From assembly GCA_951406725.2 (NCBI GenBank), contig OX597815.1:117676001-117740000 (forward strand): a DNA stretch of 64,000 bases, in the 5' to 3' direction. The position numbers were made by a program, and so were the translations under genes. Position 1 is the stretch's first letter, and every line of letters starts with the position of its first letter. The notes under the pieces were generated by a model that worked only from the letters and a program-made list of their open reading frames with translations, had not been told where the DNA came from and ran no database searches. Source of the DNA: Octopus vulgaris. Its lineage: Eukaryota. Positions 1 to 64,000 of this stretch are shown in pieces.

Positions 1-186
1 TATTTCGCTGGGTTAAAACTTTGTCTTTCATCCTTTTGAGATCGATAAAGTACCATCAAGTACTCAGGTTCATAATATCGACGAACTCCATCTCCCTTCG
101 AAAACACTTGTGTTGTGCCTAAATCAGAAGTTATTATTATTATTCTTTCGTAACACAGTGTAGGTATATAGTGCACCGGAGGTCCT

Positions 187-301
187 TTGAATAATTCACC
201 TCTAGAAACATGGGTGTTTCTTTCAAGATCCTTAAACAACCCTTATTCAGGGACCTTTTGAGCGAGATGGGTTACTCGATCGGAAGAAAATTCTCACTGG
301 G
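187..301 (+). mobile_element. Internal fragment of the 550-bp (TAA)n-associated element
   Basis: Reverse complement of the middle of 718-1272 and 1943-2500 (gaataattcacctctagaaacatgggtgtttc...cccttattcagggacc). Confidence 0.8.
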
Positions 302-304
302 TTA

Positions 305-390
305 GAATAACGACCTCAGACAGATAATACTTTCCTTAAGAAGTGCGCTGTGCCCAATAAGGCTGCTTTTTGCAAGGCATCAATCTTGGG
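305..390 (-). mobile_element. R4/Dong-type non-LTR retrotransposon, extreme 3' ORF fragment
   Basis: Minus strand reads PKIDALQKAALLGTAHFLRKVLSV*, matching the C-terminus NIQKIALLGTAHILRRTLSIQ* of the element at 25684-28070; abuts a (TTA)n tract. Confidence 0.75.
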
Positions 391-391
391 A

Positions 392-463
<72 letters not shown>

Positions 464-483
464 CATCATTATTATTATTATTA

Positions 484-670
484 AGGCTGCGAGTTGGCAG
501 AATCGTCAGCATACCTGACAAATCCTTAGCAGCATTTCATCTGTTTTTATGTTGGCAGTTCAAATTCCTCAGAGTTCGACTTTGATTTCATCCTTCAGAA
601 TCGATAGAATAAGTATCAGTTGAGCACTGGCGTCTTCCCCCAAATTGCTGGACTTTTGCCAAAAATTTGA
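484..670 (+). mobile_element. SINE family S2 (tRNA-like head, Meta-like core), degraded
   Basis: gagttggcagaatcgtcagc...ttcaaattcc...tttcatccttc...gataga...aagtatcagttgagcactgg matches the many S2 copies in the window. Confidence 0.7.
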
Positions 671-717
671 AATCATCATCATCATAATCATCATCATCAT
701 CATCATCATCATCATTA

Positions 718-1272
718 TTGAGTGGGAGAGCAGTGCATGCCATCAGAATGACACTGGGGTAAATATACGAAGCCCAGTACACCCATCATGACTACCCGTC
801 TGATAAGGGTACACCAGGCACATGCATCACAACCATATGTGTACGACATGGTGATCTCATATCAGGATAAACGGTGCATGACCTTGCAGGTGGGGCCCGA
901 GTTAAAATTTTCTTCTGGTCGAGTAACCCATCCCACTCAAAAAATTCCTGAATAAGGATTGTTTAAGAATTTTGAACGAAACACCCATGTTTCCAGAGGT
1001 GAATTATTCAAACCCCAAAGAATCCCTCTCAACACATGGCTATGATGCTCCCCCACTACTTCTGCTCGTGATCAGAGATGCACATATCGTCAGCCACTAA
1101 GGAACTTGGTCAACTGGTTAAAGTCATACAACTGACAAGCAAATCTGGTATTGAGCAGAATATTTGCTGTAGCTCATCTTTTATGCCAAGACAAAACAAT
1201 GTACGTGATAACACTACCAATCAGTTAAGATCAGAAGCCACGAGAGCCACAGCCTGGTATTGCATTAGGGCA
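718..1272 (-). mobile_element. 550-bp non-coding interspersed element in (TAA)n/(TGA)n, copy 1
   Basis: Colinear and highly similar to 1943-2500 and to the reverse complement of 16347-16834, with the same ends; triplet tracts on both sides. Strand assigned so that the flanks read TAA. Confidence 0.85.
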
Positions 1273-1327
1273 TTATTATTATTGTTGTTGTTGTTATTAT
1301 TATTGTTGTTATTATTATTATTGTCGT

Positions 1328-1383
<56 letters not shown>

Positions 1384-1754
1384 TTTGGTGTTGATATTTT
1401 CTCATACTTATGTATCGTTTATACTTAGAAATATGTTTCCCTGCCGAATACGTCAAGAGAACAACACGGACGCCTTGCATTGGCATTTGAGCAATTTGCT
1501 GTATAAGAGTGGAGGATGCAAGATGTTTATTTTCGTTTGGCACCAAGAGTGCATGCAGGTGCATCTGAATGTATAATGTTGTTGCTTGATATTTTTTTGG
1601 TCTTTTTCGCAGCGTACATGCTATATCAGTTGAACATTTTTTAACTGATTTTCTCTGTTATAAGTTTACAGTAATCGCCATCATAAAATTAACCGCCGCT
1701 ACTGTTAATATCTTTTACTCGTTGCGCAAATGTTTCTAATTATTTTTTATCGTA

Positions 1755-1817
<63 letters not shown>

Positions 1818-1942
1818 CATCATCATCATCATCATCATCATCATTATTATTATCATTATTATTATTATTATTATGATTATGATTATGATTATGATTATTA
1901 TTATTATTATTATGATTATTATTATTATGATTATTATTATTA

Positions 1943-2498
1943 TTGAGTGAGAGAGCAGTTCATGCCATCAAAGTGACACTGGGGTAAAATATACGAAGCC
2001 CAATATACCCATCATGACTACCCGTCTGATAAAGGTACACCAGGCACATGCATCACAACCATATGTGCGCGACATGGTGATCTCATATCAAGATAAACAG
2101 CACATGACCTTGCAGGTGGGGCCCAGTTAGAATTTCCTTCAGGTTGAGTAGCCCATCCTGCTCAAACGGTCCCTGAATAAGGGTTGCTTTAGGATGTTGA
2201 ACGAAACACTTATGTTTCCAGAGGTGAACCATTCAAACTCCAAAGAATCCCTCTCAACACATGGCCATGATGCTCCCCCACTACTTCTGCTCGTGATCAG
2301 AGATGCACATATCGTCAGCCACTAAGGGACATGCTCAACTGGTTAAGGTCAAACAACTGACAAGCAAATCTGTGGTATTGAGCAGAATATTTGCTGTAGC
2401 CCATCTTTTATACCAAGACAAAACAATGTACATGATAACACTTCCAATCAGTTAAGATCAGAAGCCATGAGAGCCACTGCCTGGTACTGCATCAGGGC

Positions 2499-2500
<2 letters not shown>
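1943..2500 (-). mobile_element. 550-bp (TAA)n-associated element, copy 2
   Basis: ttgagtgagagagcag...gcatcagggc between two long (TTA)n tracts. Confidence 0.85.
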
Positions 2501-2552
<52 letters not shown>

Positions 2553-2556
2553 CATT

Positions 2557-2591
<35 letters not shown>

Positions 2592-2601
2592 TATTATTAT
2601 C

Positions 2602-2660
<59 letters not shown>

Positions 2661-5030
2661 CATTATTCACTCAATACAAGGCAGAGAGCGAACAGAATCG
2701 TTAGCATGTCGGACAAAATGCTTAGCGGCATTTCTTTTGGATATATGTTCTGAGTTTAAATGTTGGCTAGGTTAGCTTTGCTTTTCGGAGTCGATGACAT
2801 AATTACCAGTTGAGCACTAGGAGTCAATGTAATCAACTTCCTCACTCCCTCTAAAATTGCTCACTACATTAAACATGATAACACTCCTTTTACTATCGTT
2901 TATTACGCAGATGACGTCCCTGAATAATGAATTTTGGTGTTTGTTTTTAATTCTAATAATACCCATTTTTAACATCTATGCTTGCAGAATATTGTATATC
3001 TGTCTAATGATTATCTCATCGACATATCAAATAGTACGATGATCTCAAGTTCTAATATTTCGCTGATGAAGACTAATAAGACAGAAATATAACCTGAGTT
3101 ATCTCACGAACTTGCTGAAATGATACCGTTGCCTTGTCCGTGTGGTATAATTATTTCTAATTAAATTTTTAAAGCACATCACATTAAATATGTTAGTTCA
3201 ATCTTGACAATCGACTCTATAACACATCAAAATATCAGATCACACTGAAAATACGTCTATTTATTTATTTATTGTAAATTTATTGTATCTCAGAGGATTA
3301 AAGTGTCTTGACGATTTGAATAATAACGCAGTTAATATCTCAGCAACAAATTGACCGCAACGTGCGGGCGCGTGCATATGCACACATACGCACATATGCC
3401 TAAATATACATACACCATACACAGGTATGCCTTCATATACGTACACAAACACGCACATACACGTTGTATATATAAGTGTATGGTGGTTCTGTGGGTATGG
3501 GTGTGTATGTTTGTGTACATGTATGTTTGTTCGCTTGTTTGTTTGCTTCTTGTTTGTTTGTGTGTGTATCTGTACGCGTGTCCTTCACTAATATATATCA
3601 GCGATGGATGAGAAGCCGAAAATTTAGTGCGCGTCGAACGAATACAATTTACGTTGTGTACTAAATTACTGGCACTCCCTTGTCGTGGTCCCATCAAACA
3701 TGCATTAATCTAATAACCGGCGCATAAGAGACCTTCGATCAACAACGTTATTGTTCCACCATTACGGTATTAAATATAAATAAAATAAAATAAATGTTAT
3801 GTAGGTGTGTTTCTAATTTATGCATTAACCTGTGTGCACTGACGTTTGCTCGTCGTTGAAGAAAGCAGTTACTTATTTATCTTTACAGCTATTTATATGA
3901 TTTAGTAATAAGGCGCAAACAAAACTGCACTCGGTAACCCGCCACCTCACGTAATCTCATTTTGTTTGTTCTTTTGACTGTTTTATTTTTTTTTCCACAT
4001 TTTTATTTTTTATTTGTATAATAAATCCCTATACATTGATGCAAGAAACATTAGAAACAACTTAATTCTGGAAGCTACTTACTCTTAGACCCATAAAGAA
4101 ATGTTTCGAAATGCTAATTTTTCAATTCATGGGTTTGTATTACAGGCGACTGTTTAGCTAAGCTTTGTTAGTCACTACCAGGCGGCGATCTAGGATGCAT
4201 AACGTTCGCTGTATACAACAATGACGTAAGATACACCAAAAGAGATAAAGTGATTCGCAATGGAAACTGAATATGAAATCAAAATGTAAAGAACTGGAAC
4301 AAATATCGCACATCAGTCATACTGCTCGAGTCTATTCAGTTGAAAATGAATAGTGACCAAGTGCTGCTGTTGCTCTCTGTTCCTTCTGTTACGTTCTCGA
4401 CTCTCCAGTCGGATTAAAATAGTAGGGCAGAGAGTGTATGTACGTTTACTTGCGACTGAATTGGCGAAAGTGCAGTGCATATTGCCAAGTCATATTCGCT
4501 TGCTAGTCTTTGAAATAATCTAGTATAACAGCCTTTGGCTAAAGTCAATATCAATCTTGGACATTGCAGCAGTTATTGCGGTGTGTGCATGTGTGTGTAT
4601 GTGTGTGTACGCGCGCACACACATACACACGTACACACACGCACAGTCTCATATCAAACACATGATTGGCCAGAGTGGAGAGATAATGAGTAATGACTTT
4701 ATTTTAAGGGAAACGGAAGAGTTGACTGGGAGTTTCCAATTTTCATCTATTCATCAACTTCTAAAGGTGACTTCAGCAATAGACAGTATCAACACAGTTA
4801 TCGTATTTGGCCCAAATCATCATATATGGTTCAAATATCTGGCTCATATTTGGCTCATATCTGGCTCAAAAACATATATGGAATTACGTAATTTTGAACG
4901 GGTAATATATATCTTACATATGTATGCATGTATGTGTGTGTGTGTATGTGTAAGAGAGAGAGAGAGAAAGAGAGAGAGAGCGAGAGAGAGATGAGGAGAG
5001 AAAGAAAGAAAGAAAGAAAGAAAGAGAGAA

Positions 5031-5079
<49 letters not shown>

Positions 5080-5973
5080 GTGGTCTTTGATACACCATGT
5101 CTGAAAGTCTGAAGCAAAAGCTGAACCGGTCACGACTAGTATATCTTTCGTCAGAGTTCATCTCGGTCAAGGCTGAGCTGGAATTATAACATGTAAAAAG
5201 AATATCGAAAGCAAAACAAACAAAAACAGAATTAATATCTTCGGTATGATATTTCGCTAGCTTACAGTAGATTTAATTAAAGTTGATACAAGAATAATAG
5301 CTAGGTAAGTAGTTTCACTCATTGACTTGTGTGCACTCAACGGCGAAATTTGTGTATAACAAAGAGTGCTTCGTTAATCAAACAACGAAGATTATGAGGA
5401 AGCACGCCTCGCCGCTGTAGATAGCAAACACACCGATGAATTGTTTTGTTAACCTTCAATGTAATATAGAAATTTAGTGATTGGCTAATGAAGAGGATAA
5501 TGGAGACCGACAGTTATGTCATTGTTTAATAGGCCGCCATACGTAACTTCGTAGCGATTGAAAACCGTCAGTTGGTTTCAATTCCAACTGATGAAAATTT
5601 ACGATACTTTATGTCTATTTATTTATTTATTTTTCTCTTACCCTGAAACATAGCCTCCTTCCCTTGTGGAAAATATATTAATATACCGAAATGCTTTAAT
5701 GTAACAACAACCTAACCATTTTGGATTACTAATAACTAATTAATCAGTGTGTATGTGCCAGTGTGTGTGTTAGTGTGTTTATCTGGCTTCAGGAATTTAT
5801 ACATAACTGTAAAAATACAGAAACACATACTGTATGTATATAAAATATTTATGTATGCTGAACGTTATATAATGATAGATGATATAACGGTTGGCTGGTT
5901 GATCGTCCAATCGCGCTCTTCATCAAAGGGAGAGAGAGAAATAGAGAAAGAAAGAGAGAAAAACAGAGAGAGA

Positions 5974-6012
<39 letters not shown>

Positions 6013-6186
6013 TTATATGAGATGCAGGGTGAGTGTACATATGAGGCTTGGAGGCAAGAATTGATAACTTTGTGAAAGATAAACATTTTTGAATGAAATT
6101 TTGGCGATAGATTTTCAATTCATTGGATGGCAGTCCATGTTGATGACATTTAGAAATTTATATGTATGTGTGTATGTGTGTGTATA

Positions 6187-6259
<73 letters not shown>

Positions 6260-6262
<3 letters not shown>

Positions 6263-6694
6263 TAATTGAGGGTAAAATTAATTAATTATTAATCAATTTC
6301 ACCAAGTATTCAGTATGTAAAGGGACCATTTAAGGCGAATTCAAATTATTACATTATATAAAAGGGCTTAGTAAAATAAATTACTTTGCCACATACTGAA
6401 CTCATTAGAAATAGCAGCTAAAAAAATTTTTTAAACTATTTCTAATACTTAAAGAAAATCTCTCTCATATAGTGTTTGCTCAAGTCAACTCACGAAGGTA
6501 TGGGGGTAAAAACATTTGTGATTTTTTTAATGTTTTTACCCCCATACCTTCGTGAGTTGACTTGAGCAAACACTATATGAGAGAGATTTTCTTTAAGTAT
6601 TAGAAATAGTTTTAAAAATTTTTTTAGCTGCTATTTCTAATGAGTTCAGTATGTGGCAAAGTAATTTATTTTACTAAGCCCTTTTATATAATGT

Positions 6695-6700
<6 letters not shown>
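6260..6700. repeat. (TA)n-flanked island ending in a 172-bp fold-back inverted repeat
   Basis: Arms 6345-6516 and 6529-6700 are near-perfect reverse complements with a 12-nt spacer. Confidence 0.95.
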
Positions 6701-6765
<65 letters not shown>

Positions 6766-7065
6766 TGAAGGTTAGTCTGATTACTATGCATAAAATGCAA
6801 AATGTTTTATTTGGGGTTTTTTTTGCCGATTAGGTAGGCATAATTCACCCCTGCTTTTCAATCTCAGTATTTAAGCTATGCATAGTACTGCTGTAGTACA
6901 CGTGCAGCGTACATTCCTACAGCATCCTTTTCTTTACGTGCTATAAAAGCAGCAATAGTTCTGCCTTCAACTCAGTCGCATGCCTGAATTTCGCATATTT
7001 TTTGTGTGTTTTACTACATAAAAGTCACCAACTGTCTATCCTGAGTAATAATTGACGGCACGTGC

Positions 7066-7126
<61 letters not shown>

Positions 7127-7709
7127 GTGTGTGTATGTGTGTGTATGAATATGTATGTATGTATATATGTACTATGTTTGAATGAAATACATTTTTTCAG
7201 TTGAGTACTTATTATTGAAAACAATCTTATCATTAGACTCTCATGCTAAACTAATACTAGCACGATATATATTAAATACTGACCATTGGAAATACAAGAC
7301 ACACAATGCGAATATTAATGATACAGCCTCTACATTATTGATCGAATCTTTCAGATAGAGTAATTTATTAAAACCTTATTGTTGATGATTTGCATAGAAA
7401 TGTCAGATTAGTGACAACGCCACAATTATCAATGGGTAGAGCCAGTAACTGGTCAGAGGAGAGCAACTTCGACCATAATCAACTTCTATTCTGAATGAGT
7501 CGTTGATGTTAATGATTAATCAGTGCCAGATAGTTGGAGAGATTCCCCATCGATTAATTTTGTTTTTTTGTTTTGTTTTGTTTTTGGTTGCACACCAATT
7601 GTTATTGATGAAGCTATTCCATTCAATGATGTTTGTGAATAAAGAGCTAAAAAAATCATATATAAATTCATATATATATATATATATATTTATATATACA
7701 TATATATAC

Positions 7710-7752
<43 letters not shown>

Positions 7753-7785
7753 CATATATATATACATATATATATTCATGCATGC

Positions 7786-7828
<43 letters not shown>

Positions 7829-7842
7829 CATACATACATACA

Positions 7843-7917
<75 letters not shown>

Positions 7918-7979
7918 ATATATATGCCTAAATCAATGTAGGCGTTAGTGGGATTGGGGAATATAGTTCAGTTCTCCTG

Positions 7980-8030
7980 TCCAACTGATAGGCAAAAATG
8001 GTGTGTTTGCCCAAATTATGTGGTATTGAA
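7980..8030 (+). ncRNA. Decayed type I hammerhead ribozyme motif
   Basis: caa CTGAT-A GGCAAA(9 nt)TTTGCC CAAA TTATGTG GTA ttg: stems I and II intact, core damaged (one base missing, GAAA to CAAA). Confidence 0.5.
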
Positions 8031-8161
8031 CTCATCTTGAGTTAACTGATTACAAATATTTGAGAACGGAATAATTGATCAACAGGATACATTCTATAAT
8101 GAAGTTATGGATTAGCTTTTAACGAAGATACTTAAAATATGGCTACATCATTAGTTTCGTA

Positions 8162-8579
8162 GGCTCAAGAGTTGCTGTGTGGTAAGTAGCTTGCTTGCCA
8201 ACCACATGGTTCTGGGTTCAGTCCCACTGTATGGCACCTTGGGCAAATGTCTTCTACTATAGCCTGGGGTCGACCAAAGCCTTGTGAGTGGATTTGGTAG
8301 CCTGAAACTGAAAGAAACCCGTCGTATATATATATATGTGTGTGTATGTTTGTGTATGTGTGTACGTGTGTGTGTCTGTGTTTGTCCCCCTACCGTCGCT
8401 TGAATACCAATGCTGGTATATTTAGATCCCCGCAACTTAGCGGTTCGGCAAAAGAGACCGACAGAATAAGTACTAGGCTTACTAAGAATAAGTTCTGGAG
8501 TCGATTTGTTTGACTAAAGGCGGTGCTCCAGCATGACTGCAGTCAAATGATTGAAACAAATAAAAGAGTAAGAGTAAAA

Positions 8580-8580
<1 letters not shown>
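8162..8580 (+). mobile_element. SINE family S1 (tRNA-like head, CORE-like ccttgggcaagt, internal TA/TG repeat)
   Basis: A/B-box-like gctgtgtggtaag...gggttcagtccc; tail ggcggtgctccagcatg...tgaaacaaataaaaga; more than 10 copies or fragments in the window. Confidence 0.9.
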
Positions 8581-8672
<92 letters not shown>

Positions 8673-8726
8673 TATGTGTGTGTGTATGTATGTATGTATG
8701 TATGTATGTATGTATGTATGTACGTA

Positions 8727-9072
8727 CAGGGTGATTCAAAAGTCGCCATACATAGGAATAATCTATCTTTTTACAAGAAACAGTTTTTTTTTTTAAACAG
8801 GCTTTATATGGTTACCATTGTTTTGAATATACATTGCAATACATCTATCCCACACATTGTGAACTCGTAATAGCACATCTGGTGATACGTGTGCAAATGA
8901 GTTGGTGTGCGTTCCTTTAAATGATTTATGCTTTTATCTTTCCGTGATACACCACACCTTTCAAATGCCCCCAAATATAGAAATCAAGAAGGGTTAGATC
9001 AGAGGATCTCATAAACTGTTACTTGTAAAAAAATAACTTTTTCCTATGTATTGAGATTTTTGAATCACCCTG
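8727..9072 (-). mobile_element. Internally deleted Tc1/mariner-superfamily DNA transposon
   Basis: TIRs cagggtgattcaaaa / ttttgaatcaccctg flanked by TA; minus strand encodes RSSDLTLLDFYIWGHLKGVVY and, after frameshifts, ...IQNNGNHIKPV*, a transposase C-terminus. Confidence 0.9.
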
Positions 9073-9130
9073 TATCTCTCTCTCTCTCTCTCTCTCTCTC
9101 GCTTTTTCTTTCTCTCTATCTCTCTCTAAA

Positions 9131-9183
<53 letters not shown>

Positions 9184-9576
9184 TTGAAATACTCCTGTTA
9201 CAACCTGGGACCTTGAAGACTGCTTTAATGCAAGAAAGAATACTAGTCCCTTAATATTTTATGTTCAATATTTCATCTATTCAATAAGACAATCAATACT
9301 TCATTTCATTTTAATATATATACTAATTTATACTATATATTCTATATTCTACATTAATATTATAAAGAATATAAATAAAACATAAAAAACAGAGTTGGAA
9401 TTCCTTTGAATAATATATATATATTTATATATATATATATATATATTACCGGAGTCATTCTTGTTGCTTATTTTGATTATAATCCCCCCACGGATTTTTA
9501 TGGATAACACCATACAGAATTCTGGTGCATCTAAATTAAGTACCATATTCATTTGAATCTAAATTTTTGCTGAACT

Positions 9577-9752
<176 letters not shown>

Positions 9753-10111
9753 TAATTCACCTCTCATAGTTTCACGCTCACTTTATTGCTGAGTTATGTA
9801 AATCAATATGTGAATGTCTTAACATTAGGCTGGAAAACCCCCCAAATCGAAGCAAGTATAAAATGTAAGGGTAACTTTTTTCAAATCTCTAGACCTTCAC
9901 AGTGTGAATTGTATAAAAGTTAGGTAGGGAAAAGGTATTAGACATTCGTACCTTTTACTCTCTTTGCTTCTCCTCTACGAAAAAAAGAGTAAAAAAATGT
10001 GTGCTTATTCAAAAGACAACAATATAGCATAAATGTATCTGTTTGAACTCATTTTTGTTTGAAAGAATGACTATCGTTAGATTTTGTCCACAATCACTAA
10101 ATATATAAGAA

Positions 10112-10221
10112 CTAAGAATGTTTCCGTAACAGGATTCTTTTCTCTCTGGGCAAATCTTCACGTACAATTTTTCTTTGAACATAATCACTGATACTGGCAC
10201 CTACTGACATGAACGAAATAT
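10112..10221 (-). CDS. Candidate terminal coding exon of an unidentified gene
   Basis: Acceptor ctgtttattttggtcag, then phase-1 ISFMSVGASISDYVQRKIVREDLPREKRILLRKHS*; AATAAA on minus near 9782-9787. No homology recognised. Confidence 0.2.
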
Positions 10222-10531
10222 CTGACCAAAATAAACAGTGGACGCCAACCGACTTCTAATAAACAGGGTATGAGTCTAAAGTCTTTTGTCAATAACAATA
10301 TCATAGAATTGTCCGGTATATAACATTGCCAATGTTCTCTTTGAAAAATTCACTTGGCAATTTAAACATTTCACTCCACAGTTCAAACAATTTACATTTT
10401 CCCCCTCTTAATTGTCAAGCGGTTAAAAACGTCTCATTGTTTGAGAAAGTAATATATTTTTATATGTTTTCGTAAACGATTCAACAAAAGGCAATGCTTA
10501 TATTAATGTTGGTTAACATCACTCTTTGTAG

Positions 10532-10948
10532 AAGGTGCCGGGCTGGCAGAATCGTTAGCGCTCCAGAAATATCGTTAAGTGGCATTTCTTTACGTTTTGA
10601 GTTCAAATCCCTGGTACTCGATAAAACGAGTACCAGTTAAATACTGGGGTTAATGTAATCGACATGCTCTCTTTCCCCGAAACAGTTGCCCTGTGCCAAA
10701 ATTTGAAACCTGTATTACTTCTTGTAGAAGGCGGTGGACTGTCGGAACGTTGCTGCGCCGGAAGAAATGAAAAACTGTTAAGCGGCATTCCTTCCGACTT
10801 TACGTTCTGAGTTCAAATGCTGCCGGAGTCGACTTTGCTTTTCATCTTATCAAAGTCGTTAAAATAGGTACCAGTTGTATACGAGGGTTGATATAACTGA
10901 CTTCCTTTTCCCCTGTATTGCAGACCTTCAGTCAAAATTTGAAACCAA
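10532..10948 (+). mobile_element. Two tandem S2 SINE copies
   Basis: Two heads (aaggtgccgggctggcagaatcgttagcg; aaggcggtggactgtcgg) each followed by gagttcaaat...taccagtt...caaaatttgaaacc. Confidence 0.75.
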
Positions 10949-12147
10949 TGTTATTTTTTGTAGTTAATTTATCAGCATTATTAAATTTTAGAATCACAGT
11001 ATTAGCAGTATTATAAATTTTAGAATCACACTAAAGTAGCAAGTGCATTTTCAAAATATCATAAATCTTGATATATATCTCTGGTGATATTTTTAGATGC
11101 AACCTCTTTGTGGTATTTAATGAGAAAATATTCAGTGCTTTGTGATGTTAATGTTCACAACCATCTGCACCTGCATATTTATTATTTATATTGTTGTATT
11201 TAATATATATACTTATTTTTAAAATTATATCGTTCATGTTTACGTTCAGCTGTTTATTTTTGAGGTCGACTTTCTCTTTCACTCTTCCCGGGTCGATATT
11301 TTAAATACCAACCAAGTGCTGGGATCAATTTAATTGACATTTCCCTCATACTAAATATGAGGCCTTATACCTGCATTAAAAAATCAGTGTAATATATAAG
11401 TTTTTTTTTCCATTTTCCACAATTAGCTTTTCTTTTTTAAAAGAGTCTTCATCTCCTTCCTTATCTCCCCAAGTCCTACACAGCAAATAAGTGCTGCTAC
11501 TATGAGACTATATAGCCAGATAGGAAACAAAATAGAATTAAAGTGATATATTAAAATATTAAAATCCCGAATAAATGATTTTCAGCTTTCTCTGTCAAAG
11601 TGAATGTGACCTTTATACAAACCGTTAAGTAATTCCTGTCTTTACAACAAAAAAACTAGCAAAAACAACAGCAAAAGCAGTTGATTTAAGTAGTAATGTC
11701 TGGAAAGAAACCAGAACTATAACATGGTAAGTCCTGGGGTTATGTATTCATAGTCAAACCGCTTAGAATAAAGAATTCGCTGCTACATCCAAGTGATAAG
11801 TTTTACTAAAAACAGTCCAGCAAAATATACCTTGCTGGACTTTTAATAAGACAGAACTTTTATCAATCATTTGCTGTATCTGGGGATTATGTCCATAATT
11901 AACAATCGTACTGGTTCTATTTCACTTCTTTATCATTTAATTTGTCAATAGATTAACTATTTAACTAATTGACTAATTGACTGTTTTATTAATCGCTTGG
12001 TCAATTAATTAATCAGCTTGGTTTGTCAAAGTGTCCCCGTCGTCTTCCGCGACCTCATCAGTGACTATCATGTAAGAGGGTTAATGTAAAACATTGACCA
12101 ATCATTTTATTCAGCTGGTTAACAGATTATCAATCATAAATCACTAA

Positions 12148-12465
12148 CGGGCACTCCGTCGGTTTCGACGACGAGGGTTCCAGCTGATCCGATCAACGGA
12201 ACAGCCTGCTCGTAAAATTAGCGTGCAACTGGCTGAGTACTCCACAAAAAACGCGTACCTTTAACGTAGTTCTTAGGGAGATTCAGCGCGACACTGAATG
12301 TGACAAGGTTAGTCCTTTGAAATACAGGTACTACTCATTTTTGCCAGCTGAGTGGACTGGGGCAATGTGAAATAAAGTGTCTTGCTCAAGGACACAATGC
12401 GCCGCCGGGAATCGAACTCCCGACCTTCCGATCGTGAGCCAAATATCCTAACCAAATAGCCACGT
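12148..12465 (-). mobile_element. SINE family S3 (tRNA-like head, Deu/Nin-like middle)
   Basis: Minus-strand head with gttcgattcc B-box; body shared with 38005-38345 and degraded copies near 32900-33575. Domain name from memory. Confidence 0.8.
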
Positions 12466-13062
12466 TGCCATCACATAAATCGCCAAATGTTAGACTGAAT
12501 GAACGACAGAGGAGGTAGAGATCCTAACAAATGTCCTATTAAGGTGGAAGATTCATCTGAATGTATTTATAAGAACATGTAGATTATCTAGTGGTTAACA
12601 GCATTAATAAAAGCATTACACTTCGTCAGTATGCAATAGATATAAATTAGAAAAGGTAATAATAATTACTATAATTAATAATAATTACAATTACTTTACG
12701 TTTGGAATTCAAATCCTTTCGCTATCAACTGAATTTCCTCATACCGAGGTTGAATAAATTAAAATGCCAGTGATGCGCTGTGATTGATTTAATGAAATAA
12801 ACCCACCCTTGAAATTTGAGTCATTTTGTTTATATTAGAAATGACAATGGATATTAGAGACAGTACAGAAAATAATATTGCGTTTTATGGATGAGCTCGT
12901 TGTTACACCCATGTCTAACATAATAGGAAGTCTTTTCTCATGTAAAAATCTTTTTGAATGAAATGTATCCAGTTACATTTGGAAGACACTTATTTATATA
13001 ATATATTTTTCTTTTTTTCTTCAATTTTTTCTGTCACCTTCAGTTTGTCTGGAGAGAGAGGG

Positions 13063-13118
<56 letters not shown>

Positions 13119-13349
13119 GGCGGATAGAATGGGTCTTAATTTCAGTTCTAGACATTTAGAAAATCATTGCTTTGGTGTATAAAGTAAAAGGGACCCAAAG
13201 AAAGGAATGGCGGTGAAAGAGAGAGAAAAGGAAATAATGTAAAACTAAGACGGTGGAAGTGTCAAAAAGGAGTGGCAACTGTAGACGAGATTAAATAACA
13301 ATAAGGTTTTCTATTTTATATATTTATGTATTTAGTTCTCTCTTTCCTT

Positions 13350-13428
<79 letters not shown>

Positions 13429-14616
13429 TATACATATGTAAGAGAGAGAGAGAGAGAGAAAGAGAGAGAAGGAAAGAAAGAGAGTGAAAGAGAGAAAGAG
13501 ATATTGCCACACCCAACACATGGAGAAACTCGTGATCTACAGAAAGTAGTTATTAGTTGGTTGGAATGACAGATAAACAACTGGGTGAGGTTAGACCATG
13601 ATGAAGTATAGGTGGTGGTGTTGGTGGTGGGGAAATTAAAATTAAAAGTCAAGACCACCTTCAGGATGACACGCAAGATTTTAAAAATGTAATTTTATGC
13701 TTCACATATAAAAGGAATTCACAATAATTCCAAGACCCGTGATGCTAGTTATGAATCAGAGAAAAAAAATTTTTTTTTTTAGAAAAAGGCTACAAAATAC
13801 CACTTCCATGAGAATTTTAAAAAGCTAAAATGTTTGATAACGAAACCGTTTATCTCTGAAGATTTAGAATTGCCGTTTTCTTATATACGTTTAACTCTAC
13901 AATACTTAACGCTTATTTAGATAACAAAATGATGTTAAATTGATGGATATTTTAAGAAAACGCCTCGTTTCCCCTGCTGTATTTAATCATTATCATATAG
14001 TCTTAATTTGCTTTTATCACTTAACCGCTTCACTTATGAAGTACTGTATCGTAATGTGTTTTAGTACTTTTATTCTCACCTGACTAACAACAAAGAATAT
14101 ATCAAATACTGTTAAGTTGACCTGGGATAATAATATGGAATTATTTAAGCGATTACGCTCTGCCATGATAGCCTCTGTTCAGTAATTGTATAAAACTTTT
14201 CGACATCATAAAGGCTATGATTAATGCGTATTGTGTTGTTCTAAGTAGACGAAATCTTCAAGTAGTGCATATAGTGCTGCTCTAAATATTTTTAGATTTT
14301 TTCTTAACTGAAAAGTGAGGATAACTGAGTATTGTAAGTGCTTCTACAATTTAGTTTCACTTGTGTCAGTTTAGCACTTCAAGAGAAAACATAGATAATA
14401 AGATAATAACAGGGTGTTGCTGACTGAGGGAAGTTCTTGGAGAAAGATCAGGATTATGATGCAGTAAGAGTGCTGAGGTCAGAGAATACAGGTGTTTTGA
14501 ATGTAAATCAATGGTTTCCGAAGTAATTTTGTCCTGGAACACATGCAATTATCCAAAAATTGTAGAATCCAAGCCTATATTTTATGAAATACGTTCGTCA
14601 TCTTAATTTTAATGCG

Positions 14617-14668
<52 letters not shown>

Positions 14669-14669
<1 letters not shown>

Positions 14670-15250
14670 CCTTTCTACTATAGGAACAGGGCTTGAAATT
14701 TTGAGGGAGGAAGCCAGTCAATTAGATCGACCACAGTACGCAACTTTTACTTAATTTATCGACCCCGAAAAGATGAAAGGCAAAGTCGACCTCGGTGGAG
14801 TTTGAACTCAGAGCGTAGCGACGGGCGAAATACCTATTTCTTTACTATCCACAAGGGGCTAAATACAAACAAGGACAAACAAGGACAGAAAAACGGATTA
14901 AGTCGATTATATCGACCCCAGTGCGTAACTGGTACTTATCTAATCGATCCCGAAAGGATGAAAGGCAAAGTCGACCTCGGCGGAATTTGAACTCAGAACG
15001 TAACGGCAGATGAAATACCTATTTCTTTACTGCCCACAAGGGGCTAAACATAGAGGGGACAAACAAGGACAGACAAACGGATTAAGTCGATTACATCGAC
15101 CCCAGTGCGTCACTGGTACTTAATTTATCGACCCCGAAAGGATGAAAGGCAAAGTCGACCTCAGCGGAATTTGAACTCAGAACGTAACGGCAGATGAAAT
15201 ACGGCTACGCATTTCGGCCGGCGTGCTAACGTTTCTGCCAGCTCACCGCT
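14669..15250 (-). mobile_element. S2 SINE with three tandem internal ~180-bp units
   Basis: atcgaccccgaaaggatgaaaggcaaagtcgacctc...tttgaactcaga recurs at about 14757, 14943 and 15126. Confidence 0.9.
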
Positions 15251-15370
15251 TTAAAAATGTGCAATATGAAGGATATCTGCGTGCTATTTCTATCACTTTA
15301 GGTGAAAACATAATCCCACTTGTTTCCTTTAGTGTATTTGTGTGGCAATTTATGTTTTAAGTATAGCGAC

Positions 15371-15945
15371 TGCCTTTCATCCTTTCGGGGTCGATGGAAT
15401 AAGTACCAGTTACATACTGGGGTCGATGAAATCGGCTATCCCCTTCCCTCAAATTTCAGGTCTAGTGCCTGTAGCAGAAATGAAGCGATCATTATTCGTA
15501 TTCTTCTTATCACTATTAAGGTGAGCTGGCAGAATCGTTAGCACACCGGGTGAAATGCTTAGCGGTATTTCGTCTGCTGCTACGTTCTGAGTTCAGATTC
15601 CGCCGAGATTGACTTTGCCTTTCGGAGTCGATAAATTAACTACCAGTTGAGTACTGGGGTCGATGTAATCGACCGTACCCCTCCTCTCAAAATCCAGGCC
15701 TTGTGCTTATAGTAGAAAAGATCATCATTAAAGCGGAGAGCTGGCAAAATCGTTAGCGCGCCGGACGAAATGCTTAGCGGTATTTCGCCCGTCGCTATGT
15801 TCTGGGTTCAAACTCTGCTGGGGTCGACTTTGCCTTTCATCTTTTCGGGGTCGATAAATTAAGTACCAGTTGCGTATTGGGGTCGATCTAATCGACTGGC
15901 TCCCCACTCAAAAATTCAGGCCCTGTACCTATTGTAGAAAGGATT
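15371..15945 (+). mobile_element. Three tandem S2 SINE copies
   Basis: Repeated gagctggcagaatcgttagc...gcctttcatc.tttcggggtcgataaattaagtaccagtt; the last ends in (TTA)n. Confidence 0.85.
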
Positions 15946-15952
15946 ATTATTA

Positions 15953-16016
<64 letters not shown>

Positions 16017-16285
16017 CCTTTCTACTATAGGCACAGGCTTGGCCGAACACCGGCCACGTGAAGAGAGAGGAGAAAGGTAGAAGCAGAGGGACAGAAGAAT
16101 TAGGGAGGGACGAGAAAAATAGAAAAGGGACAGAGTGAAGTAAAGGTGGAGGGAAAGTGAGAATGAAGAGAAAGCCAGGAAATGTGAGAGAGGGGGAACG
16201 AACGAATACTAGAACACTTTTAAAAAATGGACTTTATGAAAATATTATTTCATATGCTCTCTCATTCATAAGAAAAAGAACTCTC

Positions 16286-16346
<61 letters not shown>

Positions 16347-16348
<2 letters not shown>

Positions 16349-16834
16349 GCCCTGATGCAGTACCAGTCTGGCTTCTGATCTTGGTATAAAAGATGGGCTA
16401 CAGCAAATATTCTGCTCAATACCAGATTTGCTTGTCAGTTGTTTGACCTTAATCAGTTGAGCATGTCTCTTAGTGGCTGACGATATGTGCATCTCTGACC
16501 ACGAGCAGAAGTAGTGGGGGAGCACTATAGCCGTGTGTTGAAAGGAATTCTTAGAAGTTTGGATAATTCACCTTTGGAAACATCCTTAAACAATCCTTAT
16601 TCAGGGATCTTTTGAGCGGGATGGGCTACTCGACCAGAAGAAAATTGTAACTGGGCCCCACCTGCAAGGTCATGCGCTGTTTATCTTCATATGAGATCAC
16701 CATGTCGCGCACACATGGTTGTGATGCATGTGCTTGCTGTACCCTTATCAGACGGGTAGTCATGATGGGTATACTGAGCTTTGTATATTTTACCCCAGTG
16801 TCACTTTGATGGCATGCACTGCTCTCTCACTCAA
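16347..16834 (+). mobile_element. 550-bp (TAA)n-associated element, copy 3 (internal deletions)
   Basis: (TAA)n-atgccctgatgcagtacc...gctctctcactc-aataataa; reverse complement of copies 1 and 2. Confidence 0.85.
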
Positions 16835-16980
16835 TAATAATAATAGTAATAAACCCTTCTTCTCTTAAAGGGAATAATAGTAATAAACCCTTCTTCTCTT
16901 AAAGGGAATCTTCAACCCTCTTCTATTTCTTAGTAGACTTTCTCTTTCTCTCTCTCCCTCTCTCTGTCAATCTATCTTTG

Positions 16981-17052
<72 letters not shown>

Positions 17053-17057
17053 CATTT

Positions 17058-17155
<98 letters not shown>

Positions 17156-17165
17156 CATTTTTCTG

Positions 17166-17234
<69 letters not shown>

Positions 17235-18795
17235 TCTCTTACTCTGAAAGCAACTTTAGGTGGCAGCACCAACAGGTGCCAGTTAAAATTCCCTAGGTGT
17301 GTTAAACGCTGGCCCAGTTCTAAATGCTACACACAAAACTGAGGGCAAGATATCACGGCGTGATGAAATTGATCACAAGTGAGCCTGACGTGATAAGCAA
17401 CATAGAAATACGACCAGAGATCTCACATTTCCACTCGAAACAAACACAGATGGGTTTGTATAAAAGGTTGTAGTGAAAACGGTAAATGTGATTACATGAA
17501 GGACTATCAAACAAGGCGAATAAGTACTGGATTTTTATCAAGTTATATTAAATGATACCTTTTCACGTAGATTTCTACATTTTCACGATGCCTTAGGGTT
17601 CTTCGTTACCCATTTCAGGCAGCACTGGCGTCTTTGTATGAAGAAAAAGGAGAGAGACAAAAAACTTCGATTTTTACGTGTGTTATCAATATCTTATTGC
17701 AAAAAAAAAAATGTGCAATTCATTAAGATAAAGTAAATGTCGGTTTGAAATAAAATATTCAATACCAATAAAACTTTGATTATTAATAATTGAGATAAGT
17801 TGTTAAAAAGTGAAGAAAATTGGTGTTTGGAGTTGGTGCTTGGAAGCAATATATCACGATGAAACTAAAACTGCCTCTTCCGTTTGTTGGTGGATATAAA
17901 TATTTTGATGGTATTAATATTTCCTTTCCTTGAATGAGAAAAGCAATCCCACACGTTATAAAAAAATAACTTGAGTAGAGAAAAATATTTCTGGCACTCC
18001 TTTTATGGTTAAGTTGGTAACCGTTGGAGTACGCGCGCGCGCGTACACACACACACACACGCGCGCAAACACACTCATAAATGCATACATACAACTTGTT
18101 GCCATATATATATATATATATAAATATGTGTATGTGTGTGTTTGTGTATTCCTTTTTCTACTTCTTGTTTCAATGTTTCAGTCATTTGGCTGTGGCCAGA
18201 CTGGAGCACCAGCTTGAAGGGTTAGTCTTACAAATCGATTCCTGAGCTTATTTTTATCCTTGGTACTTATTCTATTGAGGTTTTTTTGCTGAACCGCTAG
18301 GCTAAAGGAAGTAAAGAAACCAACGCCGGTTTTCAAGCAGTGGTGGGTCTCCCTCGCTGCTTCTCTTTGGATATACTGGAATAGACATGGAATTCTAAAT
18401 AGTGGTTATTGTCACACACCTACCCACCAAAACACGCACACATACACACACACACACACAAACATAAATGTATGCATACATGCACATCTTTTTTCCCTTT
18501 GCCTGTCTCCCTATGTGTATATATATATGTGTGTGTTTGTGTGTGTCTATTTATGTCGGTGGAGGCGTGGATGTGTGACAAGAAGTTTGTTTTACAACCA
18601 CAAATATTTTTAGATCTTATGATTTATGCAATAGTTGAAACTACTAGAGAATACTGTTAAATACAAAACATATTTATTGTAGAGCAATTACATATTAAAA
18701 CGGAAAACTGGAAATTGCTTTGGTATTATTTATTCTTATAGGGAATGAATAATACTAAAATAATTCTTTCATTCTTTTGTTTTAATATATGTTTC

Positions 18796-18828
18796 GCCTG
18801 TATAGCTCAGTCGGTAGAACATCAGGCT

Positions 18829-18832
<4 letters not shown>
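18796..18832 (+). pseudogene. 5' half of tRNA-Lys(UUU)
   Basis: gcctgtatagctcagtcggtagaacatcaggctttta vs canonical GCCCGGATAGCTCAGTCGGTAGAGCATCAGACTTTTA (4 differences); stops in the anticodon loop next to (TA)n. Confidence 0.75.
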
Positions 18833-18862
<30 letters not shown>

Positions 18863-18935
18863 CGTATGCATGTATGTATTGTAACCAAACGTGGATTGTT
18901 GGCGATTTTTCCGTCTTTCTCTTTGGATTCTTCTC

Positions 18936-18968
18936 TTTCTGACGAAGAGCTATGCTCGAAACGTTAAC
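18936..18968 (+). ncRNA. Minimal type I hammerhead motif (family B)
   Basis: CTGACGA A GAGC tat GCTC GAAACGTT; loopless palindromic stem III, weak stem I. Confidence 0.7.
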
Positions 18969-19076
18969 AACTCTCTCCTTTCACAGAGCGTAAAATTGAT
19001 GTATTTCTTGTGCACGTCCTCACGTTTAGTTTTCTTTTTTTTCTCTGTTTTTTTTTAATCGTTTGATCTTTGAATT

Positions 19077-19112
<36 letters not shown>

Positions 19113-19205
19113 AGAGTTTACAAAAAAAAAAAAAACAAAAGACGAAGACAGTTTGTGTACAAAACAAACAGATGTATTAGTATAACGCTCAGGAACATGA
19201 AAAGT

Positions 19206-19241
19206 CTTTTACGTTTCGAGCCTACGCTCTTCTACAGAAAG
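19206..19241 (-). ncRNA. Minimal type I hammerhead-like motif (family B, A6U core)
   Basis: Minus: cttt CTGTAGA A GAGC gtag GCTC GAAACGTA aaag. Confidence 0.65.
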
Positions 19242-19734
19242 GTACACAGAAAAAACAAGGAGAGAAACAAGAACGTTCTATCATGGCGTCTGACTCGGAC
19301 AGAAGGGTCACATATGAGAAGGAAAGTAGGGGAGATAACAAAGTAAAGATGACCCCCAACTCGAAGGTGCGTGTGTGTATGAGAGAGTATGTATGTGCGT
19401 GTGAAAGAGGGCTGGTGGTCTGGACGTGTGCGTGTATGTATGTGTAAGTGTAAAAATGTGGGGATGGGTGTGTGGGTGGTGTGTTGTGATGTGATGTGTA
19501 ATGTTGTATGGTGTAGTGTGGTGTGATGTTGTTGGGAGGTGGGGGAGGCGAGAATGGGGAAAGCACGGGTGGGGTGTGGGTTCGGCTGAAGGTTGGGGTA
19601 GAGTTGGGGTTTGTGGGTAGGCAGAGGGTGGGGGTAGAGGTGGGGTATGTGGGGGTAGGGTGTGTGGGATAGGATGGGGGAATGGGAAGGATAGGGAAGG
19701 TGGAGTAGGAATGTGTAGGGGTGGGTGATCTTAC

Positions 19735-19783
<49 letters not shown>

Positions 19784-20434
19784 TGGGGAGAGAGAGAAAG
19801 AGAGAGAGAGAAAGAGAGAGAGAGAGAAAGAATATGCTCTCTTACGGACTCTGCTATCAGTTTACACAGTAATTATCAATTATATTATAGTGTAATGCTA
19901 AGTAGCCATGTAACTGTAAATCCGACCGACAAAAATATTTGTGAGGAATGTATGAAAACATAACGCTCGTAGATTTGAGAGGTGAATATATATTTATTTA
20001 GCCACATGACTTCCACAGGATTAAGGCCGTTTCACAACATTTTCATGTAGTATTAATTTTAGTATGCAGGAAATTTCTGACCTAATCAATGTAATTTTGT
20101 TCATTTCTTGTCTCTCATATATTCCGCATATATAAAGACAGAATTTTTGTGTGTGTATTTAGAGTTGAACTGTTGATGGAACCATGATGCACCGGTGATC
20201 TGTGTTAGCTTTCGTTATTTTCATTAATTTGTGAATATACAATTATATTGTAAAATACAGAACATACATAGGCGTAGGAGTGGCTGTGTGGTAAGTAGGT
20301 TGCTTACCAACCACACGGTTCCGGGTTCATTCCCACTGCGTGGCCCCTTGGTCAAGTGCCTTCTACTATAGCCTCGAGCCGACCAAAGCCTTGAGAGAGG
20401 ATTTGGTAGACGGAAGCCCGTCGTATATATATAT

Positions 20435-20992
20435 ATAAATATAAGAGAGTAACCACTATGTGGTCGACTCTAGCACTAAAAATAGATCCCCTAGGTTTCA
20501 GCCACAAAGAATTGTTTCCGATGAAAGTTAGCACGACTACTAGCGCAAAGGAACAGGGCAAATAAAAATAACAAAAATGCAGATTAGTTCAGGACAATTG
20601 TTTTGCTATTAATAAATTATGTAATTTTACTCACATAACACATCTGTAGCTCTTCAGCCGAACCCGTCCAGAATACAATTTACTCAACCGCACGCTAGAT
20701 TTTACCATCACGATAAACACACGTGCGGTTCAGTCGATTGCATTCGCTGTTATAATTCAAGTGCTCCTGCCACAGCCCGCCAAAATTCACGGAAACAGAT
20801 ACTACATCCAAAATTAAATGTAGTATAATTACAATCAACTAATAAGGGTGAGAAAATTGGATACTAATTTAATAGCACATCCATTTAACACCAAGTGGCT
20901 TAGTGCCTAAAAACCTGGCTTACGATAAATTTTATACATAAATATAAGAGAGTAACCACTATGTGGTCGACTCTAGCACTAAAAATAGATCC
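20435..20992 (-). mobile_element. HHR-bearing non-coding element, 503-bp unit plus 55-bp terminal direct repeat
   Basis: 20435-20489 is identical to 20938-20992; (TA)n on both sides; HHR at 20587-20663. Confidence 0.8.
20587..20663 (-). ncRNA. Type I hammerhead ribozyme motif with G12A
   Basis: Minus: gttcgg CTGAAGA GCTA...TAGC AAAA CAATT GTC ctgaac; 6-bp stem I, 4-bp stem II, palindromic ACAATTGT. Confidence 0.75.
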
Positions 20993-20994
20993 GC

Positions 20995-21107
<113 letters not shown>

Positions 21108-21524
21108 GTGTGTGTATGTTTGTGTGTCTGTGCTTGTTCCCCCCAACATCGCTTAACAACCGATGCTGGTGTGTTTACGTCCCCGTAACTTAGCGGTTCG
21201 GCAAAAGAGACCGATAGAATTAGTACTAGGCTTACAAAGAATAAGTCCTGGGGTCGAATTCCTCGACTAAATGCGGTGGTGGTGCTCCAGCATGGCCACA
21301 GTCAAATGACTGAAACAAATAAAAGAGTAAAAGAGATACATATTAATACGAACATGTACGCATAATTTTTTTCATACCGAAATTTATACGACATGAAGTA
21401 GTCACGAAAATCTGTAACCCTAAGGAAGTCACGAGGTAAAATAAATATATATTCACCACTCAAATCTCCTGACTTATATTCATTCCATATAACCTTCACA
21501 CATCAATTGCACTTCATATTTTGA

Positions 21525-21598
21525 GGCTCCGATGAAGCTATAAGGCGTTATTCAGGCACTCAACTATGTATATCGTATAGCAGAAACAGCTGTAAGCT
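21525..21598 (+). ncRNA. Type I hammerhead motif (U4C)
   Basis: ggct CCGATGA A GCTATA...TATAGC A GAAA CAGCT GTA agct; palindromic ACAGCTGT. Confidence 0.7.
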
Positions 21599-21659
21599 AA
21601 TGAAGTTCATAAGATAATCATTTATTCCTTTGTCATCTCTTTTTCTTATGCATATATAT

Positions 21660-21940
21660 TATTTGTTCCTTCTCGAGCCACGCCTGGCTCATAAGGGCCG
21701 GTTTTCCGGTTTCCTGGACAGGACGCCGGTCCGTCGCAGGTGAGCTGCAAGATGCAGGAGGAAAGAGTGAGAGAAAGTTGTGGCGAAAGAGTCAGCAGAA
21801 GTTCGCCATTACCTTCTACCGGAGCCGCGTGGAGCTTAGGTCTTTCGTTTATAAAGACACACATCGCCCGGTTTGAGATTAGAAACCGCGATCCCTCGAC
21901 CGCGAGTCCGTTGCTCTTACCACTAGGCCATGTGGCTCCA
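21660..21940 (-). mobile_element. SINE family S4 (tRNA-like head)
   Basis: Minus head ggagccacatggcctagtggtaagagcaacggactcgcggtcgagggatcgcggtttc; related body at 45655-45903. Confidence 0.7.
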
Positions 21941-21946
21941 CATACA

Positions 21947-22227
<281 letters not shown>

Positions 22228-22228
22228 T

Positions 22229-22917
22229 TATAAATAAGGATAATATCGATATTTAAATATCGATATTATCAAGTGGCCAGCATGGGAAAAAATACCATAC
22301 AAAGGTAATAATTTTTTACAACTAAAAATAAGGGTGTCTGAGAGACACCACCATGCCGAAATAGCAGTCAAATCCCTGACTCTAAAAATCACCTTAAATG
22401 TTCATATCGCACCATGAGATAAGACAGAGGGACAAAATAGACTAGCAAAAAGATATTACCGAATAATTCAAGATCCTGGATTTCTAGCTTTGCTTTAAAT
22501 AATCTTTGCCGTCGTCAGTTGAATATATCAGAGCACATAAATACAAATATATATATGCAGAACAAACGTTATACTTACATATACGAACGCCCATACATAC
22601 ATATATATGCACGTATGTACAAGGCCAGTTTAAATTGTCCGCCAAACACCTCATAAGCACGATATGGTCAAAATGAACACCGCAGTGAATATAGTGACGA
22701 ATTATATAAATCTATAAATAAGGATAATATCGATAAATATCGATATTATCAAGTGACCAGCATGGGAAAAATACCATACGAAGGTCATAATTTTTTACAA
22801 CTAAAAATAAGGGTGTCTGAGAGACATCACCATGAACATTTAAGGTGGTTTTTAGAGTCAGGGATTTGACTGCTATTTCGGCATGGTTTTGTCTCTCAGA
22901 CACCCTTATTTTTAGTT
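22229..22917 (-). mobile_element. HHR-bearing element: ~480-bp unit, ~125-bp direct repeat and 5' inverted arm
   Basis: 22229-22355 repeated at 22713-22834; 22832-22917 is the reverse complement of 22320-22405; (TA)n on both sides. Confidence 0.85.
22466..22524 (-). ncRNA. Type I hammerhead ribozyme motif
   Basis: Minus: attcaa CTGACGA C GGC...GCT A GAAA TCC A GG ATC ttgaat; perfect 6-bp stem I, AUC triplet. Confidence 0.8.
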
Positions 22918-23676
22918 ATATATATATATATATATATATGAGACATAAACATAGACTCCAGATAGATATTGCATTTAAGATAATATGAACGCTACTACTG
23001 ACACTAAATATTTATCTGGTATCTCTATGTTCATAACTTACCCCCTTTGTCGTTCGTTCTCTTATACTCTCTCTTCCTTTCTCTGTCACCCAGCCTTTTC
23101 TCTTCACGTTGCCATCGCCTCCTCCTCATAACTGCTACTACTACTAATACTACTACAAGCGTAAATATTGTTATTCTTCGAGAGAAACGCCGAATAATGC
23201 CTTTGAGAATTTAGTTTCGTCTCTCCAAAATGTTTATGTTTAAATCCCAAACGGAGTAATAAAGTAAGATTAAATCAACTGTACCCAACCCCTAAAAGAT
23301 GTTGACTTTATATGAAATGGAATCCTTATTATTTAGAGCGGAAGTGTCCACGCAATTGGGACCTTGGATTTTTTTTTTTTTTCTTTTTTCATTTTCGTTT
23401 AATACAAGTTCGCTTCACTTACATTACTAATGCCCTTTTGAAAAGCATAAATGTTACTGTGTCGTTTTTTTTTTTTTAATTGTTTCAGTCATTTGTCTGC
23501 GGTCTTGCAGGGACACCGCCTTGAAGGGTTTTGGTCTAACAAATCGACCCTAGGCTTCTTGTTTTTTTTTTTTTTTTGATCTAATACTTAATCTATAGGT
23601 CTCTTTTGTCGAACCGCTAGGTTGTTACGGGGGAATTAACCACACCAACACTGGTTGTATGTATTATATGTATGTA

Positions 23677-24352
23677 TATAATAAATGGCAAGTTTGTGTC
23701 TGAATTTGTTACTTTAACTCCTCCGAGGCTATCCAACAGACTTTGATGAAACTTGACACGTGGGGTGGGGGCCTTATGCCCATGCGGTCACTTACGCACT
23801 TGGAATTTTTAAAAAATCGATTTTTCAAAATTCGTAAAATTTCGGCATTTATCGCACTAGCCGTCGTGACATCAGTATGACGAAAAATGCCGAAATTTGA
23901 CGAAAAATGTTTCATGGGTATAAACATACAGCTTATTAATGGTAATCTACTTAGCATTTGCTAATTCTGCATTTCAATGCGAATTGTTTTGATTTGCAAA
24001 AACTTATTATTTCAGTTCGTTGTTTTAATTCCCCAGAGTTTCAGGTTTTGATTAGGTAAGAGCATTTTATTTCTCAAGCAAAATTAAGGCATTATAGACA
24101 CTAGCCGTCGTGACATCAATTTGACGAAATCTGCCCCAAAGCGTAAAATTTCGCCATTTTACGCACAAGCACAAAAATGACAACGACACGTGTTCGGTAC
24201 CAGACTTTCCTCATTTTTTTCGTCAAATTGGTCCTACCCATTAATATAGATTTTAAAATTTTAGAAAAATGTCGAAAGTTGACGAAATATGCTTCATAGC
24301 TATAAACAGACAGCTTATTAATGGTAATTTATTACCGGGTACCTCAGCTACT
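23677..24352 (+). mobile_element. Non-autonomous Helitron-like element
   Basis: 5' tatataataaa...aactcctcc...gactttgatgaaactt and 3' ccgggtacctcagctact (CTAG-like end); internal duplications (23855/24099 and 23881/24263); no TIR or TSD seen. Confidence 0.5.
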
Positions 24353-24356
24353 ATAC

Positions 24357-24405
<49 letters not shown>

Positions 24406-24661
24406 TGTATTTGTGTGTCTGTATTTGTTCCCGTAACTGAGTGGTTCGGCAAAAAGACCGAAAGAATAAGTACTAGGCTTACAATGAATAAGTCCTGGGG
24501 TCGATTTGCTTGACTAAAGGCGGTGCTCCAGCATGGCCACAGTCAAATAACTGAAACAAATAAGGGAATAGAAGAATATATATATATATATATGTAGATA
24601 TGTATATATGTATATATGTATATATGTATATATATATATATGTGTATATATATGTAGATAA

Positions 24662-24754
<93 letters not shown>

Positions 24755-24835
24755 CAAGAAGCCCAAGGTCGATTTGTTAGACCAAAACCCTTCAAGGCGG
24801 TGTCCCTGCATGACCGCAGACAAATGAGTGAAACA

Positions 24836-24887
<52 letters not shown>

Positions 24888-25167
24888 TAGATAGATAGAC
24901 GTAGATTATATACATATATATATAAAATGAGTTTCTTTCAGTTTCCATCTACCAAATCCACTCAAAAGGCTATAGTAGAAATGCCACGCAGTGGGACTGA
25001 ACCCGGAACCATGTGGTTCAGTGAAGTTCTGGGGTATATGTATCAGTGAAGTTCTGGGGTATATGTAATTGACAAACCCCTTCTCACAACCCAAAAAAAA
25101 AAGAAGAAAAGAAAGAAGAATTTCTAGTCTTGTGCTACAATTTGAATCCATTGTTATTTTTATTTTG

Positions 25168-25603
25168 AAGGCAGATATCACAACTTTTAGGACGCTCGAC
25201 AAAATGCGCTGTCACGTCCGCTTTTGAGTTCCAAGTTCAAATTCCTCCAGAGTTCAACTTTATCTTTCATCTTTTCGGGTTCGATGAAATAAGTGTCAGT
25301 TAAACACTGGGGTCGATATAATCAATTATCACCCTGACTCATCCACCCCCAAATTTCAGGCCTTGTTTCTATAGTAGAAAGTATCAAAATTTGTAAGGTA
25401 GTGATCTGGCAAAATCGTTAGCAAGCCGGGCAAAATACTTAGCAGTATTTCGTCTGTCACTACGTTCTGAGTTCAAATTCTACTGAGGTCGACTTTGTCT
25501 TTCATCCTTTCGGGATCGATAAATTAAGTACCAATGAAACACTGAGATCGATGTAATCGACTAGTCCCCTCACACTTCAGGCCTTGTGCCTTTAGTAGAA
25601 AAG

Positions 25604-25604
<1 letters not shown>
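25168..25604 (+). mobile_element. Two tandem S2 SINE copies
   Basis: S2 core twice; the (TTA)n tail of the second is shared with the Dong-type element. Confidence 0.8.
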
Positions 25605-25683
<79 letters not shown>

Positions 25684-25687
<4 letters not shown>

Positions 25688-28070
25688 TAGTTTTATTTTT
25701 ATAGCGTGCTTTCACTTCACTACCGAGCGCAGCTCTGTGTGCCTTAGGTATGTGCTGTGATTTGTTGTGATGCTCTGATGTTTATTGTATGGAAAGTGTT
25801 CTGCGTAGGATGTGTGCAGTGCCTAGTAGTGCAATTTTCTGTATGTTATATGCGTTTGTAAGTCCTGGTGTTTTTGTTATGTATTTGTCTGAATATTTTT
25901 TATCATGCCTAATGCACCTACTATGATAGGAATTGTTCCTGTTTTTAGATTCCATATTCTGGTTACCTCTATTTCCAGGTCTTTGTATTTTGAAAGTTTC
26001 TCCATTTCTTTTAGAGACACGTTGTCATCTGCCGGTATTGATACATCAATTAGAAAGCATTGTTTTTCTTCATGATCTATGACAACTATATCTGGTCTGT
26101 TGGCCTTAATTTCTCTGTCTGTGTGTATCGGCATATCCCAGAGTATGGTTGCTTTCTCGTTTTCTGTGACCTTTTCTGGTGTGTGCCTGTACCATCTTTT
26201 TTCTGTTGTTATTCCATAATGTTGGCATAGCTTCCAGTGTATGTAGGTTCCAACTCTGTCATGTCTGTGAATATATTCCTTCTTAGCCAGGACTGGGCAG
26301 CCAGAGATAATATGATTTATTGTTTCTTGTCCATCTCCACATATTCTGCAGTTACTTGTTATATTTCTTTTCATTACATGTTTTTGGTAATTTCTGGTGG
26401 GGAGGCTTTGGTCTTGTGCTGCAATTAAAAATCCCTCTGTCTCTGCTTTGAGTCCTGAGCTTCTCAACCATTGCTGGGATTTTTCTTTGTCTATTTCTTT
26501 TGCGTTTAGTTTAGTCCAGTATTTACCATGAAGGGGCTTTTCTTGCCATCGTTTTATCATGGTTCGTTGCTGTTCTATTTTTAGTTTGGATTTCATTTGT
26601 TTTATAACTTTTGTTGTTTCTTCATCTTCTTCTTCTTCATCATCATATTTATTAGGTGGTATGATTTCTTGTTTGTATTTGTCAGCTTCCTTAAATACTG
26701 AGAACAGTTTTTTGTTTGCTCGTGTTTTGCCGCTATTTGTATCAGTTTTCCTTCCTTCTGAAGTAGATATTTTTGCAGTCCTATGGTGGTTATTTTATAG
26801 TAGTTTTCCAGCTGTATAAGGCCTCTACCACCTTCTATACGTTGTATATATAGTCTTTCTATGTCAGATTTTGGGTGATGCATCCTAGATTCTGTCATTA
26901 TTTTTCTTGTTTTCCTATCTATTTTGGTCAGTTCATTTAGTGTCCAGTTAAGGATATTGTAGCTGTAACTTATAACTGGAACAGCTAAAGTGTTAATACC
27001 TATTATCTTGTTTTTAGTATTGATCTAACTCGTCTATAATATTCTTTTTTTATTTTCTCTTTCATTTGTGTGTGTTGTATCTTATCTAGTTCATGGATTC
27101 CTAAGTATTTGTAAGTTTGGCTTTGGTCTAATTCTTTTATTTCATTGGTTTTATCTAGTGTGATGTTGCTACTCTTAACTAGTTTTCCTCTTTTCAGGGT
27201 TACTTTGGCGCATTTTTCTAATCTAAATTTCATATCTATTTATTTGGTAAATCCATGAACTGTCTTTAATAGTGTTTCCGGCTGTTTGCCATTTGCAGCG
27301 TATAGTTTTAGGTCATCCATATATAAAAGGTGGCTGATCGTTTTGCCGTAACATTTGTATCCGCATCCAGTTCTATTTAGCATATCAGATAGAGGTGACA
27401 GTGCCAAGCAGAAAAGGAGTGGAGAGAGCGTGTCTCCCTGGAATATTCCTCTTCTGATGGGGATGGCTTTGGTTTTCATGAGTCCCTCTTTTGTTTGGAG
27501 CTGTAGCACTGTTTGCCATTTATTCATAGAGTGCCCTATAAATTTTATAATTGTTGGTGCTACTTTGTTAATGGCTAGTGTTTCGAGGATCCATGTGTGG
27601 GGGATGCTATCAAACGCCTTTTTGTAGTCGATTCAGGCCATACTGAGGCCTTTCTTCTTTCTGTGGCTCTCTTCAGTTATGGCTTTATTAATCATTAGTT
27701 GATCTTTACAGCCATATGAGCCTTTGCGGCATCCTTTCTGCTCTTCTGGAAACAGGTTGTTTTCGTCCAGGTGCTTGTTCAACCTCTGCGATATCACTGC
27801 AGTAAATGCCTTGTACATTGTAGGGAGACAGGTTATTGTTCTGTAGTTTTCTGGTTTTGCTGTCTCATTTGATTTGGGAATTAAGATGGTTTTCCCCTTC
27901 GTGAGCCATTCAGGCATTCTCTCTGGCTCTGCTAGTATGTTGTTAAAGTTTTCAGCCAGCTTTTTGTGCATTCCTGTTAGATATTTCAACCAGAAGTTGG
28001 GGATCTTGTCATGCCCAGGTGCCTTCCAGTTGCTAAGTCTTTGCAGTGTCTGGGTGACCTCTTCAGATGT
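25684..28070 (-). mobile_element. 5'-truncated R4/Dong-clade non-LTR retrotransposon (RT plus restriction-like endonuclease), disrupted ORF
   Basis: WKAPGHDKI, ENYRTITCLPTMYK, GIFQGDTLSPLLF, HLLYMDDLKLYA; CCHC knuckle CRICGDGQETINHIISGC, RHD, RPDIVV...IDVSIP, EKLSKY; 3' end runs into (TAA)n; stops and frameshifts split the ORF. Confidence 0.95.
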
Positions 28071-28350
28071 GGCTCAGGTTCGGTCTTATTCCTGATAGGT
28101 TTTATGTGGGTAGCGGGTTACTGCCTGTAACCTTAGGTATCCACAAGTTTGCAGCAGTCTTTCAAGTGCTTAGAACCCTCCTAATAATCCTTGCTCTCTC
28201 TAAGAGACAAACTTTCTGCAGGTCTACCGGGCATTCTATTCCAATCTCCTTTAGCCATTTGTCTATATCTTGGCTTACTTTCCCAACGCACCAATTATTA
28301 TAGGAACGACCGTTACTGTTCGCATGTTCCAAATTCTTCCTATTTCAAGC
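28071..28350 (-). mobile_element. 3' end of a second R4/Dong-type family
   Basis: Minus: LKLEIGRIWNMRTVTVVPIIIGALG / SQDIDKWLKEIGIECPVDLQKVCLLERARIIRRVLST* plus 3' UTR containing atacctaagg. Confidence 0.85.
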
Positions 28351-28409
28351 TTTAGGGGATTGTATTTTTTTGTTTGTTTTTCTTCCTCTTTCTTCACAAT
28401 CTCTTTACC

Positions 28410-28609
28410 CTCTTTTACTTGTTTCAGTAATTTGACTATGACCATGCTGGAGCACCGCCTTTAGTCGAGCATATCGACCCCAGGACTTATTCTTTGTAAG
28501 CCTAGTACTTATTCTATCGATCTCTTTTGCCGAGCCGCTAAGTTACGGGGACGTAAACACACCAGCATCGGTTGTCAAGCGATGTTGGGGGGAGAAACAC
28601 ACACACAAA

Positions 28610-28704
<95 letters not shown>

Positions 28705-28825
28705 GACGGGCTACTTTCCGTTTCCGTCTACCAAATCCACCCACAAGACTTTGGTCGGCCCGAGTCTATTGTAGAAGACATTTGCCCAAGGTGCCACGCA
28801 GTGGGACTGAACCCAGAACCATGTG
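28410..28825 (-). mobile_element. S1 SINE
   Basis: Reverse complement of 46135-46539, head slightly truncated. Confidence 0.9.
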
Positions 28826-29086
28826 TATTTTTATTTCACAGCAGTCATAGTTCCGAATTGAAAATGTCCATTACTTGAGGTGTAAGTTATTATTCATCAT
28901 AATTATTATCGTCATACACATCATTATCGTTTCTAAGCTACAATAAACATTGACAAGCGTACTTCCCACTACAAATACACACTTACACCCACATTTATAT
29001 ACATATATGGAAATGTGCGCGTATGTGTTTGTGCATATATCTATCAGGCGTGTGAGCCACGAGTTTTACTATCCCTCGTTTGTCTA

Positions 29087-29130
29087 TATATCCTGAAGAA
29101 GGGTTCATAACCCTGAAACTTAGAAATATA
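29087..29130 (+). ncRNA. Type I hammerhead motif with damaged cleavage triplet
   Basis: tatatc CTGAAGA AGGGTT cat AACCCT GAAAC tta GAA atata; perfect 6-bp stem II, GUH missing. Confidence 0.6.
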
Positions 29131-29224
29131 AGGTGAAACTTCAACTTACATCAGCTTTTTTTATGTAGCTTACATTATGTCTCATCTCGCATTGTTCCAG
29201 CCTAGCCCAACAAGTTTATATATA

Positions 29225-29269
<45 letters not shown>

Positions 29270-29361
29270 TAATCGAAGTGTACAGTATTATATATCCATT
29301 ACAGCCGATCTTGCCAATCGGTTTCGCGCTAGAGATTCAAAGGAGTATTAGGTAACCCTGC

Positions 29362-29410
<49 letters not shown>

Positions 29411-29545
29411 CCACGTCACCGTCCAGGCTATTACATGTTGCTACACATTGCTGGTCACAATGCGCTTCGCATTGTTTTAGCCTTCAAATGACGCCACCCC
29501 GCTGGCTAAGTGAGCAGGCCAATATTATATATATATATATATATA

Positions 29546-29952
29546 CTCTTTACTCTTTCTCTTTTACTCTTTTACTTGTTTCAGTCATTTTGACTGCGGC
29601 CATGCTGGAGCACCGCCTTTAGTCGAGCAAATCGACCCCGGGACTTATTCTTTGTAAGCCCAGTACTTATTCTATCAGTCTCTTTGCCGAACCGCTAAGT
29701 GACGGGGACGTAAACTCACCAGCATCGGTTGTCAAGCAATGCTAGGGGGACAAACACACACAGACACACATATATACATACATATACACGACAGGCTTCT
29801 TTCAGTTTCCGTCTACCAAATCCACTCACAAGGCATTGGTCGGCCCGGGGCTATAGCAGAAGACACTTGCTCAAGATGCCACGCAGTGGGACTGAACCCG
29901 GAACCATGTGGTTGGTTAGCAAGCTACTTACCACACAGCCACTCCTGCGCCT
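29546..29952 (-). mobile_element. S1 SINE, full length
   Basis: Complete reverse-complement copy including head ggcgcaggagtggctgtgtgg. Confidence 0.9.
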
Positions 29953-29990
29953 ATGTATATATATATATATATATATAAGGAAAGTAGCTA

Positions 29991-30354
29991 GTAGCTAGTT
30001 GTAAACTCTCAAGAAGATATGAGAATAGAAACTGTACTAACTAGTAAAATTAATCGCCACATCAAAGTGGCTGTGCCATGTTACTACTAGTTTAACCCTA
30101 GGCAGTTATTGTTGCGGCCCTGCATCCTGTACATGTATATTGCTAGCAGGGGTGTAAACCTCTACCATCTTCCGGCAGACCATAGGATTGCGAGGCTGAC
30201 CTCAGTTTCGAGCTAGTTTGCTCGTCTTCAGACGCGAACACCTGGTCGCCAGAAAGATGGTCAGAGTCCGCTCCCGCCAGCAATATATTGTAAACAAAGC
30301 GACCATCGGTCACCGATTTGCAACAAGCAATGTAGCTAGTCCTAAAATCTCAAG
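29991..30354 (-). mobile_element. HHR-bearing 341-bp structured monomer with 23-bp terminal direct repeat
   Basis: gtagctagttgtaaactctcaag (29991) vs gtagctagtcctaaaatctcaag (30332); long imperfect stem 30130-30292; (TA)n on both sides. Confidence 0.75.
30188..30238 (-). ncRNA. Type I hammerhead ribozyme motif
   Basis: Minus: CTGAAGA C GAGC aaacta GCTC GAAAC tgag GTC; intact core, bulged stem I extended by a long rod. Confidence 0.8.
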
Positions 30355-30383
30355 TGTACATATATATATATATATATATATAT

Positions 30384-30616
30384 TTTAATGTAGGATAAAA
30401 TTTTTTCGAAAAAAAAAATTTTATCAATGGCCAGCATATTAAAAATACCTTTAGCGGTTAAATTTATAAGCAACTTATAAATAAGGGCAAACAAAAAAAT
30501 TTCTAATACCAAATATGCCGAAATAAGACACATTGTCCATATGGTTATGGACAATGTGTCTTATTTCGGCATTTTTGGCATTAGAAATTTTTTCGTTTGC
30601 CCTTATTTATAAGTTG
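30384..30616. repeat. (TA)n-flanked island ending in a 71-bp fold-back
   Basis: Arms 30471-30541 and 30546-30616 (3 mismatches), 4-nt loop; shares atcaa.tggccagcat, aaataaggg and atgccgaaata with 22229-22917. Confidence 0.9.
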
Positions 30617-30667
30617 TATATATATATACAACATATATATATATAACTTATATATATATATATATAT

Positions 30668-31061
30668 AGGAAGGAATTGTGCCAAATTTTGGCATTGTAA
30701 GCTACACCAATGCTAGAACGGGACGACACTGCATAGTGCAAAAGATCCCAGCAATGCCATCACGCTTCAGGACCACCTTCTGCAACAGCCTGGGTTTCAA
30801 GGGCCCACAGCTTTTTAATATTCTCCCAAAGAGTCTGAGGAACTTGCACAAAGTAGATGTAGGGGTTTTTAAATCAATGCTGGACATCTTCTTGTCAAGA
30901 GTCCCAGATGAACCTACCTCATGGCAGGAGGTGCAAATGAGAGTAGCTATATCAAACTCCATTCTTCATCAAGTGCCACATATTAGACGATGTTCGTCGT
31001 AATAACAGTGTAGCACAAAACGTCGGTGCATCAGCATGGCCGCAGCTCTGAGCTGAAACTA

Positions 31062-31063
<2 letters not shown>
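30668..31063 (+). mobile_element. CR1-type LINE, 3' end of ORF2 and tail
   Basis: NSLGFKGPQLFNILPKSLRNL...FKSMLDIFLSRVPDEPT resembles CR1-group ORF2 ends; tail cggtgcatcagcatggccgcag...ctgaaac. Confidence 0.8.
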
Positions 31064-31110
<47 letters not shown>

Positions 31111-31406
31111 TGTGTATGTACGCATGTATATGCACACATACAGACGACAATCAGCTGTGAAGATGGAGCAATCACTAATGCCGTATTGCCGTCTCCTTGT
31201 GCTTCCCGCTATCAATAACATTTCTAACTTTCCATCCATGACATTTCAGATGACTGTTCAGTCCCGTTGCAGATCTGATTGGTAGGGAGCATAGGTGACG
31301 GACAAAAGTTGCAACTTACTGCGCTTCCAACTGGTTAGGTCTGCACACATGGTCACTTTTCCATCCATCCATCCATCCATCCATCCACACATACATGCAC
31401 ATGTGT

Positions 31407-31459
<53 letters not shown>

Positions 31460-32546
31460 GATATGCATTATTCTTTACCCATGTGTGTGTGTGCGTGCGT
31501 CCTTACATATGTACCTTGGGGAGGAGAAAGAGAAAGTTTGAGAAGGAAAGTAAGAAGCGAAGAAAGAATGAAGAAAGAAAGAAAGAAAGAAAGAAGGAAA
31601 GAAAGATATATCTAAAAGATTTTAATGTGTTTCTTGCTTGGCCTATTTTGTCACAGTATTTGCAGTGGGATAGGAAATACATACGCGACATAAGAAAATT
31701 GTTTGCGTTGTAATCGTAAAAATGATGAGTACCGCTTTTAACTTATGTAAACATTACATGCAAGACATTTGTGACATTGCGATAAAAAAAACTGGATTTT
31801 GTTTGACTGGGAAGTTGCTTAAACAGCGTTTTAATGAGCGTTATAGGCAGCCGGTATACTTTAAAACATAAATGCACACACAAAAGGAAACAAGTGGAAT
31901 TATGTTGTCACCCAAAGTGATAGCAATAGCAATAGCAATAGCAAATAAATATCCCTCTCATCGCAACGCTTTTATCAAATATTTTTCTTGAGTTCGAGGA
32001 TTCATAAAGCCAGACACCCGATTTCCATGGTGCGTATGTGACCGAGATCACAACTTACTCCCTGAAAAGGGACACCAGTTCGTTACAAGATTCAAAGGAA
32101 GCAATATATATCTTTTCCCTTTTTCTCCGTATGTTCCTTCGCAGTCCTCCTGTGCCACATTTGTATGTATATATATTTATATATCCCTTTGAATAAAACA
32201 AAGCTAAAAAGCGTAACAAACTTTCTGCTTTCTTTAGAAGAGATGGAAAAGCCAGCTTTCAAAGGAGAAATTTTGAATATCATGTGTATCGTGAGAAAGA
32301 TGTATTGTCACGTTCTCAACTAGAATAACAATACATTCTGTGCAGTGAAGCCAGCAGGAAAAGGAAAGAATAAAAAAAAATGTCAAAAAAGACGAAAAGA
32401 ACAAAAAAACGAATAGAAAAAAACCCAGCTGCGGCATGTTCGGTTGGTTGCGCGGTTTAAAACAAAGACGGAAAGTTACTAATATTAATATAAACTGACG
32501 CTTCTTCCGTAACAATATTTTACACCACAACCACCACACACACACA

Positions 32547-32605
<59 letters not shown>

Positions 32606-33993
32606 CAAACAAACAAACAAACAAACAAACAAACAAACAAACACATATACACATAGGCACGCGTGCACACACACAGAGTTGTGAACAAACAGAAATTTAG
32701 TATTTTAGAAAACCATACACTTATACAGAGAAGGTTGGATGGACGGACGGAGGGACGGATGGATGGACGGATGGATGGATTGTTCGGTAGGTAGAAGTAT
32801 TGATAGATGCATGAATAGATAGATGGATCTCTCTCTGTCGGTCTCAAAGATAAGGATTCACTTGTCCGATCCACGGAATTATCTATTCCTTAATTTAGCG
32901 TTTCAGTGGTTGAGTATCTCACCGACATGTATACCTTTAACATAATTCTCAGTCAGGTAGAATCAGTGTGACACAGTGTTTGACAAGGCTGTATTATTTG
33001 AATCCCAAATACAACCAACCCATCAAGCTTCTATACAGTCCCCGTCTGTCCAACGTCGCTCACAAGAAAACTGGGTAGAAACGCATCAAATGAATTGTAT
33101 CTGGAAACCAAAGGTTCGTCCTTGCCACACTGTCATGTAGAATTCACATGAAGATCACTAACGTTTAAGCCAACCATATTAGGCCCAGATATTCTGCCTG
33201 GTTATGATTGGATATATTTTGACCGAAATCCGCTTATTCGGTGGTGTAATAAGACTGAATGGTTAAGAATTTCGCTTTGCAACTAAAAGACCCGGGTTTG
33301 ATTCGACTGTTTTGTACCTTGGGAAAATATCATTTTTTGAAGGGTCGAGTTGATCCATACATATAGCCGAAAATTATATAGAAAGCAGTCGGTTGGGGTG
33401 TACGTGTAATTCAAAAAGCAGGGCTTGTCATATACTGGGCGTCACCATGGATTCACCTACTAATTACGTTAAGAAGACACGTGTCTGAGGAATACTCGGA
33501 CACTTACATGTCAAATTATAAGCAGGTAAATCGAATGACTGTATTTTCATTATCAAACCATGGAGATCCGCCACCGTATCTTAAGTAATAAACTATAAAT
33601 TTTCTACAGAATTCAGAACTCTGAAAATCTATAGTTTATACTTAAAAATGAGAATATCGCACTGCTAACACAAAATGTAAGGCACAATATTGCTTTATAA
33701 ACCTTTAATATATTTGGCAGTATATTATGGTTGCAAAAAGGAATACTGTGTTCTTGCTTTTGATTTTATATATATAAAGAACACGACGCTCACTTATGAT
33801 CTAAACGAATAGGCTCGTTGGGTAAATGCTATAGTTAGTTGACCATTAGGTTCCAAGATCACAGCTAAGATTGGATCTAGGGATCCATGTTAGGGTTTCG
33901 TATATATTGTATTAGAGGAAAAATCAAAACCAAGGTAAAACGAGTATTTCAAGTCATTTAGAATAATTTAATTAGGCTAAGGTGAATTTGAAG

Positions 33994-34067
33994 TCTTACA
34001 GCTGTTTCTGGGATAACCCAAATGGTTGATTAGCATATCCGTGAAGTGGATATTTCGTCATCAGAGA
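33994..34067 (-). ncRNA. Type I hammerhead motif, partly decayed stem II
   Basis: Minus: tct CTGATGA C GAAATA...TATCCC A GAAA CAGCT GTA aga; internal hairpin atatcc/ggatat. Confidence 0.7.
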
Positions 34068-34194
34068 ACAGATACGAATATTTTAGACTGGGAAAATTTG
34101 CAGTTTACAAGGAATAAACTGTAAACTTTCCCCGTATGTATGTATGTATGTATGTATGTATGTATGTATGTATGTATGTATGTATGTATGTATG

Positions 34195-34225
<31 letters not shown>

Positions 34226-34995
34226 TGTATGCATGTATGTATGCATATATGCATTATGTATGTGTGTCTGTGTATGTATGTATGTATGTGTGTGTGTATG
34301 TCTGTGTGTCTGAGTCTATGTACACACACACACACACACACAAGATCACACACATATTCGTACCCTTGTTTTAAAAGTTCTATTCATTGATATGTTCTAA
34401 GGAGTGTTATATAATTCCCTTCTTGTATGTATGTATGTATGTATGTATGTATGTATGTATGTATGTATGTATGTATGTATGTAGGCACGTGCGTGATTGA
34501 GAATATTCGTGACTGAGTGAATAACTTGCCAGTAAGTAACATTACATTACATGAATGCATAGCGAAAACTTAAAGCGGTTTTAGTGGCTGAAATTTCAAT
34601 ATACATACATATAAGGCATTCTAACTCCAGATGATAATGCTTTGTTTAAAGAAACTGTAAATTAGCACGATACAAAACGCACTAAATACAGTTCACTGAA
34701 TAACAAAACCACTTGTTCGCGTATATATTTGACATTGAGGTGCACCGGAAGTCGAATATAATCTTATTTATGCACTTTGCAAGCAGCTTTAATACGCTAT
34801 CATATTTCTAATGAGTTACGCAGCCTTTGTTTCAAATAAACTATAAAATAATTAGGTATTTAGTAAACTAACTTCAGCATTGTTAAGCTGGTTTTTAGAA
34901 CATGAATTAACATGAAATTCTGATGAAAGTTTTTAATTGAGATCACTTTGTATGTATGTATGTATGTATGTATGTATGTATGTATGTATATGGGA

Positions 34996-35400
34996 AGCGG
35001 CAAGCTGACAAAATCATTAGCACGCCGGACAAAATGCTTATGAGCATTTTGTCTGCTCTACCTTTACGTTCTGAGTCCAAATTCTGCCGAGATCAACTTT
35101 ACCATTCATCATTTCGGGATCGATAAAATATGTACCAGTTGAGTACTGGGGTCGATGTAACCGACTTGCCTTCTACCTCGAAATTGCTGGACTTGTGCCA
35201 AATTGTGAAAGCAATATATATATATGTTGGCAGCGAGCTTGGCAGAATCGTTAGCAAGGCGGACAAAATGAGTTCAAATTCCGCCGAGGTCGATTTTACT
35301 ATTCTACCTTTCGTGCTCGATAAAATAAGTACCAGTTGATGACTGGAGGTCGATCTAATAGACTTCCCTCTTTCTCATAATCGCTGGTCTCATGCCAAAA
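34996..35400 (+). mobile_element. Two tandem S2 SINE copies
   Basis: S2 head and core twice; the second is internally deleted. Confidence 0.75.
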
Positions 35401-35664
35401 TATGTAATCAAAATATGTATGTGTGTGAGCGTATCTATGTATCTGTGTAAGTATATATGCGTGTGTGTATCTTCGTTTATGTGTTTGCACAGGCGTTGGT
35501 TTGTCTAAGTGCCGCTTCTAAAATAAACACTGGTGGGGGCGATTTAATTGCCTAAATCCTTCAAGGAGCTGCTCCTGTATGACCACAGTCCAACGACTGA
35601 GACAATTAAAAGAATAAAAGAACATAACATAATGTATCTTCGCTTTAACATAGAAATTTGTACC

Positions 35665-36729
35665 CGTGTCGGTGTAGTAGTATGTGATCTATCATACATG
35701 CCATTAAATCTAGCCTAGCTTGTGATCTACATTCAAACTTTTGTTATAAATTTGCAATTATAATTAGAAGAGTGAGTTAAGCATTTAAAAAATAAAAATT
35801 TTTATTGATTTTTATTGGGTTGTCCGGAAAGTTCGTACCGATTTTTAAAGGAAAGAAAAAGGTCAATAAATACTTGCCATTACATTTTTAATCAACCAAA
35901 TATGGACCATTTTGTTGCACAATGCGTCTCCATCTTTCCTTTAACTTGAAAATACCCTCTTCCCAGAATTGAGGTGGTTTCATGGCAAAGAATTTATCAA
36001 GGTATCTTTTTACGTCATCCAAAGAATTGAAATTTTTACCATTAAGACTATTCTGCAGAGACCTGAATAGGTGGAAATCTGAAGGTGCAATATCTGGTGA
36101 ATATGGAGGGTGGGGTAACACATCCCAGCCAAGCTGCAGCAATTTTTGTCTGGTTCCCAAAGCATCAAGTGCTGAAAATGAACTTTCTTATCTTCCATTT
36201 TAAAGGGTTACAGAATTAACACAGGTTATAGGAACATAAACCTTCTTCCATGAAAAGATAGCTAAAACTGTGCTCCAAATGGAGGTGTTGTCAAATCCTA
36301 TTTTATGGATTCAACCATGTTCTAAAATAAGTCGAAAGGTAAGCTACTATAAATCGGCACGAACTTTCCGGACAGCCCAATATTTCATACTGGAAACATA
36401 AATATTGTGACTATTTAGCGTCGGAGAAATTCTATTGCAGCTTCTTCATCTCGAAATAACCTGTGTGTAAAATTTGTTTGCTCTCACCACGACTTCTGTC
36501 AATGGGTTCAGAACTAAAAGCGTTTAAATCATAAAAGTTTTTTTTTTTTTTTGGTTTATATACCAAACCAACCGGAAGTCGAGTAAGTAGATGAATTTTA
36601 AATGTAAATCAAAAATTTTAAATGTAAATAAAAAAGTCGGTGTAGATCACAAACTATACCATTTGAGCTAATGTAGATCGCAAGCTATACCAGAAACATG
36701 TCTGTAGATCACATACTACACCGACACCG
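35665..36729. mobile_element. Non-autonomous TIR DNA transposon (superfamily uncertain) hosting a mariner
   Basis: Ends gtgtcggtgtagt(agt)atgtgatcta / tagatcacatactacaccgacac; ttgtacc duplicated on both flanks; subterminal gtagatc.caa.ctatacca repeats. Confidence 0.75.
35815..36380 (-). mobile_element. Internally deleted mariner (DD34D type)
   Basis: ~30-bp TIRs ttgggttgtccggaaagttcgt / acgaactttccggacagcccaa with TA on both sides; PHPPYSPDIAPSDFHLFRSL...GIFKLKERW; 5' stub MEDKKVHFQHLML. Confidence 0.95.
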
Positions 36730-37471
36730 TTGTACCTAACGTAAAGTTAGTTTGAACAAATTGTTAGATAGTTTTGTATCTCTTATTATAAATCTCATGA
36801 TAAAGCGCTCATCTAAATCAGAGAAGTTCTAAATTTAAGTGATACGGAACTTTATAAATATGAAAGTGTTGGCAAGAAGCATCAAAAGTTAATAGAACTT
36901 CTATGTTATTTCCCCCATTAGCTTTCGTTTATATTTGGCTAATGAAATGATTGGTCTTGTTTAGACAAACACAACCGGACACCCACGCATATTCAACAGA
37001 TTTTAAGTGATTACTCATACACACGTACACACATATACACACACAAACACACTCGCGCATGCATATATATGTTTATATAAATATGTATATGTGAGTGTAT
37101 GTGTTTATGTATGTAAGTATGTGTGTGTGTGTGTGTAGATAGATATAGATATATATATATAGGTAGATAGATAAATATACATATATATAGACATACATGT
37201 AAATATGCATGTATATTTGTGTGTATGTATCGTATATCTATATAGATAATAGATACATACATACGTACATACATATACAAACATACATACATACATACAT
37301 ACATACATACATACATACATACATACATACACGCACATATACACACATACATATTTATGTGCGCGCACGCGTTGTGTTTGTGTGTGTATGTACCTATATG
37401 TATATGTTTGTGTTTGCTGAAAAAAAGCATCAAGTACAGACGGAATTATTAATAATGACGGGCCAAAAAAC

Positions 37472-37569
<98 letters not shown>

Positions 37570-37886
37570 CGAGTGAGAGGTGGAACGGGTGGAAAGGGTA
37601 GGGAGGGCTTGAATGGAAATAGTAAGATAAATTTAACGACGCTGTAAAATATTTTTGCCAGTCTGCTGAATCGGGTGTTTCTCTGAGGCTTATGAATTAT
37701 AGATGTAAAGATAGAAAAAGAAAGCATAACAGCGTGGTTATTTATACTGGCCATTTACATTACATACCTGTACCTATGTAAGCAGAAATCGGCACGCGCT
37801 AGTTTACACATACGAGGCATACATACGTTCATAATACATTCATACACATACGCGCGCACATGTTCACACATGCAGAGAGAGAGAGA

Positions 37887-37958
<72 letters not shown>

Positions 37959-38004
37959 CACACACATACATGTAAGTAGGCGTATGTGTTTATATATATA
38001 ATCG

Positions 38005-38344
38005 TGGCACTCTGTCGGTTACAACGACGAGGGTTCCATTCCAGTTAATCCGATCAACGGAACAGCTTGCTCGTGTGCAAATGGCTGAGCACTCCACAGA
38101 CACGTACAAGTACCTTTAACGTAGTTCTCGGGGAGATTCAACGTAACACAGAGTGTGACAAGGCTGGCCCTTTGAAATACAGGTACAACAGAAACAGGAA
38201 GTACGGCAGGGTTCGCCACCCCACTGTCGGAGCCTCGTGGGGTTTTAGGTGTTTTCGCTCAATAAATATTCATAACGCCCGGTCTGGGAATCGAAACCAC
38301 GATCTACGACCGTGAGTCCACTGCCCGAACCACTGGGCCATTGC

Positions 38345-38345
<1 letters not shown>
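38005..38345 (-). mobile_element. S3-type SINE
   Basis: Body matches 12148-12330; the head region resembles S4. Confidence 0.8.
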
Positions 38346-38395
<50 letters not shown>

Positions 38396-38396
38396 A

Positions 38397-38453
<57 letters not shown>

Positions 38454-38485
38454 AAGATAGACAGATAGGTAGGTAGGTAGGTAGG

Positions 38486-38531
<46 letters not shown>

Positions 38532-38681
38532 TAGATATAGCTATATATAAATAAATGTTTTTATGTCGCGTTATATGTAAAAATAATTTAACATTAAAAT
38601 GAAGACCTGCTGAATATTTTTTAGCAGATTACATACATATAATACATATATGCATGTCATACATAAAAACATACATACATG

Positions 38682-38755
<74 letters not shown>

Positions 38756-38872
38756 GCATCATTATCTCCATATCCGCGGACTTAGTTCTCGGTAAAGACT
38801 TCGGAATGTAAGTTCAAATCACTTGAACGTTACTAAGTATTTTCTATATTGATCATCTCTAGATCCCATCTG

Positions 38873-38954
<82 letters not shown>

Positions 38955-38957
<3 letters not shown>

Positions 38958-39515
38958 GCGGACACCAGAACAATATGCGGGCAAGACAGATGAAAATTAT
39001 ATAAAAAACAAGAATTAATCGCAGACCGCGGTTTCGCCTATTAACTAATGAATCACTTACGTAATCCTTCGTCCGTAGGACTCGTCAGTGCGATCGTTCC
39101 ACAGGCAATATAATTTGTAAAACTAACCACCAATTTTCCGTATAAAAACAGACACGTGCTTAGTTTCACCGATTACATTGGGGTTAATTTCAAATGTATG
39201 CGCTAAAATTCCGGAAACAAAATCTGCAGTAAATAATTTACTGCAGTTAATACTGCCTATTAAAGAACATATTTATTTTAACATTTAAATAATGAGGGAG
39301 ATGTGTTGAATATTAATTTAATTAATATCAATTTAAAACAAGTAGCCTAGCATACAAAAATCTGAAAAATCAGAGAAAATTCATAGTGGTTCTTTAGCCC
39401 TTTACATATACACATGTATTAGAATTTTCTCTGATTTTTCAAATTTTTGTATGCTAGGCTACTAGTTTTAAATTGATATTAATTAAATTAATATTCAATT
39501 TATCTCCCTCATTAT
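38955..39515 (-). mobile_element. HHR-bearing element with 94-bp 5' fold-back
   Basis: (TA)n-flanked; arms 39289-39382 and 39422-39515; HHR at 39018-39094. Confidence 0.85.
39018..39094 (-). ncRNA. Type I hammerhead ribozyme, canonical core
   Basis: Minus: atcgca CTGACGA GTCCTA...TAGGC GAAA CCGCG GTC tgcgat; 6-bp stem I, GUC triplet, palindromic ACCGCGGT. Confidence 0.88.
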
Positions 39516-39835
39516 ATATATATGTATGTATGTATGTTGGTATGTATACACACACACCACACATATATGTACTTACATATGAGACCAAAGTGTACGTACC
39601 CCGCTACATGTATATAAAAAGGAATACCAAAAATTGGACAATAACGCACGGCCAAACCTGATCTTTTTTTCTTGGTTCGACTGCCATCCGTGCAACATCT
39701 ATATTCCTCACCATGCCTCTCATATATTATGTCCCTGCCGTAAGGCTTCACTTCTACACACGCCAGCTTAATTCAATTCGTCCTTAGTCGAAAGACATCT
39801 GATGTTATGTCCGGTTATATGCTTTTGTATTTGAG

Positions 39836-39894
<59 letters not shown>

Positions 39895-39897
<3 letters not shown>

Positions 39898-40400
39898 AAA
39901 AAATGAAGTTTGAAAATGCTGCTATATTAGACAAATTTTAATTTTTATATATACATTATTTAACATGTTTCGGTTCTTGAAATGACGAACCTTATCAAAA
40001 AAAATTATATATAAAAAAGATAGTTCATGCTATCAAATATAAAAAATTCATATATAATATTCAATAGAGTCAAACATAAAAAATTCATATATAGTAAAGC
40101 GAGTCCATGCTATATGTTTAAAGGGTATGATGTAGTAGTTCATAGTGGTGATATGCATTCAATAGAGTCAAATATAAAAAATTCATGTTCTTGAAAAAGC
40201 GAGGAATTCATTTTAGATTTTACCTTGTGTTCCAATGGGAGCAACTGTAATGATTTTTGGTTGGTGTCTGTTCGTATAGTTTTGGTGAATTTTGGGAATT
40301 GTTTGGGTTTATATCGGCTCAGCTTAGCTGTCTCACTTGCATTTTTCACTAACGTCATATAGTTCCCAACCAATCAAAACTCAGTCTCAACGAATATATC
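39895..40400 (-). mobile_element. Possible decayed Penelope-like 3' end with decayed HHR (39961-39998)
   Basis: Minus TTGATAA GGTTC...GAACC GAAACATGTTA; upstream frameshifted NEFLAFSR/..FFIFDSIE loosely resembles the CRH-type endonuclease tail. Confidence 0.45.
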
Positions 40401-40504
40401 CTGTTAGGAAACCAACCAAGCAGAACGACAGTTTGGCCACGGAAGAAATACGTCATCCTTGTTTTTGACGGATTGAAATTAGATCTGATCCATGACTGTA
40501 TCCT

Positions 40505-40625
40505 GTTAGGTGGCTAGTCCAGCGGAACGAGACGTCATCAATGTTTTGACCAATCATCTCGTTAGGTGGCTAGTCCAGCAGAACGGGACGTCATCAATGT
40601 TTTGACCAATCATCCCGTTAGGTGG

Positions 40626-40628
<3 letters not shown>
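40505..40628 (+). repeat. 56-bp tandem repeat x2.2 containing CCAAT and GACGTCA
   Basis: gttaggtggctagtccagc.gaacg.gacgtcatcaatgttttgaccaatcatc.c repeated. Confidence 0.9.
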
Positions 40629-40675
<47 letters not shown>

Positions 40676-42039
40676 GTGTGTGTGTGTGTGTGTGTACCCC
40701 TTATTTTGTCGTTCAATGCTCGAAATGAGCAGTAGAAAGACACCCAATAACTGATGAAGGGTCGTTTTTTATGTTACTTGTCCTGTTTTCTATTTGTTTC
40801 TCTCGTTGTTTGCGTATCGTTATGAAAGCATTTATTTTCGTATTTCATGCTGTTTAATATATACACATATATATATACTTGCTTATGTGTGTGGTATACA
40901 TGCATACGCACATACATACACACACATACATACATACATACATATATACATATATACATACATACATACATACATGCATGCATACATACATACATACATA
41001 CATGCACACACACACACACACACATACATATATATGCATGCATGTATTATGTATGCATGTATTTATGTATGTATGTATGTATGTATGTATGTATGTATGT
41101 ATGTATGTATGTATGTATGCATGTATGTATGTATGTGTGTATGTGCGTATGCATATATACCACACACATAAGCAAGTATATATCAAAGAATTTTTCGTTT
41201 GTAAGCAACAGTTTAAATTAGAAGTAAAATACTGACTAAACAGAATTATTGCGTTTCCAAATGCATACTGTGCAATGTAGATAACCGAAGCCGTTTATTG
41301 TGATCCATCTGGTATAAAACCTTATTTATAGTGATAATAATAACCAGCCGATCACATAAGGCAAAGGATATAACGTTATCTGGGTATTGGATTAGGAAAG
41401 GAGGTTATAAGTATTTTTAAGTAGCTTTAAATAAAGGATCTATTACTTTTGATCTAAATAACTGCTTGATAACTTTATCTCACATTATAATAAACAACTT
41501 CCTGTGTACACACGGACACACACACGCGCGCGCGCGCGCGGCAGAAAACCTCTCGTTTTTCGATAATTCGTCCCGGATTAATAAAAATGGTAATGGAGCT
41601 GCTTGATGTCGCTGGGTTGTCGATGGTTTGAGCTGTATATGACGATTATCATTGCTGCCCGTTTAGGTTTTCAGCAAAACACCGGCTATCCACAACAGTG
41701 TTCTAACAGGTTCTGTCTAGTTCTTACTCTTTCTACTTAGTGTATCTTCGGGCCATCGCCTCTGGATGATCTGCGGGAGTATTCCCTTTCTTTTATCCTC
41801 TGTGTTTTACTCTAAGCTTATCTTGCCGAACGTTCCTCTGGTTTTATAGATGTATGTCTTACACACCTCTACTTACGTCTCGCTAAATGTTGACCAAAAG
41901 GATCCATTTGGCTTTGGCCTAGTGTTTTGATTGCTCACAATTCCTGAACACCTAAAGCCGAGGACTTATCTTAAGCATCTGTTACAAATTGGATTCGAGC
42001 TTTCTGATGATATTTGCGTTCATTCGTCATGACACAATC

Positions 42040-43335
42040 CCAAATACTAAGATGCTTTTGATATTGAAAAATTCTCATTTTAACACCTCTGGATAGTGCC
42101 TTTGCTTTTCAGACAAGCTCTAATATGTTGCAGGTTTTATCTATTTTTCCAAATCTAGCTGTGATATCCTCGGCCGTATCTCCAGTCGCGGACATCACGC
42201 TTTCCAAACACATTTCCTCCTAGAAATATATCTTGGATGTTCGGTGTCCGATTTTGACTAAGACAGAGATGGGCTATCATTTTTTAATTTTAATTATTAT
42301 AGAAACGTTCGTTCTAGATTCTATGTAGAAGGAATTTCTTACTTTAAGGACAGGAATTTATACAATTGGCAGATTGTTAGTTCCTCAAGATATGGTCATG
42401 AAGTGAAGAGATATTGTAAATATTTAGTGAGGTTCTTCAGAAGTATTATGATGGAAACTGATCATAGTATGGTAAATTTTATTGGGCTCATTTTAGATTT
42501 AAGGTGAGTAGATTCAATCCTTCTTTATTGGAAGCCGAACGAAAATTTATTCCACACTAGCAATTACTCTAATCACTCGTCAGGTATTTTCCGAATATAG
42601 TTTCCAATAAAAGTAAGCATATCTTTTAATTCATCCTTTTACACGGTTTCGTCTTATTTTAACGAGGCGCTATTAAATAGTGTTTTTCTTTCAAATTAGA
42701 TCCTTTATATATCTGCTTCTTGCAGCTCTGGGAATAGAAAAGGACCTCATTAATCCAACTTTCACCCTTACAGTAAAGTCTAATTTTGCTAGGAAATTTC
42801 TAAATTTAATATCTCTTCTAATTATAAATTTAATAACTATTCTAATTGCAAAATATTTGTCTCTTCTGTTTTCCAATATAATACTAAATAGAAGCTCTCA
42901 GGTGAAAATAATAATATTTGTATGTATGAGTCCCAGCAACCGTTGCTTCGGTGGTAATTGCTTAAACAAAGGGAAAGTATATTGCCAAAAATAGATTAAC
43001 GACAGTCGTATGTACAAAGCGTACCCGAAATCAACGGGGAACAAATTAAAAACATGATTATACATGCATGGAAATTCTTTTAAGTATCTGGATAAAAGTT
43101 GTTTCTTTTTCATGCGGATGTATAAAAATATTTGGAGCAAAGTTCTTTTAAGATTCACTGGTCTGTTTTATAAAATACGAATCCGAATAAACAAGATTCT
43201 GACTGCACTTCGGATAGATATTTATTGAGTTTGAACCAGAAATTCTTCATTCTCTCTTCAGAATGAATTTACTTTCAACCAAAATTATTAAATTCTTGTA
43301 GTCACGCATCGATGTTCTTGCTCTCTAACCTTTTA
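42040..43335 (+). mobile_element. Heavily decayed Penelope-like element (RT plus GIY-YIG, Naiad-type)
   Basis: Ordered remnants across frames: FDIEKF; VNFIGLILDL..YWKPNENLFHTSNYSNHSS; INPTFTLTVKSNFARKFLNLI; CFGGNCLNKGKVY; STGNKLKT*LYMHGNSF; IHWSVL; LNSCSHASMFLLSN (CRH-like). Confidence 0.75.
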
Positions 43336-43830
43336 CACCATTTTGGGGTATATACTCTGAATTTTCTTCCTGCATAAAATAGAATTATTGGATCTTAAAC
43401 ATACCACCATTATGAACATTTCGACTATTGTGTTATCTGCTTCCTGACTGTTTTCAATGCTCGTTTTTCTTTCTTTCTTGCTTTCTTTTTTAGTTTCTTG
43501 GTTTTTTTTACATCTTGTATTCATAGTTTCCGCTGAATCACTTCTTCCACAGTATAATTTTTTTGTGACCTCCTCATAAAAATACATGTTCATGCACGCA
43601 TGTATCTGTGTGTATATAAGTGTGTGTGTATGTATGTATGTATTTATGTAAGTTTTTATGTATGTATGTGTATATATATGCATGTGTTTGTATATGTTTA
43701 TATGCACATGTATAAATGTGCATTTCTCGTTCTCCCTCTCTCTCTCTCTTTATATATATATATATATATATATTGATCGCCAAATCCACAAGGATTTTTA
43801 AAATTCTCTCTCTATTTACTTCCTCGTGTT

Positions 43831-43868
43831 CCATTCTGTTGAAGAGCGTAGGCTCGAAACGTAAAAGG
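43831..43868 (+). ncRNA. Minimal hammerhead-like motif (family B, A6U core)
   Basis: ccatt CTGTTGA A GAGC gtag GCTC GAAACGTA aaagg in a (TA)n-flanked island at ~43773-43948. Confidence 0.65.
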
Positions 43869-43974
43869 CTTTCTCACTTTCCCGAGCGTTAAACTACTTG
43901 TTGTTTATACACCTGTTTTCATCTTTTGTTTTTCTATAAATTTCGACTATATATATGTGTGTGTGTGTGTGTGC

Positions 43975-44047
<73 letters not shown>

Positions 44048-45262
44048 TGCGTGTGTGTGTGTGTCTGCGTGTGTCTCTGCGTGTGTGTTTGTGTTTATGT
44101 GTGCGTTTGTCCTGAAATCTGTATCCCTTATTGGACATATATTTTGATTTATACGATATCGATTTCAGTTTTCATACCTCCAGAGTCAATAATGTTATAA
44201 AATGTATGGACCAATTACTTTGACTCTAAATCTCTGTCTCTTTCTCTGTCTCCCTTCTTCTCCCTCTCTCTGTCTCTCTTCTTCTCCCTCTCTCTGTCTC
44301 TTAGTCACTGTATGTTTCTCTTTCCCAGTCTCTCATTATCCCTCTGTCTGTCTCTCTCTGTCTCTTTTTCTGTCTGTCTGTCTCTCTCTAATGACAAATA
44401 TTGGTTTAGAGCATTTATCTCTAGACAAGACCTGAGACAAACCATCTGATAATCAACATTTAGGGTGACGATATTGACTTCTATTTGTGACCTAGTCATA
44501 GGAGTGAACGTACGTGGCTTAGTGGTTGAAGTTGTTCAGCTCATGTTCTTTAGGTTGTGGCTTCGATTCTCAGGCCAGGCGGCACTTTGTGTCCTTCGAC
44601 AAATTATTTCATGCCAAATTCTACAAAAGAATTTGACCCATCACTGTACCTTCTGCACCAATTATACAGTTTTGCTTCACTTAATGTAATTTCTTCTCGG
44701 GCAAATATATTAACTGTATTAAAATGTGTATGAGATTTTGCACATTGCGACTGTTGCAACTGCGGATATTTTAGAAGACATTAATGTTGTCTTGCACCTT
44801 AAATTGAACTTCCGTTCGCACAGCATTACAAATCCTCTTTAGCTTAAATCAGGAAAACTATTTTAAGTTAAACCATAAAATTGGCTAGGAACCAGGTACC
44901 TTTTATGGAAAGTACTAGCGTATTATCTTTATTGGCCACATTCCCCTATTAATAATCATATATAAACTTTGTTTCTAATTTCTAAGTTGTTTCTATTGAT
45001 TTCATAAATCATTAATGAAATCTATGAATAACCACAGAGTGGTTCCCTCGACTAACTTGTTGAACTGCTATTTGATAGTGGATGCAGGGAACCAACAACA
45101 ATAGTAGCAATCTGGCGCAGTGCAAAACAACAGCAACAATAACCGAAAATACTTTTTGGTGTGGAGAATGCTGTATTATGTAACAGGAAATGAAGTGCTT
45201 AACAAAATATTTGTGTGGATTCCATTTCTACTTACATCATATGGAAATGTTTACTTTGTTTT

Positions 45263-45412
45263 CACACCAACAGAAGTGTCTATCTTCGGTTACATCCCAG
45301 TAGGATGTCTATCTGTAATTACACCCCGATAGGATTACATTTTTACCTGTAATTGTACGACAACAGAAGTTTCTACCTGTAATTACACCACAACAGTGTT
45401 GTTTATCTGTAG
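45263..45412 (+). repeat. Degenerate ~30-bp minisatellite, about 5 units
   Basis: Recurring acacc..ca...g.tgt.tatctgtaatt. Confidence 0.6.
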
Positions 45413-45654
45413 TGGAATTCGTGTATTATTATTGTTATACATATCGACAAGACTGCTCCTAGGGCTGTTGACACCTTGGAAAGCTGAAATGCAGTACCTT
45501 GGCATAAATATTCTTTAAAATTTTCACAAAGAGTAAAAATTCTAAACGTAACAATAAAGTATATATTTTAGTTTAATGAATCTAGGAACAAAGTTTTTAT
45601 TACAATTATAGCAAGGAAGGATAGGATAAAAAAAAAAGAATGAAAATCCTTTCC

Positions 45655-45903
45655 GAGTCATATTGACTCATAGAATCTGTTTTCTGGTTTCTGTGGCGCA
45701 TACACCCCCATCACCACTACCACCACCACCACTGGATATATGCTGCCACTGGATGGGACGCCGGTCCATCACAGGGTTCCTCATTTTTCCCAGGTAAGTG
45801 AACTGGAGCAACGTGAAACACAACTCGTCGCCCAGTCCAGGAATTGAAACAACAATCTTACGATCATAACTCCAACACCTTAACCACTAAGCCACGCGCC
45901 TCT
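45655..45903 (-). mobile_element. S4/S3-related SINE
   Basis: Minus head ggcgcgtggcttagtggttaaggtgttgg; gggacgccggtcc body. Confidence 0.7.
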
Positions 45904-46134
45904 ACAATTATAGTGTGGGAGACATGTCAGCCATTCAAAAACACAAAAATACTGTTAACTTCACTTAAACATTTAATATTTGGTGTCAAAATTTTAATTG
46001 CAATAACTATGGCCTAATTACTGACACAACCTCACCGAAACCAGTTAGAGTGGGACCATGTCAATGACCAGGTTGCAGTTAGTGTGAGGAAAATATTGAC
46101 ACGAAATAATAAATGTTTAATTGAAGTTAACGTA

Positions 46135-46539
46135 GGCGCAGGAGTGGCTGTGTGGTAAGTAGATTGCTTACGAACCACATGGTTCCGGGTTCAGTCCTAG
46201 TGCGTGGCACCTTGGGCAAGTGTCTTCTACTATAGCCTCGGGCCGAACAAAGCCTTGTGAGTGAATTTGGTAGACGGAAACTGAAAGAAGCCCGTCGTAT
46301 ATATGTATATATGTGTATTGTGTGTATATGTTTGTGTGTCAGTGTTTGTCCCCCAACATCGCCTGACAACCGATGCTGGTGTGTTTACGTCCCCGTAACT
46401 TAGCGGTTCGGTAAAAGAGACCGATAGAATAAGTACTAGGCTTACAAAGAATAAGTCCTGGGGTCGATTTCTTCGACTAAAGGCGGTGCTCCAGCATGGC
46501 CACAGTCAAAATGACTGAAACAAGCAAAAGAGTAAAAGA
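46135..46539 (+). mobile_element. S1 SINE, full length
   Basis: Complete head, CORE-like segment, internal TA/TG repeat and tail. Confidence 0.92.
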
Positions 46540-47084
46540 ATCCATGTATATTTTTGAGTGACTGATGTATGTCTTCATGCTGTAATTGTTTTAGCTTCAA
46601 CACATTGTCTCAGATGAAATCACTGCCAGCAAGTACATCCCCGTATTTATCAAATGTTATCAAATATAGGAATAAAGCGTTTGTTTATTATTTTCATTTT
46701 CCCTTTCATTTCAAAAGAATCCAAACATATGATGTGGCGCCCATAAGCATGTGATGCCCCGGGTTGCTGTTCGAGTTACTGTCACCATCAACCGGGCCCA
46801 ACATGTCAAAGGAATATTATCCCCCCTTTAGCAATCTAGATGGGAAGAAAAACTAAATAGTTATTAACGAGTTTCGAACTAAAAACTCTGAGCTAGAGTC
46901 TGCAACTTGAACATTTAAAAATAAATGGATAAATGAATAACTAACTAACCAACCAACTAAATAAATAAACACAAGTAAATTGGAATGAATAATTTAATGA
47001 AAAATTAACTTTGATTTCAAATACGGTGAACGTGATTAAAAAAAAAATTCCGAGTCGGGTCTCTTAAACAATTGTATAAGCAAT

Positions 47085-48932
47085 TTCTTGGGAATGGAAG
47101 AGTGTAGTTGGTCATATTGAGCCAGTACTTGACAGGTACTTTATTTTAACGACCCTGGAAAGAACGAAAGGTAAATTTGACTCTGGCTGAATTTGAACTC
47201 AGAACTTAATAAACCGTAACGGAATACCAGAATGTATTTTTGTCCGATGTTTTAACAATTCTGCCAGTTCACCGCCCAATAAATAATGGTTTAAAATTGT
47301 GGTACTGGGCTAGAGGTTTTTGAGGGGGGTGGGGGCGATCACATTAACCCCACTACTTGACCATTACTTATTTTATTGGTCCCGAAAAGATGAAAGGCAA
47401 ATCGACTTCGGTGGAATTTGAACTCAGAACGTAAAGACAGAGGAAATTTCGCTAAGCATTTTGTCCGGCGTGCTAACGGTTCTGCCAGCTCGCTAACCTT
47501 CACCTCTATCAATAATAATTTTTAATTTAGGCACAAAGTCAACAGTTTTAAGGGGAGGGGCTAAGAAGACTCTATTACCCTCAGTATTTCCTTGCTACAG
47601 TATCTTAACAATTCCAAACCATTCCAAAAGGGTGAAAAAGCACGATTGACCTCGATGGGCTTTGAATCCACAACGTAAAGAGCCGGAACAAATTGATGCA
47701 TAGGATTTTTATTTTTTTATTTTGCTGACGCCATAGCGATTTTCGTCACCTTTCACCACCTGAGAGATAATTTTAAAATTTGGTTTCAAATTTTGGCACA
47801 TGGTCAGTAGTATCGGTGGAGAGGGTTAGTTGATTATATCGACCCCAGTACTCAACTGGTGCTTACTTCACTCTGATCTTAGCCAAAAGGCCGAGAAGCC
47901 TTTATTGATACCGAAAGGACGAAATGCAAAGTCAACCCTGGCGGCATTTGAACTTGGAACGTAAAGTTGAAAGGAACGCCACTAAGCATTTAAAAGATCG
48001 GTGGTTTTGATGGGAAGAATTAGTCGATTGCATCGATTCCAGCATTTGATTGGGACTTTACTTTATGGATTCCTCAGAGATGAAGGCAAAAATTACATTA
48101 GCAGAATTTGAATTCAGACTATAAAAATCTGGAATAACCACCACAAAGTATTTTATCCGACACTCTAACAGTTCTACCAATCCACCCACTTTTTTTTCGG
48201 TTTCTAATTTAAGCACAAGACCAGCAATTTTGAGGGCAGGGAATAAAGGGAATAATAAGTTGATACCATCCGTTTCAGCTTGCTACAATGAAAACTCTTT
48301 TAATATTGATTTCAAATTTTGGTACAAGGCCAACAATTTCAGGTGGGGTAGGTTGGTAAGTTATTTACATCGACAACAGAGCTCACCTGGTACTTATTTT
48401 TTAGACCCTGGAAGGATGAAAGGAAAAGCTGGCCTTGTAGGAATTTGAACTCAAAACGTAAAGACGGACGAAATGCCCCTAAGCATTTTGCCTGGCGCGT
48501 TAACGATTCTTTTCTACTCTAGGCACAAGGCCAGAAATTTTGGGGGAGGGGGCCAGTCGATTAGATCGACCATACTACGCAACTGGTACTTAATTTATCG
48601 ACCCCGAAAGGATGAAAGGCAAAGTCGACCTCGGCGGAATTTGAACTCAGAACATAAAAACAGACGAAATACCGCTAAACATTTCGCCCGGTGTGCTAAC
48701 GTTTCTTATTTCTTTATTGCCCACAAGAGGCTAAACGTAGAGGGGACAAACAAAGACAGACAAAGGGATTAAGTCGATTACATCGACTCCAGTGCGTAAC
48801 TGGTACTTAATTTATCGACCCTGAAAGGATAAAAGGCAAAGTCAACCTCGGCGGGATTTGAACTCAAAACGTAACGGCAGACCAAATACCGCTAAACATT
48901 TCGCCCTAACGTTTTTGCCAGCTCACCGCCTT
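47085..48932 (-). mobile_element. Cluster of about 8 same-orientation S2 SINE copies of varying decay
   Basis: Repeated gaaaggcaaagtcgacctcgg.ggaatttgaactcagaacgtaa motif. Confidence 0.85.
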
Positions 48933-49779
48933 AGTCGAAGTAAATAATGAAGAAGGAAAGAAGACAAAGTAAATTCAAATAATCTCGGAGTAAATTAAAC
49001 TGTTGCTATCTACATAAGATATTGTAGAAATCTTTGTTTTGACTTGTGTGTACTTACGCTGATTTTGAATTTAAATTCATTTTGTCATTTGGTATACGCC
49101 TAGAATGTAGCGTTAACATATGGATGGCGAAAGTCACCTTCACAGCAACGATAGCTTGTCACAAACTGCAAGTACTAGGATTTCACGAAGCGTCAAACAG
49201 CGAATCAAAGGGAGGCCAAGCAGAAACGTCTGCACTTGAAACTCGAAATACTGACTGCTGCTGGATGAAAAAAATTGGGAACCCGTTGCTGCTGCACTCA
49301 CCGTTAAGAAGACAACAGTATATATTTGGATATGTAGAGGTTGTGAATCGCATATGCACTGGGAAGGTGTCTGTGAAAAAATAAAGAAAGTAAGACATAA
49401 ACATATCGAGTCACTCGTTGATTGGTTGAGCAAACGCCCATAATTAACACTGAAACATCTTTGCAAATGTTTACATTCAACAGAGATGTGCGGATCGCAA
49501 AGGAGACTATGTTGAAAAATAAAAGCTCATTTGGTCTCATTCCACGAGAGTACCCTGGTCAGCCTATGAACTTTTCAGCCGAGCCTCGAAGTGACAGACA
49601 GTTCCAAGAATGTATGTATGATGCGTTTATGTATGTATGTATGTATGTATGTATGTATGTATGTATGTATGTATGTATGTATGTATGTATGTATGTATGT
49701 ATGTATGTATGTATGTATGCATGTATGTATGTATGTATGTATGTATATATGTATGTATGTATGTATGTGTGTATGTATG

Positions 49780-50190
49780 GTTTCTTTTCAGAAACTCGAG
49801 AAGCAGGTCAGGTCAGACTGGGTATCACAAGAAACCCAAATCTCTCTATGCATGAGACCTTTGTTCTTGCAGCCCTGCTATGGGCGAGAAGCGTGAACAA
49901 CCTAAAGGTATCGTATCAAGCAGTTGGACAGGTTTCATCAGTATTGTATCCGGCGCATCCTGAACACGAAATGGTCTTCTTATACACCTGATGCTGTTAT
50001 ACTTGAGAAAGTGGATAGCACCAGAACTAAGAAAAAAAAATGAACCAGATGTGTTCGGCTGGTCATAGTGTCAGAATGGAAAGTGGATGAATTCTTAAAA
50101 ATACCTTTTTTGGGAAGCTAATCAAGGAAAAAGTCACACATAGACCAAAGAAGCGATTTAAGGATGCGATATTATGCCCAACACGGTGTG
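49780..50190 (+). mobile_element. Decayed RTE-clade LINE fragment
   Basis: RIKQLDRFHQYCIRRILNTKWSSYTPDAVILEK, then AGHSVRME and RPKKRFKDA; may extend upstream of the (TATG)n tract. Confidence 0.8.
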
Positions 50191-50402
50191 AATAGAAAAA
50201 AAAACCCCGACAAACAGAAATATTACAAGGGCCTGAACCAAAACATAAAGGAATTCTTTCTATGCATTTACGTGAGAAGGAAAGAGGAAGCCATCTTCTA
50301 CAGAGCAGTTTCACTGTTTGTTGAGCGTTCCTCAGAACTATGATAGTTAGCCTATTCACATATCTTTGCGAATAACGGCTCGTCGGTAATTAAACAGTAT
50401 AA

Positions 50403-51410
50403 AGCAGCAAGCTGGCAGAATCGTTAGCGCGCCGGGCGAAATGCTTAGCGGTATTTCGCCCGTCGCTACGTTCTGAGTTCAAATTCCGCCAAGGTCAACT
50501 TTGCTTTTCATCCTTTCGGGGTCGATTAAATAAGTACCAGTTACGTACTGGGGTCATGTAATCGACTTAATCCGCTCCCCCAATCTGCCATTGTGGAAAA
50601 AATTTGAGATCATTAATTAAATAGTATCTCTTTTATACGCATTACAGCGTAAATCAGCAGAAGTGGACTGTGGTAAGAAGCTTGCTTCCCAACCACATGG
50701 TTCCAAGTTCAGTCCCACTGCGTTCCATCTTGGGCATGTGTCTTCTACTATAGCCTCGGGCGGACCAAAGCCTTATGAGTGGATTTGGCAGACGGAAACT
50801 GAAAGAAGCCATATATATGTGTGTGTGTGTGTGTATGTCTTTGTATCTGTGTCTGTCCCCTGGCCACCGCTTGACAACCGGTGTTGGTGTGTTTGCGTTC
50901 CGTAGCATCAGCGGTTCGGCAAAAGAGACCACTAGAATAAGATTTTAAAAAGTTACTGGGATCGATTCATTTGACTAAAAATTCAAGGCGGTGCTCCAGC
51001 ATGGCCGTAGTTCGGTGACTGAAACAGGGGAAAAATACAAGAAAGAATATTTGAATATTCTTTTCTACTCTAGGCACAAAGCCCAACATTTTGGGAGAGA
51101 GGTCAGTCGATTAGATCGACCCCAGTACGCAACTGGTACTTAATTTATCGACCCCAAAAAGATGAGAGGCAAAGTCGACCTCGGCGGAATTTGAACTCAC
51201 AACGTAAAGACATATGAAATCCGCTAAGCATTTCGACCGGCGTGCTAACCTTTCTGCCAGCTCACCGCCTTCATAATATTCTTTTCTACTCTAGGCACAA
51301 GGCCGGAAATTTTGGGGTGAGGGGGTGAGTCGATTAGATCGACCTCAGTACTTAACTGGTACTTAATTTATCGACCCCGAAAGGATAGAGGCAAAGTCGA
51401 CCTCTGCAGA
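50403..51410. mobile_element. SINE cluster: S2(+) 50403-50606, S1(+) 50657-51030, S2(-) x2 51058-51410
   Basis: Direct similarity to the family copies above. Confidence 0.85.
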
Positions 51411-51460
<50 letters not shown>

Positions 51461-52765
51461 GTGTAATGTATTAAGTCTATCTCGAAACGTTTCATAGTTT
51501 GTTTGCCACTCTTCAAAGGATAAGTGCTTCGGTCATGAAACATGTCTGTTAAGGCAACTAGCCAGATATACAAACAAAGGCCACAAAATGTCTCTAGGCA
51601 AGAAGAAACATTCATCATAAACAGCGTATTCACCTGTTATCTATGCGCATAGGTATACACATTGAATATATACGATGCATCGTATAGTCACTACAATTGG
51701 AGACTTCACTAAGTCGGAAAGCACGATTTGTATAAATAGCGCATTACTTTCAAGTACTTTAAATTCATTATTGATATACTTAGCAGCGTTATATTTTTTG
51801 CTGTAATTATACTTTAGAGTAAATCTATTATAGAAGTACAATTTGTAGCAGACATGTAATTGGATACACCAGTCAAATGTAAATAAATACCCAGACCATC
51901 ATTCTATCTAGAAACTATCTCTCTCATACACACACACACACACACATACGCGGGGGCGCGCGCACACACACACACCGATAGACATATCTGCAATACAATT
52001 TGACACCATCTGTACTATTTGACATTCGTTAGTAGTACGTCAATTTATAAAGTACTGGGGCAATGTTCTGAGGCTAATAATTTCTGTTTTGCCTGTTGTC
52101 TGTAACTTGAGATATACTCGACGGGATTATAACTTTCATAAAATAATTTTGCAGTCTTTCTTTGAAACACTCGTCATTTCTGGTTTCATTTTACATCCCA
52201 AACATCTAGAGCATGATGAGATTTAAGAGTGGATGTGGAATAAAAGGGGGATAGGTATAGTAAGTCGAAAGTTAAATCGTTCGCGTTTTCACGAAAAAAA
52301 AATATTCGACTCATTCCTTTATAGGAATGACTCAACGCCATATACTAGCTGACTATAACTAGCCAACGGGAACTACTGCAAATAGCAGTAAAATCGCATT
52401 CAAATCACATCCAACCGTTTCAAAGAAAGAAATGCCATGTTGGATAATGCATTCACAATATATACCTCAAAATACAAGATGGTCACGGTTGGAATGCCTT
52501 TAAACTTAAGTCTGCTCGATTAGGGCTGACTTGAGATTAAGCAACAACAACAACTAGCCTGTGACAAATTTCAACGCTTTTCTACCGCTTGCCTCTCTCA
52601 ATTTGAGGTTACGATCGACGTGAATACATGTATCTTTGACAACAAGTTAGTCACTTACCTATATGGGTACCGTGACTGATAATAAAAGGGAATGTTTGAA
52701 AGAATCGATGACAAATGAACCTCAGTGCTTCTCAAACATTTTTTCACAATCGTTCCCATCCTTTT

Positions 52766-53380
52766 GCGAGCTGGTAGAATCGTTAGCACGCCGGGCGAAA
52801 TGCTTAGCGGTATTTCGTTTGCCGTTACGTTCTGAGTTCAAATTCCGCCGAGGTCGACTTTGCTTTTCATCCTTTCGGGGTCGATAAATTAAGTACCAGT
52901 TACGCACTGGCATCGATATAATCGACTTAATCCGTCTGTCTGTCCTTGTTTGTTTCCTCTGTATTTAGCCTCTTGTGGATAATAAAGAAATAGGTAATTC
53001 GTTTACCGCTACGTTCTGAGTTCAAATTCCGCTGAGGTCGACTTTACCTTTCATCCTTTCGGGGTCGATAAATTAAGTGCCAGTTACGTACTTGGGTCGA
53101 TATAATCGACTTAATCCCTTTGTATGTCCTTGTTTGTCTTCTCTGTGTTTAGCCCCTTGTGGGCAGTAAAGAAATAAGAATCGTTAGCACGCCACGCAAA
53201 TGCTTAGCGGCCGGCATTTCTTCCGTCTTTACGTCCTGAGTTCAAATGCTGCCGGAGTCAACTTTGCCTTTTATCCTTTTGGGGCCTATAAAAGAAGTAC
53301 CAATTGAGCAATGGCGGGTCGATGTAATCGGTTTACCTCCTCCCCCGAAATTTCTGGTCCTGTGCCAAAATTTGAAATCA
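52766..53380 (+). mobile_element. S2 SINE oligomer (three units)
   Basis: Same internal tandem structure as 14669-15250, opposite strand. Confidence 0.85.
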
Positions 53381-53545
53381 ATATTAAATCTCCACAAGTA
53401 CATTTATGTATATATAGGTACAAGCCAGGACTTCACCGAACGCTATGGGTGCGTAGTCGTCTTTATTGCACGTATAGATTTACCCTCAAATTTTGATAAT
53501 TTCTTTTAAATTATACTTTCGTTTATTGCTTATAATTTACCTACT

Positions 53546-53800
53546 AGGGCCTCCGTCGGTCATGGCTGACCATGGATGATGTCATCCGTCCATTGAGTTG
53601 TCTATTCAGTTTTTGCAACGCCTCCTGTGGCTGTAGAGACCGATGCGAGAGTGGCAGTCTCGCTTGCAGAGGTCACACCTATATGTTGAATCCGGTCTGT
53701 TGGCTGTCATTTCTTTTCTGCGGGCTCGGTTTTCAGCTGCCTCCACCCTCAAGTTCTCTTCGTCTGCAGTTGTTTGTGAAGAGTGCCTCTCCTGCAAAGG
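53546..53800 (-). mobile_element. RTE (BovB-like) LINE 3' end
   Basis: RARRK...YRCDLCKRDCHSRIGLYSHRRRC C2H2 motif; short 3' UTR with ggtcagccatgacc hairpin. Confidence 0.9.
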
Positions 53801-55992
53801 CAGTATATATTCTGCTTTGTTTTTTTTTTACTTATTCACATCTTGAAGTCTACTATAATTGTTGATGTTGTCAAGGCGGTAAGCTGGTAGAATCGTTAAC
53901 GCGTCCGACAAAATGCTTCGACTCTATTTTCTGAGTTCAAATTCTATCGATGCCAATTAAGCCTTTCATCTTTTCGGAGTCACCATGTCGGGGCCAAGTA
54001 CTGGGCGGGGTTCGATGTAATCGACGAATCTTCTCCCCACAAACTTCAAGCCTTGTACCAATATTTGAAAAGGTTGATGTCGTTGCTAATGTTTATTGTC
54101 TTTGCTGTCGTGATTGTGGCTACAATTAGTTTATCATAATATTACATTTTTTAAAATCACTATTTAAATAGGAGATAAAGTATAGAAGAGTGCTCAGATG
54201 CATTAATCACTTCCCTTATTGCAACTTTTGCCTCGAGTAGCTACATAAAACATTCCACCGTTCCCACCATGGTATGTACCATCCATTTTGGGAAAGAACT
54301 TTTAACTGATAGCGCAGTAATCGTACTCTTAATGAGTCCGCTTCTCCTAAATCCGCTTTACGCATTGTCGGAGCCTATATGCGTACAGATATGCCAACGA
54401 GTAGAGCTTTACGTGGTCTTACGATCTGCGAGAAGCAGCACCCAAATTCAAATCATATTTGCGAGAAGCAGCACCCAAATTCAAATCATATTTGCCACCT
54501 CAAGAAAGGATGGGTACATTTGCCAATACAGTCTCAGATACAAAAAAAAAAAAAGATAAAAAACCGGATGGTCATTGATGAAATGTTATTTCTTCACTTG
54601 GTGGATTTGTATGGAGGGCAGCCCCACTTTCCGAGACCAGTGTAAACTTACGAGAGAAACGTTAAAACGCCTGATGTCAAATAAGTCAACGACGAATCAT
54701 TGATGCCAAATAAACTATGCCAAAACGTCTATTCGACTCATGCAAGAAAAAGATGAAGAGAGATAGAGATAGAGAGAGAGAGTGATGGAGGGAAGGGGAC
54801 AGAGGGGAAAGAGGAAGGGAGGGAGATAGAGAGACCCTGAGGACTGCCGTTTAAGAGAGGAAGGAGTGACTTGATTATAGGTGTACTCAATCATGGCTGA
54901 TCTGTAATAAAAGAACAACAGACGTGCAGAATTCAAGTGGACTGCGGAGAGAATACAAAATGTTCAGGATGCCAAACTGCGCTGCATACAATTCATCCCT
55001 ACATGGTAGTTAGTAAGTAGGAATATAGTCAGCTTAGATAACTCCCTTGCTCTCAGCCTCATCATAGCTGACGCAGAGTCACACAACAATGACATTATAC
55101 AAAACGAATGACGGTCATAATTGAAGTACCCTTGATTATAGTTCTTCGGATTTCATCCGGAGTTAAACAACAACAAAATACTTTAAGTGAGAAAACTTAG
55201 GCAAACATAAAAACACAGCCATCACTTTTACCAGGAATCATTAACAGGGAGCTTCTACGTACAGTTACTCTCTGTGCTGTGTCGAGTTTTGTTTTCGTCA
55301 ATAGAGCAGCTTTTGTTGACGAGGGCAGCGTGTCCTGCTGTTAAAAGGTAATACGACCTAGAAGTGGGTGTCTTCATATTTAAAGAATCAAGATATTAGA
55401 TAATGAAGACAAACCCGTTGGGACCCGTGTTGTATAGCTACACAGCCTCCAACCTCACTCACATACACACAAAAAAATGGAAGTAAAATATAAGACAAAA
55501 TAGAAAGCAATGTATAAGTGAGAGAAAATAAGAAAGAATACAAAGAGATTTTGAATGCAACAAAATTGAAGCACGAATGAAACATGGAAGTTATATTATG
55601 GTAAAAACAGGAACATCAATAAATATAGGAATAGACTAAGCTGAAAGAAAGCCTCACCAATAAAGATAATTAACATGCAGGAAGACATGATAATTTAATG
55701 TAAAGGAGGTTTTAATAAAGCAAAATTGCAGTGTATTAGATATGGACGTGAAAAGCTGTATGGTGGTAAAAACAGGAATGTGAATGCATGTAGGAATAAT
55801 CAGAGAGAAGGCACATCAATAAAGGTAATTAACATGTAAGAGACATGAGATAATTTAATATCGGTAATTCCAACGGTTTTTTTTATTCCCCACCCTTTAT
55901 GAATCATTCAATCAGTCAAAATTCCCATCACTCATTCATTTGTATAGACAAATATTTAATCATTGGAAGTTTTTACCTCTTATCTATTACAT

Positions 55993-56154
55993 TTTACTTG
56001 TTTCAGCTGTGGGACTGCGGCCAAGCTGGGGCACTGCTCTGAAGAGTTTAATCGGACAAACCAACTCCAGTCCTTTTTTTTTAAGGCTACTACTTATTCT
56101 GTAGGTCCCTTAGGTGGTGGGGACAAACATAACACATATACAAAGTCATACACA

Positions 56155-56222
<68 letters not shown>

Positions 56223-56423
56223 ATTCAAACAAGAAAGCTAAAAAAAAACACAACAACGCGAGGACGTGGAACAAATATAGTATTATCGAACGTTCAGAAA
56301 AGAAGTAAATAAGGAGGGTTTAACGTTTCGAGCAGAGCTCTTCGTCGGAAACATAGGAGAAGGAAAGATCCAGAGAAGGGAAGACAGAGGAAAAAAAATC
56401 GCCAACGGTACACACGCGGTCAC

Positions 56424-56467
<44 letters not shown>

Positions 56468-56625
56468 GACGGACTTCCACACAGTTTCCGTCTATCAAAT
56501 CCACTCACAAGGCTTTGGTCGGCTGAGGCTATAGTAGAAGACTATAGGTTCCGCGCAATAGGACTGAACCCAAAACCACATGATTGTGAAACAAACTTTT
56601 TAACTACATAGCTACACCTATGCCT
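55993..56625 (-). mobile_element. S1 SINE interrupted at its (TA)n by a family B HHR island (~56218-56428)
   Basis: S1 tail at 55993-56130 and head at 56465-56625 flank the island. Confidence 0.75.
56318..56352 (-). ncRNA. Minimal type I hammerhead motif (family B, U4C)
   Basis: Minus: gttt CCGACGA A GAGC tct GCTC GAAACGTT aaac. Confidence 0.7.
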
Positions 56626-57963
56626 CTTCAGATATTTTGCCTGGTTTCTGTTCATTAATACTTCAACCGCAGCCACACATAATTTCGCAGTTATCTTCAG
56701 AAAAAAACGCCTCCCCTGCGCTACTCAGTGAGCTTCTCTATGTGGTTGCTCTGCCTGCGAGAAATAACAGCCAGATTCCTCTCAAATTACGCCTCACTGT
56801 GTTAGAAAAAGAAGAACAAATAGTCATAGACATACAATGTCCGAGAAAATAAACGGGATAGACACAACTGGAATGTCACTGGAATGTCACTGATAAAGAA
56901 TGATCAAGAAAAGAAAAGAACGATAGTCATAGAATTCCAATGGAACGTCACACTGTTTAAGAAAAAAGATGGGATAGTCACGGCTGGAATACCATTAGAA
57001 TGCCATTTCTATTCAAATAGACCATTTACTTACGAATAAGCCATTCATTATAGGATCTTGTCAATCAAGGTTGACCTGGACCTAAGCAACAACAATTAGC
57101 TTCGGGAAAAGACTAGGTTGTTCAACTATATCTAACATATGGTTGTCAAATAAATTCGTTTTTATCTTTTTTTTTTCTACTTGGCACTCCATCATCATAT
57201 GTCTGAAAAGAGCTAAAATTCATTCACATTTCAAAAACGATAAACAAAAGCTGTAGAGGAAGAACAGAGCTACACCCCGCCCCCACAATCCCCAAACTAA
57301 AACACTACGATAAAAACACTTTTCGTCTTAATTCAGATAACATCGGAGAGAATTAAACTAAACAGAAAACAACGAACGAATTTATCTGACAATTCAATTC
57401 ATAACTATTTGGTTTTGAAGCGAATTTACATTAGGAAAGCTCTTGGCCAAGTGGTTAGAGATGTCTAACTCGCGATCATAAGATTGTTTGTTCGATTCCA
57501 ATGCCGAACGTGTGTTCTTGAATAAGGCACTTTATTTCACGTTACTTCAATTAACTCAGTTGTAATGAGTATCAGTTTCAAGCAACAAGTAGCTTGTTTA
57601 ATTATGTCTTTCAATATATAATTAAAACTAATTTATGTAATCAAGGCACGTAGTCTTGTGGTTGCTCGAGTCTCTTCATCTGTAATGAATAACATTCAGG
57701 TGTTGATGCAATCCTCAGCCCGCTGGGTCAAGGAATGAGGAAGCCGAGAAGGTGTCAATTGTTTTATCGACTCCGAGAGGAGGAAAAGCAAAGTCGACTT
57801 CGATGGAAATTTAACTCAGATCGTAAAGACGGACGAAATGCCGCTAAGCATTTTACCTGGTATGCTAACAATGCTGCCAGCTCACTGTCTTGTACTAGTT
57901 TAAATAAAAAGTAATTTACAACAGTTCGAAAGGTGGTGAAATGGCAAAATTGTTAACTCGTTA

Positions 57964-58086
57964 GAGTGTTTCCCAACCTTTTTACCCTTGCGTAACCCTT
58001 AAAATGAATTAAATGTCTCAAGGAACCCCTGCACAAAAAAGTTATATCCCATATCTTTGTCATATTTTTTTCATCGTAGTTAACGT

Positions 58087-58147
<61 letters not shown>

Positions 58148-58358
58148 CTAAATGTATCCCCAATGGTTGTTATATTTTTTAATAATATAATAAGTTAGAC
58201 AGGCTGTTGTCTAAGTTACAATATTACAAATAACCAATAGTACGTTGTGCATGTATAATAATATTACGATCATGAAATTAGCATTAGCTTATCTCACTCT
58301 TTCTTGCGGAACCCCTAGGAACCTTTTGCAGAACCCTAGGGTTCCGGGGAACCCCAGA
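57964..58358 (+). mobile_element. hAT-like MITE remnant nested in an S2 SINE
   Basis: Starts agtgtttcccaacctttt, subterminal ggaacccc/gggttcc repeats; S2 head (57931-57963) resumes at ~58358; right TIR not seen. Confidence 0.5.
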
Positions 58359-58565
58359 CAAACTGCTTAGAGGTATTTCTTCGGGTTCTTTAAGTTCTGA
58401 GTTCAAATCCCACCGAGGTTAACTTTGCCTTTCTTGCTTCTGGAGTCGAAATAAAGTACCAGTCATGTTCTGGGGGTCGATGTAATTGACAAGCCCCTTT
58501 CTAGTGCCTACATTAGGAACAATTAGTGACAGTTCGAGTAGTAAGTTGAATTTTTCCTTCATAAG

Positions 58566-58925
58566 TGCAGGCGTGGCTGTGTGGTTAAGAAGCTCGCTTT
58601 GAAACTACGAGGTATTGGGTTCAGTTCCACTGCGATAGCCGCGAACCAACTAATGCCTTGTGAGAGAATTTGATAGAGAGAAATGTGTAAAAGCCCGTCG
58701 TATGTGTGTGTGTGTTTGTGTTTGCCTCCTCACAGCTTGACAACCGGTGCTGGTTTGCTTACGTTCCCGTAACAGTGCAGTTCAGCAAAAATTCCCGACA
58801 GATTAAGTGCCAGACTTTTAAAATCAAAACGTACTGTGGCCTAACAGCTCGACCAAATCCTTTCGGGATGTTACCCTAGCATGGTCGCAGTCCAATAGCT
58901 GAAATTAATAAGAAGTAAAAGAGTA
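58566..58925 (+). mobile_element. S1 SINE, diverged
   Basis: gtggctgtgtggttaaga...gcttgacaaccggtgctgg...cagcatggtcgcagtc-like tail. Confidence 0.8.
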
Positions 58926-59168
58926 AAGGCAAATAGTACTTCTTCGATGCATAATCGAATGTTTAATATGAAAAGCTATTATTACTTTCAAGCATGTGAT
59001 GTTTTTTTTTGTTTTTTATTATATAAAACGAGAACAATTTCTCGTGAACTAGATTATATATAACCATCCCTTTAATGATTATGGCATTTCACTTTGGCTT
59101 AAGCCATTTAATTGCTACCATTCAGGAATAAAAAAAAAAAAAAAAAAAAAAATTATAATAAAAATAAA

Positions 59169-59266
<98 letters not shown>

Positions 59267-59466
59267 TAATAATAATAATAATAAAAAATTCCCCAATTAC
59301 CTAGAATTAGTTAATAGTCGTTTGTTCATTATGTTTTTGGAGGGGTATTTTTTTTTTTGGGGGGGGGGGGGGGCGGGTAGTCTTCGCTGTTAGTAATGTT
59401 TTAACTGCCTTTCTTCCAACAGAAAATAATGGCATAAGTCATTTCAACAGAGAGAAAGAGAAAGAA

Positions 59467-59503
<37 letters not shown>

Positions 59504-60488
59504 GGGTGGAGGGAGAGGGAGAAAGAGAGATGGGGCGGGAAAGAGAAAAATATGGAGGGGAGGGGACGAATAGCCTGGTTAAGGGTGGCTGAACTGAGTA
59601 AACAATAAAAATAACTTCGCCGACTACCAAATATAATTTGCCTCAACAGCACCACCCATCATTATTAGTGTTGCTATTGTTGGCATTGTTATTGTAATTG
59701 TTGTTGTTGTTGCTCTTCTACTTCTTCTTCTTCTTCTTCTTCTTCTTGCAGACATATAGACGTGTCTGTTACATCATAATACTATTTGCTTGTTTGCTTG
59801 CTTGCTTGCGCTCGCTCGCGCGTGTGTGGAGGGAATTTTTCTGTGATGTCTTCTTAATCGAACATTAAATAAGTTCTGTGATCCAACGCATATAGAAGTT
59901 CACAATTCGCAATTCACAATTCACAATCCACTGTGAATACTGTTAAAAGTCGTTATTTAGCATTTCCCATATCTCTATTCAATAAGAAACCAAATAATTC
60001 TCGCTTGATAACGCCTGCTTATCTTCAATAATAACTATTTGCTGCATGCCAAACACAATTCGGTGTGTTTCTCTCTCTTACATTCTACCTCTCCACTCTT
60101 CATTTGTAATTGCCTTATTCATTGTATAGGGTTCTCGCCGATCAGATTACTTTACCTTATTTGGGTTCTGATTATTCATTGCAACTATAATCCTTTAACA
60201 ATTGTACCTGCTCTAATGTAACTAAAGTTGCTTTTACATATTTGCAATTGATATAATTTAGGCAGCACAAACTAAATCTTGTTTAGAAAAGATTTTTTTT
60301 TTTAATATAAAGAAATGTGTTAGTTTTCGGCAATCGAAGGAAACAATACAACTTCAAAGGTGCATATTTATTATAATTATTTACGTATTATTCGTAAACA
60401 TCAGTGATCTTTTTAAACCGGGTTGTCGCGACACCTTTGTGTACCACAGACATACATAGACGTATATACATGCATATATGCATATATG

Positions 60489-60570
<82 letters not shown>

Positions 60571-60573
60571 TTA

Positions 60574-60609
60574 TGTCCGACGAACGGGAACGTGAAACTC
60601 TGAGTAACA
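60574..60609 (+). ncRNA. Minimal type I hammerhead motif (U4C)
   Basis: tgt CCGACGA ACG ggaa CGT GAAA CTC t GA GTA aca, immediately after a (CA)n tract. Confidence 0.65.
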
Positions 60610-60749
60610 GATGTTGTGATGTCTTTGCTTTACACAATACAGTCGAATTTTAGAGTAGAATTAAATATCGCATTTTCACAAGCAATTTCTTATTGTTAAT
60701 CGTATTTCGTTGAATCTTTCAAACGCTCCATTCTTGGTTCTGGTTTTAT

Positions 60750-61147
60750 TCTTTTACTTGCTTCAGTCATGACTGCAGCCATGCTGGGGCACCGTCTTAA
60801 AGGGATTTTAGTCGAAGAAATCGACACCAGGACTTATTCTTTGTAAGCCTAGTACTAATTCTATTGGTTCTTTTTGCCGAAGCGCTAAGTCATTGGAACG
60901 TAAACACATCAACATCGGTTGTCAAGCGATGGTGGAAGGACACACACACACACACACGCACACACACATGCACACACACTTATATATATATATATACATA
61001 CACACTGCGAGCGTCTCTCAGTTTCCTTCTACCAAAATCCATTCACAAGGCTTTAGTCGACCCGAGACTATAGTAGAAGAGTGGGACTGAACCCAGAACC
61101 ATGTGGTTTGGAAGCAAGCTTCTTATCAAACAGCCACGTTTGCGCCT
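60750..61147 (-). mobile_element. S1 SINE
   Basis: Reverse-complement copy with a small internal deletion. Confidence 0.85.
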
Positions 61148-61544
61148 TTGTCACATTTTATCAGAACTTCATATTCAAGTTGGTTTGATGTCCTCATTCA
61201 TAATCACAAGAATCATCCTTTAATTTCACCTTCGTTAAAATTTTCGAGAGAATTATTTTAGTTTGTTAATAATTGGACACTGTTGTTGTGCTGCTCCAGT
61301 TTGGACGAGATTAAGTAGATCTAAACTATCCTAGATCTTAGACAGATCTAGGATGATTTTATCTAACATGTCCTTCCTTTTTAAGACTGTCAGGTTTGAA
61401 TTGTGAGAGATTTGGCTACTACTTCTAGCAAATAGAGTGATCACGTAGAGGTTATCTCGCTGACTCTAACAGTTGGGAGATAAGGTAATTGATAAATATG
61501 GTAAGTACTATAATAATACTGCTTGTAACAACGTTCCACAACGC

Positions 61545-61750
61545 CTGGATCACGGCGTCCCCAAAGTCCATCCCCTCCTCACCGTGATGGGGACGCTGGC
61601 ATCGGGTAGTGTCAGAGCTATGCTATCGGGAACTTCGGTTCCTGGTAGGGCCACCCAAGGCGGATTGGTCTGACACCGAGTGGTATTAGGGCCACAACCC
61701 GGCAGACGGGGCTCTGGTGAAAATCCTCGGAGTGTCTGCTTCGGCAACAT
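61545..61750 (+). mobile_element. GC-rich structured segment resembling an RTE 5' UTR
   Basis: gagctatgctatcgggaacttcggttcctggtagggccacccaaggc resembles, from memory, the conserved 5' UTR of Expander/Rex3-type RTEs; several hairpins. Confidence 0.5.
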
Positions 61751-61817
61751 TTATCGAGTACTATTTTTACCACCTTGTTTCACATCTATGTGCTTACTCT
61801 GGTATATATATATATAC

Positions 61818-61951
<134 letters not shown>

Positions 61952-61983
61952 ATATATATATAATTGCCATCCCGAAATACAAT

Positions 61984-62192
61984 ATCTGTTGAAACACACG
62001 GTCTAACATCAAGAATCTTGCAACACAAATTCATAAACGTATATGTGGCCGCGTATGTATCGTTGGCGATTTTTTCCCTTCGTCTCCCCTTCCTTGGGTC
62101 TTTCCTTTTCCTAATATATGTATATATATATACATACACACACACATACATACATACATACATACATACATACATACATACATACATACATA

Positions 62193-62247
<55 letters not shown>

Positions 62248-63115
62248 GAAAACTATTCACTTCAGAATGAAGACTTGACGTGACTTTAGCCCCATGTTAT
62301 ATATGTTTTTGTCTTTATTTATACTTAAAGCTCAGGCTTTTGCTTTCTTTTCATATAGCATTTATTGTGGCTGTGATTACATTGAACACTTCCATGTATT
62401 TCTCTGTGATGTAACAAATGATAGATGTGTCTTATAGCTCAACAATGAGACATTCAAGTTGGTTATGCTTTTCTCATTTCTATAGCCTATTGTACCACTT
62501 CTCTACAATTATTACATGCCGTAAGAAAGACAGTTGTTAAGTAAAATTTTCTTCTTTCAGCAATAATTTGTATCTTTGCATTTATAGCTTGCAATTTACG
62601 TGATAGTTCCTTGAAATTAATGTTTATTTTCTCTGTAGAACTGAATTTAATTGTAATACCTAGACTTGATTTTTTTTTGTGTGGTTGCTTGGCACCAGAT
62701 GATCCTAAACCACACAAAAATATTCCAGCCGTGAGCATCATTCATTTTATACGGCATAGTGTACCTTTGACAACGTTATACAATGTGTTCTTCTGATTTC
62801 AGAGAACCGGTTGTGATTTAGACGAGATATGGTTGCTATGTATGGTTGCAAGTCCATCGATCACGTAGAAGCTCTCGCGTTAAACTAAGATTCTCTGCGT
62901 TAAAAAATCTCCCCGCATTGCAGGAGGATCCTTTGTTAGAGACTACAAATTCATCAAGAATCTTGCAACACAAATTCATAAACGTATATGTGGCCGCGTA
63001 TGTATCGTTGGCGATTTTTCCCTTCGTCTCCCCTTCCTTGGGTCTTTCCTTTTCCTAATATATGTATATATATATACATACACACACACATACATACATA
63101 CATACATACATACAT

Positions 63116-63169
<54 letters not shown>

Positions 63170-64000
63170 GAAAACTATTCACTTCAGAATGAAGACTTGA
63201 CGTGACTTTAGCCCCATGTTATATATGTTTTTGTCTTTATTTATACTTAAAGCTCAGGCTTTTGCTTTCTATTCATATAGCATTTATTGTGGCTGTGATT
63301 ACATTGAACACTTCCATGTATTTCTCTGTGATGTAACAAATGATAGATGTGTCTTATAGCTCAACAATGAGACATTCAAGTTGGTTATGCTTTTCTCATT
63401 TCTATAGCCTATTGTACCACTTCTCTACAATTATTACATGCCGTAAGAAAGACAGTTGTTAAGTAAAATTTTCTTCTTTCAGCAATAATTTGTATCTTTG
63501 CATTTATAGCTTGCAATTTACGTGATAGTTCCTTGAAATTAATGTTTATTTTCTCTGTAGAACTGAATTTAATTGTAATACCTAGACTTGATTTTTTTTT
63601 GTGTGGTTGCTTGGCACCAGATGATCCTAAACCACACAAAAATATTCCAGCCGTGAGCATCATTCATTTTATACGGCATAGTGTACCTTTGACAACGTTA
63701 TACAATGTGTTCTTCTGATTTCAGAGAACCGGTTGTGATTTAGACGAGATATGGTTGCTATGTATGGTTGCAAGTCCATCGATCACGTAGAAGCTCTCGC
63801 GTTAAACTAAGATTCTCTGCGTTACAAAATCTCCCCGCATTGCAGGAGGATCTGTTGAAACACACGGTCTAACATCAAGAATCTTGCAACACAAATTCAT
63901 AAACGTATATGTGGCCGCGTATGTATCGTTGGCGATTTTTTCCCTTCGTCTCCCCTTCCTTGGGTCTTTCCTTTTCCTAATATATGTATATATATATACA
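61984..64000. repeat. Near-identical tandem repeat, ~0.92-0.95 kb unit, 2 copies plus the start of a third
   Basis: catcaagaatcttgcaac at 62007, 62952 and 63873; identical ORF translations 922 bp apart. Confidence 0.95.

What the first reader, a model, noticed from the sequence alone, without database searches (positions are those of the whole stretch)
29991..30354. 341-nt retrozyme-like monomer: intact HHR on top of a long rod
Seen: the minus-strand HHR has a complete core and GUC site. Its flanks pair over ~60 nt per side (ctctgaccatctttctggcgacca with tggtctgccggaagatggtagag; tatattgctggc with gctagcaatata). The rest also forms hairpins (aactagta/tactagtt, gccac/gtggc), and a 23-bp imperfect direct repeat marks slightly more than one unit. 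Inference: cDNA of a highly paired circular RNA copied just over one round, in the size range of metazoan retrozymes.
Basis: partly seen in the sequence, partly recalled or inferred. Interest (0 to 1): 0.8.

Follow-up and report, generated by a model that had tools for sequence, protein, structure and literature searches.

The report
Decayed hammerhead-bearing Penelope-type mini-retroelement
This is one old copy of a dispersed 356-base non-coding repeat family built around a hammerhead ribozyme motif; this copy's ribozyme is mutated at the cut site and likely dead, and the family's insertion ends pile up at two fixed sites, which suggests it was likely spread by a Penelope-type retrotransposon enzyme, possibly from circular RNA.

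Summary
The unit, the 23-nt direct repeat and the paired rod are real (circular fold z -6.0). The 'intact HHR' is not. Alignment to other genomic copies puts the family's cleavage triplet at 30196-30194; this copy reads GCC there (U in 75 of 79 aligned hammerheads). The element (29977-30354, minus strand, between TA runs) is a 1.1-unit copy of an old family: about 1,000 candidate places, about 80% pairwise identity. Copies are not freely permuted. 71 of 96 segments end in two windows covering 11% of the unit (peaks 58 nt apart), 5' ends are scattered, and 22 of 63 loci carry inverted 5' pieces. That is the published Penelope-like element (PLE) 'tail' footprint. No array of two intact units was found (longest uninterrupted copy 1.78 units), yet copies run through the ribozyme cut site, so the template was a circle or an uncleaved multimer. 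A sister family keeps both end sites. A (TA)n-targeting Neptune-type PLE is present but shows no DNA similarity to the unit. Verdict: a retrozyme-like non-autonomous PLE, a new member of a known kind. The two-site footprint adds modest mechanistic value.

The parts
29977..30354 (-). Whole insertion: 23-nt remnant of an upstream unit, one full unit, and a 3' extension to end site B with a 7-nt duplication (about 1.1 units)
   Evidence: Boundaries from alignment to family copies; the 3' end read from the sequence as TTTCCTT then ATAT, matching the family end TTTGCTT then A
30332..30354 (-).
   Evidence: D3; L001 starts at unit position m334
29991..30331 (-). One full period (341 nt here, 356 nt in the family)
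30188..30237 (-). Type I hammerhead, decayed: stem I 30237-30232 with 30193-30188; CUGAAGA 30231-30225; extra nucleotide 30224 between A9 and G10.1; stem II 30223-30210; GAAA 30209-30206; stem III 30206-30195; family cut site 30194/30193, where the triplet reads GCC instead of GUC
30125..30300 (-). Long base-paired rod that carries the hammerhead at its tip
   Evidence: z -5.9
30056..30071 (-). GCCAC/GUGGC hairpin just 5' of end site A; its stem is kept in the sister family with a different loop
   Evidence: seen in the sequences
30036..30054 (-). End site A (family 3' ends peak at 30043-30042, m304-305), at the 3' edge of the 7-nt loop of a predicted hairpin; inferred first reverse-transcription start
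   Evidence: 34 of 96 segment ends in m299-312; pair probability about 0.8 in the family majority fold
29977..30001 (-). End site B region (family ends at m344-m13, peak m7, 58 nt after A); this copy ends here; inferred second reverse-transcription start. The stretch from A to B is the optional 'tail'
   Evidence: 37 of 96 segment ends; peaks of 10 ends each at m305 and m7
29954..29976 (.). (TA)n target run on the 3' side
30360..30383 (.). (TA)n target run on the 5' side

Best explanation
This is an old copy, with a mutated and likely inactive ribozyme, of a dispersed ORF-less 356-nt hammerhead repeat whose copies end at two fixed sites, often beside TA runs, and which was likely mobilised in trans by the reverse transcriptase and GIY-YIG endonuclease of a Penelope-like element. 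SHOWN in the sequences: type I hammerhead on a rod in the family; 3' ends at sites A and B; scattered 5' ends; partial tandems; inverted 5' pieces, often with A on one side and B on the other; TA-rich targets; cDNAs that run through the ribozyme cut site. INFERRED: a PLE protein, probably Neptune-type, nicked (TA)n DNA and primed reverse transcription internally at A or B, which share AC-UUURCUU before GUU. It then copied back through the unit for 0.1-1.8 rounds. The template was either a monomer circle, made by cleavage at two successive hammerheads of a source longer than one unit followed by ligation (I put this at about 45-50%), or an uncleaved multimeric transcript (about 40%). The window copy started at B, ran 1.07 rounds and has since decayed.
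For: 71 of 96 segments from 63 distinct loci end in windows covering 11% of the period, against 13 of 96 5' starts. Among loci picked only by a 28-nt hammerhead pattern, 14 of 22 segments end there; among 9 further loci mapped after the windows were fixed, 7 of 10. Site A lies inside every DNA query, so it is not a query-end artefact. 23 head-to-head pairs occur in 22 of 63 loci, 8 of them A with B. TATA/ATAT lies within 10 nt downstream of 36 of 71 A/B ends, against 13% in distal flanks. These match the PLE features in PMC8557442 (passages: partial tandems, inverted 5' copy, 30-40 bp tail at one end, microsatellite bias) and PMC11167929 (parts 1-2: tail = distance between two internal RT starts). 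The extra base between A9 and G10.1 and the palindromic 15.2-16.2 region are listed PLE-hammerhead traits in PMC4209133 (parts 1-2). A sister family (16 of 20 loci hit by the family profile, best E 1.7e-10) ends at homologous sites: 4 of its 7 secondary pieces at the A equivalent. An autonomous RT + GIY-YIG element with a CX4CxxC linker and (TA)n ends is abundant in the genome. Only 3 of 96 5' starts lie within 5 nt of the cut site (3.0 expected) and 4 segments hold two cut sites.
Against: No autonomous partner with similar DNA was found: the family profile hit none of the PLE ends in 40 GIY-YIG loci, the one significant hit being a separate sister-family insertion. The tail (58 nt) is longer than the 30-40 bp reported. 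25 of 96 ends lie outside A and B (some at later insertions or the internal TA run; not all were traced), and 14 of 23 inverted pairs have at least one such end. The A and B windows were drawn after seeing the first 44 loci, so the p-values are inflated. Most loci were chosen by similarity across the hammerhead, which under-samples short copies starting at the cut; only 7 loci were picked without it (0 of 7 pattern-bearing segments start there). Hairpin A has only one-sided G-U-type changes and no double compensations. A matching hairpin at B is not predicted.
Confidence: 0.8

Rival explanations
1. One reading: cDNA of a circular RNA primed at arbitrary points, with a working ribozyme in this copy.
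For: Strong circular fold; segments cross the cut site and reach 1.78 units; size within the 150-450 bp quoted for metazoan retrozymes (PMC7229834, passages).
Against: 3' ends are fixed at two sites. This copy has C at U16.1 and U at 2.1, and the alternative GUC has almost no stem I.
Confidence: 0.05
2. Same PLE mobilisation, but from linear uncleaved transcripts of a tandem master locus (lost, unassembled or not among the scored hits); the hammerhead played no part in making the template and no circle existed.
For: In vitro, the Anolis PLE uses unprocessed RNA, and hammerhead mutants insert normally (PMC11167929, part 2). Only 40 of about 1,000 candidates were scored per search, so an array could be missed. 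The unit holds an internal TA run that could seed self-insertion and tandems.
Against: Queries of 1.75 and 1.78 units returned no array. The 15 exact hammerhead-pattern hits are all isolated. No unique 5' flank is shared among 42 loci, so no 5' transduction was seen. The hammerhead architecture and rod are kept in a distant sister family.
Confidence: 0.4
3. The units are only 5'-truncated pseudo-LTR ends of an extinct autonomous PLE, not a separately propagating element.
For: Truncated PLE copies show the same ends; the 2026 preprint (10.64898/2026.07.22.740005, parts 1-3) finds retrozymes related to pLTRs.
Against: Past site B the sequence continues into the start of the same unit, not into an ORF. 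No PLE ORF was found as part of an element in 104 loci searched by tblastn; the hits in L049, L131, L011/L061 lie apart from the units.
Confidence: 0.1
4. A SINE-like element moved by a LINE (RTE, CR1 or similar) with a simple-repeat tail.
For: Copies often end beside TA or CA repeats.
Against: Partial tandems, two alternative 3' ends and inverted pieces with complementary A/B ends are the PLE pattern (PMC8557442 passages).
Confidence: 0.05

Closest known systems
Metazoan non-LTR retrozymes (Cervera and de la Pena 2020, PMC7229834; mussel 350-390 bp and axolotl 330/350 bp units)
   Same: ORF-less unit of about 350 nt, canonical-size type I hammerhead (6-bp stem I, 4-bp stem II), highly paired predicted circle, PLEs in the same genome.
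   Different: No dimers or multimers of intact units found; stem III is 4 bp rather than 1-2 bp; copies carry fixed PLE-type ends; the family is old and this copy is mutated; circular RNA not shown.
Non-autonomous Penelope-like elements (non-autonomous Chlamys such as MRC1, PMC8557442; retrozymes as PLE derivatives, 10.64898/2026.07.22.740005)
   Same: Partial tandems, inverted 5'-truncated copies, optional tail, microsatellite targets, hammerhead in the repeat.
   Different: No sequence link to an autonomous pLTR was found; the tail is 58 nt; the hammerhead is full-size, whereas the young autonomous family here has a minimal UUGAUAA-core motif.
Poseidon PAc of Anolis (PMC11167929)
   Same: Two internal start sites that define a tail; AT-rich targets; hammerhead upstream of the start sites.
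   Different: PAc is autonomous and starts in an AC-rich stem-loop within its ORF; here the sites are U-rich, non-coding and share a 12-nt motif.

Membership tests
Non-LTR retrozyme | Type I hammerhead in the unit | tested here: met
   Family: 40 of 75 hammerhead instances keep all core residues, 29 of 62 when pattern-picked ones are left out; 7 of 62 also keep the stems
Non-LTR retrozyme | Intact, cleavable hammerhead in this copy | tested here: not met
   GCC at the cut triplet with an A15.1/C16.1 mismatch; U/U at the first stem I pair. Activity not assayed
Non-LTR retrozyme | Short unit of 150-450 bp without ORF, LTR, PBS or PPT | tested here: met
   Period 356; only short chance ORFs overlap it. 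PBS and PPT were not searched for
Non-LTR retrozyme | Tandem arrays, dimers to multimers | tested here: not met
   Longest uninterrupted copy 1.78 units in 72 mapped loci; L062 makes 2.35 passes but with internal deletions. 4 segments hold two cut sites. Only 40 candidates were scored per search
Non-LTR retrozyme | Expressed as circular RNA | not testable with these tools
   Only contigs were available and no run is on record as RNA
Non-autonomous Penelope-like element | 5' truncation with partial tandem (pseudo-LTR) | tested here: met
Non-autonomous Penelope-like element | Inverted 5'-truncated copy next to the insertion | tested here: met
   22 of 63 loci
Non-autonomous Penelope-like element | Optional tail: two alternative 3' ends, often one on each side | tested here: met
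   71 of 96 ends; 8 of 23 inverted pairs are A with B; 58 nt rather than 30-40
Non-autonomous Penelope-like element | Microsatellite (TA)n insertion bias | tested here: met
   36 of 71 against 13% background
Non-autonomous Penelope-like element | Sequence shared with the pLTR or 3' end of an autonomous PLE | tested here: inconclusive
   None in 40 loci drawn from the top 148 of 6,136 GIY-YIG candidates, which one young family dominates; older PLE families were barely sampled
Non-autonomous Penelope-like element | Mobilised by PLE RT-EN | not testable with these tools
   Needs biochemistry

The most novel reading that the evidence does not exclude
An array-less retrozyme lineage whose unit-length circles are copied directly by a Neptune-type PLE enzyme from two fixed, motif-marked start sites 58 nt apart, one per nicked strand, each cDNA running round the circle through the ligated hammerhead junction; insertions longer than about 1.2 units with two hammerheads reseed the circle. 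The genomic ends would then be a direct footprint of PLE priming on retrozyme circles, kept between two distant sister families.
Probability: 0.4. Interest if true: 0.62.

Novelty: new member of a known kind. Interest (0 to 1): 0.4.

Why it matters
The single copy is a fossil. The family is more useful. That PLEs move animal retrozymes has been argued from co-occurrence and shared hammerheads (PMC7229834, discussion) and from pLTR phylogeny in Xenopus (10.64898/2026.07.22.740005). Here a retrozyme-like unit shows the PLE two-start tail signature at base resolution, with the start sites kept in a sister family and a candidate intact (TA)n-targeting PLE protein in the same genome. That names the RNA positions and the enzyme class for a direct priming test on linear against circular templates. 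I found no paper mapping such ends for a retrozyme, but subscription papers, Repbase/Dfam entries and the supplements of these papers were not seen, and the family may already be catalogued as an unknown or Penelope repeat.

Tried and rejected
Free circular permutation: rejected. Tandem arrays: three DNA searches and two exact patterns found none; each DNA search scored only 40 candidates. Expression: no RNA holder listed. Four runs were laid as contigs at 80% likeness: X1, only guessed to be RNA, has one 109-nt contig matching 30038-30146 with 1 difference, and no listed joint lies at the hammerhead cut. This is no evidence either way. Autonomous partner: the family profile was run on 40 GIY-YIG loci and the end motif was sought in 3' regions of 15 of them, with no link. 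A 10-nt word shared with the L121 3' region is within chance (my estimate). Concordance of the two passes inside one insertion at diagnostic sites is 201 of 250 (tandem) and 196 of 243 (inverted), against 61% between loci; it shows both passes came from one source but does not separate a circle from a uniform multimer. 5' transduction: none; five loci share a high-copy repeat at their 5' side but at different junctions, read as shared TA targeting. Twin hairpins at A and B: only A is predicted. One segment below the score cut-off (L037, score 49) ends at m135, near the cut; it is not in the 96. The pairwise alignment of the family with its sister was only just above the best of 200 shuffles (156 against 153), so the profile result carries that claim. 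Earlier scan notes: none for this genome.

Full report
Setting. The window lies at C2:117676001-117740000 of a 2.8-Gb assembly and is dense in microsatellites. From recall this looks like an octopus-type genome; I did not test that. The element lies on the minus strand between two TA runs.

Observation. The 23-nt repeat (87%, spacing 341) and the rod arms are there. The unit folds far better than shuffles as a line (z -5.6) and as a circle (z -6.0, 67% paired). The rod supplies the signal (z -5.9); the remaining 134 nt give z -1.9. Rfam finds no hammerhead here at gathering score but finds another at 39018-39094.

The hammerhead. A search of the genome gave 941 candidates, 40 scored. The 30 best copies are 80% identical pairwise and 84-91% to the column majority, so the family is old. 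Their alignment shows a type I hammerhead: stem I UCGCGA/UCGCGA, CUGA(A/G)GA, one extra base, stem II GAGC/GCUC, GAAA, stem III ACUG/CAGU and cleavage after the second GUC, at 30194/30193. The window copy has C at U16.1 (75 U, 2 C, 2 gaps in 79), U at 2.1 (66 A in 76) and an extra G in loop 3. With it as cut site, stem I reads U-A, G/G, C/C, and the constrained fold is -18.6 against -31.8 kcal/mol free; in 7 better copies the gap is 3.6-10.0. PMC3884650 (passages) gives the NUH rule and notes its extension to NHH, so a C at this position is not excluded by name. That the extension needed a changed partner at 15.1 is my recall. With A15.1/C16.1 and U/U mismatches on both sides of the core, I judge this copy likely inactive; this was not assayed. 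Across the family, 40 of 75 hammerhead instances keep every core residue; among those not picked by pattern, 29 of 62 do and 7 of 62 also keep the stems. The extra base before G10.1 and the palindromic stem III region are traits listed for PLE hammerheads (PMC4209133, parts 1-2 of 4 read).

Insertion anatomy. I mapped 63 distinct loci on the 356-nt period (repeats of the same place dropped). Of 96 segments scoring 60 or more, 34 end at m299-312 (site A, window about 30043) and 37 at m344-m13 (site B); these windows cover 11% of the period. Only 13 of 96 5' starts fall in them. The sharpest peaks are m305 and m7, 10 ends each, 58 nt apart. The windows were set after the first 44 loci. Loci picked by a 28-nt hammerhead pattern give 14 of 22, and 9 later loci give 7 of 10. 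25 of 96 ends lie elsewhere. Head-to-head inverted pieces occur in 22 of 63 loci; of 23 pairs, 8 are A with B, 1 is B with B, and 14 have another end. TATA or ATAT follows within 10 nt in 36 of 71 A/B ends, against 13% in distal flanks. PMC8557442 (passages) describes just this for PLEs: partial tandems, an inverted 5'-truncated copy, a 30-40 bp tail at one end and microsatellite bias. PMC11167929 (parts 1-2 of 4) shows that the tail is the stretch between two internal RT start sites. The window copy starts at m334, so its 23-nt repeat is the stub of an upstream unit. It ends at site B, at 29977, with a 7-nt duplication. Both sites share AC-UUURCUU before GUU. Site A is predicted at the edge of a hairpin loop (pair probability about 0.8), and variants there are one-sided only. 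No like hairpin is predicted at B.

Circle or line. No segment scoring 60 or more ends at the hammerhead cut. 74 of 96 run through it, 4 hold two cut sites, and 3 of 96 start within 5 nt of it, with 3.0 expected. Selection favours copies that span the hammerhead, but in 7 loci picked on the site A region alone none of the pattern-bearing segments starts at the cut. A cleaved linear monomer was therefore not the usual template. The longest uninterrupted copy is 1.78 units (L049); L062 makes 2.35 passes with deletions. Queries of 1.75 and 1.78 units found no array among 40 scored of 1,238 and 1,158 candidates. No unique 5' flank is shared among 42 loci. This fits monomer circles reseeded by insertions with two hammerheads. 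It does not exclude a lost or unassembled tandem master, and PAc prefers unprocessed RNA in vitro. The laid runs do not bear on expression.

Relatives and partner. A GIY-YIG search gave 6,136 candidates and 148 matches, many in 781-aa frames. [quoted passage not shown] It is a fitting class of helper, but the family profile finds no similarity to PLE ends in 40 loci. That search did reveal a sister family (2,644 candidates, about 90% identity). It has a unit of 346-353 nt with a hammerhead motif and is hit by the profile in 16 of 20 loci. 21 of its 27 segment ends lie at the B equivalent (biased, since the query ended there) and 4 of its 7 secondary pieces end at the A equivalent.

Comparison. 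It works like a metazoan non-LTR retrozyme (PMC7229834, passages and sections 14 and 17) but fails the tandem-array criterion as tested, so I do not file it strictly there. It meets the structural tests of a non-autonomous PLE, with the link to an autonomous element open. The 2026 preprint (parts 1-3 of 5) already proposes retrozymes as non-autonomous PLE derivatives; its invertebrates are three insects and one anthozoan. Hammerheads are already counted in a squid genome (PMC6962438, passage), and Penelope expansions in cephalopods (PMC8967140, passages). I also saw passages of PMC6155905 and PMC1636495 (an extra base before G10.1 in a working viroid hammerhead). No supplements were read, and they may list this or related families.

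Verdict. Observation partly confirmed, interpretation partly supported. A decayed member of a known kind; the base-resolved two-site footprint, kept in a sister family, is the part worth following. Interest 0.4.

Noticed in passing
window 38955-39390 (minus); Rfam hit 39018-39094: A second, younger hammerhead family (RF00163, 34.9 bits): 6,006 candidates, 84-94% identity among scored hits, a fixed 3' end at a TA run and inverted 5' pieces. The family profile did not hit it. It also looks PLE-type.
   Followed up: partly
L125:5078-5320; L131-L150: Sister family of the finding's unit, about 90% identity among copies, 2,644 candidates, same hammerhead layout and homologous end sites; a better target for RNA and cleavage tests.
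   Followed up: partly
L077:1017-1345: A further related unit (profile score 75 bits, E 1e-22) lying next to a copy of the 39-kb hammerhead family and ending near site B.
   Followed up: no
L121-L124 (for example G000:C16:20835000-20841000): Young autonomous Neptune-type PLE with an open 781-aa frame in many copies, (TA)n targeting, a minimal hammerhead-like motif with a UUGAUAA core about 100 nt from the 3' end, and an optional tail in L095 and L122.
   Followed up: partly
L062:1496-2187: Insertion making 2.35 passes with two internal deletions, whose later passes share private variants; repeated template jumps or a later local duplication.
   Followed up: partly
window 29560-29953; also beside L006, L025, L029, L045, L060: A high-copy repeat ends at the TA run next to the element and sits directly beside five other copies at different junctions, suggesting shared TA hotspots.
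   Followed up: partly
window 14716-15202 and 52809-53176: Partial tandem arrays of a 184-nt repeat, 2.6 and 2.0 copies; similar sequence interrupts family copies L004 and L020.
   Followed up: no
window 30394-30612: An imperfect palindromic AT-rich stretch next to the element, resembling sequence seen beside L122; possibly a MITE-like element.
   Followed up: no
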